Shown: piece by piece, positions 1 to 64,000 of the stretch
How positions within the stretch are numbered: position 1 is the first letter of the stretch
Layout: the number at the start of each line of letters is the position of its first letter
Assembly: GCF_947494755.1 (NCBI RefSeq)
Contig: NZ_CANLVZ010000008.1
Coordinates: 50,739-114,738 of the forward strand
Direction of reading: 5' to 3'
Length of the DNA stretch: 64,000 bases
DNA from: an uncultured Tateyamaria sp.
Lineage (GTDB): Bacteria > Pseudomonadota > Alphaproteobacteria > Rhodobacterales > Rhodobacteraceae
Notes under the pieces: generated by a model
What the model was told of the DNA's origin: nothing
Databases searched by the model: none
The model's input: the letters and a program-made list of their open reading frames with translations, nothing else
Position numbers and translations under genes: made by a program

Positions 1-373
1 GCACCACCGTCAAACGTGGTCAAGCTGGGTCTATACCGAGGACAACAACGCGCAGAATGATCGGATCGACCTCACCTACTGGCTTAATTCGCTGCAGCCC
101 ATTCCCCATGATGACCTGCATTTTGTGACCCTCAACACCAAGCGGACGATCCCCGACGAGATGATCTATGACCAGACGGTGCTGCGCCACCCGGTCTATG
201 ATCTGGCCGCGCTGGCTGCACAGGACACGGTGCGGGCGATGAAAGGGTCAAACAAAACATGGTTCTGCGGAGCCTGGATGCGCCATGGCTTCCATGAGGA
301 CGGTTTGTCGAGCGGTCTTGATGTGGCCCGCGCCATTCTCGAGGCCCCAACGGTCGCAGTGGCTGCCGAGTGA
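1..373 (+). CDS. FAD/NAD-binding amine-oxidase-like oxidoreductase, 3' fragment (start lies upstream of window); UfaD-like
   Basis: Frame 2 is open from nt 2 to the TGA at 371-373. The tail ...FVTLNTKR...VLRHPVYD...WFCGAWMRHGFHEDGLSSG resembles the flavin amine-oxidase-like proteins encoded next to DUF1365 genes. GTGA overlap with the next gene. Confidence 0.55.
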   Translation, partial: HHRQTWSSWVYTEDNNAQNDRIDLTYWLNSLQPIPHDDLHFVTLNTKRTIPDEMIYDQTVLRHPVYDLAALAAQDTVRAMKGSNKTWFCGAWMRHGFHEDGLSSGLDVARAILEAPTVAVAAE

Positions 374-1128
374 ACACCCCTGTCGATCATATCGCGGGCA
401 CCACCTATCACGGGCGCAAAGGGGCGATAGACAACGCCTTTCGTTATTCCGTGGATTACCTGCTGCTGGACGCGGAGGCTGCGGTCACGACCCCGCGCCT
501 TTTTGCGCGCAACGGCCGGGGTGTGATGGCGCTGGATGATGTCGATCATGGCGGCACCCCCAAGGCGGGCATCGGTGCTGCCTGGGCCCGCGACGTCTTG
601 CGCGCACATCAGGTCACCGGCGTGGCACGGATCGAATTGTTGGCCCAACCCAAAGTCTTTGGCCACGTGTTCAACCCGGTCAGTTTCTGGCTGTGCCGAC
701 GCGAGGATGAGGCGCTGATCGCCGTCATTGCAGAAGTCTCCAACACGTTCGGGGATCGACACAGTTATCTCGTGCATCATCCCGACCTGCGGCCCATCGC
801 CGCCCAAGACAAGCTGACCGCCACCAAGATTTTCCACGTCTCTCCGTTTCAGCCCGTCGAAGGCGGGTACGAGTTTCGGTTTGATATTCGCGCGGACCGG
901 ATTGGCGTCTGGATCGACTACTCACGCGGCGAGGGAGGGTTGATCGCCACCCTGACCGGCAAGCGGCGTGCGCTGTCCAATGGATCGATCCTGCGCTCGG
1001 TCCTGCGCCGCCCGTTTGGGTCGCGCCGGGTGCTGACACTGATCCATTGGCAAGCGCTCAAGCTGTGGATCAAACGCGCCACCTATCGCGCCCGGCCCTT
1101 GCCGCCTTCGGACGAGGTGTCGCGATGA
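370..1128 (+). CDS. DUF1365 family protein (UfaO-like, fatty-acid modifying)
   Basis: 252-aa ORF, overlapping stop/start on both sides. GTTYHGRKGAIDNAFRYSVDYLLLD and GHVFNPVSFWLC match my memory of DUF1365. Confidence 0.65.
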   Translation: MNTPVDHIAGTTYHGRKGAIDNAFRYSVDYLLLDAEAAVTTPRLFARNGRGVMALDDVDHGGTPKAGIGAAWARDVLRAHQVTGVARIELLAQPKVFGHVFNPVSFWLCRREDEALIAVIAEVSNTFGDRHSYLVHHPDLRPIAAQDKLTATKIFHVSPFQPVEGGYEFRFDIRADRIGVWIDYSRGEGGLIATLTGKRRALSNGSILRSVLRRPFGSRRVLTLIHWQALKLWIKRATYRARPLPPSDEVSR

Positions 1129-2360
1129 CGGATGGTCAGCCCCAACGCCTGACGGGATACGCAGTTTTTGCGGCACTGATCGCCGCCGCCGGTCTGCCGA
1201 TTTATATCCACGCGCCAAAGTTCTATGTGGACGAGTACGGGGTATCGCTCGCCGCTTTGGGTGCCGTTCTGTTTGGGCTGCGGCTGCTGGACGTGGTGCA
1301 GGACCCACTGTTTGGACGGCTCAGCGAGGCGCTGCGCAACAAGCGGGGCGCGGGCGTCGTCATCGGCTGCGCGATCATGGCAGCCTGCATGCTTGGACTG
1401 TTTGCTGTAACGCCGCCTGTGTCGCCCCTGATCTGGTTCGGGCTAATGCTGACCGGCGTGTTTTCAGCCTTCAGCTTTCTGACGATCAACTTTTATGCCC
1501 AAGGCGTAGTCAAGGCCGATCGTCTGCCGGGCAACGGGCACCTTAAGCTGGCCCGCTGGCGTGAAACCGGCGCACTGCTTGGCGTGTGCATTGCCGCCAT
1601 CGCACCGGTGATGCTGGGCGCGTTCATGGGCGCTCCATTTGCCGGGTTTGCAATCGGATTTTCGGTTCTGGCGGGCGTTGCGGTGCTGATGATGCGCGGC
1701 GAATGGGTCAGCGATGGGCTGCCCCCCTCGGTCGGCTTTGGCGTCGTGCTGCGCGACGGGATGGCGCGCAAATTGCTGTTGATCGCGCTGGTTAATGCGG
1801 CACCCGTCGCTGTCAGCTCGACCCTGTTTCTGTTCTTTGTCGAAAGTCGTCTTGAAGCGCCGGGCAAAGAGGGGCCGCTGTTGCTGCTGTTCTTCCTCAG
1901 CGCCGCTGTGGCTGCGCCTGTCTGGGGCACACTGGCCGAACGGTTTGGCACCAAGATCGTCCTGATTTGCGCAATGCTGCTGGCAATTGCGGGCTTTGGA
2001 TGGGCCGTGACGCTTGGTCCCGGCGACTGGATCGCCTTTGCGGTGATCTGCGTGATTTCGGGGGCGACTTTAGGGGCGGACCTGACGCTGCTACCGGCGG
2101 TGTTTGCGACCCGCATGGCACGCATCAGCCCCTCCGCCGCCGAGGGATTCGGCCTGTGGTCATTCGTGTCGAAATTCACGCTGGCCTTTGCTGCCGTAAC
2201 CCTGTTGCCCGCGCTGGATCGCGCCGGTTTTGACAGCACTGCCGTCAGCAACCCACCCGAAGCGCTGGCCCTGCTGGCGCTGCTTTATGCGGCTGTGCCG
2301 TGTGCCCTGAAGGTCGTGGCAATTGTGCTGCTGGCCACGACCAATCTAAAGGAGATTTAA
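1125..2360 (+). CDS. MFS-type transporter
   Basis: ATG at 1125 overlaps the upstream TGA (ATGA). About 12 hydrophobic helices. Glycoside/cation-symporter-like N-terminus (LRLLDVVQDPLFG). I trimmed the longer track ORF (1047). Confidence 0.7.
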   Translation: MTDGQPQRLTGYAVFAALIAAAGLPIYIHAPKFYVDEYGVSLAALGAVLFGLRLLDVVQDPLFGRLSEALRNKRGAGVVIGCAIMAACMLGLFAVTPPVSPLIWFGLMLTGVFSAFSFLTINFYAQGVVKADRLPGNGHLKLARWRETGALLGVCIAAIAPVMLGAFMGAPFAGFAIGFSVLAGVAVLMMRGEWVSDGLPPSVGFGVVLRDGMARKLLLIALVNAAPVAVSSTLFLFFVESRLEAPGKEGPLLLLFFLSAAVAAPVWGTLAERFGTKIVLICAMLLAIAGFGWAVTLGPGDWIAFAVICVISGATLGADLTLLPAVFATRMARISPSAAEGFGLWSFVSKFTLAFAAVTLLPALDRAGFDSTAVSNPPEALALLALLYAAVPCALKVVAIVLLATTNLKEI

Positions 2361-2361
2361 G

Positions 2362-2940
2362 ATGGAGAGCATCCTCTATGTGGTGATCGGGGCCGCGCTG
2401 GTCTTTGCGCTGAACTGGGCATGGACACGCTATGCCGGGTTTCTCGCACAAGTGCCCGAGGACTATGCCGACACAGCCGAGCAGTTTGACATCCGCACGC
2501 ATCTGAATGGGCCAATCGTGTGCGAAGGGGTGATTTACGGACCAACCGGGCGCGTGTCCTCCCGGTTTGTGGGCGAATTTGACTGCCATTGGGATGGCAA
2601 CCACGGGACCATGAACGAGGTGTTCACCTATGACGACGGCTCCGAACAGGTGCGCGCGTGGGAATTGACGCTTGGCAATGATGGCCAGATCAAAGCCTTG
2701 GCAAATGATGTTGTCGGCGAAGGCACAGGCCAGCAACGAGGCAACTCCGTCCAATTGAAATACCGGTTCCGGCTACCCGAAGCATCGGGAGGGCACGTAC
2801 TGGATACCGTCGACTGGATGTATCTGGCACCCAATGGAACCATCGTGAACCGGTCACAGTTTCGTAAATACGGTTTGAAGGTTGCGGAGCTGGTCGCGAC
2901 CATGCGCCCGGCCCCGGCGGAGTTCAAGAAAGCAGCATGA
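2362..2940 (+). CDS. DUF3833-like protein with N-terminal membrane anchor
   Basis: 192 aa, starts 1 nt after the MFS stop, single N-terminal hydrophobic helix. The family name is from memory of its co-occurrence with DUF1365 clusters. Confidence 0.5.
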   Translation: MESILYVVIGAALVFALNWAWTRYAGFLAQVPEDYADTAEQFDIRTHLNGPIVCEGVIYGPTGRVSSRFVGEFDCHWDGNHGTMNEVFTYDDGSEQVRAWELTLGNDGQIKALANDVVGEGTGQQRGNSVQLKYRFRLPEASGGHVLDTVDWMYLAPNGTIVNRSQFRKYGLKVAELVATMRPAPAEFKKAA

Positions 2941-3674
2941 GCAACATCAATCTGAACGGCAAACGGTACTGGCTGGTCGGTGCAAGCGACGGGTTGGGCA
3001 AGGCGTTGGCCCATTGCCTCAGCCGCGCAGGCGTCGAGGTGGTTGTATCCGCCCGGAGCGAAGACAAGCTGGCCGCATTGGTCGACGAATTGCCCGGCAA
3101 ATCATCCCATCAAACGGTCGATATTTCGGACACCGACAGTGTCAAGGCCGCCGCCGAAGCCGTTGGGGAAATCGACGGATTGGTCTTGCTTGCAGGCGTC
3201 TACTGGCCATTTTCGGCCAAGGAATGGGACGCGGATCAGGCCATCGCCATGGCCGATATCAACTTCACCGGTTTCATGCGCGTGTTAGGCCAGGTCGTCC
3301 CCCGCTTTGTTGAGCGGGACGCAGGTCATATCGTGATCACGTCATCGCTGACCGGCTTTCGGGGCTTGCCCGGATCGATCGGGTATACGGCGTCCAAGGC
3401 TGCAACCATGTCATTGGCCGAGTGCATGCATGCCGACCTGCGCCAGACCGGCGTGCGCGTTCAGGTCGCCAATCCCGGGTTCATCAAGACGCAGCTGACC
3501 GAAAAGAACGACTTCAAGATGCCATTCATCATGGAGCCCGAAGATGCGGCCCGCGAGATGTTCGAATTGATGCTGACGGATGATTTCAAAAAGAGCTTCC
3601 CGACGGCGTTTTCACTGCTTTTCCGGGGATCGCAGTTTTTGCCCGACTGGCTGTATTACCGGATATTTTCCTAA
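2937..3674 (+). CDS. Short-chain dehydrogenase/reductase (SDR)
   Basis: 245 aa. Glycine-rich dinucleotide motif LVGASDGLGKA and catalytic YTASK (YxxxK). ATGA overlap with the upstream gene. Confidence 0.8.
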   Translation: MSNINLNGKRYWLVGASDGLGKALAHCLSRAGVEVVVSARSEDKLAALVDELPGKSSHQTVDISDTDSVKAAAEAVGEIDGLVLLAGVYWPFSAKEWDADQAIAMADINFTGFMRVLGQVVPRFVERDAGHIVITSSLTGFRGLPGSIGYTASKAATMSLAECMHADLRQTGVRVQVANPGFIKTQLTEKNDFKMPFIMEPEDAAREMFELMLTDDFKKSFPTAFSLLFRGSQFLPDWLYYRIFS

Positions 3675-3677
3675 TCC

Positions 3678-3702
3678 AAGGCGGAGGAAATCTCCGCCTT
3701 AC
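3678..3702. repeat. REP-like hairpin, family 1
   Basis: AAGGCGGAG-GAAAT-CTCCGCCTT followed by AC. Lies 4 nt after the SDR stop. Confidence 0.7.
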
Positions 3703-3810
3703 ACAGATACGTATCGCCAGAATCCGACACGCGGCCCGTCGCAGCCGCGCTAGATTGCGCTACCGGTTGATCCGACCCTGACGTCAGTACACCCCTGACA
3801 AAGGCGATCC

Positions 3811-4689
3811 ATGCTGCCGTCCCTCCCCCTTGATGCAGGCACCCTGCCCAAAGCGCTGGTTGATCAGTATTGGCGCGACGGTTTTCTGTTTCCCATCCCG
3901 GCGCTTGACGGCGATACCGCCCGTGCAGCACGCGCCGAGCTCGAAGAGATTGAGGCCGAGTGGCAAGCCGCCGATCTGCCGCAACCTCTGAACACCTACA
4001 AACGGGTAAACGCGCACATTGTTATACCGATGGCTGCCCGGATCGCCCGCGACCCCGGGATTCTGGACGTGATCGAGGGGGTACTCGGCCCTAACATTCT
4101 GATCTATTCCACCGAGTTCTTTATCAAGGAACCCAACACCCGCCATATCGTGTCCATGCATCAGGACCTGACCTACTGGGGGCTCGGAGCCATTGACGGG
4201 CTGGTCACAGCCTGGATCGCCCTGTCGCCCGCCACCCCCGCCTCGGGATGCATGGACTTTGTTGCGGGCAGCCACAAAAACGCGATCCTTGAACATGAAG
4301 ACAGCTTTGATCCAAACAACCTGCTGAGCCGGGGACAGGAGGTGAAAGTAGATGTCGCCTCCTCCGACAAGACGTCCATCGAAATCCATCCCGGCCAGAT
4401 GAGCCTCCATCATGGGCTGACCATTCACGGGTCCGGACCGAACAGATCGGATGATCGGCGCATCGCTTGCGTTGTCCGCTATATCCGTCCCGATATCGCG
4501 CAACAGGTCGGGGGCACAGATTATGCGATGCCGGCGCGGGGCAGCGACACCCATGGCAATTTTCACCATCTGGAGGCACCAACATCCTTATTCGCGCCTG
4601 ACGCGCTGGCGACATTTGAAGAGATCCGCCTTGCCCAGGCCAAGGTCATGATGAAAGGTGCGACAGCCCAAGCCGAGATGTACACATGA
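3811..4689 (+). CDS. Fe(II)/2-oxoglutarate dioxygenase, phytanoyl-CoA dioxygenase (PhyH) family; PhnY*-like candidate
   Basis: 292 aa. Candidate facial triad H-x-D in SMHQDLTYW plus a distal His in HHGLTIHGSGPN. Overall PhyH-like layout. Confidence 0.75.
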   Translation: MLPSLPLDAGTLPKALVDQYWRDGFLFPIPALDGDTARAARAELEEIEAEWQAADLPQPLNTYKRVNAHIVIPMAARIARDPGILDVIEGVLGPNILIYSTEFFIKEPNTRHIVSMHQDLTYWGLGAIDGLVTAWIALSPATPASGCMDFVAGSHKNAILEHEDSFDPNNLLSRGQEVKVDVASSDKTSIEIHPGQMSLHHGLTIHGSGPNRSDDRRIACVVRYIRPDIAQQVGGTDYAMPARGSDTHGNFHHLEAPTSLFAPDALATFEEIRLAQAKVMMKGATAQAEMYT

Positions 4690-5309
4690 TGGACCGCGTC
4701 AAATTCACTGCCATGAAAGACGGTGACAAACAGGACTACGATTTCCTGACCGAGCACGAGGTCGCCTACACCAAGGGCACGGCGGACCGGCTTATGACGG
4801 CGCTGGAAACGCTGGATGAAGGGCTGTCGGGATATCAGGTGACCCGGCTTGGCCACTCGCTTCAGTCCGCCACGCGGGCCTGGCGGGATGGGGCGGATAT
4901 CGACTGGGTGGTCGGCGCCTTGCTGCACGATATCGGCGATATTTTCGCGCCCTACAATCACGATGAATATGCCGCCAGTATTCTGAAACCCTTTGTGCGC
5001 GAGCAATGCACATGGGTGGTGGAAAAGCATGGCGATTTCCAACTGATCTACTACGGCGCACATGTCGGGGCGGACCCACACAAGCGGGACGCCTACAGGG
5101 GCCATATCTATTTCGACGATTGTGCCGCGTTCTGCGAGCGGTGGGATCAGACGAGCTTTGACCCTGCCTATGACATGCTGCCGCTGGATTATTTCCGCCA
5201 AATGGTGCGTCAGGTGTTTGCGCGCACCCCTTACGACCCGGATGTCATGCAGCCGGGGGTCAGGGTGCCGCTGATTGATGCCAACATGGCATTAGAGCGG
5301 AAGATGTAA
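4686..5309 (+). CDS. HD-domain protein, PhnZ/MIOX-type diiron oxygenase-like
   Basis: 207 aa, ATGA overlap with the PhyH gene. GHSLQ...(about 20 aa)...LLHDIGD, then EKHGD, GAHVG and ERWDQ give a plausible His/Asp six-ligand set. Confidence 0.6.
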   Translation: MMDRVKFTAMKDGDKQDYDFLTEHEVAYTKGTADRLMTALETLDEGLSGYQVTRLGHSLQSATRAWRDGADIDWVVGALLHDIGDIFAPYNHDEYAASILKPFVREQCTWVVEKHGDFQLIYYGAHVGADPHKRDAYRGHIYFDDCAAFCERWDQTSFDPAYDMLPLDYFRQMVRQVFARTPYDPDVMQPGVRVPLIDANMALERKM

Positions 5310-5330
5310 GGCGCACTTATGCGTGCGCCT
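5306..5330. repeat. REP-like hairpin, family 1 (divergent copy)
   Basis: GTAAGGCGCAC-TTATGC-GTGCGCCT. Contains the TAA of the HD gene and reaches the rmuC stop. Confidence 0.55.
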
Positions 5331-6564
5331 AGCACTCGGGTCGCTCCAGCGGGACGACATTAGGGGGTGTCTCCTCGATCTCTTCAAAGTCGAAATTGTC
5401 GAGGCGATGCGCGCGTTTTCCTGCCTTGTCCGCGCTGATCTTGATCTCTTCAATGTCTTTGGAGGCTTGGGAAAAGTGCCGATCCAAGTTGCCAACGCGG
5501 GTGCCCAGACGATCCACATCGCCCACCAGCAGCGCCAGTTCCTTGCGGATCGCACCGGCTTGTTCGCGCATACGCGCATCCTTGAGGATGGCGCGCATGG
5601 TGTTCAGGGTCGCCATGCAGGTGGTGGGTGACACGATCCAGACACGGGCGTCAAACCCGGTGCGCACGAGGTCAGGGAAGTTCGCGTGCAACTCGGCATA
5701 GACTGCTTCGGAGGGCAGGAACATCAACGCGCCATCCGCGGTTTCCCCTTCGATGATGTACTTGTCGGAAATGTCGCTGATGTGCTTTTTGACAGCGACC
5801 TTCATCTGCGCAACAGCCTGTTTCAGCGCATGATCCGTGTCCGCAGCCCGCAGTGCTTCGTAAGCCTCAAGCGGGAACTTGCTGTCGATCACGATGGGAC
5901 CCGGCGGATTGGGCAGATGGATCAGACAATCCGCACGCCTTCCGTTCGACAGCGTATGTTGCAGTGCATAGCTGTCATTGGGCAGGGCCTTGCCCACGAT
6001 ATCGCGTAGTTGGATTTCGCCAAAGGCCCCACGGGTCTGTTTGTTGGACAGGATGTCCTGCAAGCTCAGCACATCACCGGACAGTTTGGTGATGTTGTCT
6101 TGCGCCTTGTCGATCGCTGCCAGCCGCTCCTGCAACTGCGTCAGGCTGGTGGTGGTCTGTTTGCTGGACCCGTGCAGCGTTTCGCGCATTCGTTCCTGCA
6201 TTTCCGTCAGCCCGCGTTGGCTGCGCAAGGCGTTGTCGGCGAGCCGATCCTGCATATTCTGCTGCACACTGGCGAGGCGCTGTTCAACCATCTGCGCCAG
6301 CTGCGCCTGCCCATTCGTGGCCGTATCCGAAACGATCTGGAGAGATTGGCTCAAGCCCGCCTGCCCCTCGGCCAAGCCTTGCACATGCTGCCCCAGATAG
6401 CCCAATTGCTGCGCCAAAGGCTCAGTGGCACGCGCAGATCGGCCTGCCGCACGCAGGGCCATGATCAGCAACACGACGATTAGAATGGTAACGACCACTC
6501 CGACCAAAGCGGCCAGGACAAGCGGGTTGCTTGGGTCGATAACCATATCACCCACTTGGATCAT
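5329..6564 (-). CDS. rmuC: DNA recombination protein RmuC
   Basis: 411 aa with an N-terminal TM helix, a Gln/Leu-rich coiled coil and a C-terminal nuclease-like domain ([23 protein letters not shown]). 4-nt overlap with mutL. Confidence 0.85.
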
Positions 6565-8369
6565 GTGCGCCCGAACAGCCGTTCAATGTCGGCCAGCTTG
6601 AGTTCGACATATGTGGGGCGGCCATGATTGCATTGGCCGGAATGGGGTGTCGCCTCCATCTCGCGCAGAAGGGCGTTCATTTCCTCGGCCCGCATCCACC
6701 GCCCAGACCGGATGGAGCCGTGACAAGCAACCCGGCTCAGGACGGCTTCGATCCGGGCTTGTACCGACTGGCTCGATCCCAGATCGCTCAACTCGTCCAG
6801 AATGTCGCGCAACATCGCAGCGGCATCGACCTCGCCCAGAATTGCGGGGGTTTCGCGCACGGCAATGGCGTCACCGCCAAAGAGTTCGATGCCAAGGCCC
6901 AGCTTGTGCAGATCCTCGACAATCTCCATCAGCTGCGCGCATTCGGGCGCGGACAGGCTCACGATTTCGGGGATCAGCAGGGCCTGCGCCGGCACCCCGT
7001 TTTCGGCCATCTGCCGTTTGAGTTTTTCATAGACCAGCCGCTCGTGGGCGGCATGTTGATCCACGATGACCATCCCGGTCGCAGTCTGCGCCACGATGTA
7101 ATTTTCATGCACCTGCCCGCGCGCCACGCCAAGGGGCAGATCCGTCGGGTCAACCGCATCTGCCACATCGCACGTGTCGACAACCTGTGCACTGAAATCC
7201 TGCGCCATGTCGGCAAAGCCGGGCGCAGGGCCGCGCGGGCCAAGGCCGGGGCGGTCCATCTGATACACACGTGGCTGGGTCGGCTCCGGCTGCATCGCAT
7301 CCAAGGTTGCGCCCGCCACCGTCGAAGAGGCGCGGTGCCCGGCATCCGCCAGCGCATGACGCAGGCCCGACACGATCAGACCGCGCGCAAGACCCGGATC
7401 ACGAAACCGCACCTCGGACTTTGCCGGATGCACGTTGACGTCCACCAGCTGCGGATCGCAATCCACAAACAGGGCTGCCGCCGGATGGCGATCTCGGCTC
7501 AGAAAGTCGAAATAGGCAGCACGCAAAGCGCCAATCAGCACCCGATCCTTGACCGGGCGGCCGTTCACAAACAGAAATTGCGCGACAGCCGCACCACGGG
7601 AATAGGTCGGCAAGGCTGCATATCCAGTCAGGTGCAACCCTTCGCGCATAGTATCGATGGCGATGCTGTTGTCTGCAAATTCGCGGCCCAAGACGTCAGC
7701 CAGGCGCCCGCGCAGTGCTGCCATTGGATCTCCGGTTCGCGCCTCGACGCTGAAGATCGTGCGCGGCACGTCAGACACATCACGCAGCTCAAACCGGATG
7801 AAAGGTTCGGCCATGGCCAGCCGTTTGATCACATCCGAAATGGCCTGGGTTTCCGCGCGATCCGTGCGCAGGAATTTGAGCCGCGCAGGCGTTGCATAAA
7901 ACAAATCACGCAATGTGATCGTGGTGCCGCCATTCAGCGCCGCAGGCTTGACCGCGCCGAGCTGTCCACCGGTCACGACGATCTCGGCCGCTGTATCGCC
8001 CGGGACACGGCTGGTGATCGTGAGCCGGCCAACCGCGCCAAGGCTGGGCAACGCTTCGCCCCGAAACCCGAACGTATGGATGTTCAGCAGATCGCTGCCG
8101 TCGATTTTGGACGTGGCATGGCGGCTGAGCGCGAGCGGCAGGTCAGCGGCTGCGATGCCACACCCATCATCCGTGACCCGGATCAGCGTCTTGCCCCCAC
8201 CCGCGATGTCGATGCCGATCCGCCGCGCGCCCGCATCAATGGCATTTTCGACAAGCTCTTTGACGGCGGAGGCCGGACGTTCGACAACCTCACCCGCCGC
8301 GATGCGGTTGACGGCGGCATCGTCCAATTGGCGGATCACAGGTCTTATGTTGGGGGTCGGGTCGTTCAT
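6561..8369 (-). CDS. mutL: DNA mismatch repair protein MutL
   Basis: GHKL ATPase N-terminus ([25 protein letters not shown]) and C-terminal endonuclease motif [12 protein letters not shown]. Confidence 0.95.
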
Positions 8370-8416
8370 GCCACTAAACCTAGCATGGGCTGGCGCGATT
8401 CGACCACCGCAAAGCG

Positions 8417-8439
8417 GGCGGACGACACGTCTGCCTTAC
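8417..8439. repeat. REP-like hairpin, family 1
   Basis: GGCGGACG-ACA-CGTCTGCC + TTAC. Lies between the mutL start and the puuD stop. Confidence 0.6.
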
Positions 8440-8457
8440 GGACGAGCGCGAGGTGGC

Positions 8458-9666
8458 CTAGCCACCGGTTGCGGCGCGATACCAGGCCACGATTGCGGCC
8501 CGCTCGTCTTCTTCCATATAGCTGAGGTTGGCGGGGGGCATGGCGTGGCTGATACCTGATTGCAGGTAGACCGCCCGCGCATTGCGGGTCAGATCCGCCT
8601 CGGTCTCGAGCCGTACATTTCTGGGTGCCCACAACAACCCGGCCCAGACTGGTTCGGCAGCGTGGCACATGCTGCACCGGCCCTGAACGATCTCATGCAC
8701 TTCGCTAAATCCGTCTGCTGTTGCGAATCGGGTAACAACTGATGCTTCCCGTTGGGCCGTGGGTGCGGTGCTGAGCCAGACAATCGCAATGAACAGCAGC
8801 GCCGTCACACCCCACGTCCAATGCGGATTGCCCTTGCGCGCATGATGTGTGTTGAACCAGTGCCGGATCGTGACGCCCATCAGGAACACGAGGCTCGCGA
8901 TCACCCAATTCCACTCGCTCGCGAAGGCCAGCGGGTAGTGATTGGACAGCATCAGGAAGATCACGGGCAGTGTCAGATAATTGTTATGTGTGGATCGCTG
9001 TTTGGCAATCTTCCCATACTTCGCATCTGGCGTGCGCCCGTTCATCAAATCATCCACAACGATTTTCTGGTTCGGGATGATGACGAAAAACACGTTGCCG
9101 GACATGATCGTGGCGGTGAATGCGCCCAGATGCAGAAGTGCCGCGCGCCCGGTGAAGACCTGTGTGTAAAACCATGCCATCGCGATCAGGACGGCAAATA
9201 GCGCGATCATCAAAACTGTCTGATCGGCGTCCACGAACAGTTTGCATAGCTGGGTGTAGACCAGCCAGCCGAAGATGAGCGAGGCCAAGGATATGCCGAC
9301 CGCTTGCACCGTTGTCAGATCCATCACGCCCGGGTCGATCAGGTAGAACTCGGCCCCCAAATAGTAGACCAACACCAGCAACACAAAGCCGCTGATCCAT
9401 GTCCAGTAGCTTTGCCATTTGTGCCAGATCAGCCCGTCGGGCATATCCGTTGGCGCAACAAGGTATTTCTGGATGTGGTAAAAGCCGCCCCCGTGGACTT
9501 GCCATTCTTCGCCATCCGCGCCCGATTTCAGGTTCCGGTCCCGGTGCAATCCAAGGTCCAGCGCGATGAAGTAAAAAGATGACCCGATCCATGCGATGGC
9601 CGTGATCACATGCAGCCAGCGCACGGCGAATTCGATCCATGCTCCGAATGCGGCCAAATCGTACAT
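8458..9666 (-). CDS. puuD: Membrane cytochrome c urate hydroxylase PuuD-like
   Basis: 402 aa. Multi-TM N-terminal body (WLHVITAIAWIGSSFYFIALD) and a C-terminal heme-c motif CSMCH. Confidence 0.75.
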   Translation of the reverse strand: MYDLAAFGAWIEFAVRWLHVITAIAWIGSSFYFIALDLGLHRDRNLKSGADGEEWQVHGGGFYHIQKYLVAPTDMPDGLIWHKWQSYWTWISGFVLLVLVYYLGAEFYLIDPGVMDLTTVQAVGISLASLIFGWLVYTQLCKLFVDADQTVLMIALFAVLIAMAWFYTQVFTGRAALLHLGAFTATIMSGNVFFVIIPNQKIVVDDLMNGRTPDAKYGKIAKQRSTHNNYLTLPVIFLMLSNHYPLAFASEWNWVIASLVFLMGVTIRHWFNTHHARKGNPHWTWGVTALLFIAIVWLSTAPTAQREASVVTRFATADGFSEVHEIVQGRCSMCHAAEPVWAGLLWAPRNVRLETEADLTRNARAVYLQSGISHAMPPANLSYMEEDERAAIVAWYRAATGG

Positions 9667-9795
9667 CTTACCAGTCCCTTATGTTCCACGCGCCACGATA
9701 GAGGCGGTGCGCAGGAAGGGAAAGGTGGGAACGGAGGGGCCCGGCCCCCTCACGTCGATGCATTCATCCCAGCCGTCTTTTTGATCACGAGCACC

Positions 9796-10806
9796 CTAGT
9801 CGTAGCGCAACTCGGCGGCTTTGCCTTTGAAAACGGTGTAAGCGAGCGCTGTGTACCCTGCGATCATTGGCAGAACGAAAACGGTGCCCACCAGGATGAT
9901 GAACAGACTCTCAGGGGCACTAGCGGCCTCGTAGATCGTGAGCTTTTCCGGCACGACATAGGGATAGAATGAATAGGCCAACCCGCCAAAGGCCAGAATG
10001 AACAGCGTGATGGCGTAAAGAAACGGTGTGCGCGCACCGGCGTCGGTCGCATTGGGCAAGCGGAGCAGCGACCGCCACATCAACAAGACCACGATCCCAG
10101 ACAGGATCGGCAAAGGAGCCAATACGAAGATCTCGGGATATGTAAACCATTTGTCGAAGATGCGCGGGCTTACCAGCGGGGTCGCAAGCGACACAGCCCC
10201 AAGCCCCAGGACGAGCCCCCATATGCCCCCTTTCGCCCAGTCGACCGACTTTGCCTGAAGCGTATATTCTGTTTTCAGGATCAGCCAGCACGCCCCGATG
10301 AAGGAATAGGCCACGGTCAGGAAAACTGCTGTGATCATCGCAAAGGCCCATGTGCCAAGCGTGCTTTCAAGCCCCATGACATATTTGCCCAACATGAAAC
10401 CCTGGCTAAGCGACGTCATCAAAGACCCTGCAAAGAAAAGCCAATTCCATGTCGCCTTATGCGGTGTGGGGGCCTTGACCCGGAACTCAAACGCCACGCC
10501 CCGAAGGATCAGACCGATGAGCATGATCGCCACTGGCAAGTAGAGCGCGGTCAGGATGGTGCCGTGCGCGGACGGGAACGCAACCAGCAGCAGGCCAATC
10601 GCCAGCACCAACCACGTCTCGTTCGCATCCCAGAAGGGGCCGATGGAGGCCACCATGGTGTCCTTTTCATCGTCCGTGGCGAAGGGGAACAGAACCCCGA
10701 CACCCAGATCGAACCCGTCAAGCACAACGTAGACCAGGATCGACACACCCATGAGTGCGGCGAAGGTGAACGGCAGCCATTGTGCCGGATCGCCAAAAAG
10801 CTCCAT
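9796..10806 (-). CDS. cydB: Cytochrome bd-type quinol oxidase subunit II
   Basis: 336-aa polytopic membrane protein immediately downstream of subunit I. Typical CydB/CioB N-terminus (VLDGFDLGVG). Confidence 0.85.
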   Translation of the reverse strand: MELFGDPAQWLPFTFAALMGVSILVYVVLDGFDLGVGVLFPFATDDEKDTMVASIGPFWDANETWLVLAIGLLLVAFPSAHGTILTALYLPVAIMLIGLILRGVAFEFRVKAPTPHKATWNWLFFAGSLMTSLSQGFMLGKYVMGLESTLGTWAFAMITAVFLTVAYSFIGACWLILKTEYTLQAKSVDWAKGGIWGLVLGLGAVSLATPLVSPRIFDKWFTYPEIFVLAPLPILSGIVVLLMWRSLLRLPNATDAGARTPFLYAITLFILAFGGLAYSFYPYVVPEKLTIYEAASAPESLFIILVGTVFVLPMIAGYTALAYTVFKGKAAELRYD

Positions 10807-10811
10807 TTTGC

Positions 10812-12200
10812 TTACTCCGCCGGCACTTGGCGCGCCATCGCTTCGCCCGATTGGGGCGTGCGCGAGCGTGGCACATCACCTGTCACAGCCTTGCGCGCAA
10901 GGAAAAACAGCACGCCGATATAGGCCGTCAACAACAGGACGTAGATCGCCAGATACGCAGTCAGCGTGGTCGCAACGAAAGGCACAGGCACATCAGCCAC
11001 GGCCATTTCCGTCGTCATGACGCCTTGCACCAGCCAAGGCTGACGCCCGATCTCGGTCGTGTACCACCCCGCCAGTGTTGCAACCCAGCCCGAGAACGCC
11101 ATCGGCACCATTGCCAACAGCATGATCTTGGGCAGCGCATCGGGCCCGCGCCGTTTGCGCAGCATCAAGATAGCAGCCGTCCAGCTAAGCAGCAGCATCG
11201 CAATGCCGGTCGCGATCATGATGCGGAACGACCAGAACACTGGGGCGACGGGCGGGTGCAACACCTCGCCATCTTCGGTCACAAAGTCATTCAGACCCGG
11301 CACGATCCCGTCAGCTTTGTGTTTGAGGATGATCGATGCCATGTTCGGAATGCCGATCTCCATGCGATTTTCACGCGCCTCTTCATCGGGCATCGCAAAC
11401 AGGATCAGCGGAATATTGGGGCCAGTTTCCCAGTTTCCTTCCATCGCCGCCACTTTCTGGGGCTGATGCTCAAGCGTATTGAGGCCATGCAAATCGCCCA
11501 TGACGATCTGAACGGGAATCAGCATCGCGCCAAGGAATACACCCGTCTTCAGCGCAGCCCGCAATCCGTCCGAACGGTCGCCAAGCAACCAGCGAAAGGC
11601 GCTGAGACCTGCGATCAGAAACGCTACAGTCAGCCCGGACGCCAGCATCATGTGCATGAACCGATATGGCATGGACGGGTTAAAAATGATCGCAGACCAA
11701 TCGGTCGCAAATGCAATTCCGTCCCGCATTTCGAAGCCTTGCGGCGTGTGCATCCAACTGTTCAGCACGATGATCCAGAATGCAGACATCGTGGTGCCAA
11801 AGGCCACCAGGAAAGTCGCCGTGGTGTGCAGCCAGCCCGGCACCCGCGAAAACCCGAACAGCATGATCCCGAGGAACACCGCCTCAAGGAAAAACGCAGT
11901 CAAAACCTCGTAGGCCAGCAGTGGACCGGCAATGTTGCCGACCGTTTCCATGAAACCAGGCCAATTTGTGCCAAATTGGAAGGACATTGTGATGCCCGAC
12001 ACCACACCCATCGCAAAGGACAGGGCGAACACTTTGACCCAGAACCCGTAGGCGGCCATCCATTTCTTGTCACCTGTCGCGTTGAAGCGCAGTTTGAAGA
12101 ACAAAAGCACCCAACCCAACGCGATGGTGATCGTCGGGAACAGGATGTGAAAGGATATGTTTGCTCCGAACTGAATTCGGGACAGCATGAGGGTGTCCAT
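10812..12200 (-). CDS. cydA: Cytochrome bd-type quinol oxidase subunit I
   Basis: Start trimmed to MDTLMLSRIQFGANISFH, the canonical CydA N-terminus. Polytopic. Confidence 0.85.
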   Translation of the reverse strand: MDTLMLSRIQFGANISFHILFPTITIALGWVLLFFKLRFNATGDKKWMAAYGFWVKVFALSFAMGVVSGITMSFQFGTNWPGFMETVGNIAGPLLAYEVLTAFFLEAVFLGIMLFGFSRVPGWLHTTATFLVAFGTTMSAFWIIVLNSWMHTPQGFEMRDGIAFATDWSAIIFNPSMPYRFMHMMLASGLTVAFLIAGLSAFRWLLGDRSDGLRAALKTGVFLGAMLIPVQIVMGDLHGLNTLEHQPQKVAAMEGNWETGPNIPLILFAMPDEEARENRMEIGIPNMASIILKHKADGIVPGLNDFVTEDGEVLHPPVAPVFWSFRIMIATGIAMLLLSWTAAILMLRKRRGPDALPKIMLLAMVPMAFSGWVATLAGWYTTEIGRQPWLVQGVMTTEMAVADVPVPFVATTLTAYLAIYVLLLTAYIGVLFFLARKAVTGDVPRSRTPQSGEAMARQVPAE

Positions 12201-12317
12201 AGCGGCCTCTCTCGGCGGAAACGGTGTATAACTCGGGTCTTGCTTCAGATATAGGCGGCGCACGGACTAAGTCATTGGGGTGCGACAGCATGCGCACCCC
12301 TTGCGGTGCCAGACGGA

Positions 12318-13667
12318 TCAGGCCGCGCGCAGCCCCGCCTCAAGCCCCGTCAAAATCTGATCCACTTCACTTTCGGTGATGATCAGCGGGGGCGACATCA
12401 GAATGTTGTTACCCCCCAGTCGCACCATCGCTCCTGCCTCGTATGCGGCCTTGTGGATCCGCTTCATCGTTGCAACATCCATCGGGGTTTTGGCGCCGCG
12501 GTCGCTGACGATCTCGACACCTGTCATCAGGCCATGCCCGCCCCGGACATCGCCCACGATGTCGAACCGTTCCATCAGGGTCCGGCAGCCGTCGTACAAT
12601 TGCGCACCGCGCGGCCCGGCGTTGGATTTTGTATCAAGGCGCAGGGTCTCTTCGATACAGGCGGTCACACCTGCGGCACCCACGGGATGGGCGGAATAGG
12701 TGTACCCGTGAAAGATCGCGCCAACGTCGTCGGAACGCTCAAATACCTCGGCCACGGCCTCGCTCATCAAGGCAGCACCAACCGGGAAATACCCGGATGT
12801 GATACCCTTGGCGCAGCACATCATGTCGGGCTGCACCCCCCAATGGCGCGACCCGGACCAATCGCCCGTGCGCCCAAACCCGGTAATCACCTCGTCCGCG
12901 ATCATCAAAATGCCGTGGCGATCACAGATCTCGCGGATCAGCGGCATAAGCGTTTCGTGCGGAACGATCACGCCGCCCGCACCCTGAATGGGCTCCATGA
13001 TAAAGGCAGCAATCGTGCCCGCACCCTGAAACTGGATTTCGTCCTCCATGGCGGCCGCGATGTTCTGTGCCAGCGTTGCGGGGTCGGTTTCATCAAACGG
13101 ATTGCGGTAGGTGTAAGGCGATGGCAGATGGAAACAGCCCGGCAACAACGGCTCATAGGCCACCCGAAACCGATTGTTGCCGTTGACGGATGCCCCACCA
13201 AAATGGGTGCCGTGATAGCCTTTCTTGAGGGACAGGAACTTGGTGCGGGCAGGTTCGCCCTTGATACGGTGATATTGGCGGGCCAGGCGCAAGCAGGTCT
13301 CAACCGAATCCGACCCGCCAGAGGTAAAGAAGACGCGCGCCATCCCATCCGCCTCAAAGAACGAACGCACCGCATAGGACGCCTCAATCGCACGCGGATT
13401 TGTTGAACCGGCAAAGGCCGAATAATAGGGCAGATCATAAAGCTGCTTGGCAATCGCGTCCTTCACCACATCATTGGAATAGCCAAGGTTCACACACCAC
13501 AAACCGCCCACCGCATCGACGGTCTTGTGACCATCGATGTCCTCGATCACCGACCCGTTGGCACTGGTAATGATCGTGGGCGCGTGCGCCATCGCCTCAC
13601 CCGGATGGCCCATCGGATGCCACATGTGACGCGCATTGTTGGCACGCAGGAAATTGTCGTCTTTCAT
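12318..13667 (-). CDS. Class III (omega) aminotransferase, PLP-dependent
   Basis: Start trimmed to MKDDNFLRANNARHMWHPMGHP (ATG at 13667). Class III hallmarks such as FIMEPIQGAGGVIVP and ADEVITGFGRTG. Confidence 0.8.
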   Translation of the reverse strand: MKDDNFLRANNARHMWHPMGHPGEAMAHAPTIITSANGSVIEDIDGHKTVDAVGGLWCVNLGYSNDVVKDAIAKQLYDLPYYSAFAGSTNPRAIEASYAVRSFFEADGMARVFFTSGGSDSVETCLRLARQYHRIKGEPARTKFLSLKKGYHGTHFGGASVNGNNRFRVAYEPLLPGCFHLPSPYTYRNPFDETDPATLAQNIAAAMEDEIQFQGAGTIAAFIMEPIQGAGGVIVPHETLMPLIREICDRHGILMIADEVITGFGRTGDWSGSRHWGVQPDMMCCAKGITSGYFPVGAALMSEAVAEVFERSDDVGAIFHGYTYSAHPVGAAGVTACIEETLRLDTKSNAGPRGAQLYDGCRTLMERFDIVGDVRGGHGLMTGVEIVSDRGAKTPMDVATMKRIHKAAYEAGAMVRLGGNNILMSPPLIITESEVDQILTGLEAGLRAA

Positions 13668-13702
13668 ACCATGGCCTCCGTTCGGTCGATCAATCGGGCC
13701 AC

Positions 13703-13738
13703 AAAAAAAGAAGCAGAGCAAGCGCCCTGCTTCTTTTG
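13703..13738 (-). terminator. Rho-independent terminator after the NCS2 permease gene
   Basis: Stem AGAAGCAG/CTGCTTCT flanked by A- and T-tracts. On the minus strand the hairpin is followed by TTTTTTT. Confidence 0.7.
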
Positions 13739-13797
13739 ACCGAAAATACCGCCGGGGTGCGGGGGGCTGGCCCCCCGTCGACGCCCGCCGCAGGCGA

Positions 13798-15117
13798 TCA
13801 GACCTCGTCGGGCAGAACCAGATTGAGGAAAATGGCGACCATCGCCGTTGGGGCCACCGCACTTGTCATCAGCGTCTTGACGACACCGGGCAGGTACTGC
13901 ACCGCCGTGGGCACAAGGTTCAGACCCAGACCCGCCGCCAAGGACACCGCGATAATGACCATGTTGCGACGATTCATCTTGACCTCGCTAAGCACGTTCA
14001 AACCCGCGGCAGCCACCATGCCGAACATGACGATCACACCACCACCCAGCACGGGCAACGGCATGGAGGCGATTACGGCACCGACCTTGGGGATCAAACC
14101 GCACAGGATCAGCACCAGCGCACCAATGGTCACGACGTGGCGCGACATGATGCCGGTCATGCCGACAATCCCGACGTTCTGGCTGAACGAGGTGTTGGGC
14201 AAACCGCCGAACACAGCAGCGACCGCTGTGCCCAGACCATCCGCATAGGTGGCACCTGCGATCTCCTTGTCAGTCGCTTCACGCCCGGCACCCGCCTTGG
14301 TCGTGGCGGAAGCATCGCCGACCGTCTCGATGGCCGAAACGATGGACACGAGGGTCACGGCAATCACGGCCCCAAGGCTGAACTCAAACCCGTAAGGAAG
14401 CGGTTGCGGTGCCAAAAACAGCGCCGCATTGCCCACAGCGGAAAAGTTCACCATGCCAAAGATCATCGCGAGGATGTAGCCGACAACCAACCCGATCAGG
14501 ATGGCCGCGTTGCTGATGATGCCCTTGGTAAAGAACTTCAGCACAAGGGCCACGACCACAACGCTCAGGGCCACAGACCAGTGCATGAGCGAACCAAAGC
14601 TTTCCGCCTCCATCTGGAAACTCGCCGCCCCGCCCGCTGCATATTTAATCGCGACCGGAATGAGGTAGAGACCAATGGCCAGAATGACGAGCCCGGTGAT
14701 CAGCGGCGGAAACAGCCACCGCAGATGCTGAATGAACGCGCCGAGGCAGAAATGGATTGCGCCACCGATCAGGCAGGCGGTCAGCGCCACGCCCATCCCT
14801 TGGGTCGCGGCAATCCCGGCCAGCACGCCCACAAAGGCAAAGCTGGTACCTTGCATGATGGGCAGACGCGCGCCGACGGGGCCGATCCCGACAGTCTGAA
14901 ACAGCGTCGCAATCCCGGCAAACAGCATCGCCATCTGGATCAGATAGACCTGCTCAGGGCCGCCAAAGGCCAAGCCTGCCGCACCGGCGACGATAATCGA
15001 GGGGGTCACGTTCGAGGCGAACATCGCCAGCACGTGTTGCAATCCCAGAGGCACGGCTTCGTGCAACGGGGGCGTGTCATTGGGGTCCGAAAAGGCCCCG
15101 GTCGTCAAATCAGTCAT
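13798..15117 (-). CDS. Nucleobase:cation symporter-2 (xanthine/uric acid permease) family
   Basis: 439-aa polytopic protein. N-terminus LGLQHVLAMFASNVTPSIIV is typical of NCS2. Lies in a purine catabolism context. Confidence 0.85.
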   Translation of the reverse strand: MTDLTTGAFSDPNDTPPLHEAVPLGLQHVLAMFASNVTPSIIVAGAAGLAFGGPEQVYLIQMAMLFAGIATLFQTVGIGPVGARLPIMQGTSFAFVGVLAGIAATQGMGVALTACLIGGAIHFCLGAFIQHLRWLFPPLITGLVILAIGLYLIPVAIKYAAGGAASFQMEAESFGSLMHWSVALSVVVVALVLKFFTKGIISNAAILIGLVVGYILAMIFGMVNFSAVGNAALFLAPQPLPYGFEFSLGAVIAVTLVSIVSAIETVGDASATTKAGAGREATDKEIAGATYADGLGTAVAAVFGGLPNTSFSQNVGIVGMTGIMSRHVVTIGALVLILCGLIPKVGAVIASMPLPVLGGGVIVMFGMVAAAGLNVLSEVKMNRRNMVIIAVSLAAGLGLNLVPTAVQYLPGVVKTLMTSAVAPTAMVAIFLNLVLPDEV

Positions 15118-15161
15118 GGATATGTCCCTGTTCTCAGCCGTCTTCCTGCGGCTGGCCGGGA

Positions 15162-15650
15162 CTATGAGACCACAACATATGGCGGATCAAGGAAAAACTC
15201 CTCTAGATTGGGCGTCTCGCCAATCCGATCCACAACTGCAAACAAACCGGGCAGATGCAGCGGGGTCAAAACCCCGTGCCATACGCCGCGATGAATGTTG
15301 ACGCCTTGGCCCGGCGCGCTCAGGAACGCTTGCGGCACCCCCGGCCTGGCATTCTCATCCGGGGCGACGGTCACTAGAAACCCATGCTGTGACATGGGGA
15401 CAAAGGCCTGACTGCCCTCGGGGTGTCGTTCCAGCAGATCAAGGGTGTAGGGCAGGCTGCGAGGCTGCGCCTGAAACAGGCTGATCCCGCCGCGCTCATC
15501 GCCGAAATCCAGACGCGCCCGGTCGTGATAGCGCCCGCACATCCCCGCATTGATGATCTTGTCCGGCGCGCCAGCGCACTCAAGCACATCCCCGAACGGC
15601 GCAAAGGCGGCGGCCGTCAGCGGCGCGCACGTGATCTCAAAGCGGGACAT
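15162..15650 (-). CDS. allA: Ureidoglycolate lyase
   Basis: 162 aa. LTAAAFAPFGDVLE N-terminus and the size fit AllA. Sits in the purine cluster. Confidence 0.8.
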   Translation of the reverse strand: MSRFEITCAPLTAAAFAPFGDVLECAGAPDKIINAGMCGRYHDRARLDFGDERGGISLFQAQPRSLPYTLDLLERHPEGSQAFVPMSQHGFLVTVAPDENARPGVPQAFLSAPGQGVNIHRGVWHGVLTPLHLPGLFAVVDRIGETPNLEEFFLDPPYVVVS

Positions 15651-16440
15651 GCCGGTTCACGTCCTTATAAAGCAGATATCGAAACGGTCCGTCGCCCGTC
15701 GCAATGCAGGCCTGCGGGCAAAACGCGCGCAACCACATGAAATCACCGGGGCCAACGCTGACCCAATCCGTATTCAGCAGATACGCCGCTGTCCCTTCAA
15801 GCACATAAAGCCCGTGTTCCATCACATGCGTTTCGGCAAAGGGAATGCGCCCTCCGGGCTGAAAGGTGACGATATTGACGTGGAAATCATGGCGCAGGTC
15901 GGCAGGATCAACAAAGCGGGTCGTGGCCCACTTGTCGGTGTTGGGCATGACGGTGGGTACAATGTCACGGTCATGGGTCACGAAAGCGGTTGGGGCCGCT
16001 ACCCCTGCTGCCGCCACATAGCGCTTGCGCACCCAATGGAACTGGCACCCTTGGTCGCCCGCCCGCACGGCCCAATCCGTCCCAGCGGGAATGAAGGCAT
16101 AGCTGCCCGCCTCAACAGAATGAAGCTCGCCACCAATCGTCAGGGTCGCCGTACCGCTCGCGACAAGCAGGACCGACTGCGCTGTCTCGTCCACCTCCGG
16201 GGTCTCACTGCCACCACCCGCCGCCAATTCGACGGCATATTGCGAAAACGTCTCGGCAAAGCCGGACAGGGGGCGGGCGAGCACCCACATGCGCATGCCG
16301 TCCCATCCGGGCAGGAACGAGGTGACTATATCGCGCTGTGTGACCGCCGGGATCACTGCATAGGCGGTGGTGAACACGGCCGTGCCCTCGGGCGAAACAC
16401 TTTGATCCGGCAGACCCCCAGGCGGAAATGCGTAGGTCAT
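15637..16440 (-). CDS. (S)-ureidoglycine aminohydrolase-like bicupin
   Basis: 267 aa with two cupin halves. Located between the allantoinase and allA genes. Confidence 0.7.
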   Translation of the reverse strand: MTYAFPPGGLPDQSVSPEGTAVFTTAYAVIPAVTQRDIVTSFLPGWDGMRMWVLARPLSGFAETFSQYAVELAAGGGSETPEVDETAQSVLLVASGTATLTIGGELHSVEAGSYAFIPAGTDWAVRAGDQGCQFHWVRKRYVAAAGVAAPTAFVTHDRDIVPTVMPNTDKWATTRFVDPADLRHDFHVNIVTFQPGGRIPFAETHVMEHGLYVLEGTAAYLLNTDWVSVGPGDFMWLRAFCPQACIATGDGPFRYLLYKDVNRHVPL

Positions 16441-17858
16441 CCCAAAGCCTCCAACCGCAGCCGCGCGATACGTTCAACCTGCTTGCAGGCCTCGGCAAAT
16501 TCGGTGGAGGTGTCATTGCCGATACGCCGCTCAAACGCACGCAGGATACCCGCTTTGTCGTGATCCTTGACCGCGATGATGAAGGGAAAACCATGTTTGG
16601 CCACATAGGCGCTGTTTTGCGTGTCGAACTGGTGTCGTTCCTCATCCGTCAGCGCATCAAGGCCTGCGCTGGCCTGTTCGGCGGTGCTGTCTTCGGTCAG
16701 CCGCTTGGCCGCGGCCAGCTTCCCGGCAAGGTCCGGGTGGGCGCGCAGGACCTCCATCCGTTTGTCGTCAGAGGCTACGCGGAACACGCGACACAGCGCA
16801 TTGTGAAGCCCTTGGGCGGTGTCATGGGCGGGGCCAAGCTCCAGCGCGTGCGCGCCCTCGGCCACCCAAGTGGAATGCTCAAAGATGCCACCGAACTTTT
16901 CAACAAACGCCGCGCGGTCCAGCTGATGCCAATTGGTGCGCCGCTGCGGCGGATGATGTGCACCCCAATGCGCCGCAATGTCCGCCCGGCGCGCACACCA
17001 AACGCCCTCGTGCCCCTGCACGTACTCGATAAACCTGCGCAGCGCCTGCACCCGACCGGGCCGGCCTACCAGACGGCAATGTAGACCAATGCTCATCATC
17101 GCAGGCCGCCCAGCTTTGCCTTCGGCATAAAGTGCGTCAAAGCTGTCGCGCAGATATGCAAAGAACTGATCGCCCGCGTTGAAGCCTTGCGGTGTGGCAA
17201 AGCGCATATCGTTGCAATCCAGCGTGTACGGAATAATCAATTGATCGCGCCCATCGATCTGCGCCCAATACGGAAGATCATCATCATAGGTGTCGCTGAT
17301 CCAGTCAAAGCCCCGCGTCGCCGCCAGCGCCACCGTGTTGACGGAACAGCGGCCAGTATACCAGCCCGTTGGCGGCTCCCCAGTCACCTCAGTGTGCAGC
17401 GCGATGGCAGCGTCCATATCGACGGCCTCATCCGCCTCGGAATGGTCCTTGTAGTCGATCCATTTCAGCCCGTGGCTTGCGATTTCCCAATCCGCGTCCT
17501 GCATCGCCTCGACCTGTGCCGGGCTGCGGGCCAAGGCGGTCGCAACCCCATAAACCGTCACAGGCACGCGCGTTTCGGTAAACAACCGATGCAATCGCCA
17601 GAAGCCGGCGCGGGTGCCGTAGTCATAGATGCTCTCCATATTCCAATGCCGCTGACCGGGCCACGGGGTCGCGCCGACGATTTCGGACAGAAACGCTTCG
17701 GATGCGGGATCACCGTGGAGGATGCTGTTCTCACCCCCCTCTTCGTAGTTCAACACAAAGGACACCGCGATGCGCGCACCGCCCGGCCAGGCCGCATCGG
17801 GGCGATCAGGGCCATGCCCGTAAAAGTCGCGCGGGTAACGAGGCGGCAATTCGGCCAT
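16437..17858 (-). CDS. puuE: Bifunctional PuuE-type allantoinase (polysaccharide deacetylase fold) / OHCU decarboxylase
   Basis: Start trimmed to MAELPPRYPRDFYGHG (ATG at 17858). The N-terminal about 300 aa are PuuE-like (VSFVLNYEEGGENS). The C-terminal about 165 aa are UraD-like (AHPDLAGKLA...GFPFIIAVK). Confidence 0.8.
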   Translation of the reverse strand: MAELPPRYPRDFYGHGPDRPDAAWPGGARIAVSFVLNYEEGGENSILHGDPASEAFLSEIVGATPWPGQRHWNMESIYDYGTRAGFWRLHRLFTETRVPVTVYGVATALARSPAQVEAMQDADWEIASHGLKWIDYKDHSEADEAVDMDAAIALHTEVTGEPPTGWYTGRCSVNTVALAATRGFDWISDTYDDDLPYWAQIDGRDQLIIPYTLDCNDMRFATPQGFNAGDQFFAYLRDSFDALYAEGKAGRPAMMSIGLHCRLVGRPGRVQALRRFIEYVQGHEGVWCARRADIAAHWGAHHPPQRRTNWHQLDRAAFVEKFGGIFEHSTWVAEGAHALELGPAHDTAQGLHNALCRVFRVASDDKRMEVLRAHPDLAGKLAAAKRLTEDSTAEQASAGLDALTDEERHQFDTQNSAYVAKHGFPFIIAVKDHDKAGILRAFERRIGNDTSTEFAEACKQVERIARLRLEALG

Positions 17859-17920
17859 GGACTTCCCTTTGAGATCGGAGTGAGATGCAGGCAATCTGAA
17901 AGATACGGGGGGCATATGCA

Positions 17921-18280
17921 ATGGCGGCGGGCTATCTGACGACACATGTACTGGACACCGCGCGCGGGATGCCTGCGGCGGGGATCAAGATCGCGCTTTA
18001 TCGGGTGTCGGGCAATTCGCACCGCAAGATTGCCGAGGTCGAGACGAATGCGGATGGGCGCACCGACGCGCCGATCTTGCCCGCTGGTAAGATGGAGGTC
18101 GGTCACTACGAGTTGGTGTTCTTTTGTGGTCCGTATCTGGACGCACAAGGGCTAAACGGGGACGCCGTCAAATTCCTTGAGAATATCCCGATCCGCTTTG
18201 GCATCACGGATAGAGAGGCGCATTATCATGTGCCGCTGTTGCTGTCTCCTTACGGATATTCCACCTATCGCGGCAGCTAG
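17921..18280 (+). CDS. uraH: 5-hydroxyisourate hydrolase (transthyretin-like)
   Basis: 119 aa. [16 protein letters not shown] at the N-terminus and the C-terminal YSTYRGS signature. Confidence 0.9.
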
Positions 18281-18303
18281 GGCGCAGGACACCTGCGCCT
18301 TAC
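18281..18303. repeat. REP-like hairpin, family 1
   Basis: GGCGCAGG-ACA-CCTGCGCC + TTAC, between convergent uraH and GNAT. The GNAT TAA stop lies inside the repeat. Confidence 0.7.
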
Positions 18304-18797
18304 CCCCCTTCAAATGCGGCATGGAACGCGACTTGGCCCTGCGGTTCTTTGCCTGACAAGACAAGCCGCTGAAAATAGGGGCTGGGGGCATCACCGTACC
18401 ACAGCGTATCCACAGACCGAAACCCAAAGCGGGCATAGTAATCGGGACTGCCAAGCAGGAAAACGCATTCAGCGCCCACACCCTTCAAGCGCTCGATCCC
18501 CGTGCGGATCAATGCATCGCCAATTCTCTGGCACTGATGCGCGGGGGCAACCGCAACGGGGCCGAGGCCGAACCAAGGCCCGTCTTGCCCATCGACCGCG
18601 ACCTGGGAAAAGGCTGCATGACCGATGATTTCGTCCTCTTCGACCGCGACCAATGACAGCGTCAGCGCATTGTCGGCACGCATCGCATTGATGATCCCGC
18701 CCTCGCTCCCGTCGCTAAAGGACATCGGCGCAAAGGCGGATTGGGTCAGGGCGTAGATGGCGTTGACCTCTTCGGGGCGTTCGTCACGAATGATCAT
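18300..18797 (-). CDS. GNAT family N-acetyltransferase
   Basis: Start trimmed to MIIRDERPEE. Acetyl-CoA motif region VAPAHQCQRIGDALI. Confidence 0.7.
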   Translation of the reverse strand: MIIRDERPEEVNAIYALTQSAFAPMSFSDGSEGGIINAMRADNALTLSLVAVEEDEIIGHAAFSQVAVDGQDGPWFGLGPVAVAPAHQCQRIGDALIRTGIERLKGVGAECVFLLGSPDYYARFGFRSVDTLWYGDAPSPYFQRLVLSGKEPQGQVAFHAAFEGG

Positions 18798-19341
18798 CTG
18801 TCGCCTCCAGCAGAGTAATATGTGCGGTGCCGAATTTGCGGCTATCGACAGTCTTGTATCCGGGCGGGGGCAGCATAGTCGTGCTTTCCTCCCATACAAT
18901 CAGGGCACCCGGGGCCAGCGATCCGCCCGCCGCCGCCAACGCAGGCGCGCCAAGACCTTTGCCATAGGGCGGATCAAGGAACACGAGGTCAAAGAGGGGC
19001 GGCGGCAACGCACCCAGCCTCGTCGCATCACTGCGCAAGACATGGGTGATGTGTCGGGCATCGAGCTTGGCGATATTCTCGGCAATGAGACGCTGGCCGG
19101 CGCGTCCGTTTTCCACAAAGACAGCCGACGCGGCACCGCGCGACAATGCCTCAAGCCCCAATGCCCCCGTTCCCGCAAACAAATCCAGCACCCGCGCGCC
19201 CTCAACAGCGCCGCGACTGCCAAGCATGGAAAACAACGCCTCGCGGACCCGATCAGGAGTGGGGCGCAGATGGGCAGCCACGTCGCCTTTGCCTACATTG
19301 GCCAGAGGCACACCGCGCCATCGTCCTGCAATTATCCTCAC
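18784..19341 (-). CDS. rsmD: 16S rRNA (guanine966-N2)-methyltransferase RsmD
   Basis: 185 aa. MRIIAGRWRG..., SAM motif DLFAGTGALGLEALSRGA and DPPY motif. Confidence 0.85.
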   Translation of the reverse strand: MRIIAGRWRGVPLANVGKGDVAAHLRPTPDRVREALFSMLGSRGAVEGARVLDLFAGTGALGLEALSRGAASAVFVENGRAGQRLIAENIAKLDARHITHVLRSDATRLGALPPPLFDLVFLDPPYGKGLGAPALAAAGGSLAPGALIVWEESTTMLPPPGYKTVDSRKFGTAHITLLEATDDHS

Positions 19342-20540
19342 TTCAAAAGCGCCTTGAGGTCGCTGCTGGCGTTCGCAATCACCTCCGGCGGCGCGCTTTT
19401 GCCCGCCTCGATCAACCGCTTGCCGATCATATAACCGCGCGGGTCGTTGGCGGCGTCAACTGCCAGCAACCGATCCCCCTTGTAATACCAAAAGGAGACG
19501 GCTTTGCCCCCGTCGCGGGTCACGACGCGGTCATACCCCGTGTTCAGTCCTGCAATCTGCAGCTTGGCGTCAAACTGATCTGACCAGAACCACGGGCGGG
19601 CGACGTAATCCTTACCCGCCCCAAGTATATTTTCGGCGACCACTTCGGCCTGATCAATGGCGTTTGGCACGCTTTCCAGCCGGATGCGTTGCCCCTGATA
19701 GGGGAACGAGGCGCAATCGCCAGCGGCCCAGACATGCGGCGCTGACGCGCGGCCCTGCGCGTCAGTGGCAATTCCGTTGTCGAGGGTCAGCCCCGCCTGT
19801 GCGGCCAAGTCGGTGCCCGGCGCGATGCCCACGCCGACGACCACGAAATCAACTTCAAGCGTGGTACCATCGGTCAATTCAGCACCCGCGACATCCCCAT
19901 CACCCAACAACCGGGCCAGTCCAATGCCTTCGCGAATGTCCACGTCATGATCCGCGTGAAGCTGTCGAAAATAGGCGCTGGTTTCGGGGGCCGCGACGCG
20001 CTGCAAGATACGCTCTGCCATTTCAACCAAGACCACATCCAGACCCAGCTTTGAGGCGACGGCTGCGGCCTCTAGACCGATATAGCCACCGCCCACGATC
20101 AGAACCGATGCGCCGGGTCGAAACCGCGGGGCCATGCCGTCCACATCCGCCAGATCGCGCACCGTGAACACGCCACCCAGATCACCGCCAATGGCCGCAG
20201 GCAAGCGATGAGGGACAGATCCGGTCGCGAACACCAGATCAGTATACGCCAGCACCTCGCCCCCCAGATCGACAGTCTGCGCGGCTGTATCGACACCCTT
20301 CACCGTGCAGCCCAATCGCAGGTCGATATCATGCTCGCCGTAGAACGCTTCGGGCCGCAGAAACATCCGCTCCAGCGGCATGTCACCCATCAGATAGGCC
20401 TTGGACAAAGGGGGACGTTGATAGGGCGGAACCGCCTCGGCCCCGACCAGCGTCACGCGACCCTCAAAGCCCCCATTGCGCAGCTTTGCCACGCAAGATG
20501 ACCCCGCCTGGCCCGCACCGATCACCACAACATGGCTCAT
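19338..20540 (-). CDS. FAD-dependent pyridine-nucleotide oxidoreductase (ferredoxin/rubredoxin reductase-like)
   Basis: 400 aa with two Rossmann motifs (VIGAGQAGS; IVGGGYIGLE). Confidence 0.75.
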   Translation of the reverse strand: MSHVVVIGAGQAGSSCVAKLRNGGFEGRVTLVGAEAVPPYQRPPLSKAYLMGDMPLERMFLRPEAFYGEHDIDLRLGCTVKGVDTAAQTVDLGGEVLAYTDLVFATGSVPHRLPAAIGGDLGGVFTVRDLADVDGMAPRFRPGASVLIVGGGYIGLEAAAVASKLGLDVVLVEMAERILQRVAAPETSAYFRQLHADHDVDIREGIGLARLLGDGDVAGAELTDGTTLEVDFVVVGVGIAPGTDLAAQAGLTLDNGIATDAQGRASAPHVWAAGDCASFPYQGQRIRLESVPNAIDQAEVVAENILGAGKDYVARPWFWSDQFDAKLQIAGLNTGYDRVVTRDGGKAVSFWYYKGDRLLAVDAANDPRGYMIGKRLIEAGKSAPPEVIANASSDLKALLK

Positions 20541-20627
20541 ATAATTTCCCTTTGGTCTCGCCCTTTGCCGACCCGCAGCCTATATCGCAGAGCAAGGCAC
20601 ACGCAATTCCAAGAAAGGCGCTACGCA

Positions 20628-21116
20628 ATGGCAATTTCCCAAGGCGACACACTTCCCGATGCAACTCTGGTCTATCTGGGCGATGACGGCCCGGCCACGA
20701 TCAAGCTGAGCGAAAAGACCAAAGGCCGCAAAGTTGTGATCTTTGCCCTGCCCGGTGCCTACACGGGCGTGTGCAGCACGGCTCACGTGCCCAGCTTTAT
20801 CCGCACCAAGGATCAGTTTGTCGAAAAAGGCGTGGACGAGATTATCTGCGTGTCGGTCAATGACCCCTTTGTGCTGGACGCATGGGACAAATCGACAGGC
20901 GCCAGTGACGCCGGGATCACCATGCTGGGTGACGCAGAAGCGGAATTCACGAGCGCGATGGGGCGCACGTTTTCGGCACCACCCGTGGGGCTGATCAACC
21001 GCTCCACCCGCTATGCGATGGTGGTCGAGGACGGCACGATCACGCTGCTGCAAGAAGAGGAAAACCCCGGCGTCTGCGACGTGTCGGGAGGAGAAGGTTT
21101 GCTCGACGCGATGTAA
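20628..21116 (+). CDS. Peroxiredoxin (Prx5-type)
   Basis: Start trimmed to MAISQGDTLPD. Peroxidatic Cys motif LPGAYTGVCS. Confidence 0.85.
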   Translation: MAISQGDTLPDATLVYLGDDGPATIKLSEKTKGRKVVIFALPGAYTGVCSTAHVPSFIRTKDQFVEKGVDEIICVSVNDPFVLDAWDKSTGASDAGITMLGDAEAEFTSAMGRTFSAPPVGLINRSTRYAMVVEDGTITLLQEEENPGVCDVSGGEGLLDAM

Positions 21117-21140
21117 ACGCCGGCATCATCGCGCAGATTG

Positions 21141-21168
21141 GGCCTCCCGGATGCGGGGGGCCTTTTTT
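21141..21168 (+). terminator. Rho-independent terminator after the peroxiredoxin gene
   Basis: GGCCTCCC-ggatgc-GGGGGGCC followed by TTTTTT. Confidence 0.8.
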
Positions 21169-21319
21169 GTGCGATCTTCGGAAGACTTGTAAAGGTGGGG
21201 AATTCAAGACCTGACACGCTATGCGTGCAAAATCTAAGCTGTCGCCATCATGGGGTCGTTATTTTCCGGCTCTGCACACAAAGACATTTTCAGCAATTCA
21301 TTTGACAGGAGAACCGCAC

Positions 21320-22039
21320 ATGGCTTCCGTGGAAAAGGACATTGATGCCGCTGCAAACCTGATGGCCAACGACATCAACGCCGCTATGAAGGTCGAAGAC
21401 CTCAACCAGTTCCTCGCCCTCAAGGACCGGCTCCAAAGCAAGAAACGACCCAAGGGAGGAATGGGCCCGGTCTACGACCTGTTCGAAAGTGGCAAAGCGG
21501 ACAAGAGCAAGGGGCCGGGCATATTCGACAAGCTCAAAGAATATCCGACCGTACGCGTTGTCGTCTCAAAATCAGACGTCGCCAACAAGCGTACACCGAA
21601 AAAGCAGGCCGAATTGATCATCACGAAACCAGGGCAGACGTCCTCATGCCGATCCGCGCACATGATTGGCGCTGCGCGGCACGTTCAATTGACGGTAAAC
21701 GGCGTCAAAAAGTGGGATACGGGCGGGTTGAAGATGCTCAAGAAGGACTTTCCGGTCCTTTATGAACGGTTTGTCATTGAGTTTGGCAAAGCGTTCAAAA
21801 AACAGGGTGTGAACAATCACAAAGGCAAGCCGAAGTTCGAAATAGACGGCGGCGATCCGTTCCACATCGAATTCGAGAAAGCAGAAACTGGCAGTAAGTT
21901 CACCCAAGACTGCCTGCATCACTACGCCAAACTGACGCGGATGAAAGGCAAGCCGAAAAACCCGAAATTCGAAGGGTGGAAATACGTCAAGGCGTTCTTC
22001 AAGAAGAACAAAAAATACGAAAAAGCTGCCGCCAAATAG
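21320..22039 (+). CDS. Hypothetical lysine-rich protein, no family recognised
   Basis: 239 aa from the ATG at 21320, preceded by AGGAGA. Very Lys-rich, ends KKNKKYEKAAAK. Visibly A/T-richer than its neighbours. Hairpin after the stop. Confidence 0.5.
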   Translation: MASVEKDIDAAANLMANDINAAMKVEDLNQFLALKDRLQSKKRPKGGMGPVYDLFESGKADKSKGPGIFDKLKEYPTVRVVVSKSDVANKRTPKKQAELIITKPGQTSSCRSAHMIGAARHVQLTVNGVKKWDTGGLKMLKKDFPVLYERFVIEFGKAFKKQGVNNHKGKPKFEIDGGDPFHIEFEKAETGSKFTQDCLHHYAKLTRMKGKPKNPKFEGWKYVKAFFKKNKKYEKAAAK

Positions 22040-22081
22040 CCACCTTGAGGAACCCGGCGTACGTTCGGGTTCCGGCCCACC

Positions 22082-22378
22082 CTAGCCCACAAGGCTGTCC
22101 ATCTTGCGCGCAAGCTTCAGATCCAGCGTGCTGACCCCGCCCACATCATGAGTGGTCAGCGTGACCTCGACCTTTTTGTAGACATTAAACCATTCGGGAT
22201 GGTGATCCCACTTTTCCGACCAGATCGCGACGCGGGTCATCCAGCCGAATGCCTCCACGAAATTGGAGAACTCAAACGTCTTGTGGATCGCATCGCGCCC
22301 ATCGGCCACCGCCCATCCCGTGTCCAACAACGGGCCAAGCAGGGTGTCGCGTGTCTCATCACTCAGCTTTTCGGTCAT
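22082..22378 (-). CDS. phhB: Pterin-4a-carbinolamine dehydratase
   Basis: 98 aa with the DHHPEW motif. Confidence 0.85.
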
Positions 22379-23586
22379 TCCTGTTCCTCGATCTGAACCC
22401 GCTTGAAGGGGCCATAGTCCGTGAGAATTTCAATCTCCTCTTCCACCGCCTCACGCTCGGCTTCGAGGTAACTTGCAATCGCATCGGCAAAGCCCGGATC
22501 ACCGACCCAGTGCAGGCTGTGGGTCTGCGTCGGCAGATAGCCACGCGCCAGCTTGTGTTCGCCCTGCGCGCCCGCCTCGACCCGGTCCAGTCCCCGTTCG
22601 ATGGCGATGTCGATGGCGCGGTAATAACACAGTTCAAAATGCAGACAGGGGTGGTGTTCGCTGCACCCCCAGTATCGGCCATAGAGGGACCGCGCGCCGA
22701 TAAAATTCAACGCACCGGCCACATATTGCCCATCCCGCTCGGCCAGAACGAGCGCCATGTCATCACGCAGGGTCTCGTGGGCGATGTCGAAAAACCTGCG
22801 CGTGAGGTACGGCGTGCCCCATTTGCGCGCGCCGGTGTCCTGATAAAACTGCCAGAACGCATCCCAGTGCTCGGGGCGCAGGTCATCGCCGGTATAGGTC
22901 TGGATAGTGCCGCCAAAATCCTGCGCCTGACGGCGTTCCTTGCGGATATTCTTGCGCTTGCGACTGCTGAGAGTGGCAAGAAACCCATCGAAATCTTCAT
23001 AGCCGGCATTAAGCCAGTGAAACTGCTGCGTGGCGCGCGGCATAAGACCCAATTCGGCCCCCGCGTCCCGCTCCGCTTCGGTGCAAAAGGTCACGTGCAG
23101 CGAACTCAGCTTGTTGGTCGCGCCCAGTTGCACCGCACCTTGCACCAGGGCGGACAACCCTGTCTGCGCGAAATCAGGATGGGTCAGAAACCGCCGCCCT
23201 GTGGCGGGCGTATGCGGCACGGCGATTTGCAACTTTGGATAATACCGCCCGCCCGCACGTTCAAAGGCGTGCGCCCAGTTGTGATCAAAGATGTACTCAC
23301 CCTGACTATGCCCCTTGCCATACATCGGGGCCACGCCGATGGTCTGATTGCCGATCTTGGCTTGCAGATATTGCGGCTGCCAGCCTGTGCCGGGCCCCAC
23401 CGAATTGCTGTCCTCAAGCGCCTTAAGGAACCGGTGCGTGGTAAAAGGATCGTTCGGGCGGCCCCCTTGCGCCGCTTCAGGACACGCGCACGCATCCCAC
23501 GTGGCCGCATCAATCGCGTTCAGCGACGGCAGCACCCGGATCTCGATCTCTTGCTCGGCGGATTGATCCGTTTCGTGATCCTGCAC
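22375..23586 (-). CDS. FemAB-like/GNAT-fold protein (DUF482-type)
   Basis: I place the start at the GTG at 23586, preceded by AAGGAA. The track's TTG at 23670 would overlap the upstream gene. The family call is from memory of ...IDAATWDAC... proteins. Confidence 0.6.
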
Positions 23587-23638
23587 GCGGGGCTTTCCTT
23601 GTCTTGGATGACTGAATGTGTGTCGAATCCGGACAGGT

Positions 23639-24406
23639 TCAACCTGGCGGCGGCGGCAGATACCCCTCAAAGGTCACATTTTGAGCGACCTGGCGGGCCT
23701 CTGCCTCTTGTTGCGCCGAACGGATGGTCCAACACAAGACGTTCGCCCCACCCGCTTTCAGCTCCGCCACGCGCGGCCGCTTCAGATCTGCGGCCTCGTG
23801 GCTGATGAATGTGGCACCCACGCGATCAAAGTCGGGGATCTGTCGCAAATGCTCGCATATGGCGACAGGCAGCGGCCAGTTTTCGGGATCATAGCTGCTG
23901 GTCACCAGACCGCGGGGAATGTCAGGGCACAACTCCGCCATGCGCTCAACCGCGTGCGGATTGAAGGACATTACCGCAACCGCGCCTTGATAGCTGGTGA
24001 TGGCTTGGGCGGTTGCCAGCTCCAATGGGCCGACATCGGACCCCATCGCGCCGTCCTGATCCTTGATCTCGATCAGCAGGGGCACCCGACCTGCAACAAT
24101 TTCCAGAACCTCGTCCAGCGTCGGGATACCTTCGTCGCCGCCCAAAAGCGGCACGTGCGACAGCGCGCTTGCGGCAACCGCGCGAACCGGTCCCGACCCG
24201 TCCGCCAGCCGTTCGAGCGCATAGTCATGGAACACCATCGCCTGATCGTCGGCACTCAACTGGACGTCGATTTCGATGCCATACCCGTGACGGATCGCAG
24301 CACGGATCGCAGCGCGGCTGTTTTCGGGACGTCCGTCCGTCACATCATGCAAGGCACGATGCGCCAACGGGCTGTTCAGAAAGTCGGCAGGCAGGCGCGG
24401 GCTCAT
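23639..24406 (-). CDS. Glycerophosphodiester phosphodiesterase family protein
   Basis: Start trimmed to MSPRLPADFLNSPLAHRALHD. GDPD signature HRA...ENS...GYGIEIDVQ. ATGA-type overlap with ridA. Confidence 0.75.
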   Translation of the reverse strand: MSPRLPADFLNSPLAHRALHDVTDGRPENSRAAIRAAIRHGYGIEIDVQLSADDQAMVFHDYALERLADGSGPVRAVAASALSHVPLLGGDEGIPTLDEVLEIVAGRVPLLIEIKDQDGAMGSDVGPLELATAQAITSYQGAVAVMSFNPHAVERMAELCPDIPRGLVTSSYDPENWPLPVAICEHLRQIPDFDRVGATFISHEAADLKRPRVAELKAGGANVLCWTIRSAQQEAEARQVAQNVTFEGYLPPPPG

Positions 24407-24861
24407 TTGATCTGAAAGATGCCTTCGATCTCGACCGCGACACCCAAGGGCAATGATGCCGCCGACACCGCCGAACGGCTGTGACGGCCCGCGTCCCCAA
24501 GAGCCTCGACAAGAAAGTCGGACGCGCCATTGATCACCTGGGGCTGATTGGTGAAATCGGCGGTGGAATTGACAAAGCCCGTCAGTTTCACGACGCGTAC
24601 CAGCCGGTCGATATCCCCGCCGCACGCTGCCTTGATTTGGGCCAGCAGGCTGATGGCGCACAGGCGCGCGGCGGCGGCACCCGCCTCAATATCCATATCC
24701 GCGCCCAATTTACCGGTCACCAACCCTTCTGGCCCGTTCGAGATTTGGCCCGACACATAGACGATATCGCCGATCTGGACGAAGGGGACATAGTTGGCCG
24801 CGGGTGCGGGCGCGTCGGGCAGTGTGACACCAAGATCGGCGAGGCGGGTTTCGATGGACAT
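24403..24861 (-). CDS. ridA: RidA/YjgF family reactive-intermediate deaminase
   Basis: 152 aa with a YjgF/UK114-like layout (...PFVQIGDIVYVSGQ...). Confidence 0.85.
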   Translation of the reverse strand: MSIETRLADLGVTLPDAPAPAANYVPFVQIGDIVYVSGQISNGPEGLVTGKLGADMDIEAGAAAARLCAISLLAQIKAACGGDIDRLVRVVKLTGFVNSTADFTNQPQVINGASDFLVEALGDAGRHSRSAVSAASLPLGVAVEIEGIFQIK

Positions 24862-24935
24862 GAGGCGATCCCTTTCGTGGGCTATGCGTTTGCCCCGACG
24901 CTAGACCGCAGCGCGCAAAGGTAAAAGGGTCAAGA

Positions 24936-26237
24936 TCAGGATTCGCGAAACGCCCGATTGAAATAATCCGCCATCGGCTGCATCAGATACGCCATGGGCG
25001 ATCGATCCGCCGTGCGCAAGAACGCCTCGACCGGCATGCCGGGAATAAGAACCTGCCCTTCCGCAAGTTTACCCAACTCTCCCGGATTCAGTGCAATTTC
25101 GACCCGATAGAACCGCGCGCCGCTTGCCTCATCATCAAAGACATCCGCAGACACCAACACCACCTGCCCCACCAATTCTGGAGTGGTGCGTTGATCCAAC
25201 GCGGAAAAGCGCAGGTTCACCTGTTGTCCCAACACGATTTGATCGACATGCACCGGATCAACACGGGCGGCGATCACCAGCGGACGGTCCTGGGGAATGA
25301 TAAAGAGGATGGGTTCGGCACCGCGCACGACCGACCGCATGGTCTGAACGCGCATATTGTACACGATGCCCGATACTGGGGCGCGCAGGGTCATCTGCTC
25401 AATATCACTCAGCAGAGCGCGCTGTTCCTGCACCAGTTCCATCTCGCGCGCACGCAGATCACGCAGACGGGTGATGGCCTCTTCACGGCGCGCCGTGGTC
25501 AGCCGCAGCACTTCGATCTCAATCTCGATCAGGCGCTGTTCGGACTCGGCCTTGGAGGCCGCTAATTCGCCGATCTGGCCATCCAACGATGCGGATTCGC
25601 GCTGCAACGCCAGCACGCGCGAGGTTTGGGTCAGCCCCCGTTCCAGCAGGCTTTGCTGGGCATCCAGTTCGGATTGGATCAGGCCCCGCTGGCGCGCCAA
25701 GGCCTGTTCCTGCGCAGTGATCCCGACAATCTGATTTTCGATCTGAGCGCTGCGCCGTTCCAACTGACTGGCCTGGCTTGCAATCGAATCTCGCCGCGCA
25801 TTGAAGAGATTGCGCTGCCCCGTCACCAATTCCGCCACTTCGGGGCGCGTGGTTTGCGCCTGCACCAAACCCGGATCAAAGGTGATCGTATCGCGCCCGT
25901 CGCGTTCGGCCTCAAGCCGGGCACGTCTGGCGGTGAACTCGTATAACTGCCCTTCAACGATCTCCAACGACGTACGCATATGCGTGTCATCCAACCAGAT
26001 CAGCAGATCGTCAGCCTGCACCACGTCTCCTTCTTTCACTAGAATTTTGGAAACAACGCCGCCCGTTGGGTGCTGGACGATCTGGCGGTTTTGATCGACT
26101 TCGACATGCCCGGGCGCGATGATCGCACCGGCGATCCGGGTCGTCGTCGCCCACAAGATCATGCCGCCCAAAAGCCCGAACAACCCGACCACTCCGGCCA
26201 AGACCGGCCCCCGCGCAGACCAACGCCCTGTCATCAT
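24936..26237 (-). CDS. Type I secretion periplasmic adaptor (HlyD family)
   Basis: 433 aa with an N-terminal TM helix, a long coiled coil and a C-terminal barrel region. ATGA overlap with the ABC gene. Confidence 0.85.
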   Translation of the reverse strand: MMTGRWSARGPVLAGVVGLFGLLGGMILWATTTRIAGAIIAPGHVEVDQNRQIVQHPTGGVVSKILVKEGDVVQADDLLIWLDDTHMRTSLEIVEGQLYEFTARRARLEAERDGRDTITFDPGLVQAQTTRPEVAELVTGQRNLFNARRDSIASQASQLERRSAQIENQIVGITAQEQALARQRGLIQSELDAQQSLLERGLTQTSRVLALQRESASLDGQIGELAASKAESEQRLIEIEIEVLRLTTARREEAITRLRDLRAREMELVQEQRALLSDIEQMTLRAPVSGIVYNMRVQTMRSVVRGAEPILFIIPQDRPLVIAARVDPVHVDQIVLGQQVNLRFSALDQRTTPELVGQVVLVSADVFDDEASGARFYRVEIALNPGELGKLAEGQVLIPGMPVEAFLRTADRSPMAYLMQPMADYFNRAFRES

Positions 26238-28012
26238 GCAGCCCCGCGCGCATCAGCAGGCGCACTACCAATGTCGGCATGGTTTTTGACCATGGAGCGC
26301 AGGACCTGATCCCGCGGGCCGAACGCGGATCGCACCCCGTTCTCGATCACCAGCAGCAGATCGCATTCCTGAATGGCGGCCGGACGATGCGCCATGATCA
26401 CGACAGACCGCCCATCGGCCTTTGCCCCCCGGATTGCAGTGTTCAAGGCCTGCGTGCCGGGCGTATCAAGGTTGGAATTAGGCTCGTCCAGCACGAGGAT
26501 CACCGGATCATCATAAAGCGCGCGCGCAAGGCCGATGCGTTGCATCTGACCGCCAGACAAGCGCTGGCATGTGGCAGCAATCCGGGTGTCATAGCCATCC
26601 GGCAGCGCCAGGATCATCTTATGCGCATCCGCTTTTTGCGCCGCTTTGACCACCTTTTGCGGATCGGGGGTGCCTGACAGTCGCGCGATGTTTTCGCTGA
26701 TGGTCCCTTCGAACAGTCGTACCCGCTGCGGCAGATACCCGATATGGTGCCCCAAGACATCCTGCCCATAGTGATCCAGTGCGGCACCGTCCAACCGGAT
26801 TGCCCCGGCTGCCGGTCGCCACACCCCTGTCAGGCACCGCGCCAACGTGGATTTACCTGCACCTGACGGCCCGATGACCCCAAGCGCCTGCCCGGCTGGC
26901 AACTCAAAGCTCAACCCTTTGAGCGCAGGCAACCGTTCGCCCGGCGGCACCACGCTCATGTCGTTGACGCTCAGATGGGCTTTCGGTTTGGGCAGCGACG
27001 TGCGCGCCGTCTCAGGAGGGACCGCCTGAAGCAGATCAGCAAGCGCGCCCCACCCTTGAGCGGCACGCTGCGCGATGCGCCATTGCGTCAACATCGCTTC
27101 GATCGGGGCCAACGCCCGGCCCAGTAAGATTGAGCCCGCAATCATCGCACCCGGCGTCATCTCGTTGCGCAAAACAAGAAAGGCTCCAAGCCCCAACATC
27201 GCACTTTGCAAAAACAGACGCAGCGTCTTGGTCAGCGAGGAAAATCCGCCTCCGACGTCCGTTGCCTCGATCTGAGCCTCAAGCGCAGCTCCACGCGCCT
27301 TTTGCCAGCGATCAAAGGCCGCGTCGCGCATCCCCATCGCCTGTACCATTTCAGCCTCGTTGCGAATTTCATCCGCCAGTGCGTTGGCGCGATGGCCTGC
27401 ATCATTGGCTGTTTGCTGTGGCCTGCGCGACAGCAGTTGGTTGGCCAGAGCGATCAGGATCAACGCCCCGCCCCCGGCCACGGCCAGCCATCCCAACATC
27501 GGATGAAACATAAAAATCGCTGCGACAAAAATCGGTGTCCAGGGCAGGTCAAACAGCGCCAACAAAACCGGCGAGGTCAGAAACCGCTGCACAGCTTGCA
27601 GGTCAGACAGACCAGATTGCGACTGGATGTCCGAGGACAGGGCAGATTTGCGCACAACCGCGTCAAAAACCCGTCGGTCAAGATCTGCCTGAAACCGCGC
27701 GCCCACGCGGGCCATGATGCGGCCCCGGGCAAAATCGAGGAGTCCCATGACGCCGTACAAGAACACCACCAGTAGTGACAGCGCGATCAACGTCTCCTCG
27801 CTGCGGCTGGACAACACGCGGTCATAGACCTGCAACATATAGATAGGCCCGGTCAGCATCAGCATGTTTGCAAACAGGCTGAACAGACCGACAACCCAGT
27901 AAAGTCTGCGAGTTGCCGCTCTGGCGGCGCGCAGTTCGGCCCGGCCTGTTTGTCTAGGATCGCTTTGCATCGGCACCTTTTTGCGTGGCCTGGCGGTCTG
28001 GCTGGGCATCAC
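26234..28012 (-). CDS. Type I secretion ABC permease/ATPase (PrtD-type, no C39 peptidase domain)
   Basis: N-terminal 6-TM domain, Walker A GPSGAGKST, signature LSGGQMQR, Walker B ILVLDEPNS. Confidence 0.85.
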   Translation of the reverse strand: MMPSQTARPRKKVPMQSDPRQTGRAELRAARAATRRLYWVVGLFSLFANMLMLTGPIYMLQVYDRVLSSRSEETLIALSLLVVFLYGVMGLLDFARGRIMARVGARFQADLDRRVFDAVVRKSALSSDIQSQSGLSDLQAVQRFLTSPVLLALFDLPWTPIFVAAIFMFHPMLGWLAVAGGGALILIALANQLLSRRPQQTANDAGHRANALADEIRNEAEMVQAMGMRDAAFDRWQKARGAALEAQIEATDVGGGFSSLTKTLRLFLQSAMLGLGAFLVLRNEMTPGAMIAGSILLGRALAPIEAMLTQWRIAQRAAQGWGALADLLQAVPPETARTSLPKPKAHLSVNDMSVVPPGERLPALKGLSFELPAGQALGVIGPSGAGKSTLARCLTGVWRPAAGAIRLDGAALDHYGQDVLGHHIGYLPQRVRLFEGTISENIARLSGTPDPQKVVKAAQKADAHKMILALPDGYDTRIAATCQRLSGGQMQRIGLARALYDDPVILVLDEPNSNLDTPGTQALNTAIRGAKADGRSVVIMAHRPAAIQECDLLLVIENGVRSAFGPRDQVLRSMVKNHADIGSAPADARGAA

Positions 28013-28132
28013 GGGTCAACCGCGTATTCTGCCTGTCGCGCAACTGCCACAACTGTGAATTCTATGTCGGTTTCTCTGGGCATTTCGCGCAGACGGTTTA
28101 GGTAAAGCATGAATTGGTTTCGGAGATTTTAA

Positions 28133-28900
28133 GTGCCTCTATTTGCTCGTCTGTCCCGTGTGGCGATCTCGTGTGTTGTCGGCCTGTCGGTTGCGGCCTG
28201 TGCTGTCCCCACCAGCGGGCCGGGCGTGGTCGACGGCGTCTATGACCCCTATGAGGACCGCAACCGCCGCGTTCACCAGTTCAACCGGAACCTTGACCGC
28301 AACATCGTACGGCCCGCCGCCATCGGATATTCCGCCGCACTTCCGGACGAAGTCGAAGACAGCATTGGCCATTTCGCCGCCAATCTGGGCGAGCCCTCGG
28401 TCGTGGTAAACTCGCTATTACAGGGGGATTTGCGCGGTGCGGGCGTATCAACCGTACGCTTTGTGACGAATTCCACAATCGGCCTTTTGGGCTTTTTCGA
28501 TGCCGCGACCGAGTTGAAACTGCCCGCCCATGACACCGACTTTGGCGAGACGTTGTTTGTGTGGGGTGTGGGCGAAGGGGCCTATCTTGAGCTGCCCGTG
28601 CTTGGCCCTTCGACCAGCCGCAATGCGACCGGCAAGTTTGTCGATTTGTTCACCAACCCGCTGACCTATATCCTCGACAGCCCCGAAGCGTATTACGGCA
28701 CAATCGCCGGTGTCGCAGCCGGGCTTGGGACGCGGGGGCGGTTTTCAGATACAGTGGATTCGATCCTGTACGACAGTGCAGACAGCTATGCGCAGGCACG
28801 GCTGATCTATCTGCAGAATCGCAGGTTCAAATTGGGTGATGGCCAATCGGTGCAAGCACAGGAAATCGACCCGTTTGCACTGGATACAGAGGGGTTTTGA
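28133..28900 (+). CDS. mlaA: MlaA/VacJ family lipoprotein
   Basis: GTG start. Lipobox LSVAAC. VacJ-like body. Confidence 0.8.
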   Translation: MPLFARLSRVAISCVVGLSVAACAVPTSGPGVVDGVYDPYEDRNRRVHQFNRNLDRNIVRPAAIGYSAALPDEVEDSIGHFAANLGEPSVVVNSLLQGDLRGAGVSTVRFVTNSTIGLLGFFDAATELKLPAHDTDFGETLFVWGVGEGAYLELPVLGPSTSRNATGKFVDLFTNPLTYILDSPEAYYGTIAGVAAGLGTRGRFSDTVDSILYDSADSYAQARLIYLQNRRFKLGDGQSVQAQEIDPFALDTEGF

Positions 28901-29490
28901 CCATGCAACGACGTCATTTTTTCGCACTGAGCAGTGCCAGTGCGGTCATGTCTGCCCTCCCGGCATTAGCCTTGACCGAAGCGGGGGCGGGCAACCTTGT
29001 CAACGCGCTGGTGGGTGAGATCAACCGGGTGATCGCCTCTGGCAAGAGCGAGGCCGCGATGATCCGCGATTTCGAGGGGATCTTTGCCCGCTATAGCGAT
29101 ACCTCCTATGTCTCGGCCTATGCGATGGGCGTGGATGGGCGGCGTGCCACAGCGGCCCAGAAGCGGGCGTTTTCGACCGCCTTTCAGGGATACATCGCGC
29201 GCAAATACGGCAAGCGGTTCCGTGAATTCATCGGCGGGCGGCTTGAGGTCAAAGGGGCCAAAACCGTGAAGAACTGGATCGAGGTTGAAACCACGGCCTT
29301 CCTGCGCGGCGAGGCTCCGTTCACGGTGACATTCCATGTCTCTGACCGCTCGGGCAGAGAGCTGTTTTTCAACATGTTCATCGAAGGGGTGAACCTGCTG
29401 CTGACGGAACGGACAGAAGTGGGCGCGTTGATCGACCGCAATGGCGGCGACATCGACGCGATGATCGCGGATTTGCGCGCACTCGGCTGA
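28897..29490 (+). CDS. MlaC/Ttg2D-like periplasmic lipid-binding protein
   Basis: 197 aa with a twin-arginine-like signal (QRRHFF). ATGA overlap with mlaA. Confidence 0.6.
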   Translation: MTMQRRHFFALSSASAVMSALPALALTEAGAGNLVNALVGEINRVIASGKSEAAMIRDFEGIFARYSDTSYVSAYAMGVDGRRATAAQKRAFSTAFQGYIARKYGKRFREFIGGRLEVKGAKTVKNWIEVETTAFLRGEAPFTVTFHVSDRSGRELFFNMFIEGVNLLLTERTEVGALIDRNGGDIDAMIADLRALG

Positions 29491-31674
29491 TTATCGATCA
29501 GACCCGGAGCGATTTTCGTTGGTCCGGGATCCGCTGCCACCGCCCAGAATGTCGTTCAACAACATCTGAATCAGCCCCTCGGTCGAGCGGGGGACATCGC
29601 GCTGCTGCGACCTTGGTGCTGGTTGCTGAGGCTGCGGGGCAACACCCGCAGGTGCGCGCATCGGCAAGGGGCGCACCGGCAACCCTTCATGCACGCGCAC
29701 CATGGTTTCCTTCCAAATCTCGGTCGGAAGGCCACCGCCGGTCACACCCGTGAGGGGCGTGTTGTCGTCATAGCCCATCCAGACTCCGGTGACGTAATCC
29801 GCCGTAAAGCCGATGAACCAGGCATCCCGCGCTGCCTGGGTCGTGCCGGTCTTGCCTGCAATCTCGCGCCCGCCGAATTGAGCGCGCCCGCCAGTGCCCT
29901 GGCTGACAACCTTTTCCATCACCCAGATCAGCTCGGCAGCCGCATTTTCCTGAATAACCCGCTCTCCGATGCCGCCCCCGGTTCCCATCAGCGGCTGGTC
30001 ATCGCCCTGCAGGCGCAAGTCGATCAGACCGTAGGGTGTGACAGACGAGCCACCATTCAGAATGCCCGCATAGGCCCCGGTCATCTCAAGCAATGTGCTT
30101 TCAGACGCGCCAAGCGCGAGCGCAGGCCCTGCGGCCAGATCACTCTCAATCCCGAAATCGCTGGCGATCCGGCGCACAAGGTCGCGCCCGACGCTTTCGG
30201 CGACCTTAACGGTAGGAATGTTCAACGATTGCGCCAGCGACTCTGTCAGTGTCACCCGACCCCGGAACTTGTTGTCGTAGTTCTTGGGCGACCATGGGCC
30301 CGAGCCGGGGATGTCGATGGTCAGGGGTGCATCATCCACCGTGTCATACGGCGAGTATCCCAGCTCAAGCGCGGCCGCATATACAAAGGGCTTGAAGGCG
30401 GACCCGGTCTGGCGTTCGGCCTGAATGGCGCGGTTGAACACGCCTGACACGCGGGTTTCCCGCCCACCGACCATGGCACGCACGGCCCCATCGGCGCTCA
30501 TCACCACAATGGCGGCCTGCGCCTTGGACCCCTCACGGACCTTGTTTTCAAAGACGAACTTCAACGCCTCTTCGGCGCTGCGCTGAATGCGCTGATCAAG
30601 GGTGGTACGAATGATCACGTCTTCGGTGGTGTTGCGGGTAAAGAACTCGGGGCCGGTCGACATGACCCAATCCGCGAAATAGCCCCCCGCCTGACGCCGC
30701 GCAGCAGCAGACAGCACGGCTGGATTGGCCTGCCACTTTGCCACTTCGGCGCCTGACAGATACCCCTGTTCACCCATCAGCCGCAGCACGGTTGCCGCAC
30801 GATCTTGCGAGCGTTGCAAATCGGATGTGGGGGCAAGACGCGACGGCGCGGTGAGCAAACCGGCCAACATCGCCCCTTCGGCGGGCGTGACCTCGGCGGC
30901 GTGCTTGCCGAAATAGCGCTGCGAGGCGGCTTCGGCCCCATAGGCCCCACCACCCATGTAAGCGCGGTTCATATAGATAGAGAGGATTTCGTCCTTGGAA
31001 TACTTGACCTCCATCGCCAGCGCATAGATCGCCTCTTTGGCTTTGCGGGCCAGCGATCCGCGGCGACAATCTGCGACATAAGCCGCCTCAGTCTTCCACT
31101 CGGATGGGTCATATTCCACGCCAAGGCACAGCAACTTGGCCGTCTGTTGTGTGATCGTGGAGCCGCCATGGCCCTGCAACGCACCGCGCCCTTCGGAAAG
31201 GTTGATGCGCACCGCACTCGCGATGCCACGCGGGCTGAGACCAAAATGTCGGTAAAACCGCTTGTCCTCGGTCGCGACAACGGCGTTTTTCAGCCCCGGC
31301 GCAACAGTCTCGGTCGTCACCGCGCCGCCAAACTGATCGCCGCGCCATGCAAAGACGGCATTGTCCTGATCCATCAAGGTCACAGAGCCGCGCGCGCGAC
31401 CATCCAGCAGGCGCTCCACATCCGGCAGCGTTGTCCAGAAGTACCCGACCGCCAAGGCAAGAACCGTGCAGGCGACAAAGGTGACACGCCACGTGACTTT
31501 CCAGATCAGGCGCAACACCCACCGGAACGCGCGCGTCAGAATATTGCCCGAGCGCTTGGGCTTGGCCGCCTTGCGCCGCTTGGGCGCGGGCTTTTTCGCG
31601 GTGGTTTTGGCACGGGTTTTGGGATAGCGCCGATCCGCCACCAAAGGCCGTTTGCCTTTTCTTGAATCACTCAT
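29491..31674 (-). CDS. Class A penicillin-binding protein (glycosyltransferase + transpeptidase)
   Basis: GT51 motifs ATEDKRFYRHFG and GGSTITQQ. Transpeptidase motifs SAFKP (SxxK), SLN and KTGT. Confidence 0.85.
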   Translation of the reverse strand: MSDSRKGKRPLVADRRYPKTRAKTTAKKPAPKRRKAAKPKRSGNILTRAFRWVLRLIWKVTWRVTFVACTVLALAVGYFWTTLPDVERLLDGRARGSVTLMDQDNAVFAWRGDQFGGAVTTETVAPGLKNAVVATEDKRFYRHFGLSPRGIASAVRINLSEGRGALQGHGGSTITQQTAKLLCLGVEYDPSEWKTEAAYVADCRRGSLARKAKEAIYALAMEVKYSKDEILSIYMNRAYMGGGAYGAEAASQRYFGKHAAEVTPAEGAMLAGLLTAPSRLAPTSDLQRSQDRAATVLRLMGEQGYLSGAEVAKWQANPAVLSAAARRQAGGYFADWVMSTGPEFFTRNTTEDVIIRTTLDQRIQRSAEEALKFVFENKVREGSKAQAAIVVMSADGAVRAMVGGRETRVSGVFNRAIQAERQTGSAFKPFVYAAALELGYSPYDTVDDAPLTIDIPGSGPWSPKNYDNKFRGRVTLTESLAQSLNIPTVKVAESVGRDLVRRIASDFGIESDLAAGPALALGASESTLLEMTGAYAGILNGGSSVTPYGLIDLRLQGDDQPLMGTGGGIGERVIQENAAAELIWVMEKVVSQGTGGRAQFGGREIAGKTGTTQAARDAWFIGFTADYVTGVWMGYDDNTPLTGVTGGGLPTEIWKETMVRVHEGLPVRPLPMRAPAGVAPQPQQPAPRSQQRDVPRSTEGLIQMLLNDILGGGSGSRTNENRSGSDR

Positions 31675-31770
31675 GTTTGACCCCTGCCCGGCCTTTTGTT
31701 TTGCCTACCATATCGGGTTTGTGCCGCATTGCCACGTCCTGCATCCAAACATTGAGCGATTCCTGAGTGA

Positions 31771-32265
<495 letters not shown>

Positions 32266-32292
32266 GCGCTCCAGCAAAGGGAAAAACGGACA

Positions 32293-33630
32293 ATGAAACT
32301 TACGAAATCTCTCCTCGTTGGCGCGGCCCTCACCGCCTTGCCGACGCTGGCGCTCGCTCAGGACGGGCCGACGCCCGGGGTGAACGCCTCGACCGACAGC
32401 GTGTTCATCTTCAACTCGCTGCTGTTCCTCATCGGCGGCTTTCTGGTGTTCTGGATGGCGGCCGGGTTCGCCATGCTCGAGGCTGGCCTTGTGCGCAGCA
32501 AGAACGTGACGATGCAGCTGACCAAGAACATCGCGCTGTTTTCGCTGGCGGCAATCTTTTACTACCTGATCGGCTACAACCTCATGTACCCGCTCGGCAC
32601 ATGGATGATGGAAGGCGTCCTGTCAGGCGTCTGGGGCCCCGGGGTTCTGGAAGCGGTCGGCGTGACAGCCGACGCCGCTGACGACTATGGCTATGCCTCG
32701 ACCGGCTCGGACTTCTTCTTTCAATTGATGTTCTGTGCGACGACGGCATCTATCGTGTCGGGCACCGTGGCCGAGCGGATCAAGCTCTGGCCCTTCCTGA
32801 TCTTCGTGATCGTGCTCACATCCGTGATCTATCCGCTGCAAGCCAGCTGGAAATGGGGCGGTGGTTTCCTGGACGAAATGGGCTTCCTCGACTTCGCCGG
32901 TTCGACTGTCGTGCACTCGGTCGGTGGCTGGGCGGCTCTTGTGGGCGCGTTGATCCTTGGTCCCCGTATCGGCAAGTACAACAAGGAAGGCCGCGTCGTG
33001 CCGATGCCCGGTTCGAACCTGGCGCTGGCCACACTGGGTACATTCATCCTGTGGCTGGGTTGGTTCGGCTTCAACGGTGGTTCGCAGCTTGCGATGGGCA
33101 CCGTGGGTGATGTGGCTGACGTGTCGCGCATCTTTGCCAACACCAACACGGCCGCTGCCGGTGGTGCGATTGCGGCACTGATCCTGACACAGCTCCTCTA
33201 CAAGAAGCCCGACCTCACGATGGTGCTGAACGGCGCGCTTGCGGGCCTCGTGTCGATCACAGCCGAGCCGCTGACGCCCTCCCTTGGGGCCGCGACCCTG
33301 ATCGGTGCCGTTGGTGGTGTGATCGTCGTCTTCGCAGTGCCATTCCTCGACAAACTGAAGATCGACGATGTGGTCGGTGCCATCCCGGTTCACCTGTTCG
33401 CAGGCATCTGGGGCACGATCGCGGTCGTTCTGACCAATGGCGATGCGTCGCTTGGCGTCCAGCTTTACTCGATCCTCGTGGTGGGTGTGTTCACCGTCGT
33501 GGCCTCGGGCATCATCTGGTTCATCCTGAAGGTGACCATGGGCATCCGGGTCAGCGAAGAGGACGAGATCAACGGCCTCGACATGTCGGAACTGGGCATG
33601 GAAGCCTATCCTGAATTCTCCAAAGGCTGA
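32293..33630 (+). CDS. amtB: Ammonium transporter
   Basis: 445 aa with a signal peptide and about 11 TM helices. Amt motifs (AGFAMLEAG, VHSVGGWAAL). Confidence 0.9.
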   Translation: MKLTKSLLVGAALTALPTLALAQDGPTPGVNASTDSVFIFNSLLFLIGGFLVFWMAAGFAMLEAGLVRSKNVTMQLTKNIALFSLAAIFYYLIGYNLMYPLGTWMMEGVLSGVWGPGVLEAVGVTADAADDYGYASTGSDFFFQLMFCATTASIVSGTVAERIKLWPFLIFVIVLTSVIYPLQASWKWGGGFLDEMGFLDFAGSTVVHSVGGWAALVGALILGPRIGKYNKEGRVVPMPGSNLALATLGTFILWLGWFGFNGGSQLAMGTVGDVADVSRIFANTNTAAAGGAIAALILTQLLYKKPDLTMVLNGALAGLVSITAEPLTPSLGAATLIGAVGGVIVVFAVPFLDKLKIDDVVGAIPVHLFAGIWGTIAVVLTNGDASLGVQLYSILVVGVFTVVASGIIWFILKVTMGIRVSEEDEINGLDMSELGMEAYPEFSKG

Positions 33631-33661
33631 GCTCCTTCCTCTCGACCTTAGAGACAAACCT

Positions 33662-33688
33662 GACCGGGCGTTCGCGCCCGGTCTTTTT
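33662..33688 (+). terminator. Rho-independent terminator after amtB
   Basis: GACCGGGCG-ttcg-CGCCCGGTC followed by TTTTT. Confidence 0.85.
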
Positions 33689-33693
33689 ATGTG

Positions 33694-33731
33694 AAAAGCC
33701 CGGCCTGCGCAGATGGCAGGCCGGGCTTTTT
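33694..33731 (-). terminator. Bidirectional-looking terminator, downstream of tyrB
   Basis: AAAA-GCCCGGCCTGC-gcagatg-GCAGGCCGGGC-TTTTT. Confidence 0.8.
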
Positions 33732-33757
33732 GAGCATTTACTGGAACAAAGAAAGGG

Positions 33758-34939
33758 TCAGACGCCTGATTGCACAATCGCGTCCGCAAGGATCGGCACG
33801 GTCTGTGCGTTCAGACCGGCGATGTTCATACGGCTATCCCCAACCATGTAGATCCCGTGATCTTCGCGCATCTTTTTCACCATCTCGGGCGTGGTGCCAA
33901 GGCGCGAGAACATACCACGGTGCTGCGCGAGAAAGCCGAAGCGGTCGGAACCGGCGCGCTGCTGTAGTTCGCGCGCAAGCTGTTCGCGCAGGGACAGCAT
34001 CGACAGCCGCACCTCTTCCAACTCGGCCTGCCAGTCGGCGCGCAACGCATCATCATTCAGGATCATCGTCACCAAACGCGCCCCGTGATCGGGCGGGAAC
34101 GAAAAGTTCTGACGGTTGAGGAAGGCCAGCGTACCTTGGGCGATCCCCTTGTCGGTGCCATTTGCCACCATCATCATGATGCCGGTCCGTTCGCGGTAAA
34201 TCCCGAAATTCTTGGAACAGCTCGCTGCGATCAGACATTCAGGCACCACCGCTGCAACGGCGCGGGTGGCTGCCGCGTCTTCGTCCAAGCCGTCGCCAAA
34301 GCCTTGATAGGCGATGTCGATCATGGGCGTCGCGCCCGTGTCTTGCAGGGTTTTGATCACCTCGTGCCATTGCGGCATCGTCAGATTCGCGCCGGTGGGG
34401 TTGTGACAGCACCCGTGCAGCAACACGACATCGCCGGGTTTGGTGGATTTCAGATCCTCGATCATACCGTCAAAATCAACGCCGCGCGTGGCATCATCGA
34501 AATAGCGATAAAGGACCGTCTCGATCCCCAGATAGCTGAGGATAGACAGGTGGTTGGGCCATGTGGGATTTGACACGAACACCCGTGCATTCGGGTTCGA
34601 CATCTGTATCAACTCAAACGCTTGTCGCACCGCGCCTGTCCCACCGGGGGTGGCTGCGGCGGCGACTTTATCGCGCGCAATACTGTCGCCAAGGACCAGC
34701 TTGATCATTGCGTCCGAAAACGCCGGATCGCCCGCAAGCCCTACATAAGTCTTGGTGGTTTCGGCCTGCCACAAATGTTGTTCGGCGGCCTTTATTGCGC
34801 GCATCACAGGCGTGTTGCCGGTCGCGTCCTTGTAGACCCCAACACCCAGATCGACCTTTTGGTCGCGCGGGTCGTCGCGGTACATCTGCACCAATTGCAG
34901 GATGGCATCGGGTTTCTGGGCACTCAGGTGTTCAAACAT
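33758..34939 (-). CDS. tyrB: Aromatic/aspartate aminotransferase (class I)
   Basis: Start trimmed to MFEHLSAQKPD. PLP-lysine motif SCSKNFGIYRERTG. Confidence 0.85.
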   Translation of the reverse strand: MFEHLSAQKPDAILQLVQMYRDDPRDQKVDLGVGVYKDATGNTPVMRAIKAAEQHLWQAETTKTYVGLAGDPAFSDAMIKLVLGDSIARDKVAAAATPGGTGAVRQAFELIQMSNPNARVFVSNPTWPNHLSILSYLGIETVLYRYFDDATRGVDFDGMIEDLKSTKPGDVVLLHGCCHNPTGANLTMPQWHEVIKTLQDTGATPMIDIAYQGFGDGLDEDAAATRAVAAVVPECLIAASCSKNFGIYRERTGIMMMVANGTDKGIAQGTLAFLNRQNFSFPPDHGARLVTMILNDDALRADWQAELEEVRLSMLSLREQLARELQQRAGSDRFGFLAQHRGMFSRLGTTPEMVKKMREDHGIYMVGDSRMNIAGLNAQTVPILADAIVQSGV

Positions 34940-35793
34940 CAGGCGTCTCCGGTTGCGACGGGCACGGTGGGGAACATGCCCCATTCGGCCCAACTGCCGT
35001 CATAAAGCGACCAGCGATCATGGCCGATCCGTTCAAGGGCGAGGCCAAGGATGGCAGCTGTGATCCCGGACCCGCAGCTTGTAATCACGGGTGCGCTCAG
35101 ATCAACGCCTGCCTCCTCAAAGACGGCGCGAAGCTGATCGGGCGACTTCATGGTCTGATCCGTGTTCAAAAGCGTGTTGAACGGGACATTACGCGCGCCG
35201 GGAATGTGACCGGCTCGCAAACCTTCGCGCGGCTCTGGCGCGTCGCCCCGGAAGCGAGCAGCGGCGCGGGCATCGACAATCTGGGTGGTCCCCAGTTTCG
35301 AGGCCTGGCTGACTTGGGTCACATCGCGCACAAGCTGGTTCTGATAGCGCACCGTCAGGTGGCGGTCCTTGACGACGGGGGCGAGGTCTTCGGTCGGGTG
35401 CCCTTCGGCCTGCCACTTGAGAAAACCACCATCCAACACGGCCACATCACGATGGCCCATCAGTTTGAACAGCCACCACACGCGCGGCGCGCTCAGCAAT
35501 CCGGCCCCGTCATAGACGACAATCTGGTGCCCATCACCCACGCCCATGCTGCGCATCCGCGACATGAACTTTTCCACCGGCGGGGCCATATGCGGCAGGT
35601 CCGAGCGGGCATCGCTGATCTCATCAATGTCAAAAAATCGTGCGCCGGGGATGTGGGCCGTATGATATTCGGCCTGAGGATCGCGCCCGGCGTCCGGCAG
35701 ATACCACGACGCATCCAGCACCCGCAGATCGGGGTCCTTGAGGTGGTCTGAAAGCCAGGCAGTTGACACGAGAGTTTTGGGATCATCGGACAT
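34939..35793 (-). CDS. sseA: 3-mercaptopyruvate sulfurtransferase (tandem rhodanese)
   Basis: Start trimmed to MSDDPKTLVSTAWL. Active-site loop CGSGITA. Confidence 0.85.
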   Translation of the reverse strand: MSDDPKTLVSTAWLSDHLKDPDLRVLDASWYLPDAGRDPQAEYHTAHIPGARFFDIDEISDARSDLPHMAPPVEKFMSRMRSMGVGDGHQIVVYDGAGLLSAPRVWWLFKLMGHRDVAVLDGGFLKWQAEGHPTEDLAPVVKDRHLTVRYQNQLVRDVTQVSQASKLGTTQIVDARAAARFRGDAPEPREGLRAGHIPGARNVPFNTLLNTDQTMKSPDQLRAVFEEAGVDLSAPVITSCGSGITAAILGLALERIGHDRWSLYDGSWAEWGMFPTVPVATGDA

Positions 35794-35861
35794 CGGGGCA
35801 GTCCCTTCAGGCGGTACAAAAACGCCCTTGGGTAACGCCGCAGTCGCGTTGAGGCAAGGGC

Positions 35862-36335
35862 TTAGCCCTGTTTGAGCAGACGTTGCTTTTGACGACCCCA
35901 ATCGCGCTTGGCGGAGGTGTCGCGCTTGTCGTGCAATTTCTTACCCTTGGCGATACCGATTTTGATTTTGGCCATCCCCTTGTGGTTGAAATAAAGGACA
36001 AGCGGCACGAGGGTCATGCCCTTGCGTTGGGTCGCATTCCACAAGTTCGCAAGCTCTTTGCGGCTGACCAGAAGTTTGCGGCGGCGGCGTTCTTCGTGTT
36101 TGAACATCTTGGCCTGCTCGTAAGGCGCGATATAGGAATTCACGAGCCAAAGCTCGCCATCCTCGACGGCGGCATAGCTTTCGGCGATATTCGCCCCACC
36201 CTTGCGCAAGGACTTGACCTCCGAGCCTTCAAGGATAATCCCACATTCCAGATCATCCTCGATCGCATAGTCAAAGCGCGCGCGCCGGTTTTCGGCGGCG
36301 ACCTTGTAGTTGGGATCTGATTTACCTTGGGCCAT
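35862..36335 (-). CDS. smpB: SsrA-binding protein
   Basis: 157 aa with a canonical SmpB sequence (NRRARFDY...GSEVKSLR). Confidence 0.95.
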
Positions 36336-36443
36336 GGGGATGGGATGTAGGGGGTGGACCTGGGGCGCGCAAGGGCTGCGGCGGTTTTACCGAATCGCAG
36401 GAGTATCGGCGCGATACTGGGCCGCGACAGGAAAAGGGACGAC

Positions 36444-37127
36444 ATGATGCGAATTTGGTTGAGTGTATTGGCACTTCTGGTCTTGGCCGGATGCACCGAA
36501 AGCGTGTCCAGAAATGCAAATGCCCGGGTCCTGATGATGGGTGACAGCATGTTCGCAATCCACGGCGCATCGCGTAAATCCGTTGCTCACCAGCTTGAGG
36601 CGCGCTTGGGCGAACCGGTGGTCGATCGATCCGTGTCCGGCGCACAATATCTGTATGCCCTTCCGATCAGCGGGAGCCTTGGGCTGCGCATCGGGCGGCA
36701 ATATCAGGCCAGCGATTGGGATTGGGTGATCGTGAACGGCGGGGGCAACGATCTGTGGCTGACCTGCGGGTGCCGGGCCTGCAATGCCAAGCTTGACCGG
36801 CTCATCTCGGCAGATGGAAAGACGGGCGAGATTGTTGATGTGGTCTCAACCGCGCGGGCGGGAGGCGCGAAGGTTGTTTACGCAGGCTATTTGCGCACGC
36901 CGGGTGTGCCATCCTCGATTGACCACTGCAAAGCCTACGGCGATGCGCTGGAGGCGCGTCTGGCCCGCATGGCTGCCCGCGATGGGGGGATCTGGTTTGT
37001 GTCGATGGCCGATCTTGTGCCCAACGGAGATCGCAGTTTTCACGGGCCGGACCTGATCCACCCTTCGCACAAGGGCAGTGCGGCAATCGCAGCGCGGATC
37101 GCAGCGGCGATCAAGGCGGCAACGTAG
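36444..37127 (+). CDS. SGNH/GDSL hydrolase lipoprotein
   Basis: Start trimmed to MMRIWLSVLALLVLAGC (lipobox). GDS block MMGDSMF and late block DLIHPS. Confidence 0.7.
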   Translation: MMRIWLSVLALLVLAGCTESVSRNANARVLMMGDSMFAIHGASRKSVAHQLEARLGEPVVDRSVSGAQYLYALPISGSLGLRIGRQYQASDWDWVIVNGGGNDLWLTCGCRACNAKLDRLISADGKTGEIVDVVSTARAGGAKVVYAGYLRTPGVPSSIDHCKAYGDALEARLARMAARDGGIWFVSMADLVPNGDRSFHGPDLIHPSHKGSAAIAARIAAAIKAAT

Positions 37128-37128
37128 A

Positions 37129-37184
37129 GGGCGGAGGACACCTCCGCCTTACCGGATGGCGCGTAAGGCGGAGGTGTCCTCCGC
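37129..37184. repeat. Two family-1 REP copies in inverted orientation (22-nt perfect arms, 10-nt spacer)
   Basis: GCGGAGGACACCTCCGCCTTAC-cggatggcgc-GTAAGGCGGAGGTGTCCTCCGC, between the convergent SGNH hydrolase and sulfotransferase genes. Probably a bidirectional terminator. Confidence 0.8.
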
Positions 37185-37197
37185 GCGGTTTGCTGCC

Positions 37198-38016
37198 TTA
37201 GTCGCCGAGTTTCTTGTGCACTTCCTCAAGATCAATCTCGCCGGTTGGCATCTTGTTGCTGGGGTCTTCAAAGTCATATTTGAATAGGTCGAAATCGCGC
37301 TTGAAGATTTCATAGACGAGATGCATCGACAGATCGTCAAAGTAGTCTTCGACCGGATGAGCCCGCTTGGGACCATGCCCCTCACTTTCATTAAAACGAG
37401 GAATGTCGGCGATGTTCACGCTATGCGGCGTCTCGATGGCGGACATGACATCCTCCATGCCCTCATTGAACTTTTCGGTCCAGATGATCTTGTCATAGCG
37501 CCCACCGTTCACAATGAACGTCGACACATGCCCGGACATGGCCGACCAGTGAATGTCAGGCTCCATTGGGCGACGCCAGCGGATGGTGTCACGGGCAAAC
37601 AGCAGGAACCGGCGGAAGGACTTGACCTGATCGAATTCCTGCTTGCCATCGTCCCCGCCCACTTCGATCCCGTATTTCTGGATCAAGAGCGGGACGAGGT
37701 TGCCCCGATACCGTTTGCCGTTGCGCTGGATGCCGCAAATCTTGTCGAAGAAGGAACTGAGGATGCGCGTGTAAGGATTGCGCACGCAGGTGAACGAGTA
37801 GCTTTCATGGGCCTTTACGTTTTCGGTAATGATCGGCTGACTCTGCTCGAGCGCCCATTTGTGCATGCCACCCTTGGCGTCGTGAATATCACCGTCAAAG
37901 AACTCACCATGATCCGAATAATACATGATCTGGCCGATGGTCGAGCAGGCGCATTTGGGCACCACGCGGTACACCACGCTCTCGCTCTCCGTCATCCAAG
38001 TGCCGGGAAATCCCAT
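37198..38016 (-). CDS. Sulfotransferase family 2-like (carbohydrate sulfotransferase type)
   Basis: Only the C-terminal 272 aa of the 612-aa track ORF make sense (ATG at 38016 or 37995). PAPS 5'-phosphosulfate-binding-like VVPKCACST and 3'-phosphate-binding-like VRNPYTRILSSF. G+C is about 49 per 100 nt by hand count at 37201-37300. Confidence 0.7.
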   Translation of the reverse strand: MGFPGTWMTESESVVYRVVPKCACSTIGQIMYYSDHGEFFDGDIHDAKGGMHKWALEQSQPIITENVKAHESYSFTCVRNPYTRILSSFFDKICGIQRNGKRYRGNLVPLLIQKYGIEVGGDDGKQEFDQVKSFRRFLLFARDTIRWRRPMEPDIHWSAMSGHVSTFIVNGGRYDKIIWTEKFNEGMEDVMSAIETPHSVNIADIPRFNESEGHGPKRAHPVEDYFDDLSMHLVYEIFKRDFDLFKYDFEDPSNKMPTGEIDLEEVHKKLGD

Positions 38017-38157
38017 ACTGCTCGTCCCTTTTACGCCGTCACATCCCTGTGTGACTTTCACTGTTCTCAAAAAACCAAAGAAATCAGGTTTATTCAATCT
38101 CTCCTTAGCTTTATCTACGTAGACAATAGCAGGTAAAGAGGCAGTTAAGTTTCCAAA

Positions 38158-39735
38158 ATGGCAAAAATCGCCTACATACTTCTGTGTCACAAGGACCCGG
38201 ACGCCATCATCAAACAGGCGGAACGATTGACGACAGCTGGCGATTACATGTCGATCCACTTCGACGCGCGCTCTGACAGCGCCCAATTTGCCAAAATCCA
38301 CGCCGCTCTCAAAGACAACGCCAACGTCACCTTTGCCCACCGTCGTATCCGATGTGGCTGGGGGGAGTGGAGCCTCGTGCAAGCCACCCTTTATGCCGTC
38401 GAAAGCGCAGTTGAGGCGTTCCCGCGCGCCACCCATTTTTACATGCTGTCGGGCGACTGCATGGCGATCAAGTCTGCCGAATACACCCATCGTTTCCTCG
38501 ACGACAACGACGCCGACTTTATCGAAAGCTTCGATTATTTCGAAAGCGACTGGATCAAGACCGGGATGAAGGAAGAGCGGCTGATCTATCGCCATTTCTT
38601 CAACGAGCGCACGCAAAAGCGCCGGTTTTACGCGGCCTTCAACGCCCAACGACGCCTCGGCCTGACCCGCGACATCCCGGCGGACATTCAGGTCCAGATC
38701 GGCAGCCAGTGGTGGTGTCTGCGCCGACGCACCATCGAATGGGTGCTGGAATTCACCCGCCAGCGCCGCGACGTGATGCGGTTTTTCCGCAGCACCTGGA
38801 TCCCGGATGAGACTTTCTTTCAGACCGTCGTGCGCCATGTGGTGCCCGAAGACGAAATTCGCACCCGCACCCTGACCTTTTTGCTGTTCACGGATTATGG
38901 GATGCCGGTCACGTTCTACGATGATCACTATGACCTGCTGCTCAGCCAGGACTTTCTGTTCGCCCGCAAGATCAGTGCCGAAAGCCATGACCTCAAGCGG
39001 CGCCTCGGTCTGCTCTATGCGGCCGAGAATGTCCAATTCCAGGTTTCGAACGAAGGGGCGAGCCTGTTCAAGTTTCTAACCGGACGGGGTCGGATCGGGC
39101 GCCGTTTTGCCACGCGTTTCTGGGAAACCGAAAGCACCTTGGGCCGAAATCGCGAGTTGCTGGTGATCATTTGCAAGAAATGGCACGTCGCAAAACGCCT
39201 GCTCGAACAGATCCGGCAGGTCACGAATGTGCCCGCGATGGAATATGTCTTTAACGAAGAGCATACCCCTCTGCCTGATCTGGGCGGCATTCAAAAGACG
39301 CTCGAAAAACGCACGCGGCACCGGCGGGCCTTGATGCGGATGTTGTTCGACTATTACGAAACCGACCGCCTGATCGTCTGCATGGACCCAAGCAACCTCG
39401 ATCTGTTGCAGGATTTCGCAGGCGACCGGTCCATTACACGCATGCTCGAAATCCAGTGCGACTTTAGCGATGACTACCTTGTGGGACACGCCATGCGCGT
39501 CGGTCTGGCGGGCGAACAGACCTCGCAAGAAACGCTTGAGCGGCTGTTGCCAACGATCCGCAACGACATGGTGTTTGAATCCGACCGGATCCGTGATGCC
39601 GATTTCGAACACTTCGACCGCATCCGCGAAACCGCCGATATCGAGGACAACACCAAAGCCCTCGCGAATTTTCTCACCATGTCCGACGACAAGGCGCGCG
39701 AAGTTGCATCCGCCGATTATCTGTTTTCAGACTGA
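38158..39735 (+). CDS. Glycosyltransferase family 14 (core-2/I-branching type) N-domain fused to an uncharacterised about 250-aa C-domain
   Basis: 525 aa. KIAYILLCHKDPD, YMLSGDCMAIKS and GSQWWCLRR fit my memory of the Branch/GT14 pattern. I cannot assign the C-terminal half (possibly a DUF). Confidence 0.6.
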   Translation: MAKIAYILLCHKDPDAIIKQAERLTTAGDYMSIHFDARSDSAQFAKIHAALKDNANVTFAHRRIRCGWGEWSLVQATLYAVESAVEAFPRATHFYMLSGDCMAIKSAEYTHRFLDDNDADFIESFDYFESDWIKTGMKEERLIYRHFFNERTQKRRFYAAFNAQRRLGLTRDIPADIQVQIGSQWWCLRRRTIEWVLEFTRQRRDVMRFFRSTWIPDETFFQTVVRHVVPEDEIRTRTLTFLLFTDYGMPVTFYDDHYDLLLSQDFLFARKISAESHDLKRRLGLLYAAENVQFQVSNEGASLFKFLTGRGRIGRRFATRFWETESTLGRNRELLVIICKKWHVAKRLLEQIRQVTNVPAMEYVFNEEHTPLPDLGGIQKTLEKRTRHRRALMRMLFDYYETDRLIVCMDPSNLDLLQDFAGDRSITRMLEIQCDFSDDYLVGHAMRVGLAGEQTSQETLERLLPTIRNDMVFESDRIRDADFEHFDRIRETADIEDNTKALANFLTMSDDKAREVASADYLFSD

Positions 39736-39782
39736 CCGCGACCCGGTTCAGAAACCCCTCGAACCCTGGCCCATGACGCTTT

Positions 39783-40913
39783 ATGCAGACGCTCATGTCT
39801 GCTGATCCCGCCCTCACCCTGTTTGCGATCACTTTGCCCGGCCTTGAGGCCACGCTGGCGGACGAGGCCCGTGCTGCGGGCTTTGATGTCCGCAACATCA
39901 CTCCGGGCGGTGTGACACTGGCGGGAGATTGGCCCGAGCTCTGGCGCGCCAACCTCGAGCTGCGGGGCGCAACCCGCATCCTTGTGCGGATCGGTGAATT
40001 CATGGCCTTTCATCTGGCCCAACTCGACAAACGCGCCCGCAAGTTTCCGTGGGGCGACGTGCTGCGCGCAGATGTCCCGATCCGGGTCGAGGTCGCAACC
40101 TCTCGCAAATCCAAGATTTACCACGCAGGTGCAGCGACCAAACGGATCGAGACCGCTCTGATCGAAAGCGCCGGTATGCAGGTTGCAGCGGATGCGCCCG
40201 TGACGCTCAAGGTCCGCATTGACGACAATCGCGTGATCCTAAGCGTGGATACGTCCGGCGACCCGTTGCACAAGCGCGGGCACAAAACGGCGGTGGGCAA
40301 GGCCCCCATGCGCGAAACGCTGGCTGCGATGTTCCTGCACCAATGCGGTTTTGACGGTTCGCAACCGGTCTTTGACCCGATGTGTGGGTCGGGCACATTC
40401 GTGATCGAAGCGGCAGAGATTGCAGCCAACCTTCAGGCGGGCCGCGCGCGCCACTTTGCGTTTGAGCAGTTCGCTGGCTTTGATCCCGCCGCCTTTGCGG
40501 CACTGCGCACCCATGCCCGGCGCAACACACCACAGGCGCAATTTTATGGATCAGACCGCGATCAAGGGGTCATTGGAATGGCCACCTCCAACGCTGAACG
40601 GGCCGCGGTCTCTGATCTGGCCACGTTCCAGACCGCCAATGCCGGCGAGATCACCCCACCCGAGGGCCCAAGCGGTATCGTGATCGTCAACCCGCCCTAT
40701 GGGGCGCGGATCGGCAACAAGAAGGCGCTGTATCCGGTTTACGGACGGCTCGGGCAAGTTTTGCGCGAACGGTTCAGCGGCTGGCGCGTGGGCATTGTGA
40801 CCAGCGAAGGCGGATTGGCGAACGCGACCGATCTGCCGTTCTTGCCGGACGGTCCGACAATCGCGCATGGCGGATTGCGGATCCGCCTGTATCGTACCGA
40901 TCCCCTGCCCTGA
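39783..40913 (+). CDS. THUMP-domain class I SAM-dependent RNA methyltransferase (RlmL/COG0116-like)
   Basis: 376 aa. SAM motif DPMCGSGTFVIEAA and catalytic NPPYG. Confidence 0.8.
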   Translation: MQTLMSADPALTLFAITLPGLEATLADEARAAGFDVRNITPGGVTLAGDWPELWRANLELRGATRILVRIGEFMAFHLAQLDKRARKFPWGDVLRADVPIRVEVATSRKSKIYHAGAATKRIETALIESAGMQVAADAPVTLKVRIDDNRVILSVDTSGDPLHKRGHKTAVGKAPMRETLAAMFLHQCGFDGSQPVFDPMCGSGTFVIEAAEIAANLQAGRARHFAFEQFAGFDPAAFAALRTHARRNTPQAQFYGSDRDQGVIGMATSNAERAAVSDLATFQTANAGEITPPEGPSGIVIVNPPYGARIGNKKALYPVYGRLGQVLRERFSGWRVGIVTSEGGLANATDLPFLPDGPTIAHGGLRIRLYRTDPLP

Positions 40914-40917
40914 CAGC

Positions 40918-40940
40918 GTAAGGCGGAGGTGTCCTCCGCC
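40918..40940. repeat. REP-like hairpin, family 1
   Basis: GTAAGGCGGAGGTGTCCTCCGCC, 5 nt after the methyltransferase stop. Identical to the copy at 37163-37184. Confidence 0.8.
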
Positions 40941-40948
40941 CCCGTCAA

Positions 40949-41596
40949 TCACTTGGATTGCCACGTCCCCAACCAGCGACGGAACCGACCGCGCCGGTCC
41001 TGAACCGCGTCTCCTGCGGCCTCCCAACTGTCCTGCAATTCCTCGATCTTTGGGTCGATCCGTGCGCGACGGAACCGACGCCAGCGCACCCAAATCCCAT
41101 AGAACAGGGCGGCCAGCAGGGTCAGCACAATGATGTTCACCCATGGGATACCCTTGGACGCATCAGGCCCTTCGACCTCACGGATCGAAATCGCATTGGG
41201 AAACACCGTCAGGAATTCGTTGCGCCACCCGTAATGGGTGATGACGTACCATTCCGGGGCCGCGCGGGTCGAAATCGCATCGTTGGCCTCCGTATAGAGG
41301 TTGGCCGTGTCGAATTTGAAATAGGGCGGCCAGCTCCAGCCCGTGTCTTCGTTGCGATAGACGATGGGTTTGCCGTTGGCCCGAACCGCTTGCAGGAACT
41401 GGACGTCTCGGTTGACCAGCGTGTCGGATTGTTCATCCGGGCGCGACCAGAACATGCGGGTCCAGTCGCTCAGGTCTTGGCGTTCCTCATAGGTGTTCAC
41501 AAAGCGCACGATGTCGCGTTGCGGCAGCGTGTAGTGCAGGAACGCCCCCAACCCGACCCAGAAAATGATCAGCAAAGTCCAACCGATATAGCGCAT
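40949..41596 (-). CDS. DUF1523-like membrane protein (last gene of the nine-gene operon)
   Basis: ATG at 41596 (the track start at 41608 is TTG). N-terminal and C-terminal TM helices flank an about 150-aa domain. The family name is from memory. Confidence 0.55.
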   Translation of the reverse strand: MRYIGWTLLIIFWVGLGAFLHYTLPQRDIVRFVNTYEERQDLSDWTRMFWSRPDEQSDTLVNRDVQFLQAVRANGKPIVYRNEDTGWSWPPYFKFDTANLYTEANDAISTRAAPEWYVITHYGWRNEFLTVFPNAISIREVEGPDASKGIPWVNIIVLTLLAALFYGIWVRWRRFRRARIDPKIEELQDSWEAAGDAVQDRRGRFRRWLGTWQSK

Positions 41597-41608
41597 CAAG
41601 GTCCCCAA

Positions 41609-41872
41609 TCAGGCAAAGTTCACGAGATAGATGGTAAGGCACACCAGCGCCATAGGCACGATATAAACCCCCCAGATCAGTTTACGACGCAGCGACCCGT
41701 CGTAGTCCTGCAGACCTTCGCGCACGAAAGCATCGCGCGGCATGGTCTTGTCGCTTTCGTCCCATTCGCCCTCCAACCGGGCGCGTGCCCGCGCTCGCGA
41801 ATACAGCGACAGGCTGAGGTAAACGATGCTGAGCACCACAAAGGCGATAAAAAACAATCGGATCAAAGCCAT
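41609..41872 (-). CDS. Small 2-TM membrane protein (87 aa)
   Basis: Strong RBS GAGGAGG inside the end of the upstream gene, 3-nt gap. Two hydrophobic helices separated by a charged loop. Confidence 0.5.
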   Translation of the reverse strand: MALIRLFFIAFVVLSIVYLSLSLYSRARARARLEGEWDESDKTMPRDAFVREGLQDYDGSLRRKLIWGVYIVPMALVCLTIYLVNFA

Positions 41873-41875
41873 ATC

Positions 41876-43210
41876 TTACCTCCTCACAGCGCCCCACGGC
41901 CCGACACGTTCGATCAGATCCCGGGGTTTTGGTTGCGGTTCCGTCAAGGGCGCGTCGTGGCCGAACAGGGCTTCGCGCGCACCCGCTTTGTCGGCCTTGT
42001 ACTCGGCTTCGAGATAGCGCGCGACATATTCCTTCTGCCGCTCGGGCCACGTGGCATAGGCCGCGTAAAATGCCTGTTTGTGACAGATGAACAGCTGGCG
42101 CACATCAAGGGGCGACAGTTCCGACAGCAACATATTCACCAGCGCATGATCCGGCGTATCGGCCGCCCGCAATGTGTAGAAATAGGCCGGGTGGTCCGAC
42201 GAAATGCGCGGCCATGACCCGCCGTTCTCCGCCCAGTTCACCAGTGCGGCCAACCCATGAAACGCCTCCGGCAACAGATCCGAGTGCCGCCGCGCCAACA
42301 TCCGCATATCGCGCCGCGTGGTGCCTGCCAGATCAACGCCCGCTGCCGTCACGGCTGCAACAAGGATGAAGTCCATCTTCTGACGCAGGATCGCGGCCCC
42401 GTCGATGCCGCGCGCCTTGACCACAGGTTCGACCAGGTCATTGAACTCGAGGAACTTGGCGATCCGGTTCCGCTCGGTCAGATCGAACGTGTATTTGGTG
42501 GGCAAATCGTCAGGCTTATCCCCGACTGCAATGGTGGCCGGGTGATCAACCGACTGGAACACATAAAGCCCACCGAAATGCGCCGTCCAGAAATTGCCCT
42601 GCTCGACCTTCAGCGGTTTCAACTGCACAGGATTGCGCGTCACATCCCCGGTTTGGCCTGCAAGCGTGATCATCTCGCCGATCAGAACATCGTCAAACCA
42701 CGCATCCTCTTGGGTCAGAAACGTGTCGACCTTGGCCGCAAGGTCAGCCGCATTGCGCACCGTGCCCATGGTCGTATCCGCCTCGACCGTGATGGCGCGA
42801 ATGTCGAACAGCCGCTTGGGGTCCTTCAGATCATAGATCGAATTAATCAACTCCCCGGCCACTGCATCGCGGGCCGTAAGCGCAAACAAGGCCGCCTCGT
42901 TTTCCGCAATAAACCGTTGCAGGATCGGCAGCGAGGTCGAGAATTTGGCATCCAGCAACGGGCAATTGCGCTGCTCCGTGCTTAGTAGGATGAACTGTCG
43001 ATTGACCCCATTGTGGTTGAGGTAGAGCGGGTCGTTGAGGTCATTGCCCACCTCGGGCGAGAAGCCAGAGATGTCGATGTAGAAATCAGTGAGTGTCGTG
43101 GTTTGCCCAGTCAGATGCTTGAGCGCACGGTTATAGCGGTCGACCAGCGCGGGCGAGGCGACATGGAAGAGGTTGCCGTACATGAGACCAGATTGGATGA
43201 GGCGGATCAT
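41876..43210 (-). CDS. Hypothetical 444-aa soluble protein, no family recognised
   Basis: Long ORF with codon usage like its neighbours. ATGA overlap with the upstream small gene. Confidence 0.6.
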   Translation of the reverse strand: MIRLIQSGLMYGNLFHVASPALVDRYNRALKHLTGQTTTLTDFYIDISGFSPEVGNDLNDPLYLNHNGVNRQFILLSTEQRNCPLLDAKFSTSLPILQRFIAENEAALFALTARDAVAGELINSIYDLKDPKRLFDIRAITVEADTTMGTVRNAADLAAKVDTFLTQEDAWFDDVLIGEMITLAGQTGDVTRNPVQLKPLKVEQGNFWTAHFGGLYVFQSVDHPATIAVGDKPDDLPTKYTFDLTERNRIAKFLEFNDLVEPVVKARGIDGAAILRQKMDFILVAAVTAAGVDLAGTTRRDMRMLARRHSDLLPEAFHGLAALVNWAENGGSWPRISSDHPAYFYTLRAADTPDHALVNMLLSELSPLDVRQLFICHKQAFYAAYATWPERQKEYVARYLEAEYKADKAGAREALFGHDAPLTEPQPKPRDLIERVGPWGAVRR

Positions 43211-43503
43211 GATGCGGCCCTGCCCAACCTAAAAATCAGTGCCGCGGCCAGTGCAATCGCCGGAACCGCGAAGGCCCGATAGCTGATCTGTAAATTGAAC
43301 CCGATATACGCCACCCACGACCCGTTAAAGAGCAAGAGAGAGTCCTCAATCGACTCCCCGGCAAAGCCTGTCGCGGCATTGATCGTGACCTGCACCACGA
43401 ACAAAACCAACGCGCCGCTCAGAAAGCCAAGGACGCCCCAGTGCAACGGCAATACACAACCCAACACCAGCGCCAAAGCAGATATCCATAGCACCAGCAT
43501 CAT
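43207..43503 (-). CDS. Small 3-TM membrane protein (98 aa)
   Basis: Start trimmed to MMLVLWISALALVLG (the longer track ORF overlaps the ATPase gene). ATGA overlap with the downstream gene. Confidence 0.45.
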   Translation of the reverse strand: MMLVLWISALALVLGCVLPLHWGVLGFLSGALVLFVVQVTINAATGFAGESIEDSLLLFNGSWVAYIGFNLQISYRAFAVPAIALAAALIFRLGRAAS

Positions 43504-43537
43504 GGTAAATACCGCTCGTTGACATGCGGCTCGGCGC

Positions 43538-45472
43538 TCACGTCTTACTCTCCAACCACCGTTTCTTCGCCGCTTCCTGCCGCCCGAAGTCGCGCACCAT
43601 TGCCTCCACGGCCACCTCATCCGACTTGTCCGCATAGCGGAATTCGCTGTCGGCGTAGCGGTTGATTTCCTGCACCACCATGTCGACCGTGATGGGCACG
43701 CGCAGCTCTGAAATCATCGACTTCTTGGTGTCGTAGTCGTGGAACAGGAACAACTCGGGGTCCTCCATCCACTCATCGGGCAGCTCAAAATCCATCGCCC
43801 GGACCTTGACCGCATCGGTGATATTCTTGATCGCACGGCCCGTGAACCGGTCATCCGCTTCCTGAATCGCCTTTAGGTAAGTGCCCAGTTTCGCAATCGT
43901 ATCCAGCGCGCCCACCTGCGCATCGACCCGGTCAAACACCTCCATCAACCCCGGTTCGTGCGGGCGGGAATGAGACTCGAAACTGGCGGCGACGGCTTTC
44001 TTGATTTCTTGCGCTGAAAACACCTCATGCGCGCCAAGCGGGATGTCGTGGTTCTTGCCCATCAACAGATAGAGGATGTCGATGTAGTCCTCGCGCGTCT
44101 GCGGCCCATCCACCAGAAACCGCGCCCCGGCCCGCTGGCGCAGCGCATCGTCAACATTCTCAGGGTAGTTCGAGAACATGCCAAAGGTGCAGTTGCCGCG
44201 CACGACGGTGTTGGCCCCGGCAAAGCTTTCCATCAGTACGGCGGTGATTTCGAGTTGCCCGGCGCTGGATTGCCGGTCGCCCCGCTTGCCCGCCAATTGG
44301 TCGATATCGTCGATGGTGCCAAAGCCGATCACGGACGGATCAAGCACATTGTTGATGAACGCCTTGGCGTTCTGACCCGACTTGCCCTGATAGCTGTCGA
44401 TGTTGTCGGTAGAGAGGTTCTGATAGCGAAACGGATAGCCTGCGACCTGACAATAATCATTCAGCAGCCCTGCCATCATCTGGATCAGCGTCGTCTTGCC
44501 CGTGCCCGGTTTGCCATCGCCCATGAAGGTAAAGATAAACCCGCCCAGTTCTGCAAACGGGTTTAGACGGCGATCAAAGTCGTAAGCCATCAACATCTTG
44601 GCCAGTTTCATGGCCTGATATTTGGCGATGTGGTTGCCCACGACCTCATGCGGCTTCTTGAAGGTCATGGTCAGGGTGGAGGACTTCGCCTTGGACGCCG
44701 GCGAGAACCCCTGAACCGTGAAATCATCCGCCTCGACATGCCAGCTTGCATTCAGGAATGCCTCAAGCCGAGGGGCGTTCTGCGCGCGCAAGGCAACCTT
44801 TTCCATCAACGCCTCGGCATAGGCAGCCACACAGGCCACCAGATGCACGTCGTCCGGCGCATAGGTCTGAATGTTGCGGTCAAGTTCCCACAAGGCCCCA
44901 TGCAGGGCGGTTTGGCCATTGTCGGTCAACACCTCTTCGACCTCGCCCACCTCTACGACTGTTTCCGACTGATGCGCAGACAGAAGGTACGCGGTCGCAT
45001 TGGCAAAAACGTAAAGGGTGATCAACGCCTCTGCCGCCAGTAGTTCGGCAAACTCAGCCTTGCGCGCGGCGGGCAAAGCCCCCTCAAGATTGGCGCGCTT
45101 GAGGTCCCCCAACCCAGACACGGCCGCGTAATTCTCGGCCACAGCCAGCGCGATCGACACCGCCCGGCGCAGCGCATTCAAAACCGTCGCCTGCATCGGT
45201 GAGACCAGCGCATCGTCATCATCCGCCCCTTCGATTGTGGCCATCAACTGCACTGCACCTGTGGGCACGGACCGGCGGGTCACAAGGCCCGGGGTGGTCG
45301 TGCGAAATCGACGGCGGGTTCCGATGCCGGACGACCGCTCGGGCGCTGCTGCAACCTCGGCCTTGCCGATCCGCGGCGCGTGGTCAAACCCCTGCAACAG
45401 CGCCAGAGCCACCGGGTAATGCGCGACAATCTCGGCCTCACGCAACTCCATCTGATCCGACGTCTGGCTCAT
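43538..45472 (-). CDS. AAA+ ATPase, classical AAA clade, with about 330-aa unknown N-terminal domain
   Basis: ATG at 45472 preceded by GAGGGA. Walker A GKPGTGKTT, Walker B IGFGTIDDID, second-region-of-homology-like SNYPENVDDALRQRAGARF. Confidence 0.8.
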   Translation of the reverse strand: MSQTSDQMELREAEIVAHYPVALALLQGFDHAPRIGKAEVAAAPERSSGIGTRRRFRTTTPGLVTRRSVPTGAVQLMATIEGADDDDALVSPMQATVLNALRRAVSIALAVAENYAAVSGLGDLKRANLEGALPAARKAEFAELLAAEALITLYVFANATAYLLSAHQSETVVEVGEVEEVLTDNGQTALHGALWELDRNIQTYAPDDVHLVACVAAYAEALMEKVALRAQNAPRLEAFLNASWHVEADDFTVQGFSPASKAKSSTLTMTFKKPHEVVGNHIAKYQAMKLAKMLMAYDFDRRLNPFAELGGFIFTFMGDGKPGTGKTTLIQMMAGLLNDYCQVAGYPFRYQNLSTDNIDSYQGKSGQNAKAFINNVLDPSVIGFGTIDDIDQLAGKRGDRQSSAGQLEITAVLMESFAGANTVVRGNCTFGMFSNYPENVDDALRQRAGARFLVDGPQTREDYIDILYLLMGKNHDIPLGAHEVFSAQEIKKAVAASFESHSRPHEPGLMEVFDRVDAQVGALDTIAKLGTYLKAIQEADDRFTGRAIKNITDAVKVRAMDFELPDEWMEDPELFLFHDYDTKKSMISELRVPITVDMVVQEINRYADSEFRYADKSDEVAVEAMVRDFGRQEAAKKRWLESKT

Positions 45473-45541
45473 CTCTGTCCCTCTTTCATTGTTCTTCAAA
45501 TACTCCCGCCGGAGGCTCTACAGCCCGGCGCGCGCATCCGT

Positions 45542-46660
45542 TCAATACCGCAACACTCGGCCCGTCGGGCTGACCACAAACTTGCGCACCGACGCAAATC
45601 CCGGTGGCCCCATTTCCTCAAGCGCCTGATAGACCCGGGCGGGCAACACGATGCTGCGCTCCATCCGGGTGGCGCCGGTTTCCGCGCCCCGCCCCGCAAA
45701 CGGATCCAGCGCGAACACCTGCCGCTCAACAGACGAAAACCAGCCCGACCGTTCGGTCATCACCCGTTCGGAGCGTAAATCCTCTTCGGTCCAGACCAGC
45801 GACCAATCCTGCCCTTCCGGCGCGCGCGCCGCCTCAAGCACTTGCGAAATCGGCCCCGACTGCTTGGTGAAGGCCGAGGAATACATCGGCCCCACATGAA
45901 ACCGGCGCAGCCGCTTGGGGTGCAGGTCGTCAAAATCCTCGTCAAAGCCTTTGGCAATTGTCACCAGTTTCAACCCGCCGAGTGCCTGCGCCATCAAATG
46001 CGCCTGCGCTTCGGGCCAGCGGCGCTGATCCTTGGGCAAGGCGGTGCGCCCGGTGTCCTCGACATCCATCATGTAGATCACGGGCAGGTTGACCTGACTG
46101 TCATAGACCGCCCAGTGCAGGCGGAACGTGCGCCTTTCTTCGGTGAGATTGCCCGTCCAGACCGCCTGTGGATCATTGCGCGGCCAGAACAACTGCCCAC
46201 GCAGCAACTCTTCGTAATAGAGCCGCTGCGACATCGCGAATTGCAGCTTGGTTGGCACCACCCGTTCGCCGACAATCACTTCGACCATCTGTTTTTTCAG
46301 CTCGTGCGCCGAGGGCATGCCCGCCAGATGGCGCTCGGCCTGTTGGGTGTCGCTGGCCATCGTGATGATCTCGTCCGCGGCCGGAAAGCCGCTCTCGTGC
46401 GCGTCAATGGAAAGCGAGCCAAAGAACCGGCCTGTATCCCGCCCCACCAGCAGGTATTTCAGGGATAGGGCGCGAAAAGTGAACGTCAGTTCGGTGATAT
46501 AGCGGGTCAGGATCTTGACCTCGGCCCGGTCCAGATTGCCGTCGGCCTCCATGACTCCGGCGACACGACCCAGATGCGAGATGATCGTCTCGAACTTGCG
46601 GAAATAGCGGCGCGAGGCGAAGAGATCCGTGAGGCCTATGGTCTCGGATTGTGTCAACAT
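45542..46660 (-). CDS. Hypothetical 372-aa soluble protein, no family recognised
   Basis: Long ORF in operon context. The start overlaps the upstream small ORF by 7 nt. Confidence 0.6.
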   Translation of the reverse strand: MLTQSETIGLTDLFASRRYFRKFETIISHLGRVAGVMEADGNLDRAEVKILTRYITELTFTFRALSLKYLLVGRDTGRFFGSLSIDAHESGFPAADEIITMASDTQQAERHLAGMPSAHELKKQMVEVIVGERVVPTKLQFAMSQRLYYEELLRGQLFWPRNDPQAVWTGNLTEERRTFRLHWAVYDSQVNLPVIYMMDVEDTGRTALPKDQRRWPEAQAHLMAQALGGLKLVTIAKGFDEDFDDLHPKRLRRFHVGPMYSSAFTKQSGPISQVLEAARAPEGQDWSLVWTEEDLRSERVMTERSGWFSSVERQVFALDPFAGRGAETGATRMERSIVLPARVYQALEEMGPPGFASVRKFVVSPTGRVLRY

Positions 46661-46914
46661 CCCCCACCACTATCACCGCCGGTCGATCCACCGCCACCAG
46701 CCCAAAACTGTTGGCCACTTCGGTCAGCTTCAACATTTGATGCGCCGAGCCAAACCAAGGCAAACAACGTCAACGCAATGCCCGGCAGATAGCCCCACCA
46801 TGGCGCCTCGAAAAAATGGGTGCCGAAGAGTGCGAGCAGTGCACCGGCCAGAAACAGCACCCGCCGCAACATTTGACGTCCAGGACTAGCTTGTTTGGAT
46901 CGTGACAGCGTCAT
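46654..46914 (-). CDS. Small 2-TM membrane protein with Gly-rich tail (86 aa)
   Basis: The start abuts the stop of the preceding 48-aa ORF, and GGAGG/AAGGG lie upstream. Two hydrophobic helices, then ...WAGGGGSTGGDSGGGC. Confidence 0.4.
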   Translation of the reverse strand: MTLSRSKQASPGRQMLRRVLFLAGALLALFGTHFFEAPWWGYLPGIALTLFALVWLGASNVEADRSGQQFWAGGGGSTGGDSGGGC

Positions 46915-47061
46915 TCAGCCCTTGCGCCTCCGGCTGAGCAGAAACAACCCCGCAATCCCGGCCACCAGCCCCACGCCGTTCACCCACAAGGGCGCGCCGA
47001 AGGCCATCGACCCCACAAGGCATAACACTGAAACCGCGACACAGATCAGGCCGAGTTTCAT
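46915..47061 (-). CDS. Small 2-TM membrane protein (48 aa), not in the supplied ORF track
   Basis: My translation is MKLGLICVAVSVLCLVGSMAFGAPLWVNGVGLVAGIAGLFLLSRRRKG. GGAGG lies 7 nt upstream of the ATG. 3-nt gap from the upstream stop. Confidence 0.4.
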   Translation of the reverse strand: MKLGLICVAVSVLCLVGSMAFGAPLWVNGVGLVAGIAGLFLLSRRRKG

Positions 47062-47064
47062 GGC

Positions 47065-48141
47065 CTAACCTCCATACGCATTGCTGTCGTGTTTCTCGAC
47101 AATCTGCGCGAACCGGCGGGCAAAGCGTTCGTCGGCCTTGGCCTTTTGCTCCAGGACATCACGGGCGAACACCATGTGATCCTCGTGCGCCTCAAGCATG
47201 TCGGCCATCCGTTTGTTGGTCGCCGCACCAATCCCGGCCATAGCCGTTTGCGCCTCCTGATCCGTCTGCACGCCGATCTCGTTGATGCGGTGAGCGACGT
47301 CCTGCTGCTGCGCGGTTTTCAACGATTTGGTGAGGGCGTCATAGAGCACCACGCGTTGCTTCGTGTCCGTCTGCAACTTGTTGATCAGCACCATCTGGGT
47401 CGCCGCCTGATTCTGTAACGAGTCGATCCAGGTTTTGCCCTTTTCGATGTAGCGTTCCAGCGTTTGGGACTTGGCGAGCTTAACCTGTTCGTCCTGCACC
47501 ATCTGGTTATAAGCGCTGTTCATCTCTGCCAGCTCAGTCTCGAGTGCTGTGCGTTTGGCCGCATCGGTTTCGGAAGCGATCTGGTTTTCCAGCGTGATGA
47601 TCTTGGGGTCCATTCCTTGTATTTCACCTTGCAGGGCCGCAAGTTCCTGCACCGTCATTTCACGCTCATCCAGTGTTTCAGTCAGGTTGCCCTCAACCTT
47701 GACCTTCTGCTCTTCGAGCATGGTCAACTGGCCTTGCAGCAGCTGCACGATCACGTCGGATTTCGAAATCAGGTCCTGCAACTTGTCGTCAATCGAGGCA
47801 GTGCGCACGCGCTCTTGGCGCATGCTGTCGGACTTGGCCTTGGAGAATATCCCAATGAAGGACTCCATCCCCGTCTTGTTGCGCATTTCGTCAAAGTCTT
47901 TGGAAAAGGCCGCAGTGACGTCATCAAGGCCCATGATCAGCTCGGCGATATTGGCGTTCATCACGTCCGTATGGGCGTGCACGTCATCCAAGGTCGCATT
48001 TTCGATGTCGATGGCGATATCGTCGCCCGATTTCATCTTGGACCGCGCCACCTCGATCCGGCTGGTCAGTTCGGCAATCTTGGTTTGCGCCTCGGCCACC
48101 TGCGCTTGGGACTCGCGCACCTGACTGTCAAAATCGGCCAT
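47065..48141 (-). CDS. 358-aa all-helical coiled-coil protein (first gene of the operon); TelA-like architecture possible
   Basis: Only the part from MADFDSQVRESQ (ATG at 48141, RBS GAGGGGAG) is coding-like. The upstream part of the 524-aa track ORF is antisense to tetR. Heptad-rich, Glu/Gln/Leu-rich. Confidence 0.65.
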   Translation of the reverse strand: MADFDSQVRESQAQVAEAQTKIAELTSRIEVARSKMKSGDDIAIDIENATLDDVHAHTDVMNANIAELIMGLDDVTAAFSKDFDEMRNKTGMESFIGIFSKAKSDSMRQERVRTASIDDKLQDLISKSDVIVQLLQGQLTMLEEQKVKVEGNLTETLDEREMTVQELAALQGEIQGMDPKIITLENQIASETDAAKRTALETELAEMNSAYNQMVQDEQVKLAKSQTLERYIEKGKTWIDSLQNQAATQMVLINKLQTDTKQRVVLYDALTKSLKTAQQQDVAHRINEIGVQTDQEAQTAMAGIGAATNKRMADMLEAHEDHMVFARDVLEQKAKADERFARRFAQIVEKHDSNAYGG

Positions 48142-48301
48142 AAAATTCTCCCCTCGTATCAATGTGTTGAGAAACATATAGGCAATGTAACACGCATTTA
48201 CATCATCTACTGTCCCGAATTCCTCCAAACTGTTGCAAAACCATCCCGAGAAATAAAGCGCCAAGCCGGGGTTTTCGTCTCTCGCCTGCGGCTGTATGGC
48301 T

Positions 48302-48314
48302 TGAACGCGGTTCA
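48302..48314. promoter_or_regulatory. Operator-like dyad TGAAC-GCG-GTTCA upstream of tetR
   Basis: Perfect 5+5 inverted repeat 14 nt upstream of the tetR ATG, inside the divergent intergenic region. Confidence 0.6.
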
Positions 48315-48327
48315 CACAGGGGCAAAC

Positions 48328-48933
48328 ATGGGATCCAAGGTCGAAGAACGTCGCAGCGCCTTGCGCGATACGTTGATCAACGTTGCCGAAGCTCAGATCG
48401 AGGCAGACGGGCTGGCCGCGATCAAAGCGCGAGGCCTGGCCGAAGCGGCGGGGTGTTCGGTGGGGGCCATCTACAACGTCTTTGACGACCTCGAAGATAT
48501 CATAATCGCGGTGAACGGCCGCACATTCGGCAAGCTGGGCCAACATGTGGCAACCGCCTTGCAAGGCAAAGAGGAGTTGCCCGCGACGGACCGGTTGATC
48601 GAAATGTCTTATGCGTATCTGGATTATGCGGTGACCCATCCACGGCTATGGCGGGCCCTGTTTGATCTGCGCATGTCGACGGATATGGACGTGCCGGATT
48701 GGTACCTGGCCGAGTTGGGGCAGTTGTTCGACTACATCGATGGCCCCGTCCGCGAATGCTTTGCGACATTGGACGACAGCGAGGTGCGATTGATGACACG
48801 GGCGCTGTTTTCATCAATCCACGGGATCGTCATGCTTGGCCTTGAAAACCGGATCAGCGGCGTGCCGCGCGACCAGATCCACCGCATGATCGCAATGATG
48901 CTGCGTTCTGCAACTGGAAACACAGTGTTTTGA
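48328..48933 (+). CDS. TetR/AcrR family transcriptional regulator
   Basis: 201 aa from MGSKVEERRSALRD. HTH ARGLAEAAGCSVGAIYNVF. Confidence 0.85.
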   Translation: MGSKVEERRSALRDTLINVAEAQIEADGLAAIKARGLAEAAGCSVGAIYNVFDDLEDIIIAVNGRTFGKLGQHVATALQGKEELPATDRLIEMSYAYLDYAVTHPRLWRALFDLRMSTDMDVPDWYLAELGQLFDYIDGPVRECFATLDDSEVRLMTRALFSSIHGIVMLGLENRISGVPRDQIHRMIAMMLRSATGNTVF

Positions 48934-48943
48934 ACATTGTTCA
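48931..48943. promoter_or_regulatory. Operator-like dyad TGAAC-ATT-GTTCA
   Basis: Perfect dyad. Extends to TTGAACATTGTTCAA. Overlaps the tetR TGA stop. Confidence 0.6.
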
Positions 48944-48953
48944 ACTTTTTTCT

Positions 48954-48966
48954 TGAACGGCGTTCA
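48954..48966. promoter_or_regulatory. Operator-like dyad TGAAC-GGC-GTTCA
   Basis: Perfect dyad. Extends to CTTGAACGGCGTTCAAG. Confidence 0.6.
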
Positions 48967-48987
48967 AGTTTGTCCTATCTCATTTCG

Positions 48988-49000
48988 TGAACGATGTTCA
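48988..49000. promoter_or_regulatory. Operator-like dyad TGAAC-GAT-GTTCA
   Basis: Perfect dyad ending 15 nt upstream of the pspA ATG, next to the RBS. Confidence 0.6.
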
Positions 49001-49015
49001 TGAAAGGGAAACGCC

Positions 49016-49687
49016 ATGTTATCTACGTTCCGAACACTCTTTGCCGGGGCAAATGCCCGCGCCGAAGACCGTGTGCGCGATGTCTATGCCATCGAGCTTA
49101 TCGACCAGAAAATCCGTGAGACCGAAGGGCAGGTTCACGCCGCCAAAGCCACGCTTGCCAGCCTGATCCAACGGCGCAGATCAGAGCAAAAGCTGCTGGA
49201 TATGTTGCGCACCCGGATCGCGACGTTGACCGAGCGGGCACAAGCTGCCATCGCGGCCGGACGCGAGGAGCTTGCCCACGAGGCCGCCAGCGCCGTTGCG
49301 GAAATGGAAAACGAGAGCCTTGTCCGGCAGGGCACGATTGACAGGCTGGACACTCAAACCACCCGTTTGCGCAGTTCCGTTGAGCGTGGCCATCGCAAGG
49401 TCATCGACCTTAAGCAAGGGGCATTGCAGGCCCGCGCCATGCGCCGCGAACAATCCATGCAATCGCAACTGCACACCACGGTCCAAGGGCAGTCCGCAGC
49501 AGATGAAGCGCAGGAGTTGATTGACCGCGTCGTGGGCAAGGATGACCCGCTCGAGCAGTCCCAAATCCTTGCGGACATCAACGCAGGTCTGGATCACACC
49601 GGGCTTGAGGATCGCATGGCGGAGGCCGGCTTTGGCCCCTCGACCAAGGTGACAGCGCGCGACGTACTGGACCGTTTGACCAAGTAA
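49016..49687 (+). CDS. pspA: PspA/IM30 family protein
   Basis: 223-aa helical protein. The N-terminal amphipathic MLSTFRTLFAGANARAEDRV and the overall layout parallel PspA. Confidence 0.8.
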   Translation: MLSTFRTLFAGANARAEDRVRDVYAIELIDQKIRETEGQVHAAKATLASLIQRRRSEQKLLDMLRTRIATLTERAQAAIAAGREELAHEAASAVAEMENESLVRQGTIDRLDTQTTRLRSSVERGHRKVIDLKQGALQARAMRREQSMQSQLHTTVQGQSAADEAQELIDRVVGKDDPLEQSQILADINAGLDHTGLEDRMAEAGFGPSTKVTARDVLDRLTK

Positions 49688-49721
49688 CACGACTTCAAAA
49701 CCATCAAAGAGGAATACACCA

Positions 49722-50009
49722 ATGCACAACGATAAATCCGACAACACCACGATCATGATGTTCAATCTGGCAGGCGTTGTTGCCGCCTATGCGCTGCTTG
49801 CCCTGTCCTTGTACCTGTCCACCGACGTGCCGCTTTCGACCAAGGGGTTTTGGGGCATCGGCATCCTGATGCTGACGCTGAGTCTTGTGAACTTTGTCAA
49901 ATACCGCTTCGACAATCAGCAACGCATCGACCGGATCAACCGGATCGAAGAGGCCCGAAACGAAAAGCTGCTTGAAGACTACGTGGGCGAGGTCAAAGAC
50001 ATCGCCTGA
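49722..50009 (+). CDS. YiaA/YiaB-type two-helix inner membrane protein
   Basis: 95 aa, RBS AGAGGAA. The LSTKGFWGIGILMLTLSLVNFVKYRFD pattern resembles the YiaAB repeat. Confidence 0.6.
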   Translation: MHNDKSDNTTIMMFNLAGVVAAYALLALSLYLSTDVPLSTKGFWGIGILMLTLSLVNFVKYRFDNQQRIDRINRIEEARNEKLLEDYVGEVKDIA

Positions 50010-50017
50010 TGCAAAAC

Positions 50018-50050
50018 GGGCCGCCCTGTCATGGGGCGGCCCATCTTTTA
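50018..50050. terminator. Hairpin between the convergent yiaAB-like and creatinase-like genes
   Basis: GGGCCGCCC-tgtcatg-GGGCGGCCC followed by ATCTTTTA. Confidence 0.7.
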
Positions 50051-51256
50051 TGCCACGACGTTGTGGTCCGGCCCGTAAGGGAACCCGGTGATATTCTCGG
50101 CTCCGTCCTCGGTGATGACCAGAATGTCGTGTTCGCGGTATCCACCCGCACCCGGTTGCCCTTCGGGGATTGTCAGCATCGGCTCCATCGAAATGACCAT
50201 GCCCGGCTCCAGCACGGTATCCACGTCCTCACGCAGTTCCAGCCCGGCCTCGCGCCCATAGAAATGCGACAATACCCCGAACGAGTGCCCATATCCGAAG
50301 GTGCGGTATTGCAGCAGATCGCGGCCTTCGAAAAACGCATTCACGCCCGCCGTCACCTCAGCGCAGGTCGCGCCGGGTTTCAGCAGCGACATGCCCAATT
50401 CATGCGCGCCGACATTGGCCTCCCACAGTTTCAGGCTGGCGTCGTCCACCGTTTCGACAAACAGCGTGCGTTCAAGTGCGGTGTAGTAAGCCGAGATCAT
50501 CGGGAAGGTGTTGAGCGACAGGATATCGCCCCGCTCGAGCGCCCGCGCCGTGACCGGGTTGTGCGCCCCATCCGTGTTCAGCCCCGACTGGAACCACACC
50601 CATGTGTCGCGATATTCCGCATCGGGAAAGCGTGCCGCAATCTCAAGCTCCATCGCATCACGCCCCGCCATGGCCACATCAATCTCACGGGTGCCGACCT
50701 TGATGGCGTCACGGATGGCATAACCACCCACATCTGCCACCTGCGCGCCTTGCCGGATCAACGCGATCTCGGCCTCGGATTTGTGCATCCGCTGGTTCAT
50801 TGTCGTCTCAAAAAGGTCGACGGAGGCGACAGGTTTCAGGAAATCCTCCATCTTGGCCTGCTGCATGAGGGTCAGATGGTCGGATTCGACGCCGATCACG
50901 GCCCCTTCACCCGTCACCTCACGCACCGCGCGCCAGAAGTTGTCGCGCTGCCAATCGGTGTAGGTGATGTTATCGCCATAACAGCGCCGCCAGGGCTGGC
51001 CCGCATCAATGCCTGCACTGATGGTCACGCCTGCGTCTTCGGTTACGACCAAGCCATAGGGGCGACCAAAGGCACAATAGAGAAAGCCCGAATAGTAAGC
51101 GATGTTGTGCATCGAGGTGAACACGGCGGCAGTGGCCCCTGACGCCTCCATCCGGTCGCGCAGCTCGGACAGGCGGGCCTCGTATTCGGCATTCTCAAAA
51201 GGCAAAACGCCTTGGGGGCCATTATGAAAGCGGTAAAAATCGGGGCGAGCGGTCAT
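50048..51256 (-). CDS. Creatinase-like M24 family hydrolase
   Basis: 402 aa. FTSMHNIAYYSGFLYCAFGRPYGLVVTED, GQPWRR and YTDWQRDNFW closely parallel creatinase as I remember it. Confidence 0.75.
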   Translation of the reverse strand: MTARPDFYRFHNGPQGVLPFENAEYEARLSELRDRMEASGATAAVFTSMHNIAYYSGFLYCAFGRPYGLVVTEDAGVTISAGIDAGQPWRRCYGDNITYTDWQRDNFWRAVREVTGEGAVIGVESDHLTLMQQAKMEDFLKPVASVDLFETTMNQRMHKSEAEIALIRQGAQVADVGGYAIRDAIKVGTREIDVAMAGRDAMELEIAARFPDAEYRDTWVWFQSGLNTDGAHNPVTARALERGDILSLNTFPMISAYYTALERTLFVETVDDASLKLWEANVGAHELGMSLLKPGATCAEVTAGVNAFFEGRDLLQYRTFGYGHSFGVLSHFYGREAGLELREDVDTVLEPGMVISMEPMLTIPEGQPGAGGYREHDILVITEDGAENITGFPYGPDHNVVA

Positions 51257-51356
51257 GGATGACCCTCCTTTTCAGAAAGGTCCCGGCGTCCAGGACGGAA
51301 CGGCATATGTGCGCGGGCGACGCCATCGTCCGCAGCCTGTCGCAGGCTTTGACGAT

Positions 51357-52148
51357 TTAGGCCCCGTTCGTCAAGCGGGCGATGAGGTCACTGTGTGGGT
51401 CGGCCAAGGCGTCTATCACGTTGAAATGGTGTTCACCCGGCGTCACAACGTGATCGCAGCCCCACGCCTCTGCCAGCAGTTGAGCCTGTTCCAGAAAGGC
51501 GGGCCGTTCCTCGCCGCCAACCCAGACCGTGACCGGCACCGCGGGCTTGGGCTGATGCGCCGGGCTTTCGGCGCGCGCCATGCCGGTATCCATCCCGAAA
51601 TCGGCGTTCATGCTGGTGCGCAACAACGGTTCCAGATTCGCCACGGGCGAGATCGGCACCACATGCGTCAACCGGGCGCGTACGACCTCCGGCAACATCC
51701 CCGGCGCAAGCATCCGCGACACCAGATGGCCACCCGCAGAATGGCCCGCGAGGCTGATCGGCCCCGTGCTGCCGCCTGCCACTTCGATCACCGCTTGGGC
51801 AATCTGTTGAGTGATCCCTGCGATCCGCACGCTTGGGCACAAATCATAGGACGGCATCGCAACCGCCCATCCCCTCGCCAAGGCACCTGCCGCCAGATGC
51901 GACCAATAGGATCGGTCAAATTTCAGCCAATAGCCCCCGTGCACAAAGATCAGCGTGCCTTGCTCGACCCCTTCGGGACGAAACATATCCAGCGCCATCC
52001 GCTCGGACGGGCCGTAAGACAAGCCCAGACGCGCGCGCGCACCCAGACCGATCCGAAACGCCTCTGCAGTCTGCGCCCATCGGGGCACATAGTCGGCCGC
52101 CCCATCGATATAGGCCCCGTTCGCATAGGCGTCGTCCATGTCCGTCAC
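51357..52148 (-). CDS. Alpha/beta hydrolase (esterase/formamidase-like)
   Basis: 263 aa. Oxyanion HGGYW and nucleophile elbow GHSAGG. Confidence 0.7.
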   Translation of the reverse strand: MTDMDDAYANGAYIDGAADYVPRWAQTAEAFRIGLGARARLGLSYGPSERMALDMFRPEGVEQGTLIFVHGGYWLKFDRSYWSHLAAGALARGWAVAMPSYDLCPSVRIAGITQQIAQAVIEVAGGSTGPISLAGHSAGGHLVSRMLAPGMLPEVVRARLTHVVPISPVANLEPLLRTSMNADFGMDTGMARAESPAHQPKPAVPVTVWVGGEERPAFLEQAQLLAEAWGCDHVVTPGEHHFNVIDALADPHSDLIARLTNGA

Positions 52149-52228
52149 TGCGCTGTCCTCCTTTGGAACTGGACAATGCTAGCCCGGGTTGGTTCACATG
52201 CACCAGCCCCGGAACAGGAGATCACCGC

Positions 52229-53704
52229 ATGCTCGACCAATCGACTGACCTCAAATCGCTGCTCAAGGACCCTTCGCTGCTGGAAACGCGTGCCTATGTG
52301 AACGGCACATGGATCGAAGGGGATGACGGCACATTCGACGTCACCAACCCCGCCCGTGGCGACGTGATCGCGCAGGTCACCGACCTCAGCCGCGCGCAGG
52401 TCGCCGACGCCATCGCCGCCGCCGAGACCGCGCAAAAGGAGTGGGCGAAGTGGACCGGCAAGGAACGCGCGGGCGTGCTGCGCAAATGGTTCGATCTGAT
52501 GATGGAAAATCAGGATGATCTGGGCACGATCCTGACAGCCGAACAAGGCAAACCGCTGGCCGAAGCCAAAGGCGAGGTCGCCTACGGGGCGGGTTTCATA
52601 GAATTCTTTGCCGAAGAGGCCAAGCGCATCTATGGCGAGACGATCCCCGGCCACCAGCGCGATAAGCGTATCATGGTGATCAAACAGCCCATCGGTGTTG
52701 CGGCCTCCATCACCCCATGGAATTTTCCCAACGCGATGATCACCCGAAAGGCCGGGCCAGCCCTGGCTGCCGGTTGCGCGTTTGTCGCCCGGCCTGCCGC
52801 TGAAACGCCATTGTCGGCCATCGTTATGGCCGTACTGGCCGAACGCGCAGGCATCCCGGCGGGCGTGTTCAACGTGGTTACGTCCTCCTCATCCTCGGAG
52901 GTGGGCAAGGAGTTCTGCGAAAACCCCGCCGTGCGCAAGCTGACCTTCACCGGCTCGACCGAAGTCGGGCGCATCCTGCTCAAACAGGCCGCCGATCAGG
53001 TCATGAAATGCTCGATGGAGTTGGGCGGCAACGCACCCTTCATCGTGTTCGACGACGCCGATCTGGACGCCGCAGTCGAAGGCGCAATCCTGTGTAAGTT
53101 CCGCAACAACGGGCAAACCTGCGTCTGCGCCAACCGGATTTACGTGCAGGCGGGCGTCTATGATACCTTCGCCGACAAGCTCAAAGACCGTGTGGCCAAG
53201 ATGAAGGTGGGCGACGGACTTGAGGACGGCACCGACCTCGGGCCACTGATCAACCCAGAAGCCTCCGACAAGGTGATCGAGCATATCAAAGACGCCAAGG
53301 ACAAGGGCGGCAAAGTGATCTTGGGTGATGCGCAGGACGACATGGATAGCAACTTCTTTGCGCCCACCATCATCACCGGCGTGACCCAAGACATGGCCGT
53401 GGCGCAAGAAGAAACCTTTGGCCCTCTGGCGCCGCTGTTCAGGTTCGAGGATGAAGACGATGTGATCGCGATGGCGAACGACACGATCTTCGGCCTCGCC
53501 TCCTATTTCTATGCCAAGGATCTCAGCCGCGTCTATAAGGTCGCCGAAGCGTTGGAATACGGGATCGTCGGGGTCAACACCGGCATCATCTCGACAGAGG
53601 TGGCCCCTTTTGGCGGGGTCAAACAGTCCGGCCTGGGCCGCGAAGGATCGCATCACGGGATCGAGGATTTCATGGAGATGAAATACATCTGCATGAGCAT
53701 CTGA
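52229..53704 (+). CDS. gabD: NAD(P)-dependent succinate-semialdehyde dehydrogenase
   Basis: Start trimmed to MLDQSTDLKSLL (ATG at 52229). ALDH motifs ELGGNAP and the catalytic Cys in GQTCVCANR. Confidence 0.9.
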   Translation: MLDQSTDLKSLLKDPSLLETRAYVNGTWIEGDDGTFDVTNPARGDVIAQVTDLSRAQVADAIAAAETAQKEWAKWTGKERAGVLRKWFDLMMENQDDLGTILTAEQGKPLAEAKGEVAYGAGFIEFFAEEAKRIYGETIPGHQRDKRIMVIKQPIGVAASITPWNFPNAMITRKAGPALAAGCAFVARPAAETPLSAIVMAVLAERAGIPAGVFNVVTSSSSSEVGKEFCENPAVRKLTFTGSTEVGRILLKQAADQVMKCSMELGGNAPFIVFDDADLDAAVEGAILCKFRNNGQTCVCANRIYVQAGVYDTFADKLKDRVAKMKVGDGLEDGTDLGPLINPEASDKVIEHIKDAKDKGGKVILGDAQDDMDSNFFAPTIITGVTQDMAVAQEETFGPLAPLFRFEDEDDVIAMANDTIFGLASYFYAKDLSRVYKVAEALEYGIVGVNTGIISTEVAPFGGVKQSGLGREGSHHGIEDFMEMKYICMSI

Positions 53705-54504
53705 TGGAGATCATGTGCCTCAATGGGTGGGGTGGCAAACTGCATGGCGACTTGCTGCCCTATCTATCTCAAGAGAGGCCCGAGATCCTGTGCCTGCAAG
53801 AGGTCGTGCACAGCCCCGACAGCGATCAAGACTGGCTCACCTATCGCGATGGCGATCATGTATTGGCCCAGCGCGCGAACTTCTTCGCCGATGTCTGCGC
53901 CGCATTGCCCGATCACATCGCCACCTTCTGCCCGGCGGCGCGCGGCGTGCTTTGGGACGGCGACACGTCAGTGCCGTCTTACTGGGGGCTTGCGACCTTT
54001 GTGCATCGCGCCCTGCCCATCATCGGGCAGGTGCAGGGGTTCGTCCACAAAAGCTATGGGCCGGACGGGTACGGTGATCATCCCCGCTCGCGCAGTGCGC
54101 ATGGTGTGCGGGTGTTCGACCATGGCGCAAGCCGCGCGATCAGCATCACGCATATGCACGGATTGCGCGATCTGGCCGGCAAGATGGACACGGCAGCGCG
54201 CGCAACACAGGCCCACAAACTTGCCGCGCTCTCGGCACAACTCAGCGAAGCGGGCGACCTGCGCATCATCTGCGGTGACTTCAACGTCGAACCGGACAGC
54301 GAGACCTTGCAGATACTTGGCGATGCCGGGCTGAGCGATCTCATCACAACGCGCGGCTTCACCAGCACGCGCACGGCGCACTACACCAAGCCGGGCAAAT
54401 TCGCCGACTACATGCTGATCAGCAACGCCACCGCCGTGCGCGACTTCCACGTTGTGCAGGCTCCGGTCGTGTCCGACCACTGCCCCCTTACCCTTACGCT
54501 CTGA
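53704..54504 (+). CDS. Endonuclease/exonuclease/phosphatase (EEP) family protein
   Basis: 266 aa, 1-nt overlap with the gabD stop. LCLQEV near the N-terminus and SDHCPL near the C-terminus. Confidence 0.7.
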   Translation: MEIMCLNGWGGKLHGDLLPYLSQERPEILCLQEVVHSPDSDQDWLTYRDGDHVLAQRANFFADVCAALPDHIATFCPAARGVLWDGDTSVPSYWGLATFVHRALPIIGQVQGFVHKSYGPDGYGDHPRSRSAHGVRVFDHGASRAISITHMHGLRDLAGKMDTAARATQAHKLAALSAQLSEAGDLRIICGDFNVEPDSETLQILGDAGLSDLITTRGFTSTRTAHYTKPGKFADYMLISNATAVRDFHVVQAPVVSDHCPLTLTL

Positions 54505-54523
54505 CAGCCCGAGGAACCTGCCG

Positions 54524-55492
54524 ATGTTCACCGCCCACGACCTCGAAGATGCCGCAGCCTTTGTCCACGCACGCATGGCCCCCACCGCGCAGCATCATTG
54601 GCCTCTGCTGAGCGCAGCCACCGGCGCGCGGGTCTGGGTCAAACACGAAAACCACACACCGACCGGGGCCTTCAAGGTCCGCGGCGCGCTTACCTTCATC
54701 GACTGGCTGACGCGCACCCACCCGGGTGTGACGGGCATCTGCACCGCCACACGCGGCAACCACGGGCAAGGTCAGGCATGGGCGGCAACCAACGCCGGTC
54801 TGACGGCCAAGGTCTATGTGCCGCGCGGCAACTCCGTGGAAAAGAACGCGGCCATGCGCGCTTTCGGAGCCAAGCTGATCGAACATGGCGATGACTTCGA
54901 CACCGCACGGCTCGAAGCCTTGCGCGTGGCCGAAGCCGAAGGGCTGTTCGTCGTGCCCGCCTTTCATCCCGAACTGGTGCGGGGCGTCGCAACCTATGCC
55001 TACGAGCTTTTCAGCGCGCAACCCGACCTGCACACGGTCTATGTGCCCATCGGCTGCGGGTCGGGCATTTGTGGGACGATCATCGCGCGGGACGCTCTGG
55101 GGCTCGACACCAAAATCGTCGGCGTGGTGTCGGACCGGGCGCAAACGGCGAAACTGTCGGTCGAGGCAGGCCGCCTGATCGAAACCAACGCAGCGGACAC
55201 ATTCGCCGACGGCATGGCCGTCCGGGTGCCGGTGCAAGCCGCCCTAGACATCTACGGACCCGGTGCAGAACGGATCATCACCGTGACGGACGACGAAGTT
55301 GCCGAGGCGATCCGGCTCTACTTCACCGCAACACACAACGTCGCCGAAGGGGCAGGTGCCGCGCCACTTGCCGGGCTGATGCAAGAGCGAACAAAGATGC
55401 AGGGAAAAAAGGTCGGCGTGATCCTGTGCGGCGGCAATATCGACACCGGATGGTTCAAATCCGTGCTGGCAGGCGAGACGCCGACCGTCTGA
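54524..55492 (+). CDS. PLP-dependent threonine/serine dehydratase-like enzyme
   Basis: Start trimmed to MFTAHDLEDAAAF. PLP-lysine motif PTGAFKVRGA. Confidence 0.8.
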   Translation: MFTAHDLEDAAAFVHARMAPTAQHHWPLLSAATGARVWVKHENHTPTGAFKVRGALTFIDWLTRTHPGVTGICTATRGNHGQGQAWAATNAGLTAKVYVPRGNSVEKNAAMRAFGAKLIEHGDDFDTARLEALRVAEAEGLFVVPAFHPELVRGVATYAYELFSAQPDLHTVYVPIGCGSGICGTIIARDALGLDTKIVGVVSDRAQTAKLSVEAGRLIETNAADTFADGMAVRVPVQAALDIYGPGAERIITVTDDEVAEAIRLYFTATHNVAEGAGAAPLAGLMQERTKMQGKKVGVILCGGNIDTGWFKSVLAGETPTV

Positions 55493-55505
55493 GCCCCTTC
55501 AGCAC

Positions 55506-55565
55506 TTCCTTTCGCAAAAAATACCTTGGGGGAGTCCGTCAGGACGGGGGCAAAGCCCCCTGAAC
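55506..55565. repeat. About 60-nt structured intergenic repeat, family 2
   Basis: TTCCTTTCGCAAAAAATACCTTGGGGGAGTCCGTCAGGACGGGGGCAAAGCCCCCTGAAC. A second copy is at 63014-63073. Confidence 0.75.
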
Positions 55566-55610
55566 GTGAAGCGGCCCGGGGTGCGCCAGCACTCCGGGCC
55601 TCCGTTTGGT

Positions 55611-56075
55611 TTAGTTCACGGCCTTGGCGTCAACCACATCCGTCTCGATGGCCTTCTGGCTCGAAATCTGGATCTGACGGGGCTTCAGCGCTTCAGGCAC
55701 TTCCTTGACCAGATCGATGTGCAGCATGCCGTCCGCATGGGACGCGCCGGTGACGACCACGTGATCGGCCAGATGGAACTTGCGATCAAAGGCGCGGGTC
55801 GCGATGCCACGGTGCAGGTAGGTGCGACCCTCATCCTCGACCTTCTTCGCCGATACGATCAGGCTCTTTTCCTTGACCTCAACACTCAGGTCGGCTTCCG
55901 AAAAACCCGCCACGGCAATCGAAATGCGATAGGCATCCTCATCGGTCTTTTCGATATTGTAGGGGGGGTAGCTGTTGGCGCTCGCCTCGGTCGCAGTGAC
56001 CCGGTCCATCAGATCGGCGATCTGATCAAATCCGACAGTTGCGCGGTAAAGCGGTGCAAAATCATATGTACGCAT
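55611..56075 (-). CDS. ibpA: Small heat-shock protein (Hsp20/alpha-crystallin)
   Basis: 154 aa. PPYNIEK...YRISIAVAGF... is typical of IbpA-like sHSPs. Confidence 0.9.
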   Translation of the reverse strand: MRTYDFAPLYRATVGFDQIADLMDRVTATEASANSYPPYNIEKTDEDAYRISIAVAGFSEADLSVEVKEKSLIVSAKKVEDEGRTYLHRGIATRAFDRKFHLADHVVVTGASHADGMLHIDLVKEVPEALKPRQIQISSQKAIETDVVDAKAVN

Positions 56076-56165
56076 GTCTTATCCTCATTTGAGCGATGAC
56101 AGGGCCCCTTCCAGTCGGACAGGCAGCCCAGGGTTGCTAGGTACCGGACCCCGTTTGGGCATCCG
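56076..56165 (-). promoter_or_regulatory. ROSE-like RNA thermometer candidate in the hsp20 5' UTR
   Basis: The last hairpin (plus-strand 56081-56097) reads AUC[G]CUC-AAAU-GAGGAU on the mRNA. A UCGCU motif pairs with the SD with one bulged G, and AUG follows 5 nt later. Confidence 0.45.
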
Positions 56166-56172
56166 ATGCACA

Positions 56173-56202
56173 TGATGTGGGAAGGATTTTCAGCCGTTCA
56201 AG
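56173..56202 (-). promoter_or_regulatory. Sigma32 (RpoH)-type heat-shock promoter for the hsp20 gene
   Basis: The minus strand reads CTTGAA-N16-CCACATCA, against the E. coli-type consensus CTTGAA-N13-17-CCCCATNT. Lies about 100 nt upstream of the ATG. Confidence 0.55.
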
Positions 56203-56208
56203 ACCCTT

Positions 56209-57012
56209 CTAGGGTCTAACGAACTTGGCCCCGATATTGCTGCGCGCGCCCCCGCCAACGGTGATCCGGCGGATCTTGGCGGTCGGGGGCGCGATGGACA
56301 TGCCAAGCTGGGATTTCAGCTCGGTGACCCGGTCGGGCAACACCATGCCAATCGAGCGTTTCTGACCCTTGTGGTCGAACATACCGGACACGACCGCGAT
56401 GATCCGACCGCGCCCGTTGAGGTGCGAAAACACCGGGCTGCCGGACGAGCCGTAGGTCACATCACAATCAAACACCATCGCATCGCCATAGCGTTCGAGC
56501 ATCTGGCATTCCTTTTGGCGCGACTGCGCGTTTGCGCGGCCCCGGCCATAGGACACGATGCTCACAGGGCCCGGTGCGATCCGGTCGTTGTGGACGTAGA
56601 ACGGTGGCACCTCGAATGTCGAAATCGGCTCTGCCAAGCGGATCAGCGCCACGTCATAGGCGACGTTGGTGTCGGTCAACGGGCCGGTGGGGTCAAACTT
56701 CACATGCGCCGCAGCGGCCGAGGCGCGGCGCACAGCCGCCGCCTCTCCGTTACGCAATCCGGCGCTGAAGCGGATGTCCTGTGCTTCCCACACCTCAGCG
56801 CTGCCCGCGCGGTAAAGACAATGCGCCGCCGTCAGCACAAGGTCGGGCGCAATCAAAGTGCCCGAACAAAACGCGCCACGGCCAAAATCAAGGCGGCCCA
56901 CGGCCTTCCAACTGGCCGCTGCATAATCGGTATCCAACGTGCGCAGGTCCGTCGTTTGGGCTGTCGCACCCGTGCTCAGGGCCATGCAAAGGATCACAAG
57001 AAACCGGATCAT
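56209..57012 (-). CDS. Secreted trypsin-like (S1) serine protease, paralog 1
   Basis: Start trimmed to MIRFLVILCMALSTGATAQ (signal peptide). TAAHC and GSSGSP catalytic motifs. Confidence 0.75.
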   Translation of the reverse strand: MIRFLVILCMALSTGATAQTTDLRTLDTDYAAASWKAVGRLDFGRGAFCSGTLIAPDLVLTAAHCLYRAGSAEVWEAQDIRFSAGLRNGEAAAVRRASAAAAHVKFDPTGPLTDTNVAYDVALIRLAEPISTFEVPPFYVHNDRIAPGPVSIVSYGRGRANAQSRQKECQMLERYGDAMVFDCDVTYGSSGSPVFSHLNGRGRIIAVVSGMFDHKGQKRSIGMVLPDRVTELKSQLGMSIAPPTAKIRRITVGGGARSNIGAKFVRP

Positions 57013-57803
57013 GGCGTCACGAACTTTGCGCCTGTCTGATGGCGTTTCCCGACCAAAACGCGCGAAGACAGCGTATCCTTGCGGGCCGTCATCTCGGCCT
57101 GCAACTGCGCCAGGGGCGCGCCAAGCGAGGTACCGAGGGACACGGCCTCGCCCTCGAACTCGGCCTTGGCGGACACCACGGACACGATATGCACCTGCCC
57201 GTCCTGCATCAGAAAGATCGGCGCGCCGGAACTGCCCGAATCCACGCTGCACGAGGTCACAAGAACACCTTCTTGCTGCGCCATCACGGTGCACAATTCC
57301 TGCAAGGACGGCGCTTCCGAGCGTCCCTTGCCATAGCTCACCACAGCCACCTGCGATCCGCGACGGGGACGTGCGGTGGTTTCAAAAGGGCGAATTTTGC
57401 CGTCGCGAATGGGATGATCCAACTCGAGCAGCGCCAGATCATTGCGCACTCCGTCAGAGTTGACATGGCCCGCATAGGAGTAGTCGGGATGCACCACAGC
57501 GCGGCGCACGGTCCGATAGGCGGAGGCACGGCCATCACGCCAACCGGCAAGAAATTCAACATCCGTGTGGTCGATGCGCGCGCGGGTTTCTTTGTCAAAC
57601 AGGCAATGTGCTGCTGTGAGCACCATGTTCGGCGCAATCAGCGCGCCCGTGCAAAACCCGGTGCCGCCGATATTAAGCCGCCCGACCGCTTCCCACGCTT
57701 TGGCGTCTTCCCCCGTGGACAAGCGGCGCAGGTGCGCATCCTGCGCAAAGGCCGTTGACGTGACCACCAACGCCATAATCGAAAGTGCCATCCAACGGCG
57801 CAT
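57009..57803 (-). CDS. Secreted trypsin-like (S1) serine protease, paralog 2
   Basis: Signal peptide, TAAHC and GSSGAP. 4-nt overlap with paralog 1. Confidence 0.75.
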   Translation of the reverse strand: MRRWMALSIMALVVTSTAFAQDAHLRRLSTGEDAKAWEAVGRLNIGGTGFCTGALIAPNMVLTAAHCLFDKETRARIDHTDVEFLAGWRDGRASAYRTVRRAVVHPDYSYAGHVNSDGVRNDLALLELDHPIRDGKIRPFETTARPRRGSQVAVVSYGKGRSEAPSLQELCTVMAQQEGVLVTSCSVDSGSSGAPIFLMQDGQVHIVSVVSAKAEFEGEAVSLGTSLGAPLAQLQAEMTARKDTLSSRVLVGKRHQTGAKFVTP

Positions 57804-57881
57804 ACACTACCTAACTAAGTCCCGAGGCTTGGACCTACGGTCTAAAAAGCAAAGGGGGCAAAATTAGGGCAGTGCTCAAAT

Positions 57882-59195
57882 TTATCGCAAAATTGGGACA
57901 TCCGATTTGGACCGGTCCAGGGCCGCTGGTCGTGGCCCGCCAGTCGCCCAATCCAGCAGCTCGACCGTATGCACCACCGGCACCCCCGCAGCCGAACCGA
58001 TCTGCATCATGCAGCCGATATTGCCTGCGGCGATAATGTCGGGATTTTTGGCCTCAAGCGTGCGCACTTTGCGCTCTTTCAGTTGCGCTGAGATCTCAGG
58101 CTGCATCAGGTTGTACGTGCCCGCCGATCCACAGCACAGGTGGCTGTCCGCAGGTTCGACGACCTTGAACCCGGCTTTCGTGAGCAAGTCCTTGGGATAG
58201 GTCTTGATCTGCTGGCCGTGCTGCAGCGAACAGGCCGCGTGATAGGCAATTGTCATGTCCTGAGGGGCACCACTTGGCAGGTCCAGCTTCATCAAGACTT
58301 CGCTAACATCCATGGCAATGCCGGCGACGCGCGCCGCATCCTCGGCCAGTGGTTCATTGCGGAACATGTGCCCGTAGTCCTTCACCGTCGTGCCACACCC
58401 GGACGTGTTGATCACAATCGCATCCAACCCGTCACCATCCATCTCGCGCGCCCATGCCGTGATGTTCTTGGCTGCTGTTGCGTGGCTTTCCGCGGTCTTG
58501 CCCATGTGGTGCGTCAGCGCCCCGCAACATCCCGCCCCTTCGGCCACGACAACCTCGCAGCCCAATCGGGTCAGAAGCCGGATGGTGGCATCATTGATGT
58601 CAGTGTTGAGCGCCTTTTGCGCGCAGCCCGTCATCAGCGCCACGCGCATCTTTTTTGCCGCCTTGGGCGCAAATGTCTGCGGGTCATCATTGCGGCTGAC
58701 CGGCGGGATGTGATCAGGGGCCATCTCAAGCATCGCGCGCAGGCGGGCGTCGGGCATCAGCCGCGCGAACGGGCGGCCAATCTTGGCCCCCAGCAATGCC
58801 ACCCGAAACCGCATCGGATAGGGCAGGATCTGGGCCAGCACCCATCGCAGCACGCGGTCCGTGAGCGGGCGTTTATAGCGATCTTCGATATACTCGCGCG
58901 CGTGATCAACCAAATGCATGTAGTGAACCCCGGACGGGCACGTGGTCATGCAAGCCAGACAACTCAGACAACGATCAATGTGTTTGACGACCTTTTCGTC
59001 CGGTTCCCGATCATTTTCGAGCATGTCCTTGATCAGGTAGATACGGCCACGGGGGCTGTCCAATTCATCACCAAGCACCTGATATGTAGGGCAGGTCGCG
59101 GTGCAGAACCCGCAATGCACACAGTTGCGCAGGATTTCGTTTGAGCGTTGGATTGCAGGCTTGGTCAGTTGCTCGGGGCTGAAGTTCGTTTGCAT
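57882..59195 (-). CDS. glcF: Glycolate oxidase iron-sulfur subunit
   Basis: Two ferredoxin-type motifs (CVHCGFCTATCP, CLSCLACMTTCP) plus Cys-rich CCG regions. Confidence 0.9.
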   Translation of the reverse strand: MQTNFSPEQLTKPAIQRSNEILRNCVHCGFCTATCPTYQVLGDELDSPRGRIYLIKDMLENDREPDEKVVKHIDRCLSCLACMTTCPSGVHYMHLVDHAREYIEDRYKRPLTDRVLRWVLAQILPYPMRFRVALLGAKIGRPFARLMPDARLRAMLEMAPDHIPPVSRNDDPQTFAPKAAKKMRVALMTGCAQKALNTDINDATIRLLTRLGCEVVVAEGAGCCGALTHHMGKTAESHATAAKNITAWAREMDGDGLDAIVINTSGCGTTVKDYGHMFRNEPLAEDAARVAGIAMDVSEVLMKLDLPSGAPQDMTIAYHAACSLQHGQQIKTYPKDLLTKAGFKVVEPADSHLCCGSAGTYNLMQPEISAQLKERKVRTLEAKNPDIIAAGNIGCMMQIGSAAGVPVVHTVELLDWATGGPRPAALDRSKSDVPILR

Positions 59196-59196
59196 G

Positions 59197-60315
59197 TCAG
59201 GCCACCATCAAGCCAGGGTTCAAAATACCGCGCGGATCAAAGCGGGCGCGCAGAGCTGCGCTGAGTGTGGCCACTCCCGGGACTTCGGGCTGAAAAACGG
59301 GAACGGCAGCGCGTAAATCATCCGGCCCCTTCATCAGCGTCGCGTGACCACCCAACCGGGCAACCGCCTCTTGCAGAGTGCGGTGGGTCGCCGCGCCGTC
59401 TCCATCACCCTGACCAACCCAGATCAGGCCGCCGCCCCAGTCCATCATGCTCTGGCATCTCTCGGGTAACGCCGCGATCACTGCGGGCCCATCACTCGGC
59501 TTGACCGAAACGCGCCACACCCTCGGCAGGTCATGCAAAGGCACCGCATCCCGCACCCGGGTCCAATCCGCGTCATCCGTCCGCATCACGTCGCCAAAGC
59601 CTCGCAAGGCATCCTGCAAAGACGTCGCACGGTACGCCACCGAACTTGCAAACCCCTCAAGGCGCAACCAAACGGCACCGTCGATCCATGCCGCCCCCGA
59701 AATCTCGAAAGGCGATCCAAGCGCCGCGCTCATCGCAGTAACGGCACGTTCCCGGCTGAGGCCCTCAATCACAAGTGTGGTGGTCGCTTCAACAGCCGGA
59801 AGCACCTTCAGGCTCACCTCGGTCAAGACACCCAAAGTGCCCCATGAGCCGGACATCAACTTCACCAGATCATAGCCGGTGACATTCTTCATCACGCGAC
59901 CACCATTCTTGACCACATTGCCGGCGCCATCGACAAAGCGCACCCCAAGGGCAAAATCGCGCGCAGCACCCGCCTGAATACGGCGCGGACCGCTGGCATT
60001 GGTGGCAACCACGCCCCCAATGGTCGAGGCACCTGCCGTGCCCAAAAGCCCGGTCAGATCATAGGGTTCGAACGCAAGGCGCTGGTTCTCAGCCGCCAAT
60101 GCGGCCTCGATGTCAGCCAAGGGCGTGCCGGCTTGCGCCACGATGGTCAGGGCACCGGGTTCGTATAGCGTGATGCCGGACAGGCCTGACACTTCCAGCA
60201 CGTCGCCTGCCACCGGGCGGCCTACAGCGCGGGTGCCACCGCCGCGCACAACCAATGGGCCTGTCGCGCCCGATACCGCCTCGGCCACATCCGCTTCAGT
60301 TGTCAAAAGGGTCAT
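59197..60315 (-). CDS. glcE: Glycolate oxidase FAD-binding subunit
   Basis: 372 aa, PCMH-type FAD-binding domain. Located between glcD and glcF. Confidence 0.85.
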   Translation of the reverse strand: MTLLTTEADVAEAVSGATGPLVVRGGGTRAVGRPVAGDVLEVSGLSGITLYEPGALTIVAQAGTPLADIEAALAAENQRLAFEPYDLTGLLGTAGASTIGGVVATNASGPRRIQAGAARDFALGVRFVDGAGNVVKNGGRVMKNVTGYDLVKLMSGSWGTLGVLTEVSLKVLPAVEATTTLVIEGLSRERAVTAMSAALGSPFEISGAAWIDGAVWLRLEGFASSVAYRATSLQDALRGFGDVMRTDDADWTRVRDAVPLHDLPRVWRVSVKPSDGPAVIAALPERCQSMMDWGGGLIWVGQGDGDGAATHRTLQEAVARLGGHATLMKGPDDLRAAVPVFQPEVPGVATLSAALRARFDPRGILNPGLMVA

Positions 60316-60354
60316 ATGTTTCTTGTTCCCAAAAATCCGGAAAGGGCTGGCCGC

Positions 60355-61803
60355 TTACTCGGCGGCCAAAGGCGCGCTGCGACGCGGTTGCGATACGGCA
60401 AGCGGAAACACTTTGGCGGGGTTCAGCAGCCACTTGGGGTCAAACACGTCCTTGATCGCCATCTGCGCTTCCAGATCGGAGGGGGCATATTGATAGGTCA
60501 TGAGATCGCGCTTTTCGATGCCAACACCATGCTCTCCGGTCAGGCACCCACCGACCTCGACGCACAACTTCAAAACCTCCGCCCCGAACTCTTCGCAAAT
60601 CTCAAGATCGCCGGGCTTGTTGGCGTCATAACAGATCAGCGGGTGCATATTGCCGTCGCCCGCATGGAACACATTGCCAACCGGCAACCCGTATTTCTGA
60701 GACATCTCGCCAATGCGGCGCAGAACATAAGGCAGCTCGCTGACAGGAATGGTGCCGTCCAGACACATGTAATCACTGACACGGCCAATAGCCGAAAACG
60801 CCGCCTTGCGCCCCGCCCAGATGCGCGCGCTTTCCTCGGGGGATGCGCTTTCGCGCAGCGCAACGGGATCGTGTCGACGGGCAATTTCAGTGATCAGCGC
60901 GAGCTGGTCGTTGATCTCGGTCTCGGCCCCCTCAACTTCGACGATCAGCAAGGCTTCGCACATGGGATAGTCCGCCTTGGCGAAATCCTCGCAGACCTCG
61001 ATCAGCAGCTTGTCCATGAACTCAATGGCGACAGGCAGGACACCGGCCTTGATGATGTCGCCCACACAGGCCCCCGCAATCTCGGCACTGTCAAAACCCA
61101 TCAAGACGGGGCGTGCGCCTTCGGGTTTGTGCAGAATGCGCAAGGTGGCCTCGGTCACGACACCCAACTGCCCTTCGGAGCCGCAAACCACCCCCAGCAG
61201 GTCGAGACCACCCGAATCCAGATGCGCTCCACCAATTTCGACAATGGTCCCGTCCATCTGCACCAAAGTGACACCCATGAGATTGTTGGTTGTCACACCA
61301 TATTTCAAACAATGGGCACCGCCCGAATTCATCGCGATGTTCCCGGCAATTGCACAGGCGAGCTGGCTCGACGGATCCGGGGCGTAAAAGAACCCATCCG
61401 ATTCGACCGCCCCCGTCACGCTCAGATTGGTGCGGCCGGTCTGCACCCGGACAAAGCGGTTGTCATAGTCGGTCTCAAGCACATCGTTCATGCGCGCCAC
61501 GCCCAGGATGACGCAATCGGCGGTGGGCAACGCGCCGCCAGCCAGCGATGTGCCCGACCCACGGGGCACGACAGGCACGCCCTCGGCATGACAAATACGC
61601 AAGACGTCAGACACTTGGGCCGTTGTGCTGGGCAGCACCGCAACCATCGGCGGACAACGGTACGCCGTCAGCGCGTCGCATTCATAGGCGCGGGTTTCCA
61701 TCGGATCATCAATGACCGCATCCGCAGGGAGAACACCGCGCAACCGCTCGACCACGCGCGCCTTGCGGGACAACACATCAGAATCAGGGATTGGCATTTC
61801 CAT
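60355..61803 (-). CDS. glcD: Glycolate oxidase subunit GlcD
   Basis: Start trimmed to MEMPIPDSDVL. FAD-linked oxidase (VVPRGSGTSLAGGA). Confidence 0.9.
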   Translation of the reverse strand: MEMPIPDSDVLSRKARVVERLRGVLPADAVIDDPMETRAYECDALTAYRCPPMVAVLPSTTAQVSDVLRICHAEGVPVVPRGSGTSLAGGALPTADCVILGVARMNDVLETDYDNRFVRVQTGRTNLSVTGAVESDGFFYAPDPSSQLACAIAGNIAMNSGGAHCLKYGVTTNNLMGVTLVQMDGTIVEIGGAHLDSGGLDLLGVVCGSEGQLGVVTEATLRILHKPEGARPVLMGFDSAEIAGACVGDIIKAGVLPVAIEFMDKLLIEVCEDFAKADYPMCEALLIVEVEGAETEINDQLALITEIARRHDPVALRESASPEESARIWAGRKAAFSAIGRVSDYMCLDGTIPVSELPYVLRRIGEMSQKYGLPVGNVFHAGDGNMHPLICYDANKPGDLEICEEFGAEVLKLCVEVGGCLTGEHGVGIEKRDLMTYQYAPSDLEAQMAIKDVFDPKWLLNPAKVFPLAVSQPRRSAPLAAE

Positions 61804-61887
61804 GAATGACCTCCTCAGGATTGGTAAAATAATATGACCAATTTGTGCGGGATGCAATCCTTATCGGTGCGGTGTATGTGCACACCC

Positions 61888-62586
61888 ATGACCTGGATTG
61901 ACCGACTTTCGTTCTTTGACCCGCTGGATTTTGGCGCCCTTGGACTGTTGATCGCGGCTTGGGCCCTGATCGGCTGGCGGATCGAACATCCCGGCGCAAA
62001 ACATCCCTCGACCTCCCTGATCATGGCCGAGTTCCGGCGGGAATGGATGCGTCAGATGATCACGCGTGAACCACGGATTTTCGATGCACAGATCGTGTCG
62101 AACCTACGGCAAGGCACGGCCTTCTTTGCTTCGACCTCAATGATCGCAATCGGCGGCACGCTGGCGGTGATCGGCAACGCTGAACGGCTGACCGGTATCG
62201 CCAACGATCTTGTGCTGATGGATACGCCCGCCTTCGTGTGGGAGGTCAAACTGGTCATCCTCGCACTATTCCTGACCAACGCGTTCCTGAAGTTCGTCTG
62301 GGCCAACCGGCTGTTTGGATACACGGCTGTCGTCATGGCCTCGGTCCCAAACGATATCACAGATGCCAATTGCGGCCCCCGCGCCGCGCAGGCAGGCGAA
62401 TTGAACGTGACGGCCGCCAGGTCCTTCAACCGGGGATTGCGGTCGGTCTATTTCGCCTTGGCCTGTGCCACATGGCTTGCCGGGCCGATCCCGCTGATAA
62501 TCGCGACACTCTTCACCTTGGCGGTGATATGGCGGCGCGAATTTGCATCACAATCGCGTACCATTTTGCTCCGCTCAAAGACATAA
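61888..62586 (+). CDS. DUF599-like membrane protein
   Basis: Start trimmed to MTWIDRLSFFDPLDF. Polytopic. The family name is from memory. Confidence 0.55.
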   Translation: MTWIDRLSFFDPLDFGALGLLIAAWALIGWRIEHPGAKHPSTSLIMAEFRREWMRQMITREPRIFDAQIVSNLRQGTAFFASTSMIAIGGTLAVIGNAERLTGIANDLVLMDTPAFVWEVKLVILALFLTNAFLKFVWANRLFGYTAVVMASVPNDITDANCGPRAAQAGELNVTAARSFNRGLRSVYFALACATWLAGPIPLIIATLFTLAVIWRREFASQSRTILLRSKT

Positions 62587-62623
62587 CGGGACAAGCGTTT
62601 CAAACACCTGTAAACTGCGCCCT

Positions 62624-62980
62624 ATGAACAAATTATTCGCCCTCATACTCGCTGTGATTCCCACATTCGCACTGGCCGAAGAGCCGGTGATCGAAAATGT
62701 CATGGCGGTGCGGACCGGAGCAGACACATACCGGTTCTCTGTCACCATCCGGCACCCCGATACCGGTTGGGACCACTATGCAGATGGCTGGCGCGTGCTG
62801 GACATGGATGGCAATGAACTGGGCGTCCGCGTCCTGTTTCATCCACATGTCAACGAACAACCCTTCACGCGTAGCCTGGATGACGTCAAAGTCCCTGCCG
62901 GCACAACACAAGTGCAAATACAAGCGCGCGATCTGCCCGGCGGCTGGAACGACGGCACAACAATCGTAAACCTGCCCTGA
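62624..62980 (+). CDS. Small secreted protein (118 aa), unknown function
   Basis: Start trimmed to MNKLFALILAVIPTFALA (signal peptide). His-containing motifs RHPDTGWDHYADGW and FHPHVNEQPF. Confidence 0.5.
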   Translation: MNKLFALILAVIPTFALAEEPVIENVMAVRTGADTYRFSVTIRHPDTGWDHYADGWRVLDMDGNELGVRVLFHPHVNEQPFTRSLDDVKVPAGTTQVQIQARDLPGGWNDGTTIVNLP

Positions 62981-63013
62981 TCTGAAACGATCAGAGCAGG
63001 CTCAGTCTGCTTC

Positions 63014-63073
63014 TTCCTTTCGCCAAAAATACCTTGGGGAGTCGCGCAAGCGACGGGGCAAAGCCCCTATAAC
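63014..63073. repeat. About 60-nt structured intergenic repeat, family 2
   Basis: TTCCTTTCGCCAAAAATACCTTGGGGAGTCGCGCAAGCGACGGGGCAAAGCCCCTATAAC. Same order of blocks as the copy at 55506-55565. Confidence 0.75.
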
Positions 63074-63098
63074 ATGGTGTCGCGCAGCGGCCTCGGGA

Positions 63099-63569
63099 TC
63101 AGGTCCGGTGATACGGTGACCCGGCAAGGATGGACGCCGCGCGGTATAACTGTTCCGCCAACATCACCCGGACCAGCATATGGGGCCACACCATCGCGCC
63201 AAATGACAACGCGTGATCCGCATCCGCGCGCAAGGCCGGATCAATCCCATCCGCCCCGCCAATCATAAATGCCACATCCGACCGACCCGCATCGCGCCAA
63301 CCGGCAAGGCGGCGCGCAAAGGCGGTCGAAGCTTCGACCTTGCCGCGTTCGTCAAGACAACAGATCAAGGCACCTTTGGGGATCGCACGGCGCAAGACCT
63401 CGGCCTCACCCGGCATGCCCCCGCCCTTTCGATCCTCAACCTCGACAACGGACAAAGGGCCAAGGCCCAAGGCCCGGCCCGTGCGGTCAAATCGGGTGAC
63501 ATAATCAGAGATCAGCTCGGCCTCGGGCCCGCCACGCAGGCGGCCCACCGCACAGATATGAACGCGCAT
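63099..63569 (-). CDS. rlmH: 23S rRNA (pseudouridine1915-N3)-methyltransferase
   Basis: 156 aa, SPOUT fold, canonical C-terminus ...EQLYRA...GSPYHR. Confidence 0.9.
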
Positions 63570-63580
63570 CTAGGGCGCGA

Positions 63581-63940
63581 TCAGTTCGCAGCCGTGCTGG
63601 GCTGCCACATCTTCTCAAGCTGGTAGAACTCGCGCACTTCAGGGCGGAACACATGCACGATCACGTCCCCTGTATCGATCAGGACCCAATCGCCGGTATC
63701 CTTGCCCTCGATCCGCGAGGCATGACCAAACTCGTCCTTGATCCGCTGCACCAGCTTTTCCGAAATCGCAGTGACCTGACGCGACGACCGCCCCGAGCAC
63801 ACGACCATATAGTCGCCAATCTCGGTCTTGCCGCGCAGATTGATCTGCACCACGTCTTCGGCCTTGTCATCGGAAAGTGAGGAGAGAACGGCCTCAAGGA
63901 GCAAATCGCTTGTGGCTTTCGTTTTGGCGTTGGCCGTCAT
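63581..63940 (-). CDS. rsfS: Ribosomal silencing factor
   Basis: Start trimmed to MTANAKTK. ...DYMVVCSGRSSRQV...WVLIDTGDVIVHVF is typical of RsfS. Confidence 0.85.
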   Translation of the reverse strand: MTANAKTKATSDLLLEAVLSSLSDDKAEDVVQINLRGKTEIGDYMVVCSGRSSRQVTAISEKLVQRIKDEFGHASRIEGKDTGDWVLIDTGDVIVHVFRPEVREFYQLEKMWQPSTAAN

Positions 63941-64000
63941 GGCCGCCGCCCCATCAGCGGCGCGCACCGCTTCGGCAGAAATTGACAGGACATTGTCCTC

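Follow-up and report, generated by a model that had tools for sequence, protein, structure and literature searches.

A composite nine-gene operon with a conserved AAA+ core and variable slots in an uncultured Tateyamaria

Layout of the operon and its promoter region

Nine minus-strand ORFs, designated g1 to g9, run head to tail from position 48141 to position 40949 of the window, the 64-kb stretch of DNA from an uncultured Tateyamaria sp. that was analysed. Successive junctions from g1 to g9 are spaced by +3, 0, -7, +69, +34, -4, +3 and +12 nt, with a stop/start abutment of g2 and g3 at 46914/46915 and an ATGA overlap of g6 and g7 at 43207-43210, and RBS-type motifs lie ahead of g2 (GGAGG) and g8 (GAGGAGG). 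Hydropathy analysis finds TM-like segments in g2, g3, g6, g8, and g9, and none in g1, g4, g5, and g7. A scan for promoters and terminators within the operon gave no excess over shuffled sequence, and the gene order of the window is repeated in Sulfitobacter, Phaeobacter, Thalassococcus, and approximately 50 metagenomic contigs. The nine ORFs constitute a genuine operon, far beyond chance, and an earlier sequence-only reading that described nine coupled ORFs in a single operon was accurate in coordinates, junctions, and RBSs. The idea of a fixed nine-gene unit does not stand, however, because the operon is a composite of a four-gene core (g1, g4, g5, and g7), a separable two-gene membrane module (g8 and g9), and three genes occupying variable slots (g2, g3, and g6).

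Upstream of g1 lies an operator-like inverted repeat, ATGTAA-N7-TTACAT (48185..48203, minus strand), positioned 44-62 nt from the start codon and present in one copy in the 64-kb window, as compared to an expectation of 0.06. Approximately 20 Roseobacter-type loci, including genera without the tetR-pspA genes that neighbor the operon in the window, carry a single copy in the corresponding place ahead of the gene for the helical protein. Directly downstream of the repeat is a -10-like element, CCTATAT (48176..48182, minus strand), a putative promoter element that takes the conserved form CC[CT]AT[AC]T when upstream regions are aligned.

A four-protein core around an AAA+ ATPase

The first core component, g1 (47065-48141, minus strand), encodes an all-helical protein of 358 aa that is 85-94% identical across Roseobacter genera, with long invariant stretches, as would be expected of a protein with many interfaces. 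Homologues in other phyla are about 450 aa in length and are found upstream of g4 homologues. No match to g1 was found in Pfam, the PDB, or to PspA, and its AlphaFold model is of low confidence overall, a long hairpin spanning residues 106-275 being the one confident part. The second component, g4 (45542-46660, minus strand), encodes a soluble protein of 372 aa whose homologues lie directly upstream of the ATPase gene in 62 of 81 loci by tblastn, and whose family has no sequence match in Pfam or the PDB. The AlphaFold model of g4 is a confident one (pLDDT 87.6, pTM 0.87) but has no fold match by Foldseek in the PDB (best E 0.36, TM <0.2) or in BFVD (TM ~0.1), and the protein apparently adopts a new fold. 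The fourth component, g7 (41876-43210, minus strand; 444 aa), has tblastn homologues downstream of the ATPase gene in 75 of 81 loci, and belongs to DUF6638 (PF20343, E 2e-225), with no other Pfam match and no PDB match for the family. This Pfam assignment was missed by the sequence-only reading, which had listed the 444-aa product as unassigned. None of the non-ATPase components could be tied to a function by homology, and no characterised system is matched by the operon, consistent with that reading.

The third core component, g5 (43538-45472, minus strand; 644 aa), is an AAA+ ATPase of the classical clade, as had been proposed. Residues 320-453 match Pfam AAA (PF00004, E 7e-12), and the best PDB sequence matches, all of them weak, are YME1, fidgetin-like 1, Vps4, and katanin. 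The closest sequence relatives of the ATPase core are FtsH/YME1 and the meiotic-clade enzymes (fidgetin-like, katanin, spastin), which share with g5 the layout of Walker A, aromatic pore loop, sensor-1, and SRH arginine. Unlike FtsH/YME1, g5 possesses neither a protease domain nor a TM segment, and it differs from both groups in having a family-specific helical N-domain of approximately 250 aa and an insertion ahead of the lid. Walker A (GxPGTGK[ST]), pore loop ([YF]QG), sensor-1 ([ST]N), and the SRH arginine are intact across 146 homologues, and in 146 of 146 Walker B reads DD in place of DE. Because aspartate takes the place of the catalytic glutamate throughout the family, g5 may hydrolyse ATP slowly or act as a switch, instead of working as a processive unfoldase. 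A representative search with the g5 family returned 190 clusters, defined at 50% identity, at E<1e-30.

The core recurs with its order, g1-g4-g5-g7, unchanged in at least six bacterial phyla, and was found in Roseobacteraceae, Rhizobiaceae (Sinorhizobium), Vibrio, Bacteroidota, Patescibacteria, Trueperaceae, and Opitutaceae/Pelagicoccus (Verrucomicrobiota). Gene order, which the sequence-only reading would have counted against itself had it been confined to very close relatives, is therefore kept well beyond them. The family is rare and patchy, with about 100 species hits out of 185,579 for the pattern used, a spread like that of accessory systems. Within Roseobacteraceae, the operon is syntenic at a fixed chromosomal site, is vertically inherited, and is conserved across genera on par with central enzymes, a combination of stable synteny and strong conservation that is atypical of defence systems. 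Searches of viral contigs and phage genomes turned up no relatives.

Membrane modules and variable slots

The operon ends with g8 (41609-41872, minus strand), encoding an 87-aa 2-TM protein, and g9 (40949-41596, minus strand), encoding a protein of 215 aa that was rightly called DUF1523-like (PF07509, E 4e-68) and is arranged as a TM segment, a domain of ~120 aa, a second TM segment, and a basic tail. The two genes are kept together in Roseobacter-type loci. DUF1523 is also found independently of the operon in Paracoccus, Pseudomonas, and Pasteurella, and in Paracoccus a g8 homologue precedes the stand-alone DUF1523 gene. Terminal membrane modules fall into three non-homologous sets: g8 with DUF1523, DUF2333 in Sinorhizobium, and, in Bacteroidota and Patescibacteria, a 3-TM protein (C4) with a protein of ~550 aa (C5). 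By the positive-inside rule, at least DUF1523 and C5 appear to place a domain outside the membrane. In Vibrio, the four core genes are found without a dedicated membrane partner, and any membrane tethering would thus not be universal.

The remaining genes occupy two junctions of the core. In the g1/g4 slot are g2 (46915-47061, minus strand), encoding a small membrane protein of 48 aa with a homologue detected at only one other locus, and g3 (46654-46914, minus strand), encoding an 86-aa 2-TM protein with a Gly-rich tail, for which tblastn gave no counterpart in Sulfitobacter and which has no relationship to the 3-TM family C4. Elsewhere, this junction is empty or holds unrelated small TM ORFs. 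The g5/g7 slot is occupied by g6 (43207-43503, minus strand; 98 aa, 3-TM), with a counterpart in Sulfitobacter of 47% identity; at other loci it holds unrelated 3-4-TM proteins, or genes for Mrr, TIR_2, HEPN, PIN_10, RNase_T, or DUF559. Furthermore, operons of Bacteroidota carry within them NUDIX, RDD, and GIY-YIG genes, a type II restriction-modification pair, a type XIII retron, a MazEF-like pair, and IS200. No adaptor or docking region is common to the slot proteins, some of which are autonomous enzymes (for instance, full-length Mrr with Mrr_N), and at many loci the slot holds no gene. Given the lack of a common adaptor region and the many empty slots, the cargo may consist of hitch-hikers only.

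Possible roles of the operon

The best guess, offered tentatively and at somewhat less than even confidence as a whole, is that the three layers of this one operon, namely the widespread cytoplasmic core, the lineage-specific membrane module, and the fast-changing genes at permissive junctions, make up an inducible, membrane-tethered AAA+ remodelling system. The g5 protein would form a ring whose [YF]QG pore loop engages, and then remodels or disassembles, an assembly of g1, g4, and g7 that is anchored at the membrane by the membrane partners. Repression would come from a dedicated regulator that binds the inverted repeat overlying the promoter, until a stress signal switches the operon on. 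Because immune-type genes have repeatedly lodged in the operon, it would most likely respond to damage of the envelope or to invading elements, rather than serve a Psp or ESCRT function.

One alternative, possible but rather unlikely, is a dedicated anti-phage or conflict system, in which the four core proteins sense infection and a swappable effector, which could be the product of the gene between the ATPase and g7 or the membrane proteins at the end of the operon, causes cell death or arrest. Consistent with this, the slot contents mirror abortive-infection effectors (small TM proteins, NUDIX, Mrr/REase, PIN, HEPN, TIR, exonuclease), complete defence systems and a toxin-antitoxin pair are embedded in some operons, the components are all novel, and the distribution is rare and patchy across phyla. 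Defence operons that host other defence genes are known, type I restriction-modification loci being one example and the P2/P4 hotspots, which lie between conserved genes, another, and they resemble the present operon in having conserved flanks around a variable slot with Mrr, TIR, HEPN, PIN, restriction-modification, retron, and toxin-antitoxin genes. Here, however, the framework genes do not belong to phages or satellites, in Roseobacteraceae are passed on vertically at one fixed place in the chromosome, with very high identity across Roseobacter genera, and are matched by PADLOC through generic AAA hits only. The empty slots, the autonomous slot enzymes, and the lack of a common docking region also argue against a swappable effector.

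Less probable still is a housekeeping or stress machine of the envelope, driven by the AAA+ ring and acting in membrane-protein extraction or quality control, membrane repair, or inner-membrane export, with the immune-type genes as passengers only. Vertical inheritance and conservation equal to that of central enzymes favor such a machine, as do the position of the membrane partners, where present, at the 3' end and the likely extracytoplasmic domains of DUF1523 and C5. By its locus number, SMc02733 of S. meliloti presumably falls in or beside this operon. A ChvI-bound fragment within SMc02733 (PMC3687685) is a candidate lead, but one that consists of an in-vitro binding screen joined to that presumed mapping. 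Moreover, a family this rare does not fit a general envelope function, the three sets of membrane partners bear no relation to one another and are missing altogether from Vibrio, and this reading would leave unexplained why immune genes were captured repeatedly at a single junction.

The sequence-only reading had suggested, partly from the neighboring tetR-pspA genes, a membrane-remodelling or envelope-stress machine. Taken as an ESCRT-III/Vps4-like remodelling system linked to PspA, with g1 as the polymer and g5 as the Vps4 analogue, this is very improbable. A PspA gene (PF04012, E 1e-13) does divergently adjoin the operon in the window, but in Sulfitobacter, Phaeobacter, and Thalassococcus, where the operon has an unchanged chromosomal location, pspA is absent beside it, and nearly all of the metagenomic loci lack it too, with a single one (L144) having it as a neighbor. 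The tetR-pspA genes are an insertion of the Tateyamaria lineage, which leaves the argument from PspA without a basis. The operon shares with Vps4/ESCRT-III (archaeal CdvABC, eukaryotic ESCRT) a classical-clade AAA+ gene beside a gene for an all-helical protein, and a membrane context. Vps4 is among the weak PDB matches of g5, and the g1 model contains a long helical hairpin. In contrast to Vps4, g5 has the DD form of Walker B and neither an MIT nor a Vps4_C domain in Pfam, and g4 and DUF6638 are two extra obligatory proteins with no ESCRT counterpart. The g1 family profile aligns to PspA with an hhalign probability of 0.4%, and the family has no match to ESCRT-III or PspA chains in the PDB or to the Pfam PspA and Snf7 models. 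The Foldseek match of the low-confidence g1 model to Vipp1 (E 0.05, rmsd >25 Å) is no better than those to SMC, chemoreceptor, and CT398 hairpins. Similarly, the Psp envelope-stress system (PspA/IM30, PspF, PspB, PspC) resembles the operon in its membrane proteins and in the divergent PspA gene nearby, but PspB, PspC, and PspF are not found here. The AAA+ partners described in a published survey of PspA gene neighborhoods are different ones, and none has the composition seen here (PMC11237479). What survives of the earlier proposal is membrane association, which is plausible.

That the core and g8-g9 are merely adjacent, and the small ORFs not genes, is likewise highly improbable, because the stand-alone DUF1523 genes, with or without g8, and the poor conservation of g2 and g3 are outweighed by gaps of only 3 and 12 nt on either side of g8, internal promoter and terminator signals within chance, the position of g8-g9 after g7 in most Roseobacter-type loci that cover the region downstream of g7, and the presence in every major lineage of some membrane module in terminal position.

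A four-gene core kept across phyla

All nine minus-strand ORFs proposed from the sequence alone were found, with identical coordinates, and in transcription order are g1 (47065-48141, 358 aa), g2 (46915-47061, 48 aa), g3 (46654-46914, 86 aa), g4 (45542-46660, 372 aa), g5 (43538-45472, 644 aa), g6 (43207-43503, 98 aa), g7 (41876-43210, 444 aa), g8 (41609-41872, 87 aa) and g9 (40949-41596, 215 aa). Successive junctions from g1 to g9 measure +3, 0, -7, +69, +34, -4, +3 and +12 nt, ribosome-binding sites precede g8 (GAGGAGG) and g2 (GGAGG) as had been described, and a scan of the operon found signals for internal promoters and terminators no more often than in shuffled sequence. Hydropathy placed TM-like segments in g2, g3, g6, g8 and g9 only, the same five that had been called small membrane proteins, and an NCBIfam scan of all nine products returned nothing useful. 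The g3 product (46654-46914, minus strand) ends, after its two TM segments, in a glycine-rich tail, GGGGSTGGDSGGGC, that was not found in Sulfitobacter. Several long ORFs of up to 489 aa also lie on the opposite strand and overlap real genes (47464-48933 and 40958-42217, both plus strand, among others); they arise as artefacts of the high G+C content, and the true tetR gene makes up only the last 200 codons of the 489-aa ORF.

The operon is real, and a core of four genes, g1 (helical protein), g4, g5 (AAA+ ATPase) and g7, is kept across phyla. With an alignment of distant ATPase members as query, a search that took a single genome for each species collected 80 loci from Flavobacteriaceae, other Bacteroidota, several Patescibacteria lineages, Trueperaceae, Opitutaceae/Pelagicoccus and some gammaproteobacterial MAGs. 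In these loci, tblastn and clustering of all ORFs revealed a fixed six-gene order, consisting of the g1 homologue (~450 aa, helical, and matching g1 residues 100-357), the g4 homologue (~365 aa), the ATPase, the g7 homologue DUF6638 (~420 aa) and two membrane proteins, C4 and C5. Intermediate ATPase sequences, used as queries against metagenomes, added 80 further loci. Those extending far enough mostly carry a Roseobacter-type order in which g1 and g4, with or without small TM ORFs between them, precede the ATPase, and a variable slot separates the ATPase from g7, g8 and DUF1523, in that order. Versions from Sinorhizobium meliloti and Vibrio parahaemolyticus came from a plasmid collection that includes mislabelled chromosomes; for instance, the record of S. 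meliloti Ak57 (locus L165) is labelled pSymB, is 3.7 Mb long and is evidently the chromosome. Local profile searches confirmed all four core families in both species, in the order g1, g4, ATPase and g7; in S. meliloti a DUF2333 protein comes next, and in V. parahaemolyticus only the four soluble genes are present, followed by mfd. Two DUF3592 membrane-protein genes (L166, 1740-2249 and 14616-15182) and several hypothetical genes flank the V. parahaemolyticus core; they might stand in for the absent membrane module or belong to a variable island. No relatives of the operon were found in viral contigs and phage genomes, and a DNA-mode search of E. coli genomes gave no match.

Gene order is thus conserved beyond close relatives for the core, whose order recurs across phyla; the nine genes do not form a fixed unit, as both the membrane modules and the slots, here occupied by g2, g3 and g6, vary. 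Since the 3' modules differ between lineages, the operon can be described as a cytoplasmic core of four genes that combines with exchangeable membrane modules. The core and its membrane partners occur in model or otherwise tractable hosts, namely S. meliloti, V. parahaemolyticus and relatives in Phaeobacter and Ruegeria, and the operon is also present in the genome-reduced Patescibacteria.

The ATPase, g4 and g7

The g5 ATPase matches PF00004 over residues 320-453 (E 6.6e-12; 46.4 bits against a gathering cut-off of 21.2), and its closest solved sequences, every match being weak, are YME1, fidgetin-like 1, Vps4 and katanin, which together bear out its initial assignment to the classical AAA+ clade. 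Its Walker A motif is GKPGTGKT; the pattern G.{1,2}G.GK[ST] is present in all 146 homologues, and the listed variants are all GxPGTGK[ST]. The Walker B motif ends in DD, never DE, in 146 of 146 (TIDDID, TVDDID, PIDDAE, PIDDGE and PADDAE), so that the hhhhDE pattern with its catalytic glutamate is absent throughout the family. An aromatic pore loop 1, YQG or FQG, is likewise universal (146/146), sensor-1 [ST]N is found in 145 of the 146, and the conserved Arg of the SRH is present. Judged from these motifs, the pore loop is intact and of the substrate-engaging type. PF00004 is the sole Pfam match, with neither MIT nor Vps4_C, and Pfam and hydropathy gave no protease or TM element. The N-domain aligns solely with its own family, in which the conserved stretch begins near residue 75-95. 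This family is broad, not large: it comprises 190 clusters (50% identity, E<1e-30), most of them full-length proteins of ~650 aa that are only 25-35% identical to g5.

Two large products had been left unassigned by the sequence-only reading, and that status holds for g4, which has no Pfam or PDB match, and fails for g7, which is DUF6638 (PF20343; E 2.3e-225, 439 of 439 profile positions). The DUF6638 profile is matched by all 41 cross-phylum g7 members, and Pfam and PDB sequences gave the g7 family no other match. Profiles built from cross-phylum alignments of the g4 and g7 families found nothing significant among PDB sequences, and per-member Pfam scans at E<=1 yielded no recurring weak family for either. 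In the AlphaFold model of g4 (pLDDT 87.6, pTM 0.87), a bundle of helices at the N-terminus leads into a large antiparallel sheet accompanied by helices; Foldseek returned no fold match for it in PDB or BFVD, and g4 is apparently a new fold, as far as the model goes. A literature search found DUF6638 mentioned nowhere, nor this gene set. Apart from the ATPase domain, no core or membrane-partner protein could be matched to any characterised family or solved fold.

Membrane modules, variable slots and biological role

The membrane partners of the core are lineage-specific. In the Roseobacter-type version they are g8 and g9, the latter a full-length DUF1523 protein (PF07509; E 3.8e-68, 176 of 176 profile positions), in agreement with the DUF1523-like call first made for it. 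In the Bacteroidota and Patescibacteria versions they are C4 (~175 aa, 3 TM) and C5 (~550 aa, three TM segments at the N-terminus and a large domain at the C-terminus), neither of which has a Pfam or PDB match. By hhalign, no relation was detected between C5 and DUF1523 or between C4 and g6, g8 and g3, and the membrane modules of different lineages are therefore not detectably homologous. A stand-alone pair in Paracoccus ferrooxidans (L167, 4709-5660), made up of a 93-aa g8 homologue and a DUF1523 gene beside deoC and away from any AAA+ operon, indicates that the g8-g9 module is separable and exists independently; DUF1523 is also found alone on Pseudomonas and Pasteurella replicons. The literature search turned up DUF1523 and DUF2333 as incidental mentions only.

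A second source of variation is the junctions between core genes. In Polaribacter and other Flavobacteriales, a MazEF-like pair lies at the g1-g4 junction, a 23S-IVP/bAvd-like gene at the g4-ATPase junction, and GIY-YIG, PD-(D/E)XK and IS200 genes are also found within the operon. In all 13 Polaribacter loci the ATPase-g7 junction is occupied by a NUDIX gene, in some of them together with an RDD membrane protein, and the same junction carries a complete type II restriction-modification pair in one MAG. Two Polaribacter loci carry a complete type XIII retron (WGR, SWIM, RT) at the g7-C4 junction (L015, 13698-20118, and L034, 13799-20222; PADLOC E 1e-292 to 1e-177). In Roseobacter-type loci the ATPase-g7 junction typically contains a small protein with 3-4 TM segments from one of several unrelated families, g6 among them, and in about ten of these loci also a soluble gene: Mrr (three loci), TIR_2, PIN_10, RiboL-PSP HEPN, RNase_T or DUF433. 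A DUF559 endonuclease and an ISRm16 transposase lie between the ATPase and DUF6638 genes of S. meliloti Ak57 (L165, 10079-11824).

Upstream of g1 the operon carries a perfect inverted repeat, ATGTAA-N7-TTACAT (48185-48203, minus strand), 44-62 nt from the gene and followed by CCTATAT. The 64-kb window contains a single copy of the repeat, where 0.06 would be expected, and a single copy also lies at the same upstream place in about 20 loci of other genera that have no neighbouring tetR. From its placement it looks like an operator lying over the promoter and served by a dedicated regulator encoded elsewhere; this putative operator is conserved across genera, and we infer that it acts in repression. 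A second palindrome, GTTTTGCAA(A/C)AC (48232-48241, minus strand), lies ~90-100 nt upstream of g1 and is partly conserved, being perfect in a Sulfitobacter locus (L001) and degenerate in several others; it may serve as a further regulatory site. A sigma-54 promoter at the upstream TTTGCAA element was considered and discarded, as the spacing does not fit. In the S. meliloti locus numbering near shmR and choX, SMc02733 would presumably be the operon ATPase or its neighbour. A DNA-binding screen placed a ChvI-bound fragment inside SMc02733 (PMC3687685), a tentative lead on regulation.

The reading that we favour, tentatively, is that of a membrane AAA+ machine in which the ATPase would form a ring and remodel an assembly of g1, g4 and g7 at the membrane, and in which this remodelling would be induced when the envelope is damaged or foreign elements invade. 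Should the operon prove to be such a machine, classical AAA+ proteins would gain a new set of substrates and adaptors, as well as a naturally occurring Walker B variant, DD.

A possible though doubtful alternative is a system dedicated to defence, in which the effector can be exchanged. The slot proteins compared have no region in common, and the slot is empty in many loci. We read the ATPase-g7 slot as a place where immune-type genes have landed repeatedly, candidate subunits at most, and by analogy its contents resemble defence loci in effector repertoire and in the clustering of genes. Against PADLOC-DB v2.0.0, which covers systems described up to 2023, g5 gave weak AAA-domain matches only (TRIP13, 2e-5; IetA, 3e-3), the weak matches of g1 (LmuB, 4e-4; REase_II, 2e-3) are probably compositional, and the non-ATPase components matched no system model. 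If the operon is an immune system, its architecture would be new, with a built-in effector slot. A broader formulation, which we would put forward with considerable reserve and as a whole, is that of an unrecognised class of membrane-anchored AAA+ immune or damage-response systems, in which a core of four proteins, one or more of them with a new fold and one a Walker-B-DD ATPase, would sense envelope breach or infection and control interchangeable slot-encoded effectors (TM proteins, NUDIX, nucleases, TIR), and which would have spread horizontally through at least six phyla, Patescibacteria included.

It is unlikely that the operon is a housekeeping envelope machine with the immune-type genes as passengers, a reading that leaves the recurrence of such genes at one junction without an explanation. 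The mechanisms of these first three explanations overlap, and the difference is mainly one of biological role. Either way, experiments can start from the conserved putative operator, from the invariant order of the core genes or from the variable slot. That the nine ORFs lack functional unity is very improbable.

The g1 helical protein and the PspA/ESCRT question

The sequence-only reading had suggested a membrane-remodelling or envelope-stress machine, on the grounds that tetR-pspA-yiaAB is divergent from the operon, that PspA belongs to the ESCRT-III superfamily and that a Vps4/FtsH-type ATPase, a long coiled coil and many hairpin membrane proteins lie next to it. The divergent unit consists of tetR, pspA (PF04012) and a 95-aa protein that has no Pfam match (48328-50009, plus strand), with an M24 peptidase gene beyond. 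In Sulfitobacter donghicola, Phaeobacter and Thalassococcus, the operon occupies the same chromosomal position, flanked by aldehyde dehydrogenase and a hydrolase and/or M24 peptidase, with a Branch/DUF5928 glycosyltransferase on the opposite side, and neither tetR nor pspA is there. Among the Roseobacter-type metagenomic loci pspA adjoins the operon in L144 only. The absence of tetR-pspA from syntenic sites in other genera marks it as an apparent insertion in the lineage of Tateyamaria, the genus (family Roseobacteraceae) to which the names of the closest homologues assign the window; it is uninformative on the function of the operon, and the linkage argument falls with it. A survey of PspA gene neighbourhoods lists AAA+ partners that differ from those of this operon (PMC11237479).

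Nor do the protein sequences point to PspA or ESCRT-III. Identity of g1 across Roseobacter genera is 85-94%, with long invariant stretches, and equals that of the flanking aldehyde dehydrogenase, a degree of conservation that, on the alignments, is unusual for a helical protein. The g1-family profile found no significant match among PDB sequences, and no PspA, Vipp1 or CHMP chain; none of 39 family members matches PspA_IM30/Snf7 in Pfam. A direct hhalign comparison of the g1 family with the PspA of the window gave a probability of 0.4%, no profile relation of g1 to PspA being detected. Set against the ESCRT-III fold, an alpha1-alpha2 hairpin with packed alpha3-alpha5, the AlphaFold model of g1, from a shallow alignment, is poor overall (pLDDT 53.7) and confident only for a long hairpin at residues 106-275, and Foldseek with this low-confidence model recovered Vipp1 at E 0.05 (TM 0.25-0.39, rmsd >25 A) among generic hairpins and coiled coils, ranking no better than the others. 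With neither a PspA/ESCRT profile match in g1 nor MIT or Vps4_C domains in g5, the PspA/ESCRT-like reading is left with scarcely any credit, and a tempting but unfounded link is removed. A relationship of g1 to TelA (toxic-anion resistance) was also considered and set aside, as g1 and 38 family members have no Pfam TelA match at E<=0.01.

At most, the operon works in the manner of Vps4/ESCRT-III or another AAA+ remodelling pair, and by sequence and gene linkage it falls outside Vps4, ESCRT-III/PspA, the Psp system and the PADLOC defence families; within the literature and databases searched, it is a new kind of system. On the far side of the operon, a gene for a Branch and DUF5928 protein (38158-39735, plus strand) and a sulfotransferase-like gene (37198-38000, minus strand) are neighbours in Sulfitobacter, Phaeobacter and Thalassococcus as well, an arrangement that may reflect synteny only.

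Follow-up and report, generated by a model that had tools for sequence, protein, structure and literature searches.

Perfect TGAAC-N3-GTTCA dyads as probable operators of a TetR-family repressor encoded next to pspA-yiaAB in Alphaproteobacteria

On the forward strand of the 64,000-nt stretch of DNA from an uncultured Tateyamaria sp. that was analysed as a whole (hereafter the window), a regulator gene, tetR (48328..48933, 201 aa), whose product combines an N-terminal helix-turn-helix with a C-terminal TetR_C_33 ('WHG') domain, is followed by pspA (49016..49687), which encodes a 223-aa PspA/IM30 family protein, and by a co-operonic yiaAB-like gene (49722..50009) for a 95-aa protein that is predicted to have two transmembrane helices and ends in a charged helix. 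An intrinsic terminator hairpin on the same strand (50018..50042; 11 bp, 9 G-C pairs, T-run) closes the pspA-yiaAB unit, past which a convergent creatinase/M24 peptidase gene is located on the reverse strand (50048-51256).

Exact search of the 64-kb window recovered four perfect TGAAC-N3-GTTCA dyads (TGAACNNNGTTCA), at 48302-48314, 48931-48943, 48954-48966 and 48988-49000, just where the first-pass annotation had placed them, and no fifth perfect copy in the rest of the window. The further claim that four copies are not random held as well: dinucleotide-preserving shuffles contain 0.04 dyads per window on average, and 0 of 100 shuffles reached four. Copies with one or two mismatches occur at chance level (21 observed versus 22.7 expected), so that the perfect copies alone stand out. 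In search form the pattern reads TGAACRNYGTTCA; no complete genome was scanned with it.

The tetR-proximal dyad, designated OR (TGAACGCGGTTCA, 48302..48314), lies over the predicted tetR start site, with 13 nt between the end of the dyad and the ATG. The predicted tetR promoter (48272..48300, plus strand), read from the sequence and with its start unmapped, comprises a -35 box TTTTCG (48272-48277), a 17-nt spacer and a -10 box TATGGC (48295-48300); the -35 box is a poor one. The stop codon TGA of tetR (48931-48933) forms the opening three bases of O1 (TGAACATTGTTCA, 48931..48943), the distal of the three putative pspA operators, behind which an AT-rich 10-nt spacer leads to O2 (TGAACGGCGTTCA, 48954..48966). 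The left arm of O2 doubles as the -35 box TTGAAC (48953-48958) of the predicted pspA promoter (48953..48981, plus strand), which continues with a 17-nt spacer and a -10 box TATCTC (48976-48981) and whose start is equally unmapped. With its start 6 nt past this -10 box, O3 (TGAACGATGTTCA, 48988..49000) falls in the predicted +1 region; 15 nt separate its end from the pspA ATG, and the ribosome-binding site follows directly. All promoter boxes are consensus readings inferred from sequence alone; a generic sigma70 scan reported no promoter in the tetR-pspA region, which is expected for alphaproteobacterial promoters, yet not reassuring.

The regulator matches PF00440 at residues 16-62 just above threshold (E 3e-5, 24.2 bits versus a cut-off of 24) and PF13305 (TetR_C_33) more clearly (44.1 bits versus 26.8). 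Its AlphaFold model (pLDDT 90.8) consists of nine helices, with helices 34-41 and 45-51 present in the DNA-binding domain, and the top structural matches of the model are all TetR-family proteins. With a helix-turn-helix, an all-helical C-terminal domain and palindromes over its own and the adjacent predicted promoter, the protein meets the domain and operator-position criteria of the family, specific DNA binding relieved by a ligand being inferred by analogy. PDB 3CJD, a putative TetR regulator of Jannaschia sp. CCS1 from structural genomics, is an orthologue (E 1e-63, 53% identity, TM 0.84-0.93). The recognition-helix residues G42, C43, V45, G46, A47, I48, Y49, N50 and V51 are invariant or nearly so (>=90%) among TetRs that are only 35-40% identical overall; a near-invariant recognition helix thus matches an invariant operator, which argues for the adjacent TetR as the protein that binds the dyads. 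The nearest characterised DNA-binding domains are those of the acyl-CoA/lipid sensors FadR, FasR, KstR and PsrA. The likeness to lipid-sensing TetRs is weak and limited to the N-terminal domain, and no ligand is assigned to 3CJD and 3ON2, the full-length structures that come nearest.

The gene calls for tetR and pspA in the first-pass annotation are upheld by Pfam, PspA matching PF04012 over residues 7-220 of 223 (52 bits versus a cut-off of 33.9). Orthologues are annotated as 'PspA/IM30 family protein', and the protein stays far under the equivalog cut-offs that NCBIfam sets for enterobacterial PspA (TIGR02977, 15.6 bits versus 243) and for LiaH. The identity of the YiaAB-like protein rests on a weak PF05360 match (17.5 bits versus a cut-off of 26.6), accompanied by a weak NF008482 match, and on the names of its orthologues in cultured strains (38-42% identity), designated 'YiaA/YiaB family inner membrane protein' by NCBI annotation.

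Conservation was assessed in 80 Rhodobacteraceae loci, found with the TetR protein as the sole query and covered by 620,787 bp of flanking DNA; 62 of the loci were used for the O1-O3 counts. Against an expectation of 0.35, this DNA contains 265 perfect dyads, all of them in the same four slots at tetR or pspA (from 80 nt upstream to 130 nt downstream of tetR) and none elsewhere. OR is perfect in 79 of the 80 loci, and its distance from the tetR start is 8-28 nt throughout; 1-6 nt before it a tetR -10 box of alphaproteobacterial type (GCTAnA / TAT..) is found, with a TTTYC/CTTG -35 box about 17 nt further upstream. O3 is perfect in all 62 loci, O1 in 58 and O2 in 55, with one mismatch in another five. 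The dyads keep their register as well, O1 and O2 being 21-23 bp and O2 and O3 33-36 bp apart, and O3 ends 13-17 nt before the pspA ATG in 54/62 loci. The predicted pspA promoter is retained along with them: CTTGAAC, with the -35 in O2, is present in 51/62 loci, and so is a TA...[T/C] -10 hexamer at 16-18 nt spacing (mostly TATCTC or TATATC; 51/62), while the base preceding O2 is T without exception (100%) and the next one out is C in 89%. The central triplet is freer in OR than in O1-O3. Sequence, position and conservation of the dyads are thus shown.

In about 65 of the 80 loci pspA lies downstream of tetR, and in nearly all loci it is followed by yiaAB. Fourteen tetR loci without pspA retain OR alone and provide a natural control. 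A shared alternative target beside these pspA-less tetR genes was rejected, the neighbours being unrelated (NDUFS4-like, UvrB, enolase-family, SIR2-like, DUF1989, acyltransferase). With tetR standing without pspA, the regulon in these 14 genomes may be wider or different.

Beyond the Rhodobacteraceae, seven of eight cultured Hyphomicrobiales and Thioclava replicons retrieved by protein carry a divergent tetR, three perfect dyads and pspA-yiaAB, in several cases with aas. Replicons of Rhizobium, Ensifer, Shinella, Aureimonas and Thioclava bear this divergent module, as do many contigs from soil metagenomes; the Hyphomicrobiales TetRs are only 30-45% identical, and the dyads are still conserved. 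In the divergent arrangement 9-35 nt separate the O1-equivalent from the tetR ATG, and the pspA promoter layout is the same in these distant loci; the tetR promoter could not be convincingly placed in this architecture. A search with the motif only yielded 120 metagenome contigs with tandem dyads; in 78 of them a homologue of TetR and/or PspA is encoded within 400 nt, and the complete layout met most often is a leftward tetR, the operators and a rightward pspA, yiaAB and aas. About a third of the motif-only contigs have no TetR or PspA nearby. An lplT/aas fusion, a gene for lysophospholipid repair/re-acylation, often follows pspA-yiaAB, and at least seven loci combine tetR, operators and aas without pspA. 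The organism identity of the soil-type loci was obtained via a plasmid collection, as the protein-database matches bear no organism names. By inference from comparative genomics, the tetR-pspA circuit is likely to be one version of an ancient module of Alphaproteobacteria.

Of the observations that the first-pass annotation had named as refuting a regulatory role of the dyads, neither of the two that computation can address was made. The motif is not common in unrelated contexts, as far as the window (no extra copy in 64 kb) and the related flanks (none off-locus), and not complete genomes, can tell; nor is conservation lacking in orthologous intergenic regions, since the dyads are kept in Rhodobacteraceae and in distant Hyphomicrobiales. 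The proposal itself, an autoregulated tetR and repression of pspA-yiaAB from stacked operators, is supported by conservation and geometry, binding being inferred.

Comparative genomics thus makes it very likely that the four dyads are operators of the adjacent TetR, which represses its own gene and pspA-yiaAB, although no member has binding, footprint, start-site or expression data behind it; binding by TetR, repression, promoter boxes and start sites are all inferred. The positions of the dyads over the -35 box (O2), the predicted start (O3) and the edge of the tetR -10 box (OR) fit repression. A TetR dimer at OR would cover the predicted tetR start site and limit its own synthesis, while dimers at O1, O2 and O3 would occupy the pspA promoter, with O2 holding the -35 box and O3 lying over the predicted +1. 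O1, two helical turns upstream, would probably make binding more cooperative and may in addition stop transcription that runs on from tetR. In the absence of a signal, pspA-yiaAB would be silent; once a signal acts on the TetR_C_33 domain at the C-terminus, the repressor would be released and the cell would produce PspA, an IM30/ESCRT-III-type protein that stabilises membranes, together with its small partner in the membrane.

The nature of the signal can only be guessed. The preferred, though merely possible, inducer is a product of membrane-lipid breakdown, for example a lysophospholipid, free fatty acid or acyl thioester, because the operon is linked to lplT/aas, aas-only loci exist and the nearest DNA-binding domains belong to lipid sensors. 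A bolder reading, which can be entertained at most as a possibility, regards TetR as a direct cytoplasmic sensor of membrane-lipid damage and the module as a ligand-gated membrane-repair regulon common to Alphaproteobacteria.

Among the alternatives, the one that survives best accepts operators and repression as described and differs in the signal: TetR would be kept on the DNA by a protein partner, either PspA or the YiaAB-like protein, that lets it go upon recruitment to damaged membrane, by analogy with PspA-PspF. In the PspF system PspA regularly feeds back on its regulator, yiaAB is nearly always co-operonic with pspA, and ClgR is classed in the survey paper on PspA systems as a regulator of PspA homologues of the repressor type. 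On the other hand, tetR and operator persist where pspA-yiaAB is missing from the locus, aas alone stands behind the operators in at least seven loci, and the TetR model shows a conventional TetR ligand-domain fold, so that this reading appears unlikely.

That the dyads are bound by a regulator encoded elsewhere, while the adjacent TetR controls something else, is harder to defend. Some contigs with tandem dyads have no TetR gene nearby (e.g. L157 and L109), and binding lacks data. Against this, the dyad accompanies tetR in every layout, whether the genes are tandem or divergent and whether pspA, only aas or neither is present; one dyad is always 8-28 nt from the tetR start; the recognition helix varies as little as the motif; and the TetR-type BioQ is predicted to act on an identical box. 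This rival is considered very unlikely.

Little also speaks for a TetR that binds the dyads and activates pspA, or works both ways. A few TetR-family proteins do activate, and O1 lies upstream of the -35 box, the usual place of an activator, but O2 over the -35 box and O3 over the predicted start would both exclude RNA polymerase, and OR is positioned at the tetR start, which leaves activation highly improbable.

A role of the palindromes as RNA hairpins, either as terminator/attenuator between tetR and pspA or as structured pspA leader, is all but excluded. The transcript of 48920-49020 folds well (-30.2 kcal/mol, z -3.4) and O2 is flagged as terminator-like; however, any repeated palindromes fold well. 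The arms are invariant without compensatory changes and the loops vary, which is the pattern of a protein-DNA site and not of an RNA stem. Moreover, the divergent layout puts O1 and O2 upstream of the predicted pspA start and outside the transcript, and OR sits at a promoter. A known RNA family was rejected, as Rfam gave no match at gathering score for the region. The alphaproteobacterial LexA box, which is a GTTC-N7-GTTC direct repeat, was dismissed, as the dyads are inverted repeats with N3.

With respect to the operon divergent from tetR, the first dyad is about 160 nt from the ATG (48141) of its first gene, and the first-pass annotation had left co-regulation open. The answer is negative, in that co-regulation finds no support: the coiled-coil gene adjoins tetR only in Tateyamaria-like loci and is a lineage-specific neighbour, whereas the dyad-tetR distance is fixed everywhere. 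Pfam at permissive threshold and PADLOC gave nothing usable on the identity of this operon.

No description of TetR control of pspA was found in the literature searched (TetR with PspA, rhodobacters, roseobacters, rhizobia, the motif, LplT). The signal perceived by PspA systems is a long-standing question, as PspF with PspBC, LiaRS and ClgR receive it indirectly, and a one-component TetR that has a ligand pocket and is linked to pspA in hundreds of genomes of Alphaproteobacteria would offer a simple route to the molecular signal. If the lipid-sensor reading were true, the Psp inducing signal would be a defined small molecule that can be found by a binding screen, for which the crystal structure of an orthologue exists. 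The frequent operon partner LplT/Aas ties PspA to phospholipid repair, and the uncharacterised YiaA/YiaB family gains context. Three operators within 70 bp constitute a compact and, as inferred, tightly repressed promoter, a possible genetic switch for Rhodobacterales and Rhizobiales.

The closest counterpart in terms of DNA sequence is BioQ, the biotin repressor of Corynebacterium and Mycobacterium, a TetR-type protein with the identical box TGAAC-N3-GTTCA at its own gene and its targets and thus autoregulated; the box is predicted, while the repressor role has been shown genetically. BioQ differs in being actinobacterial and in targeting bio genes and transporters, and it is not known to act on a triple-operator promoter. 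At none of the tetR-dyad loci examined were bio genes present, the targets there being pspA-yiaAB and aas, so the module is not a BioQ regulon.

With the enterobacterial Psp system (PspF/sigma54/PspABC) the locus shares the output, a PspA/IM30 protein with a small inner-membrane partner, and an adjacent regulator gene, which is divergent in the wider family. In contrast to sigma54 and an enhancer-binding activator there, a predicted sigma70-type promoter and a repressor are encountered here: no GG-N10-GC sigma54 box can be read between tetR and pspA, no Sigma54_activat domain is encoded by the neighbouring genes at the locus (a 653-aa ATPase matches PF00004 only), and instead of pspB/pspC the yiaAB-like gene lies downstream of pspA. 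LiaRS-LiaH of Firmicutes and ClgR-PspA of Actinobacteria are likewise lineage-specific regulators wired to a PspA homologue, but consist of a two-component system and an Xre-type ClgR, respectively, instead of TetR, with different operators and partner genes. Neither TetR nor YiaA is mentioned in the fullest survey of PSP gene contexts, which treats ClgR as repressor-type. The early claim that the circuit differs from sigma54/PspF and LiaRS held, since the locus lacks both a sigma54 box and an enhancer-binding protein and the survey is silent on TetR.

Helix-turn-helix and ligand-domain fold, palindromic promoter-overlapping operators, autoregulation and ligand release are shared with TetR/tetO, QacR, FadR, FasR, KstR and PsrA, binding and ligand release being inferred for the window TetR. 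The KstR and FadR boxes share a GAAC/GTTC core. Distinct from these classical and lipid-sensing TetRs are a TetR_C_33 domain without known ligand, three phased operators at one target promoter and, as target, a membrane-stress/repair operon in place of catabolic or efflux genes. The orthologue PDB 3CJD was deposited without function, operator or target, all three of which are proposed by the present analysis.

Very likely, the dyads TGAAC-N3-GTTCA are operators through which TetR represses tetR itself together with pspA-yiaAB, a reading in which binding and repression are inferred and no experiment is involved. Exact search confirmed the four perfect copies claimed by the first-pass annotation, namely OR (48302-48314) before tetR and O1 (48931-48943), O2 (48954-48966) and O3 (48988-49000) at the pspA promoter. 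Shuffling the window gave a mean of 0.04 matches and never four (0/100 shuffles), and copies with one or two mismatches are at chance level (21 seen, 22.7 expected), so that the signal is confined to the perfect copies. The gene identities held as well: tetR (48328-48933) encodes TetR_N and TetR_C_33 domains, pspA (49016-49687) matches PF04012 above threshold and yiaAB (49722-50009) encodes a 95-aa membrane protein with two helices, whose likeness to YiaAB is weak. The first three bases of O1 are the tetR stop codon, the pspA ATG lies 15 nt beyond the end of O3, and a strong terminator hairpin (50018-50042) separates yiaAB from a convergent creatinase-type gene. A weak Thr_leader match overlapping this hairpin (50010-50130, minus strand; 27 bits with a gathering cut-off of 55, E 0.027) is most probably a chance match to hairpin and T-run.

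Tateyamaria and other Rhodobacteraceae supply the nearest TetR proteins, and a search with a profile built from 17 of these, using no criterion but protein similarity, gave 80 genomic loci. These 620,787 bp contain 265 perfect dyads, with 0.35 expected from composition, and all 265 fall within a stretch that reaches from 80 nt before tetR to 130 nt after it; no copy in unrelated context, which would have refuted the first reading, was found in these loci, which cover no whole genome. The other check, conservation in orthologous intergenic regions, was also passed. OR is perfect in 79/80 loci, tetR-pspA-yiaAB is kept in about 65, and among the 62 of these that could be analysed O3 is perfect in all, O1 in 58 and O2 in 55, with a single mismatch in 5 more. 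Centre-to-centre distances are 21-23 bp (O1-O2) and 33-36 bp (O2-O3). The central triplet of O1-O3 is R-N-Y in 97-100% of sites, the true motif therefore being near TGAACR-N-YGTTCA, while the centre of OR is looser.

Natural controls are provided by the 14 of the 80 loci without pspA after tetR, where OR is retained as the only dyad. Two of these (L019, L025) have, directly after tetR, the convergent creatinase gene that the window also carries; at creatinase-flanked loci, pspA-yiaAB and its three operators are thus present or absent as one block. The remaining pspA-less loci have neighbour genes unrelated to one another. Co-regulation of the divergent operon, left open at first, is not supported, as the divergent coiled-coil gene adjoins tetR only in Tateyamaria-like genomes and the OR-to-tetR distance is constant elsewhere (mostly 11-18 nt). 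This uncharacterised operon (40949-48141, minus strand), whose products are a 358-aa coiled-coil protein, two small membrane proteins, 372-aa, 653-aa AAA ATPase and 142-aa proteins, DUF6638 and DUF1523, received no usable assignment from Pfam or PADLOC.

Aligned intergenic regions show a constant order of O1, about 10 nt AT-rich sequence, O2, 7-8 nt, CTATCTC or CTATATC, 6-7 nt, O3, a GGAG-type ribosome-binding site and ATG. The base before O2 is always T and nearly always preceded by C, giving CTTGAAC. Judged from sequence alone, the pspA promoter is probably of the alphaproteobacterial sigma70 type, with a predicted -35 TTGAAC (48953-48958) and -10 TATCTC (48976-48981) 17 nt apart, a reading which suits 51/62 loci and under which transcription would start in the first bases of O3. 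Scanning with a generic E. coli-type model detected no promoter in the tetR/pspA region. At tetR, a GCTAnA/TAT-type -10 lies 1-6 nt before OR, with a -35-like element about 17 nt further upstream; OR therefore covers the predicted start site. With boxes and start sites predicted, these are the classical positions for repression by promoter occlusion: TetR at OR would be autorepressing, and TetR at O2 (-35) and O3 (+1) would occlude the pspA promoter. Autoregulation and pspA-yiaAB repression, as first proposed, are thus supported and extended by conservation, promoter geometry and natural controls, with binding still inferred. In Boseongicola-type tetR loci without pspA (L030, L037, L041, L045, L056, L070, L071), a conserved sigma54-type box TTGGCAAGCCTGTTGCA (GG-N10-GC) lies upstream of OR, about 40-55 nt before the tetR ATG (around L030:3945-3962), a hint that tetR itself may be sigma54-dependent in that lineage.

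The module extends further. Metagenome contigs scanned for two dyads 8-11 nt apart, without protein information, yielded 120 contigs, 78 of which have a TetR and/or PspA homologue within 400 nt. Most are high-GC, several being from soil metagenomes, and in these a tetR of 25-45% identity points away from yiaAB and a pspA of about 30% identity, with the same three dyads between, keeping dyad spacing, the CTTGAAC -35 within O2 and the O3-to-ATG distance. A protein search of a plasmid collection found this layout with three perfect dyads in 7 of 8 loci examined (Rhizobium tropici CIAT 899, Rhizobium sp. 11515TR, Ensifer sp. PDNC004, Ensifer adhaerens, Shinella, Aureimonas and Thioclava). Here O1, at 9-35 nt from the tetR ATG, takes over the role of OR; the Rhodobacteraceae tandem layout, with tetR upstream and a fourth dyad at its promoter, looks like a rearranged version retaining O1, which argues for a role of O1 at the pspA promoter. 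Across both groups the recognition residues of the helix-turn-helix vary little or not at all, matching the unchanged operator, and proteins that match the window TetR at E<=1e-30 make up about 81 clusters at 50% identity.

Some loci depart from these layouts. At L157:7092-7126 only two dyads directly abut the ribosome-binding site of pspA-yiaAB, whose products are 58% and 69% identical to those of the window, with no tetR within 4.8 kb upstream, possibly an unlinked, trans-regulated version. Tandem dyads without TetR or PspA gene nearby (L109:2943-3008, L115:3327-3363, L196:1890-1925, L111:639-673, L182:2605-2639) precede genes for a VIT/VWA protein, an MFS transporter, CreD, a PlsC-type acyltransferase and GNAT, which might belong to the regulon without linkage to tetR or be controlled by paralogous TetRs. 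Dyads recurring many times inside tandem arrays of 22/44/66-bp period in low-GC contigs (L161, L169, L186, L191; GC 0.32-0.36) belong to unrelated repeats that contain the pattern by chance.

The gene that usually comes after yiaAB in the wider family encodes about 1200 aa, a fusion of MFS lysophospholipid transporter, acyltransferase and acyl-ACP synthetase to which NCBI gives the name acyl-[ACP]--phospholipid O-acyltransferase (LplT/Aas). No Aas homologue is present in the window. The commonest complete layout, tetR divergent across the operators from pspA-yiaAB-aas, occurs in 18 contigs, with many truncated contigs compatible. At least 7 loci have aas directly across the operators from tetR without pspA. 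Two of them retain a pspA N-terminal remnant (MFKALF...) between operators and lplT/aas, just after O3 (L156:~860-960; L120, reverse strand); there pspA-yiaAB has decayed, leaving aas under the same promoter. On Rhizobium leguminosarum TP16 plasmid pRlX5 (L206:2848-2916), two dyads 56 bp apart, without pspA, accompany a more distant TetR paralogue (27-35% identity) and divergent lplT/aas. LplT/Aas re-acylates lysophospholipids arising from membrane damage; that a single repressor would control both it and PspA points to a regulon for membrane repair.

Concerning the signal, a PspA partner switch is less favoured than a small molecule because of the aas gene context and because tetR persists where pspA is absent; both signals are untested. 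That the dyads are bound by a different, unlinked protein is unlikely, as the dyad follows tetR through every arrangement. Activation of pspA by TetR, also improbable, fits poorly with operators that lie on the -35 box and the predicted +1. Action of the palindromes at the RNA level is unlikely too: the predicted fold is what repeated palindromes always give, no compensatory change was ever seen in the arms, and in the divergent layout O1 and O2 lie outside the predicted pspA transcript.

The window TetR, confidently modelled by AlphaFold (pLDDT 90.8), has no equivalog in NCBIfam. Its orthologue 3CJD (Jannaschia sp. CCS1; E 1e-63, 53% identity, TM 0.84-0.93) is a structural-genomics entry without assigned function, and structural neighbours of the window protein are generic TetR proteins. 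The best sequence-profile matches after 3CJD and 3ON2 are FadR, FasR, KstR and PsrA, regulators which sense acyl-CoA or other lipids. As these matches are confined to the DNA-binding half, support for a lipid ligand is weak, and a lipid inducer, proposed without ligand data, is less likely than not.

Palindromic operators and autoregulation are commonplace among TetR repressors, and the predicted site of actinobacterial BioQ, a TetR-type protein whose repressor role at biotin genes has genetic support, is the identical box, so this dyad is one that members of the family can recognise. No description of TetR control of a PspA gene was found in the literature searched, and a 2024 survey of PSP gene contexts mentions neither TetR nor YiaA in text or supplement. 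In contrast to the canonical Psp system, the window locus has no sigma54 box, PspF or pspBC, and its PspA scores far below the equivalog cut-off; the early proposal of a circuit different from sigma54/PspF thus held. An ordinary repressor family appears to be wired to an unusual and important target, an arrangement conserved across Rhodobacterales and Hyphomicrobiales.
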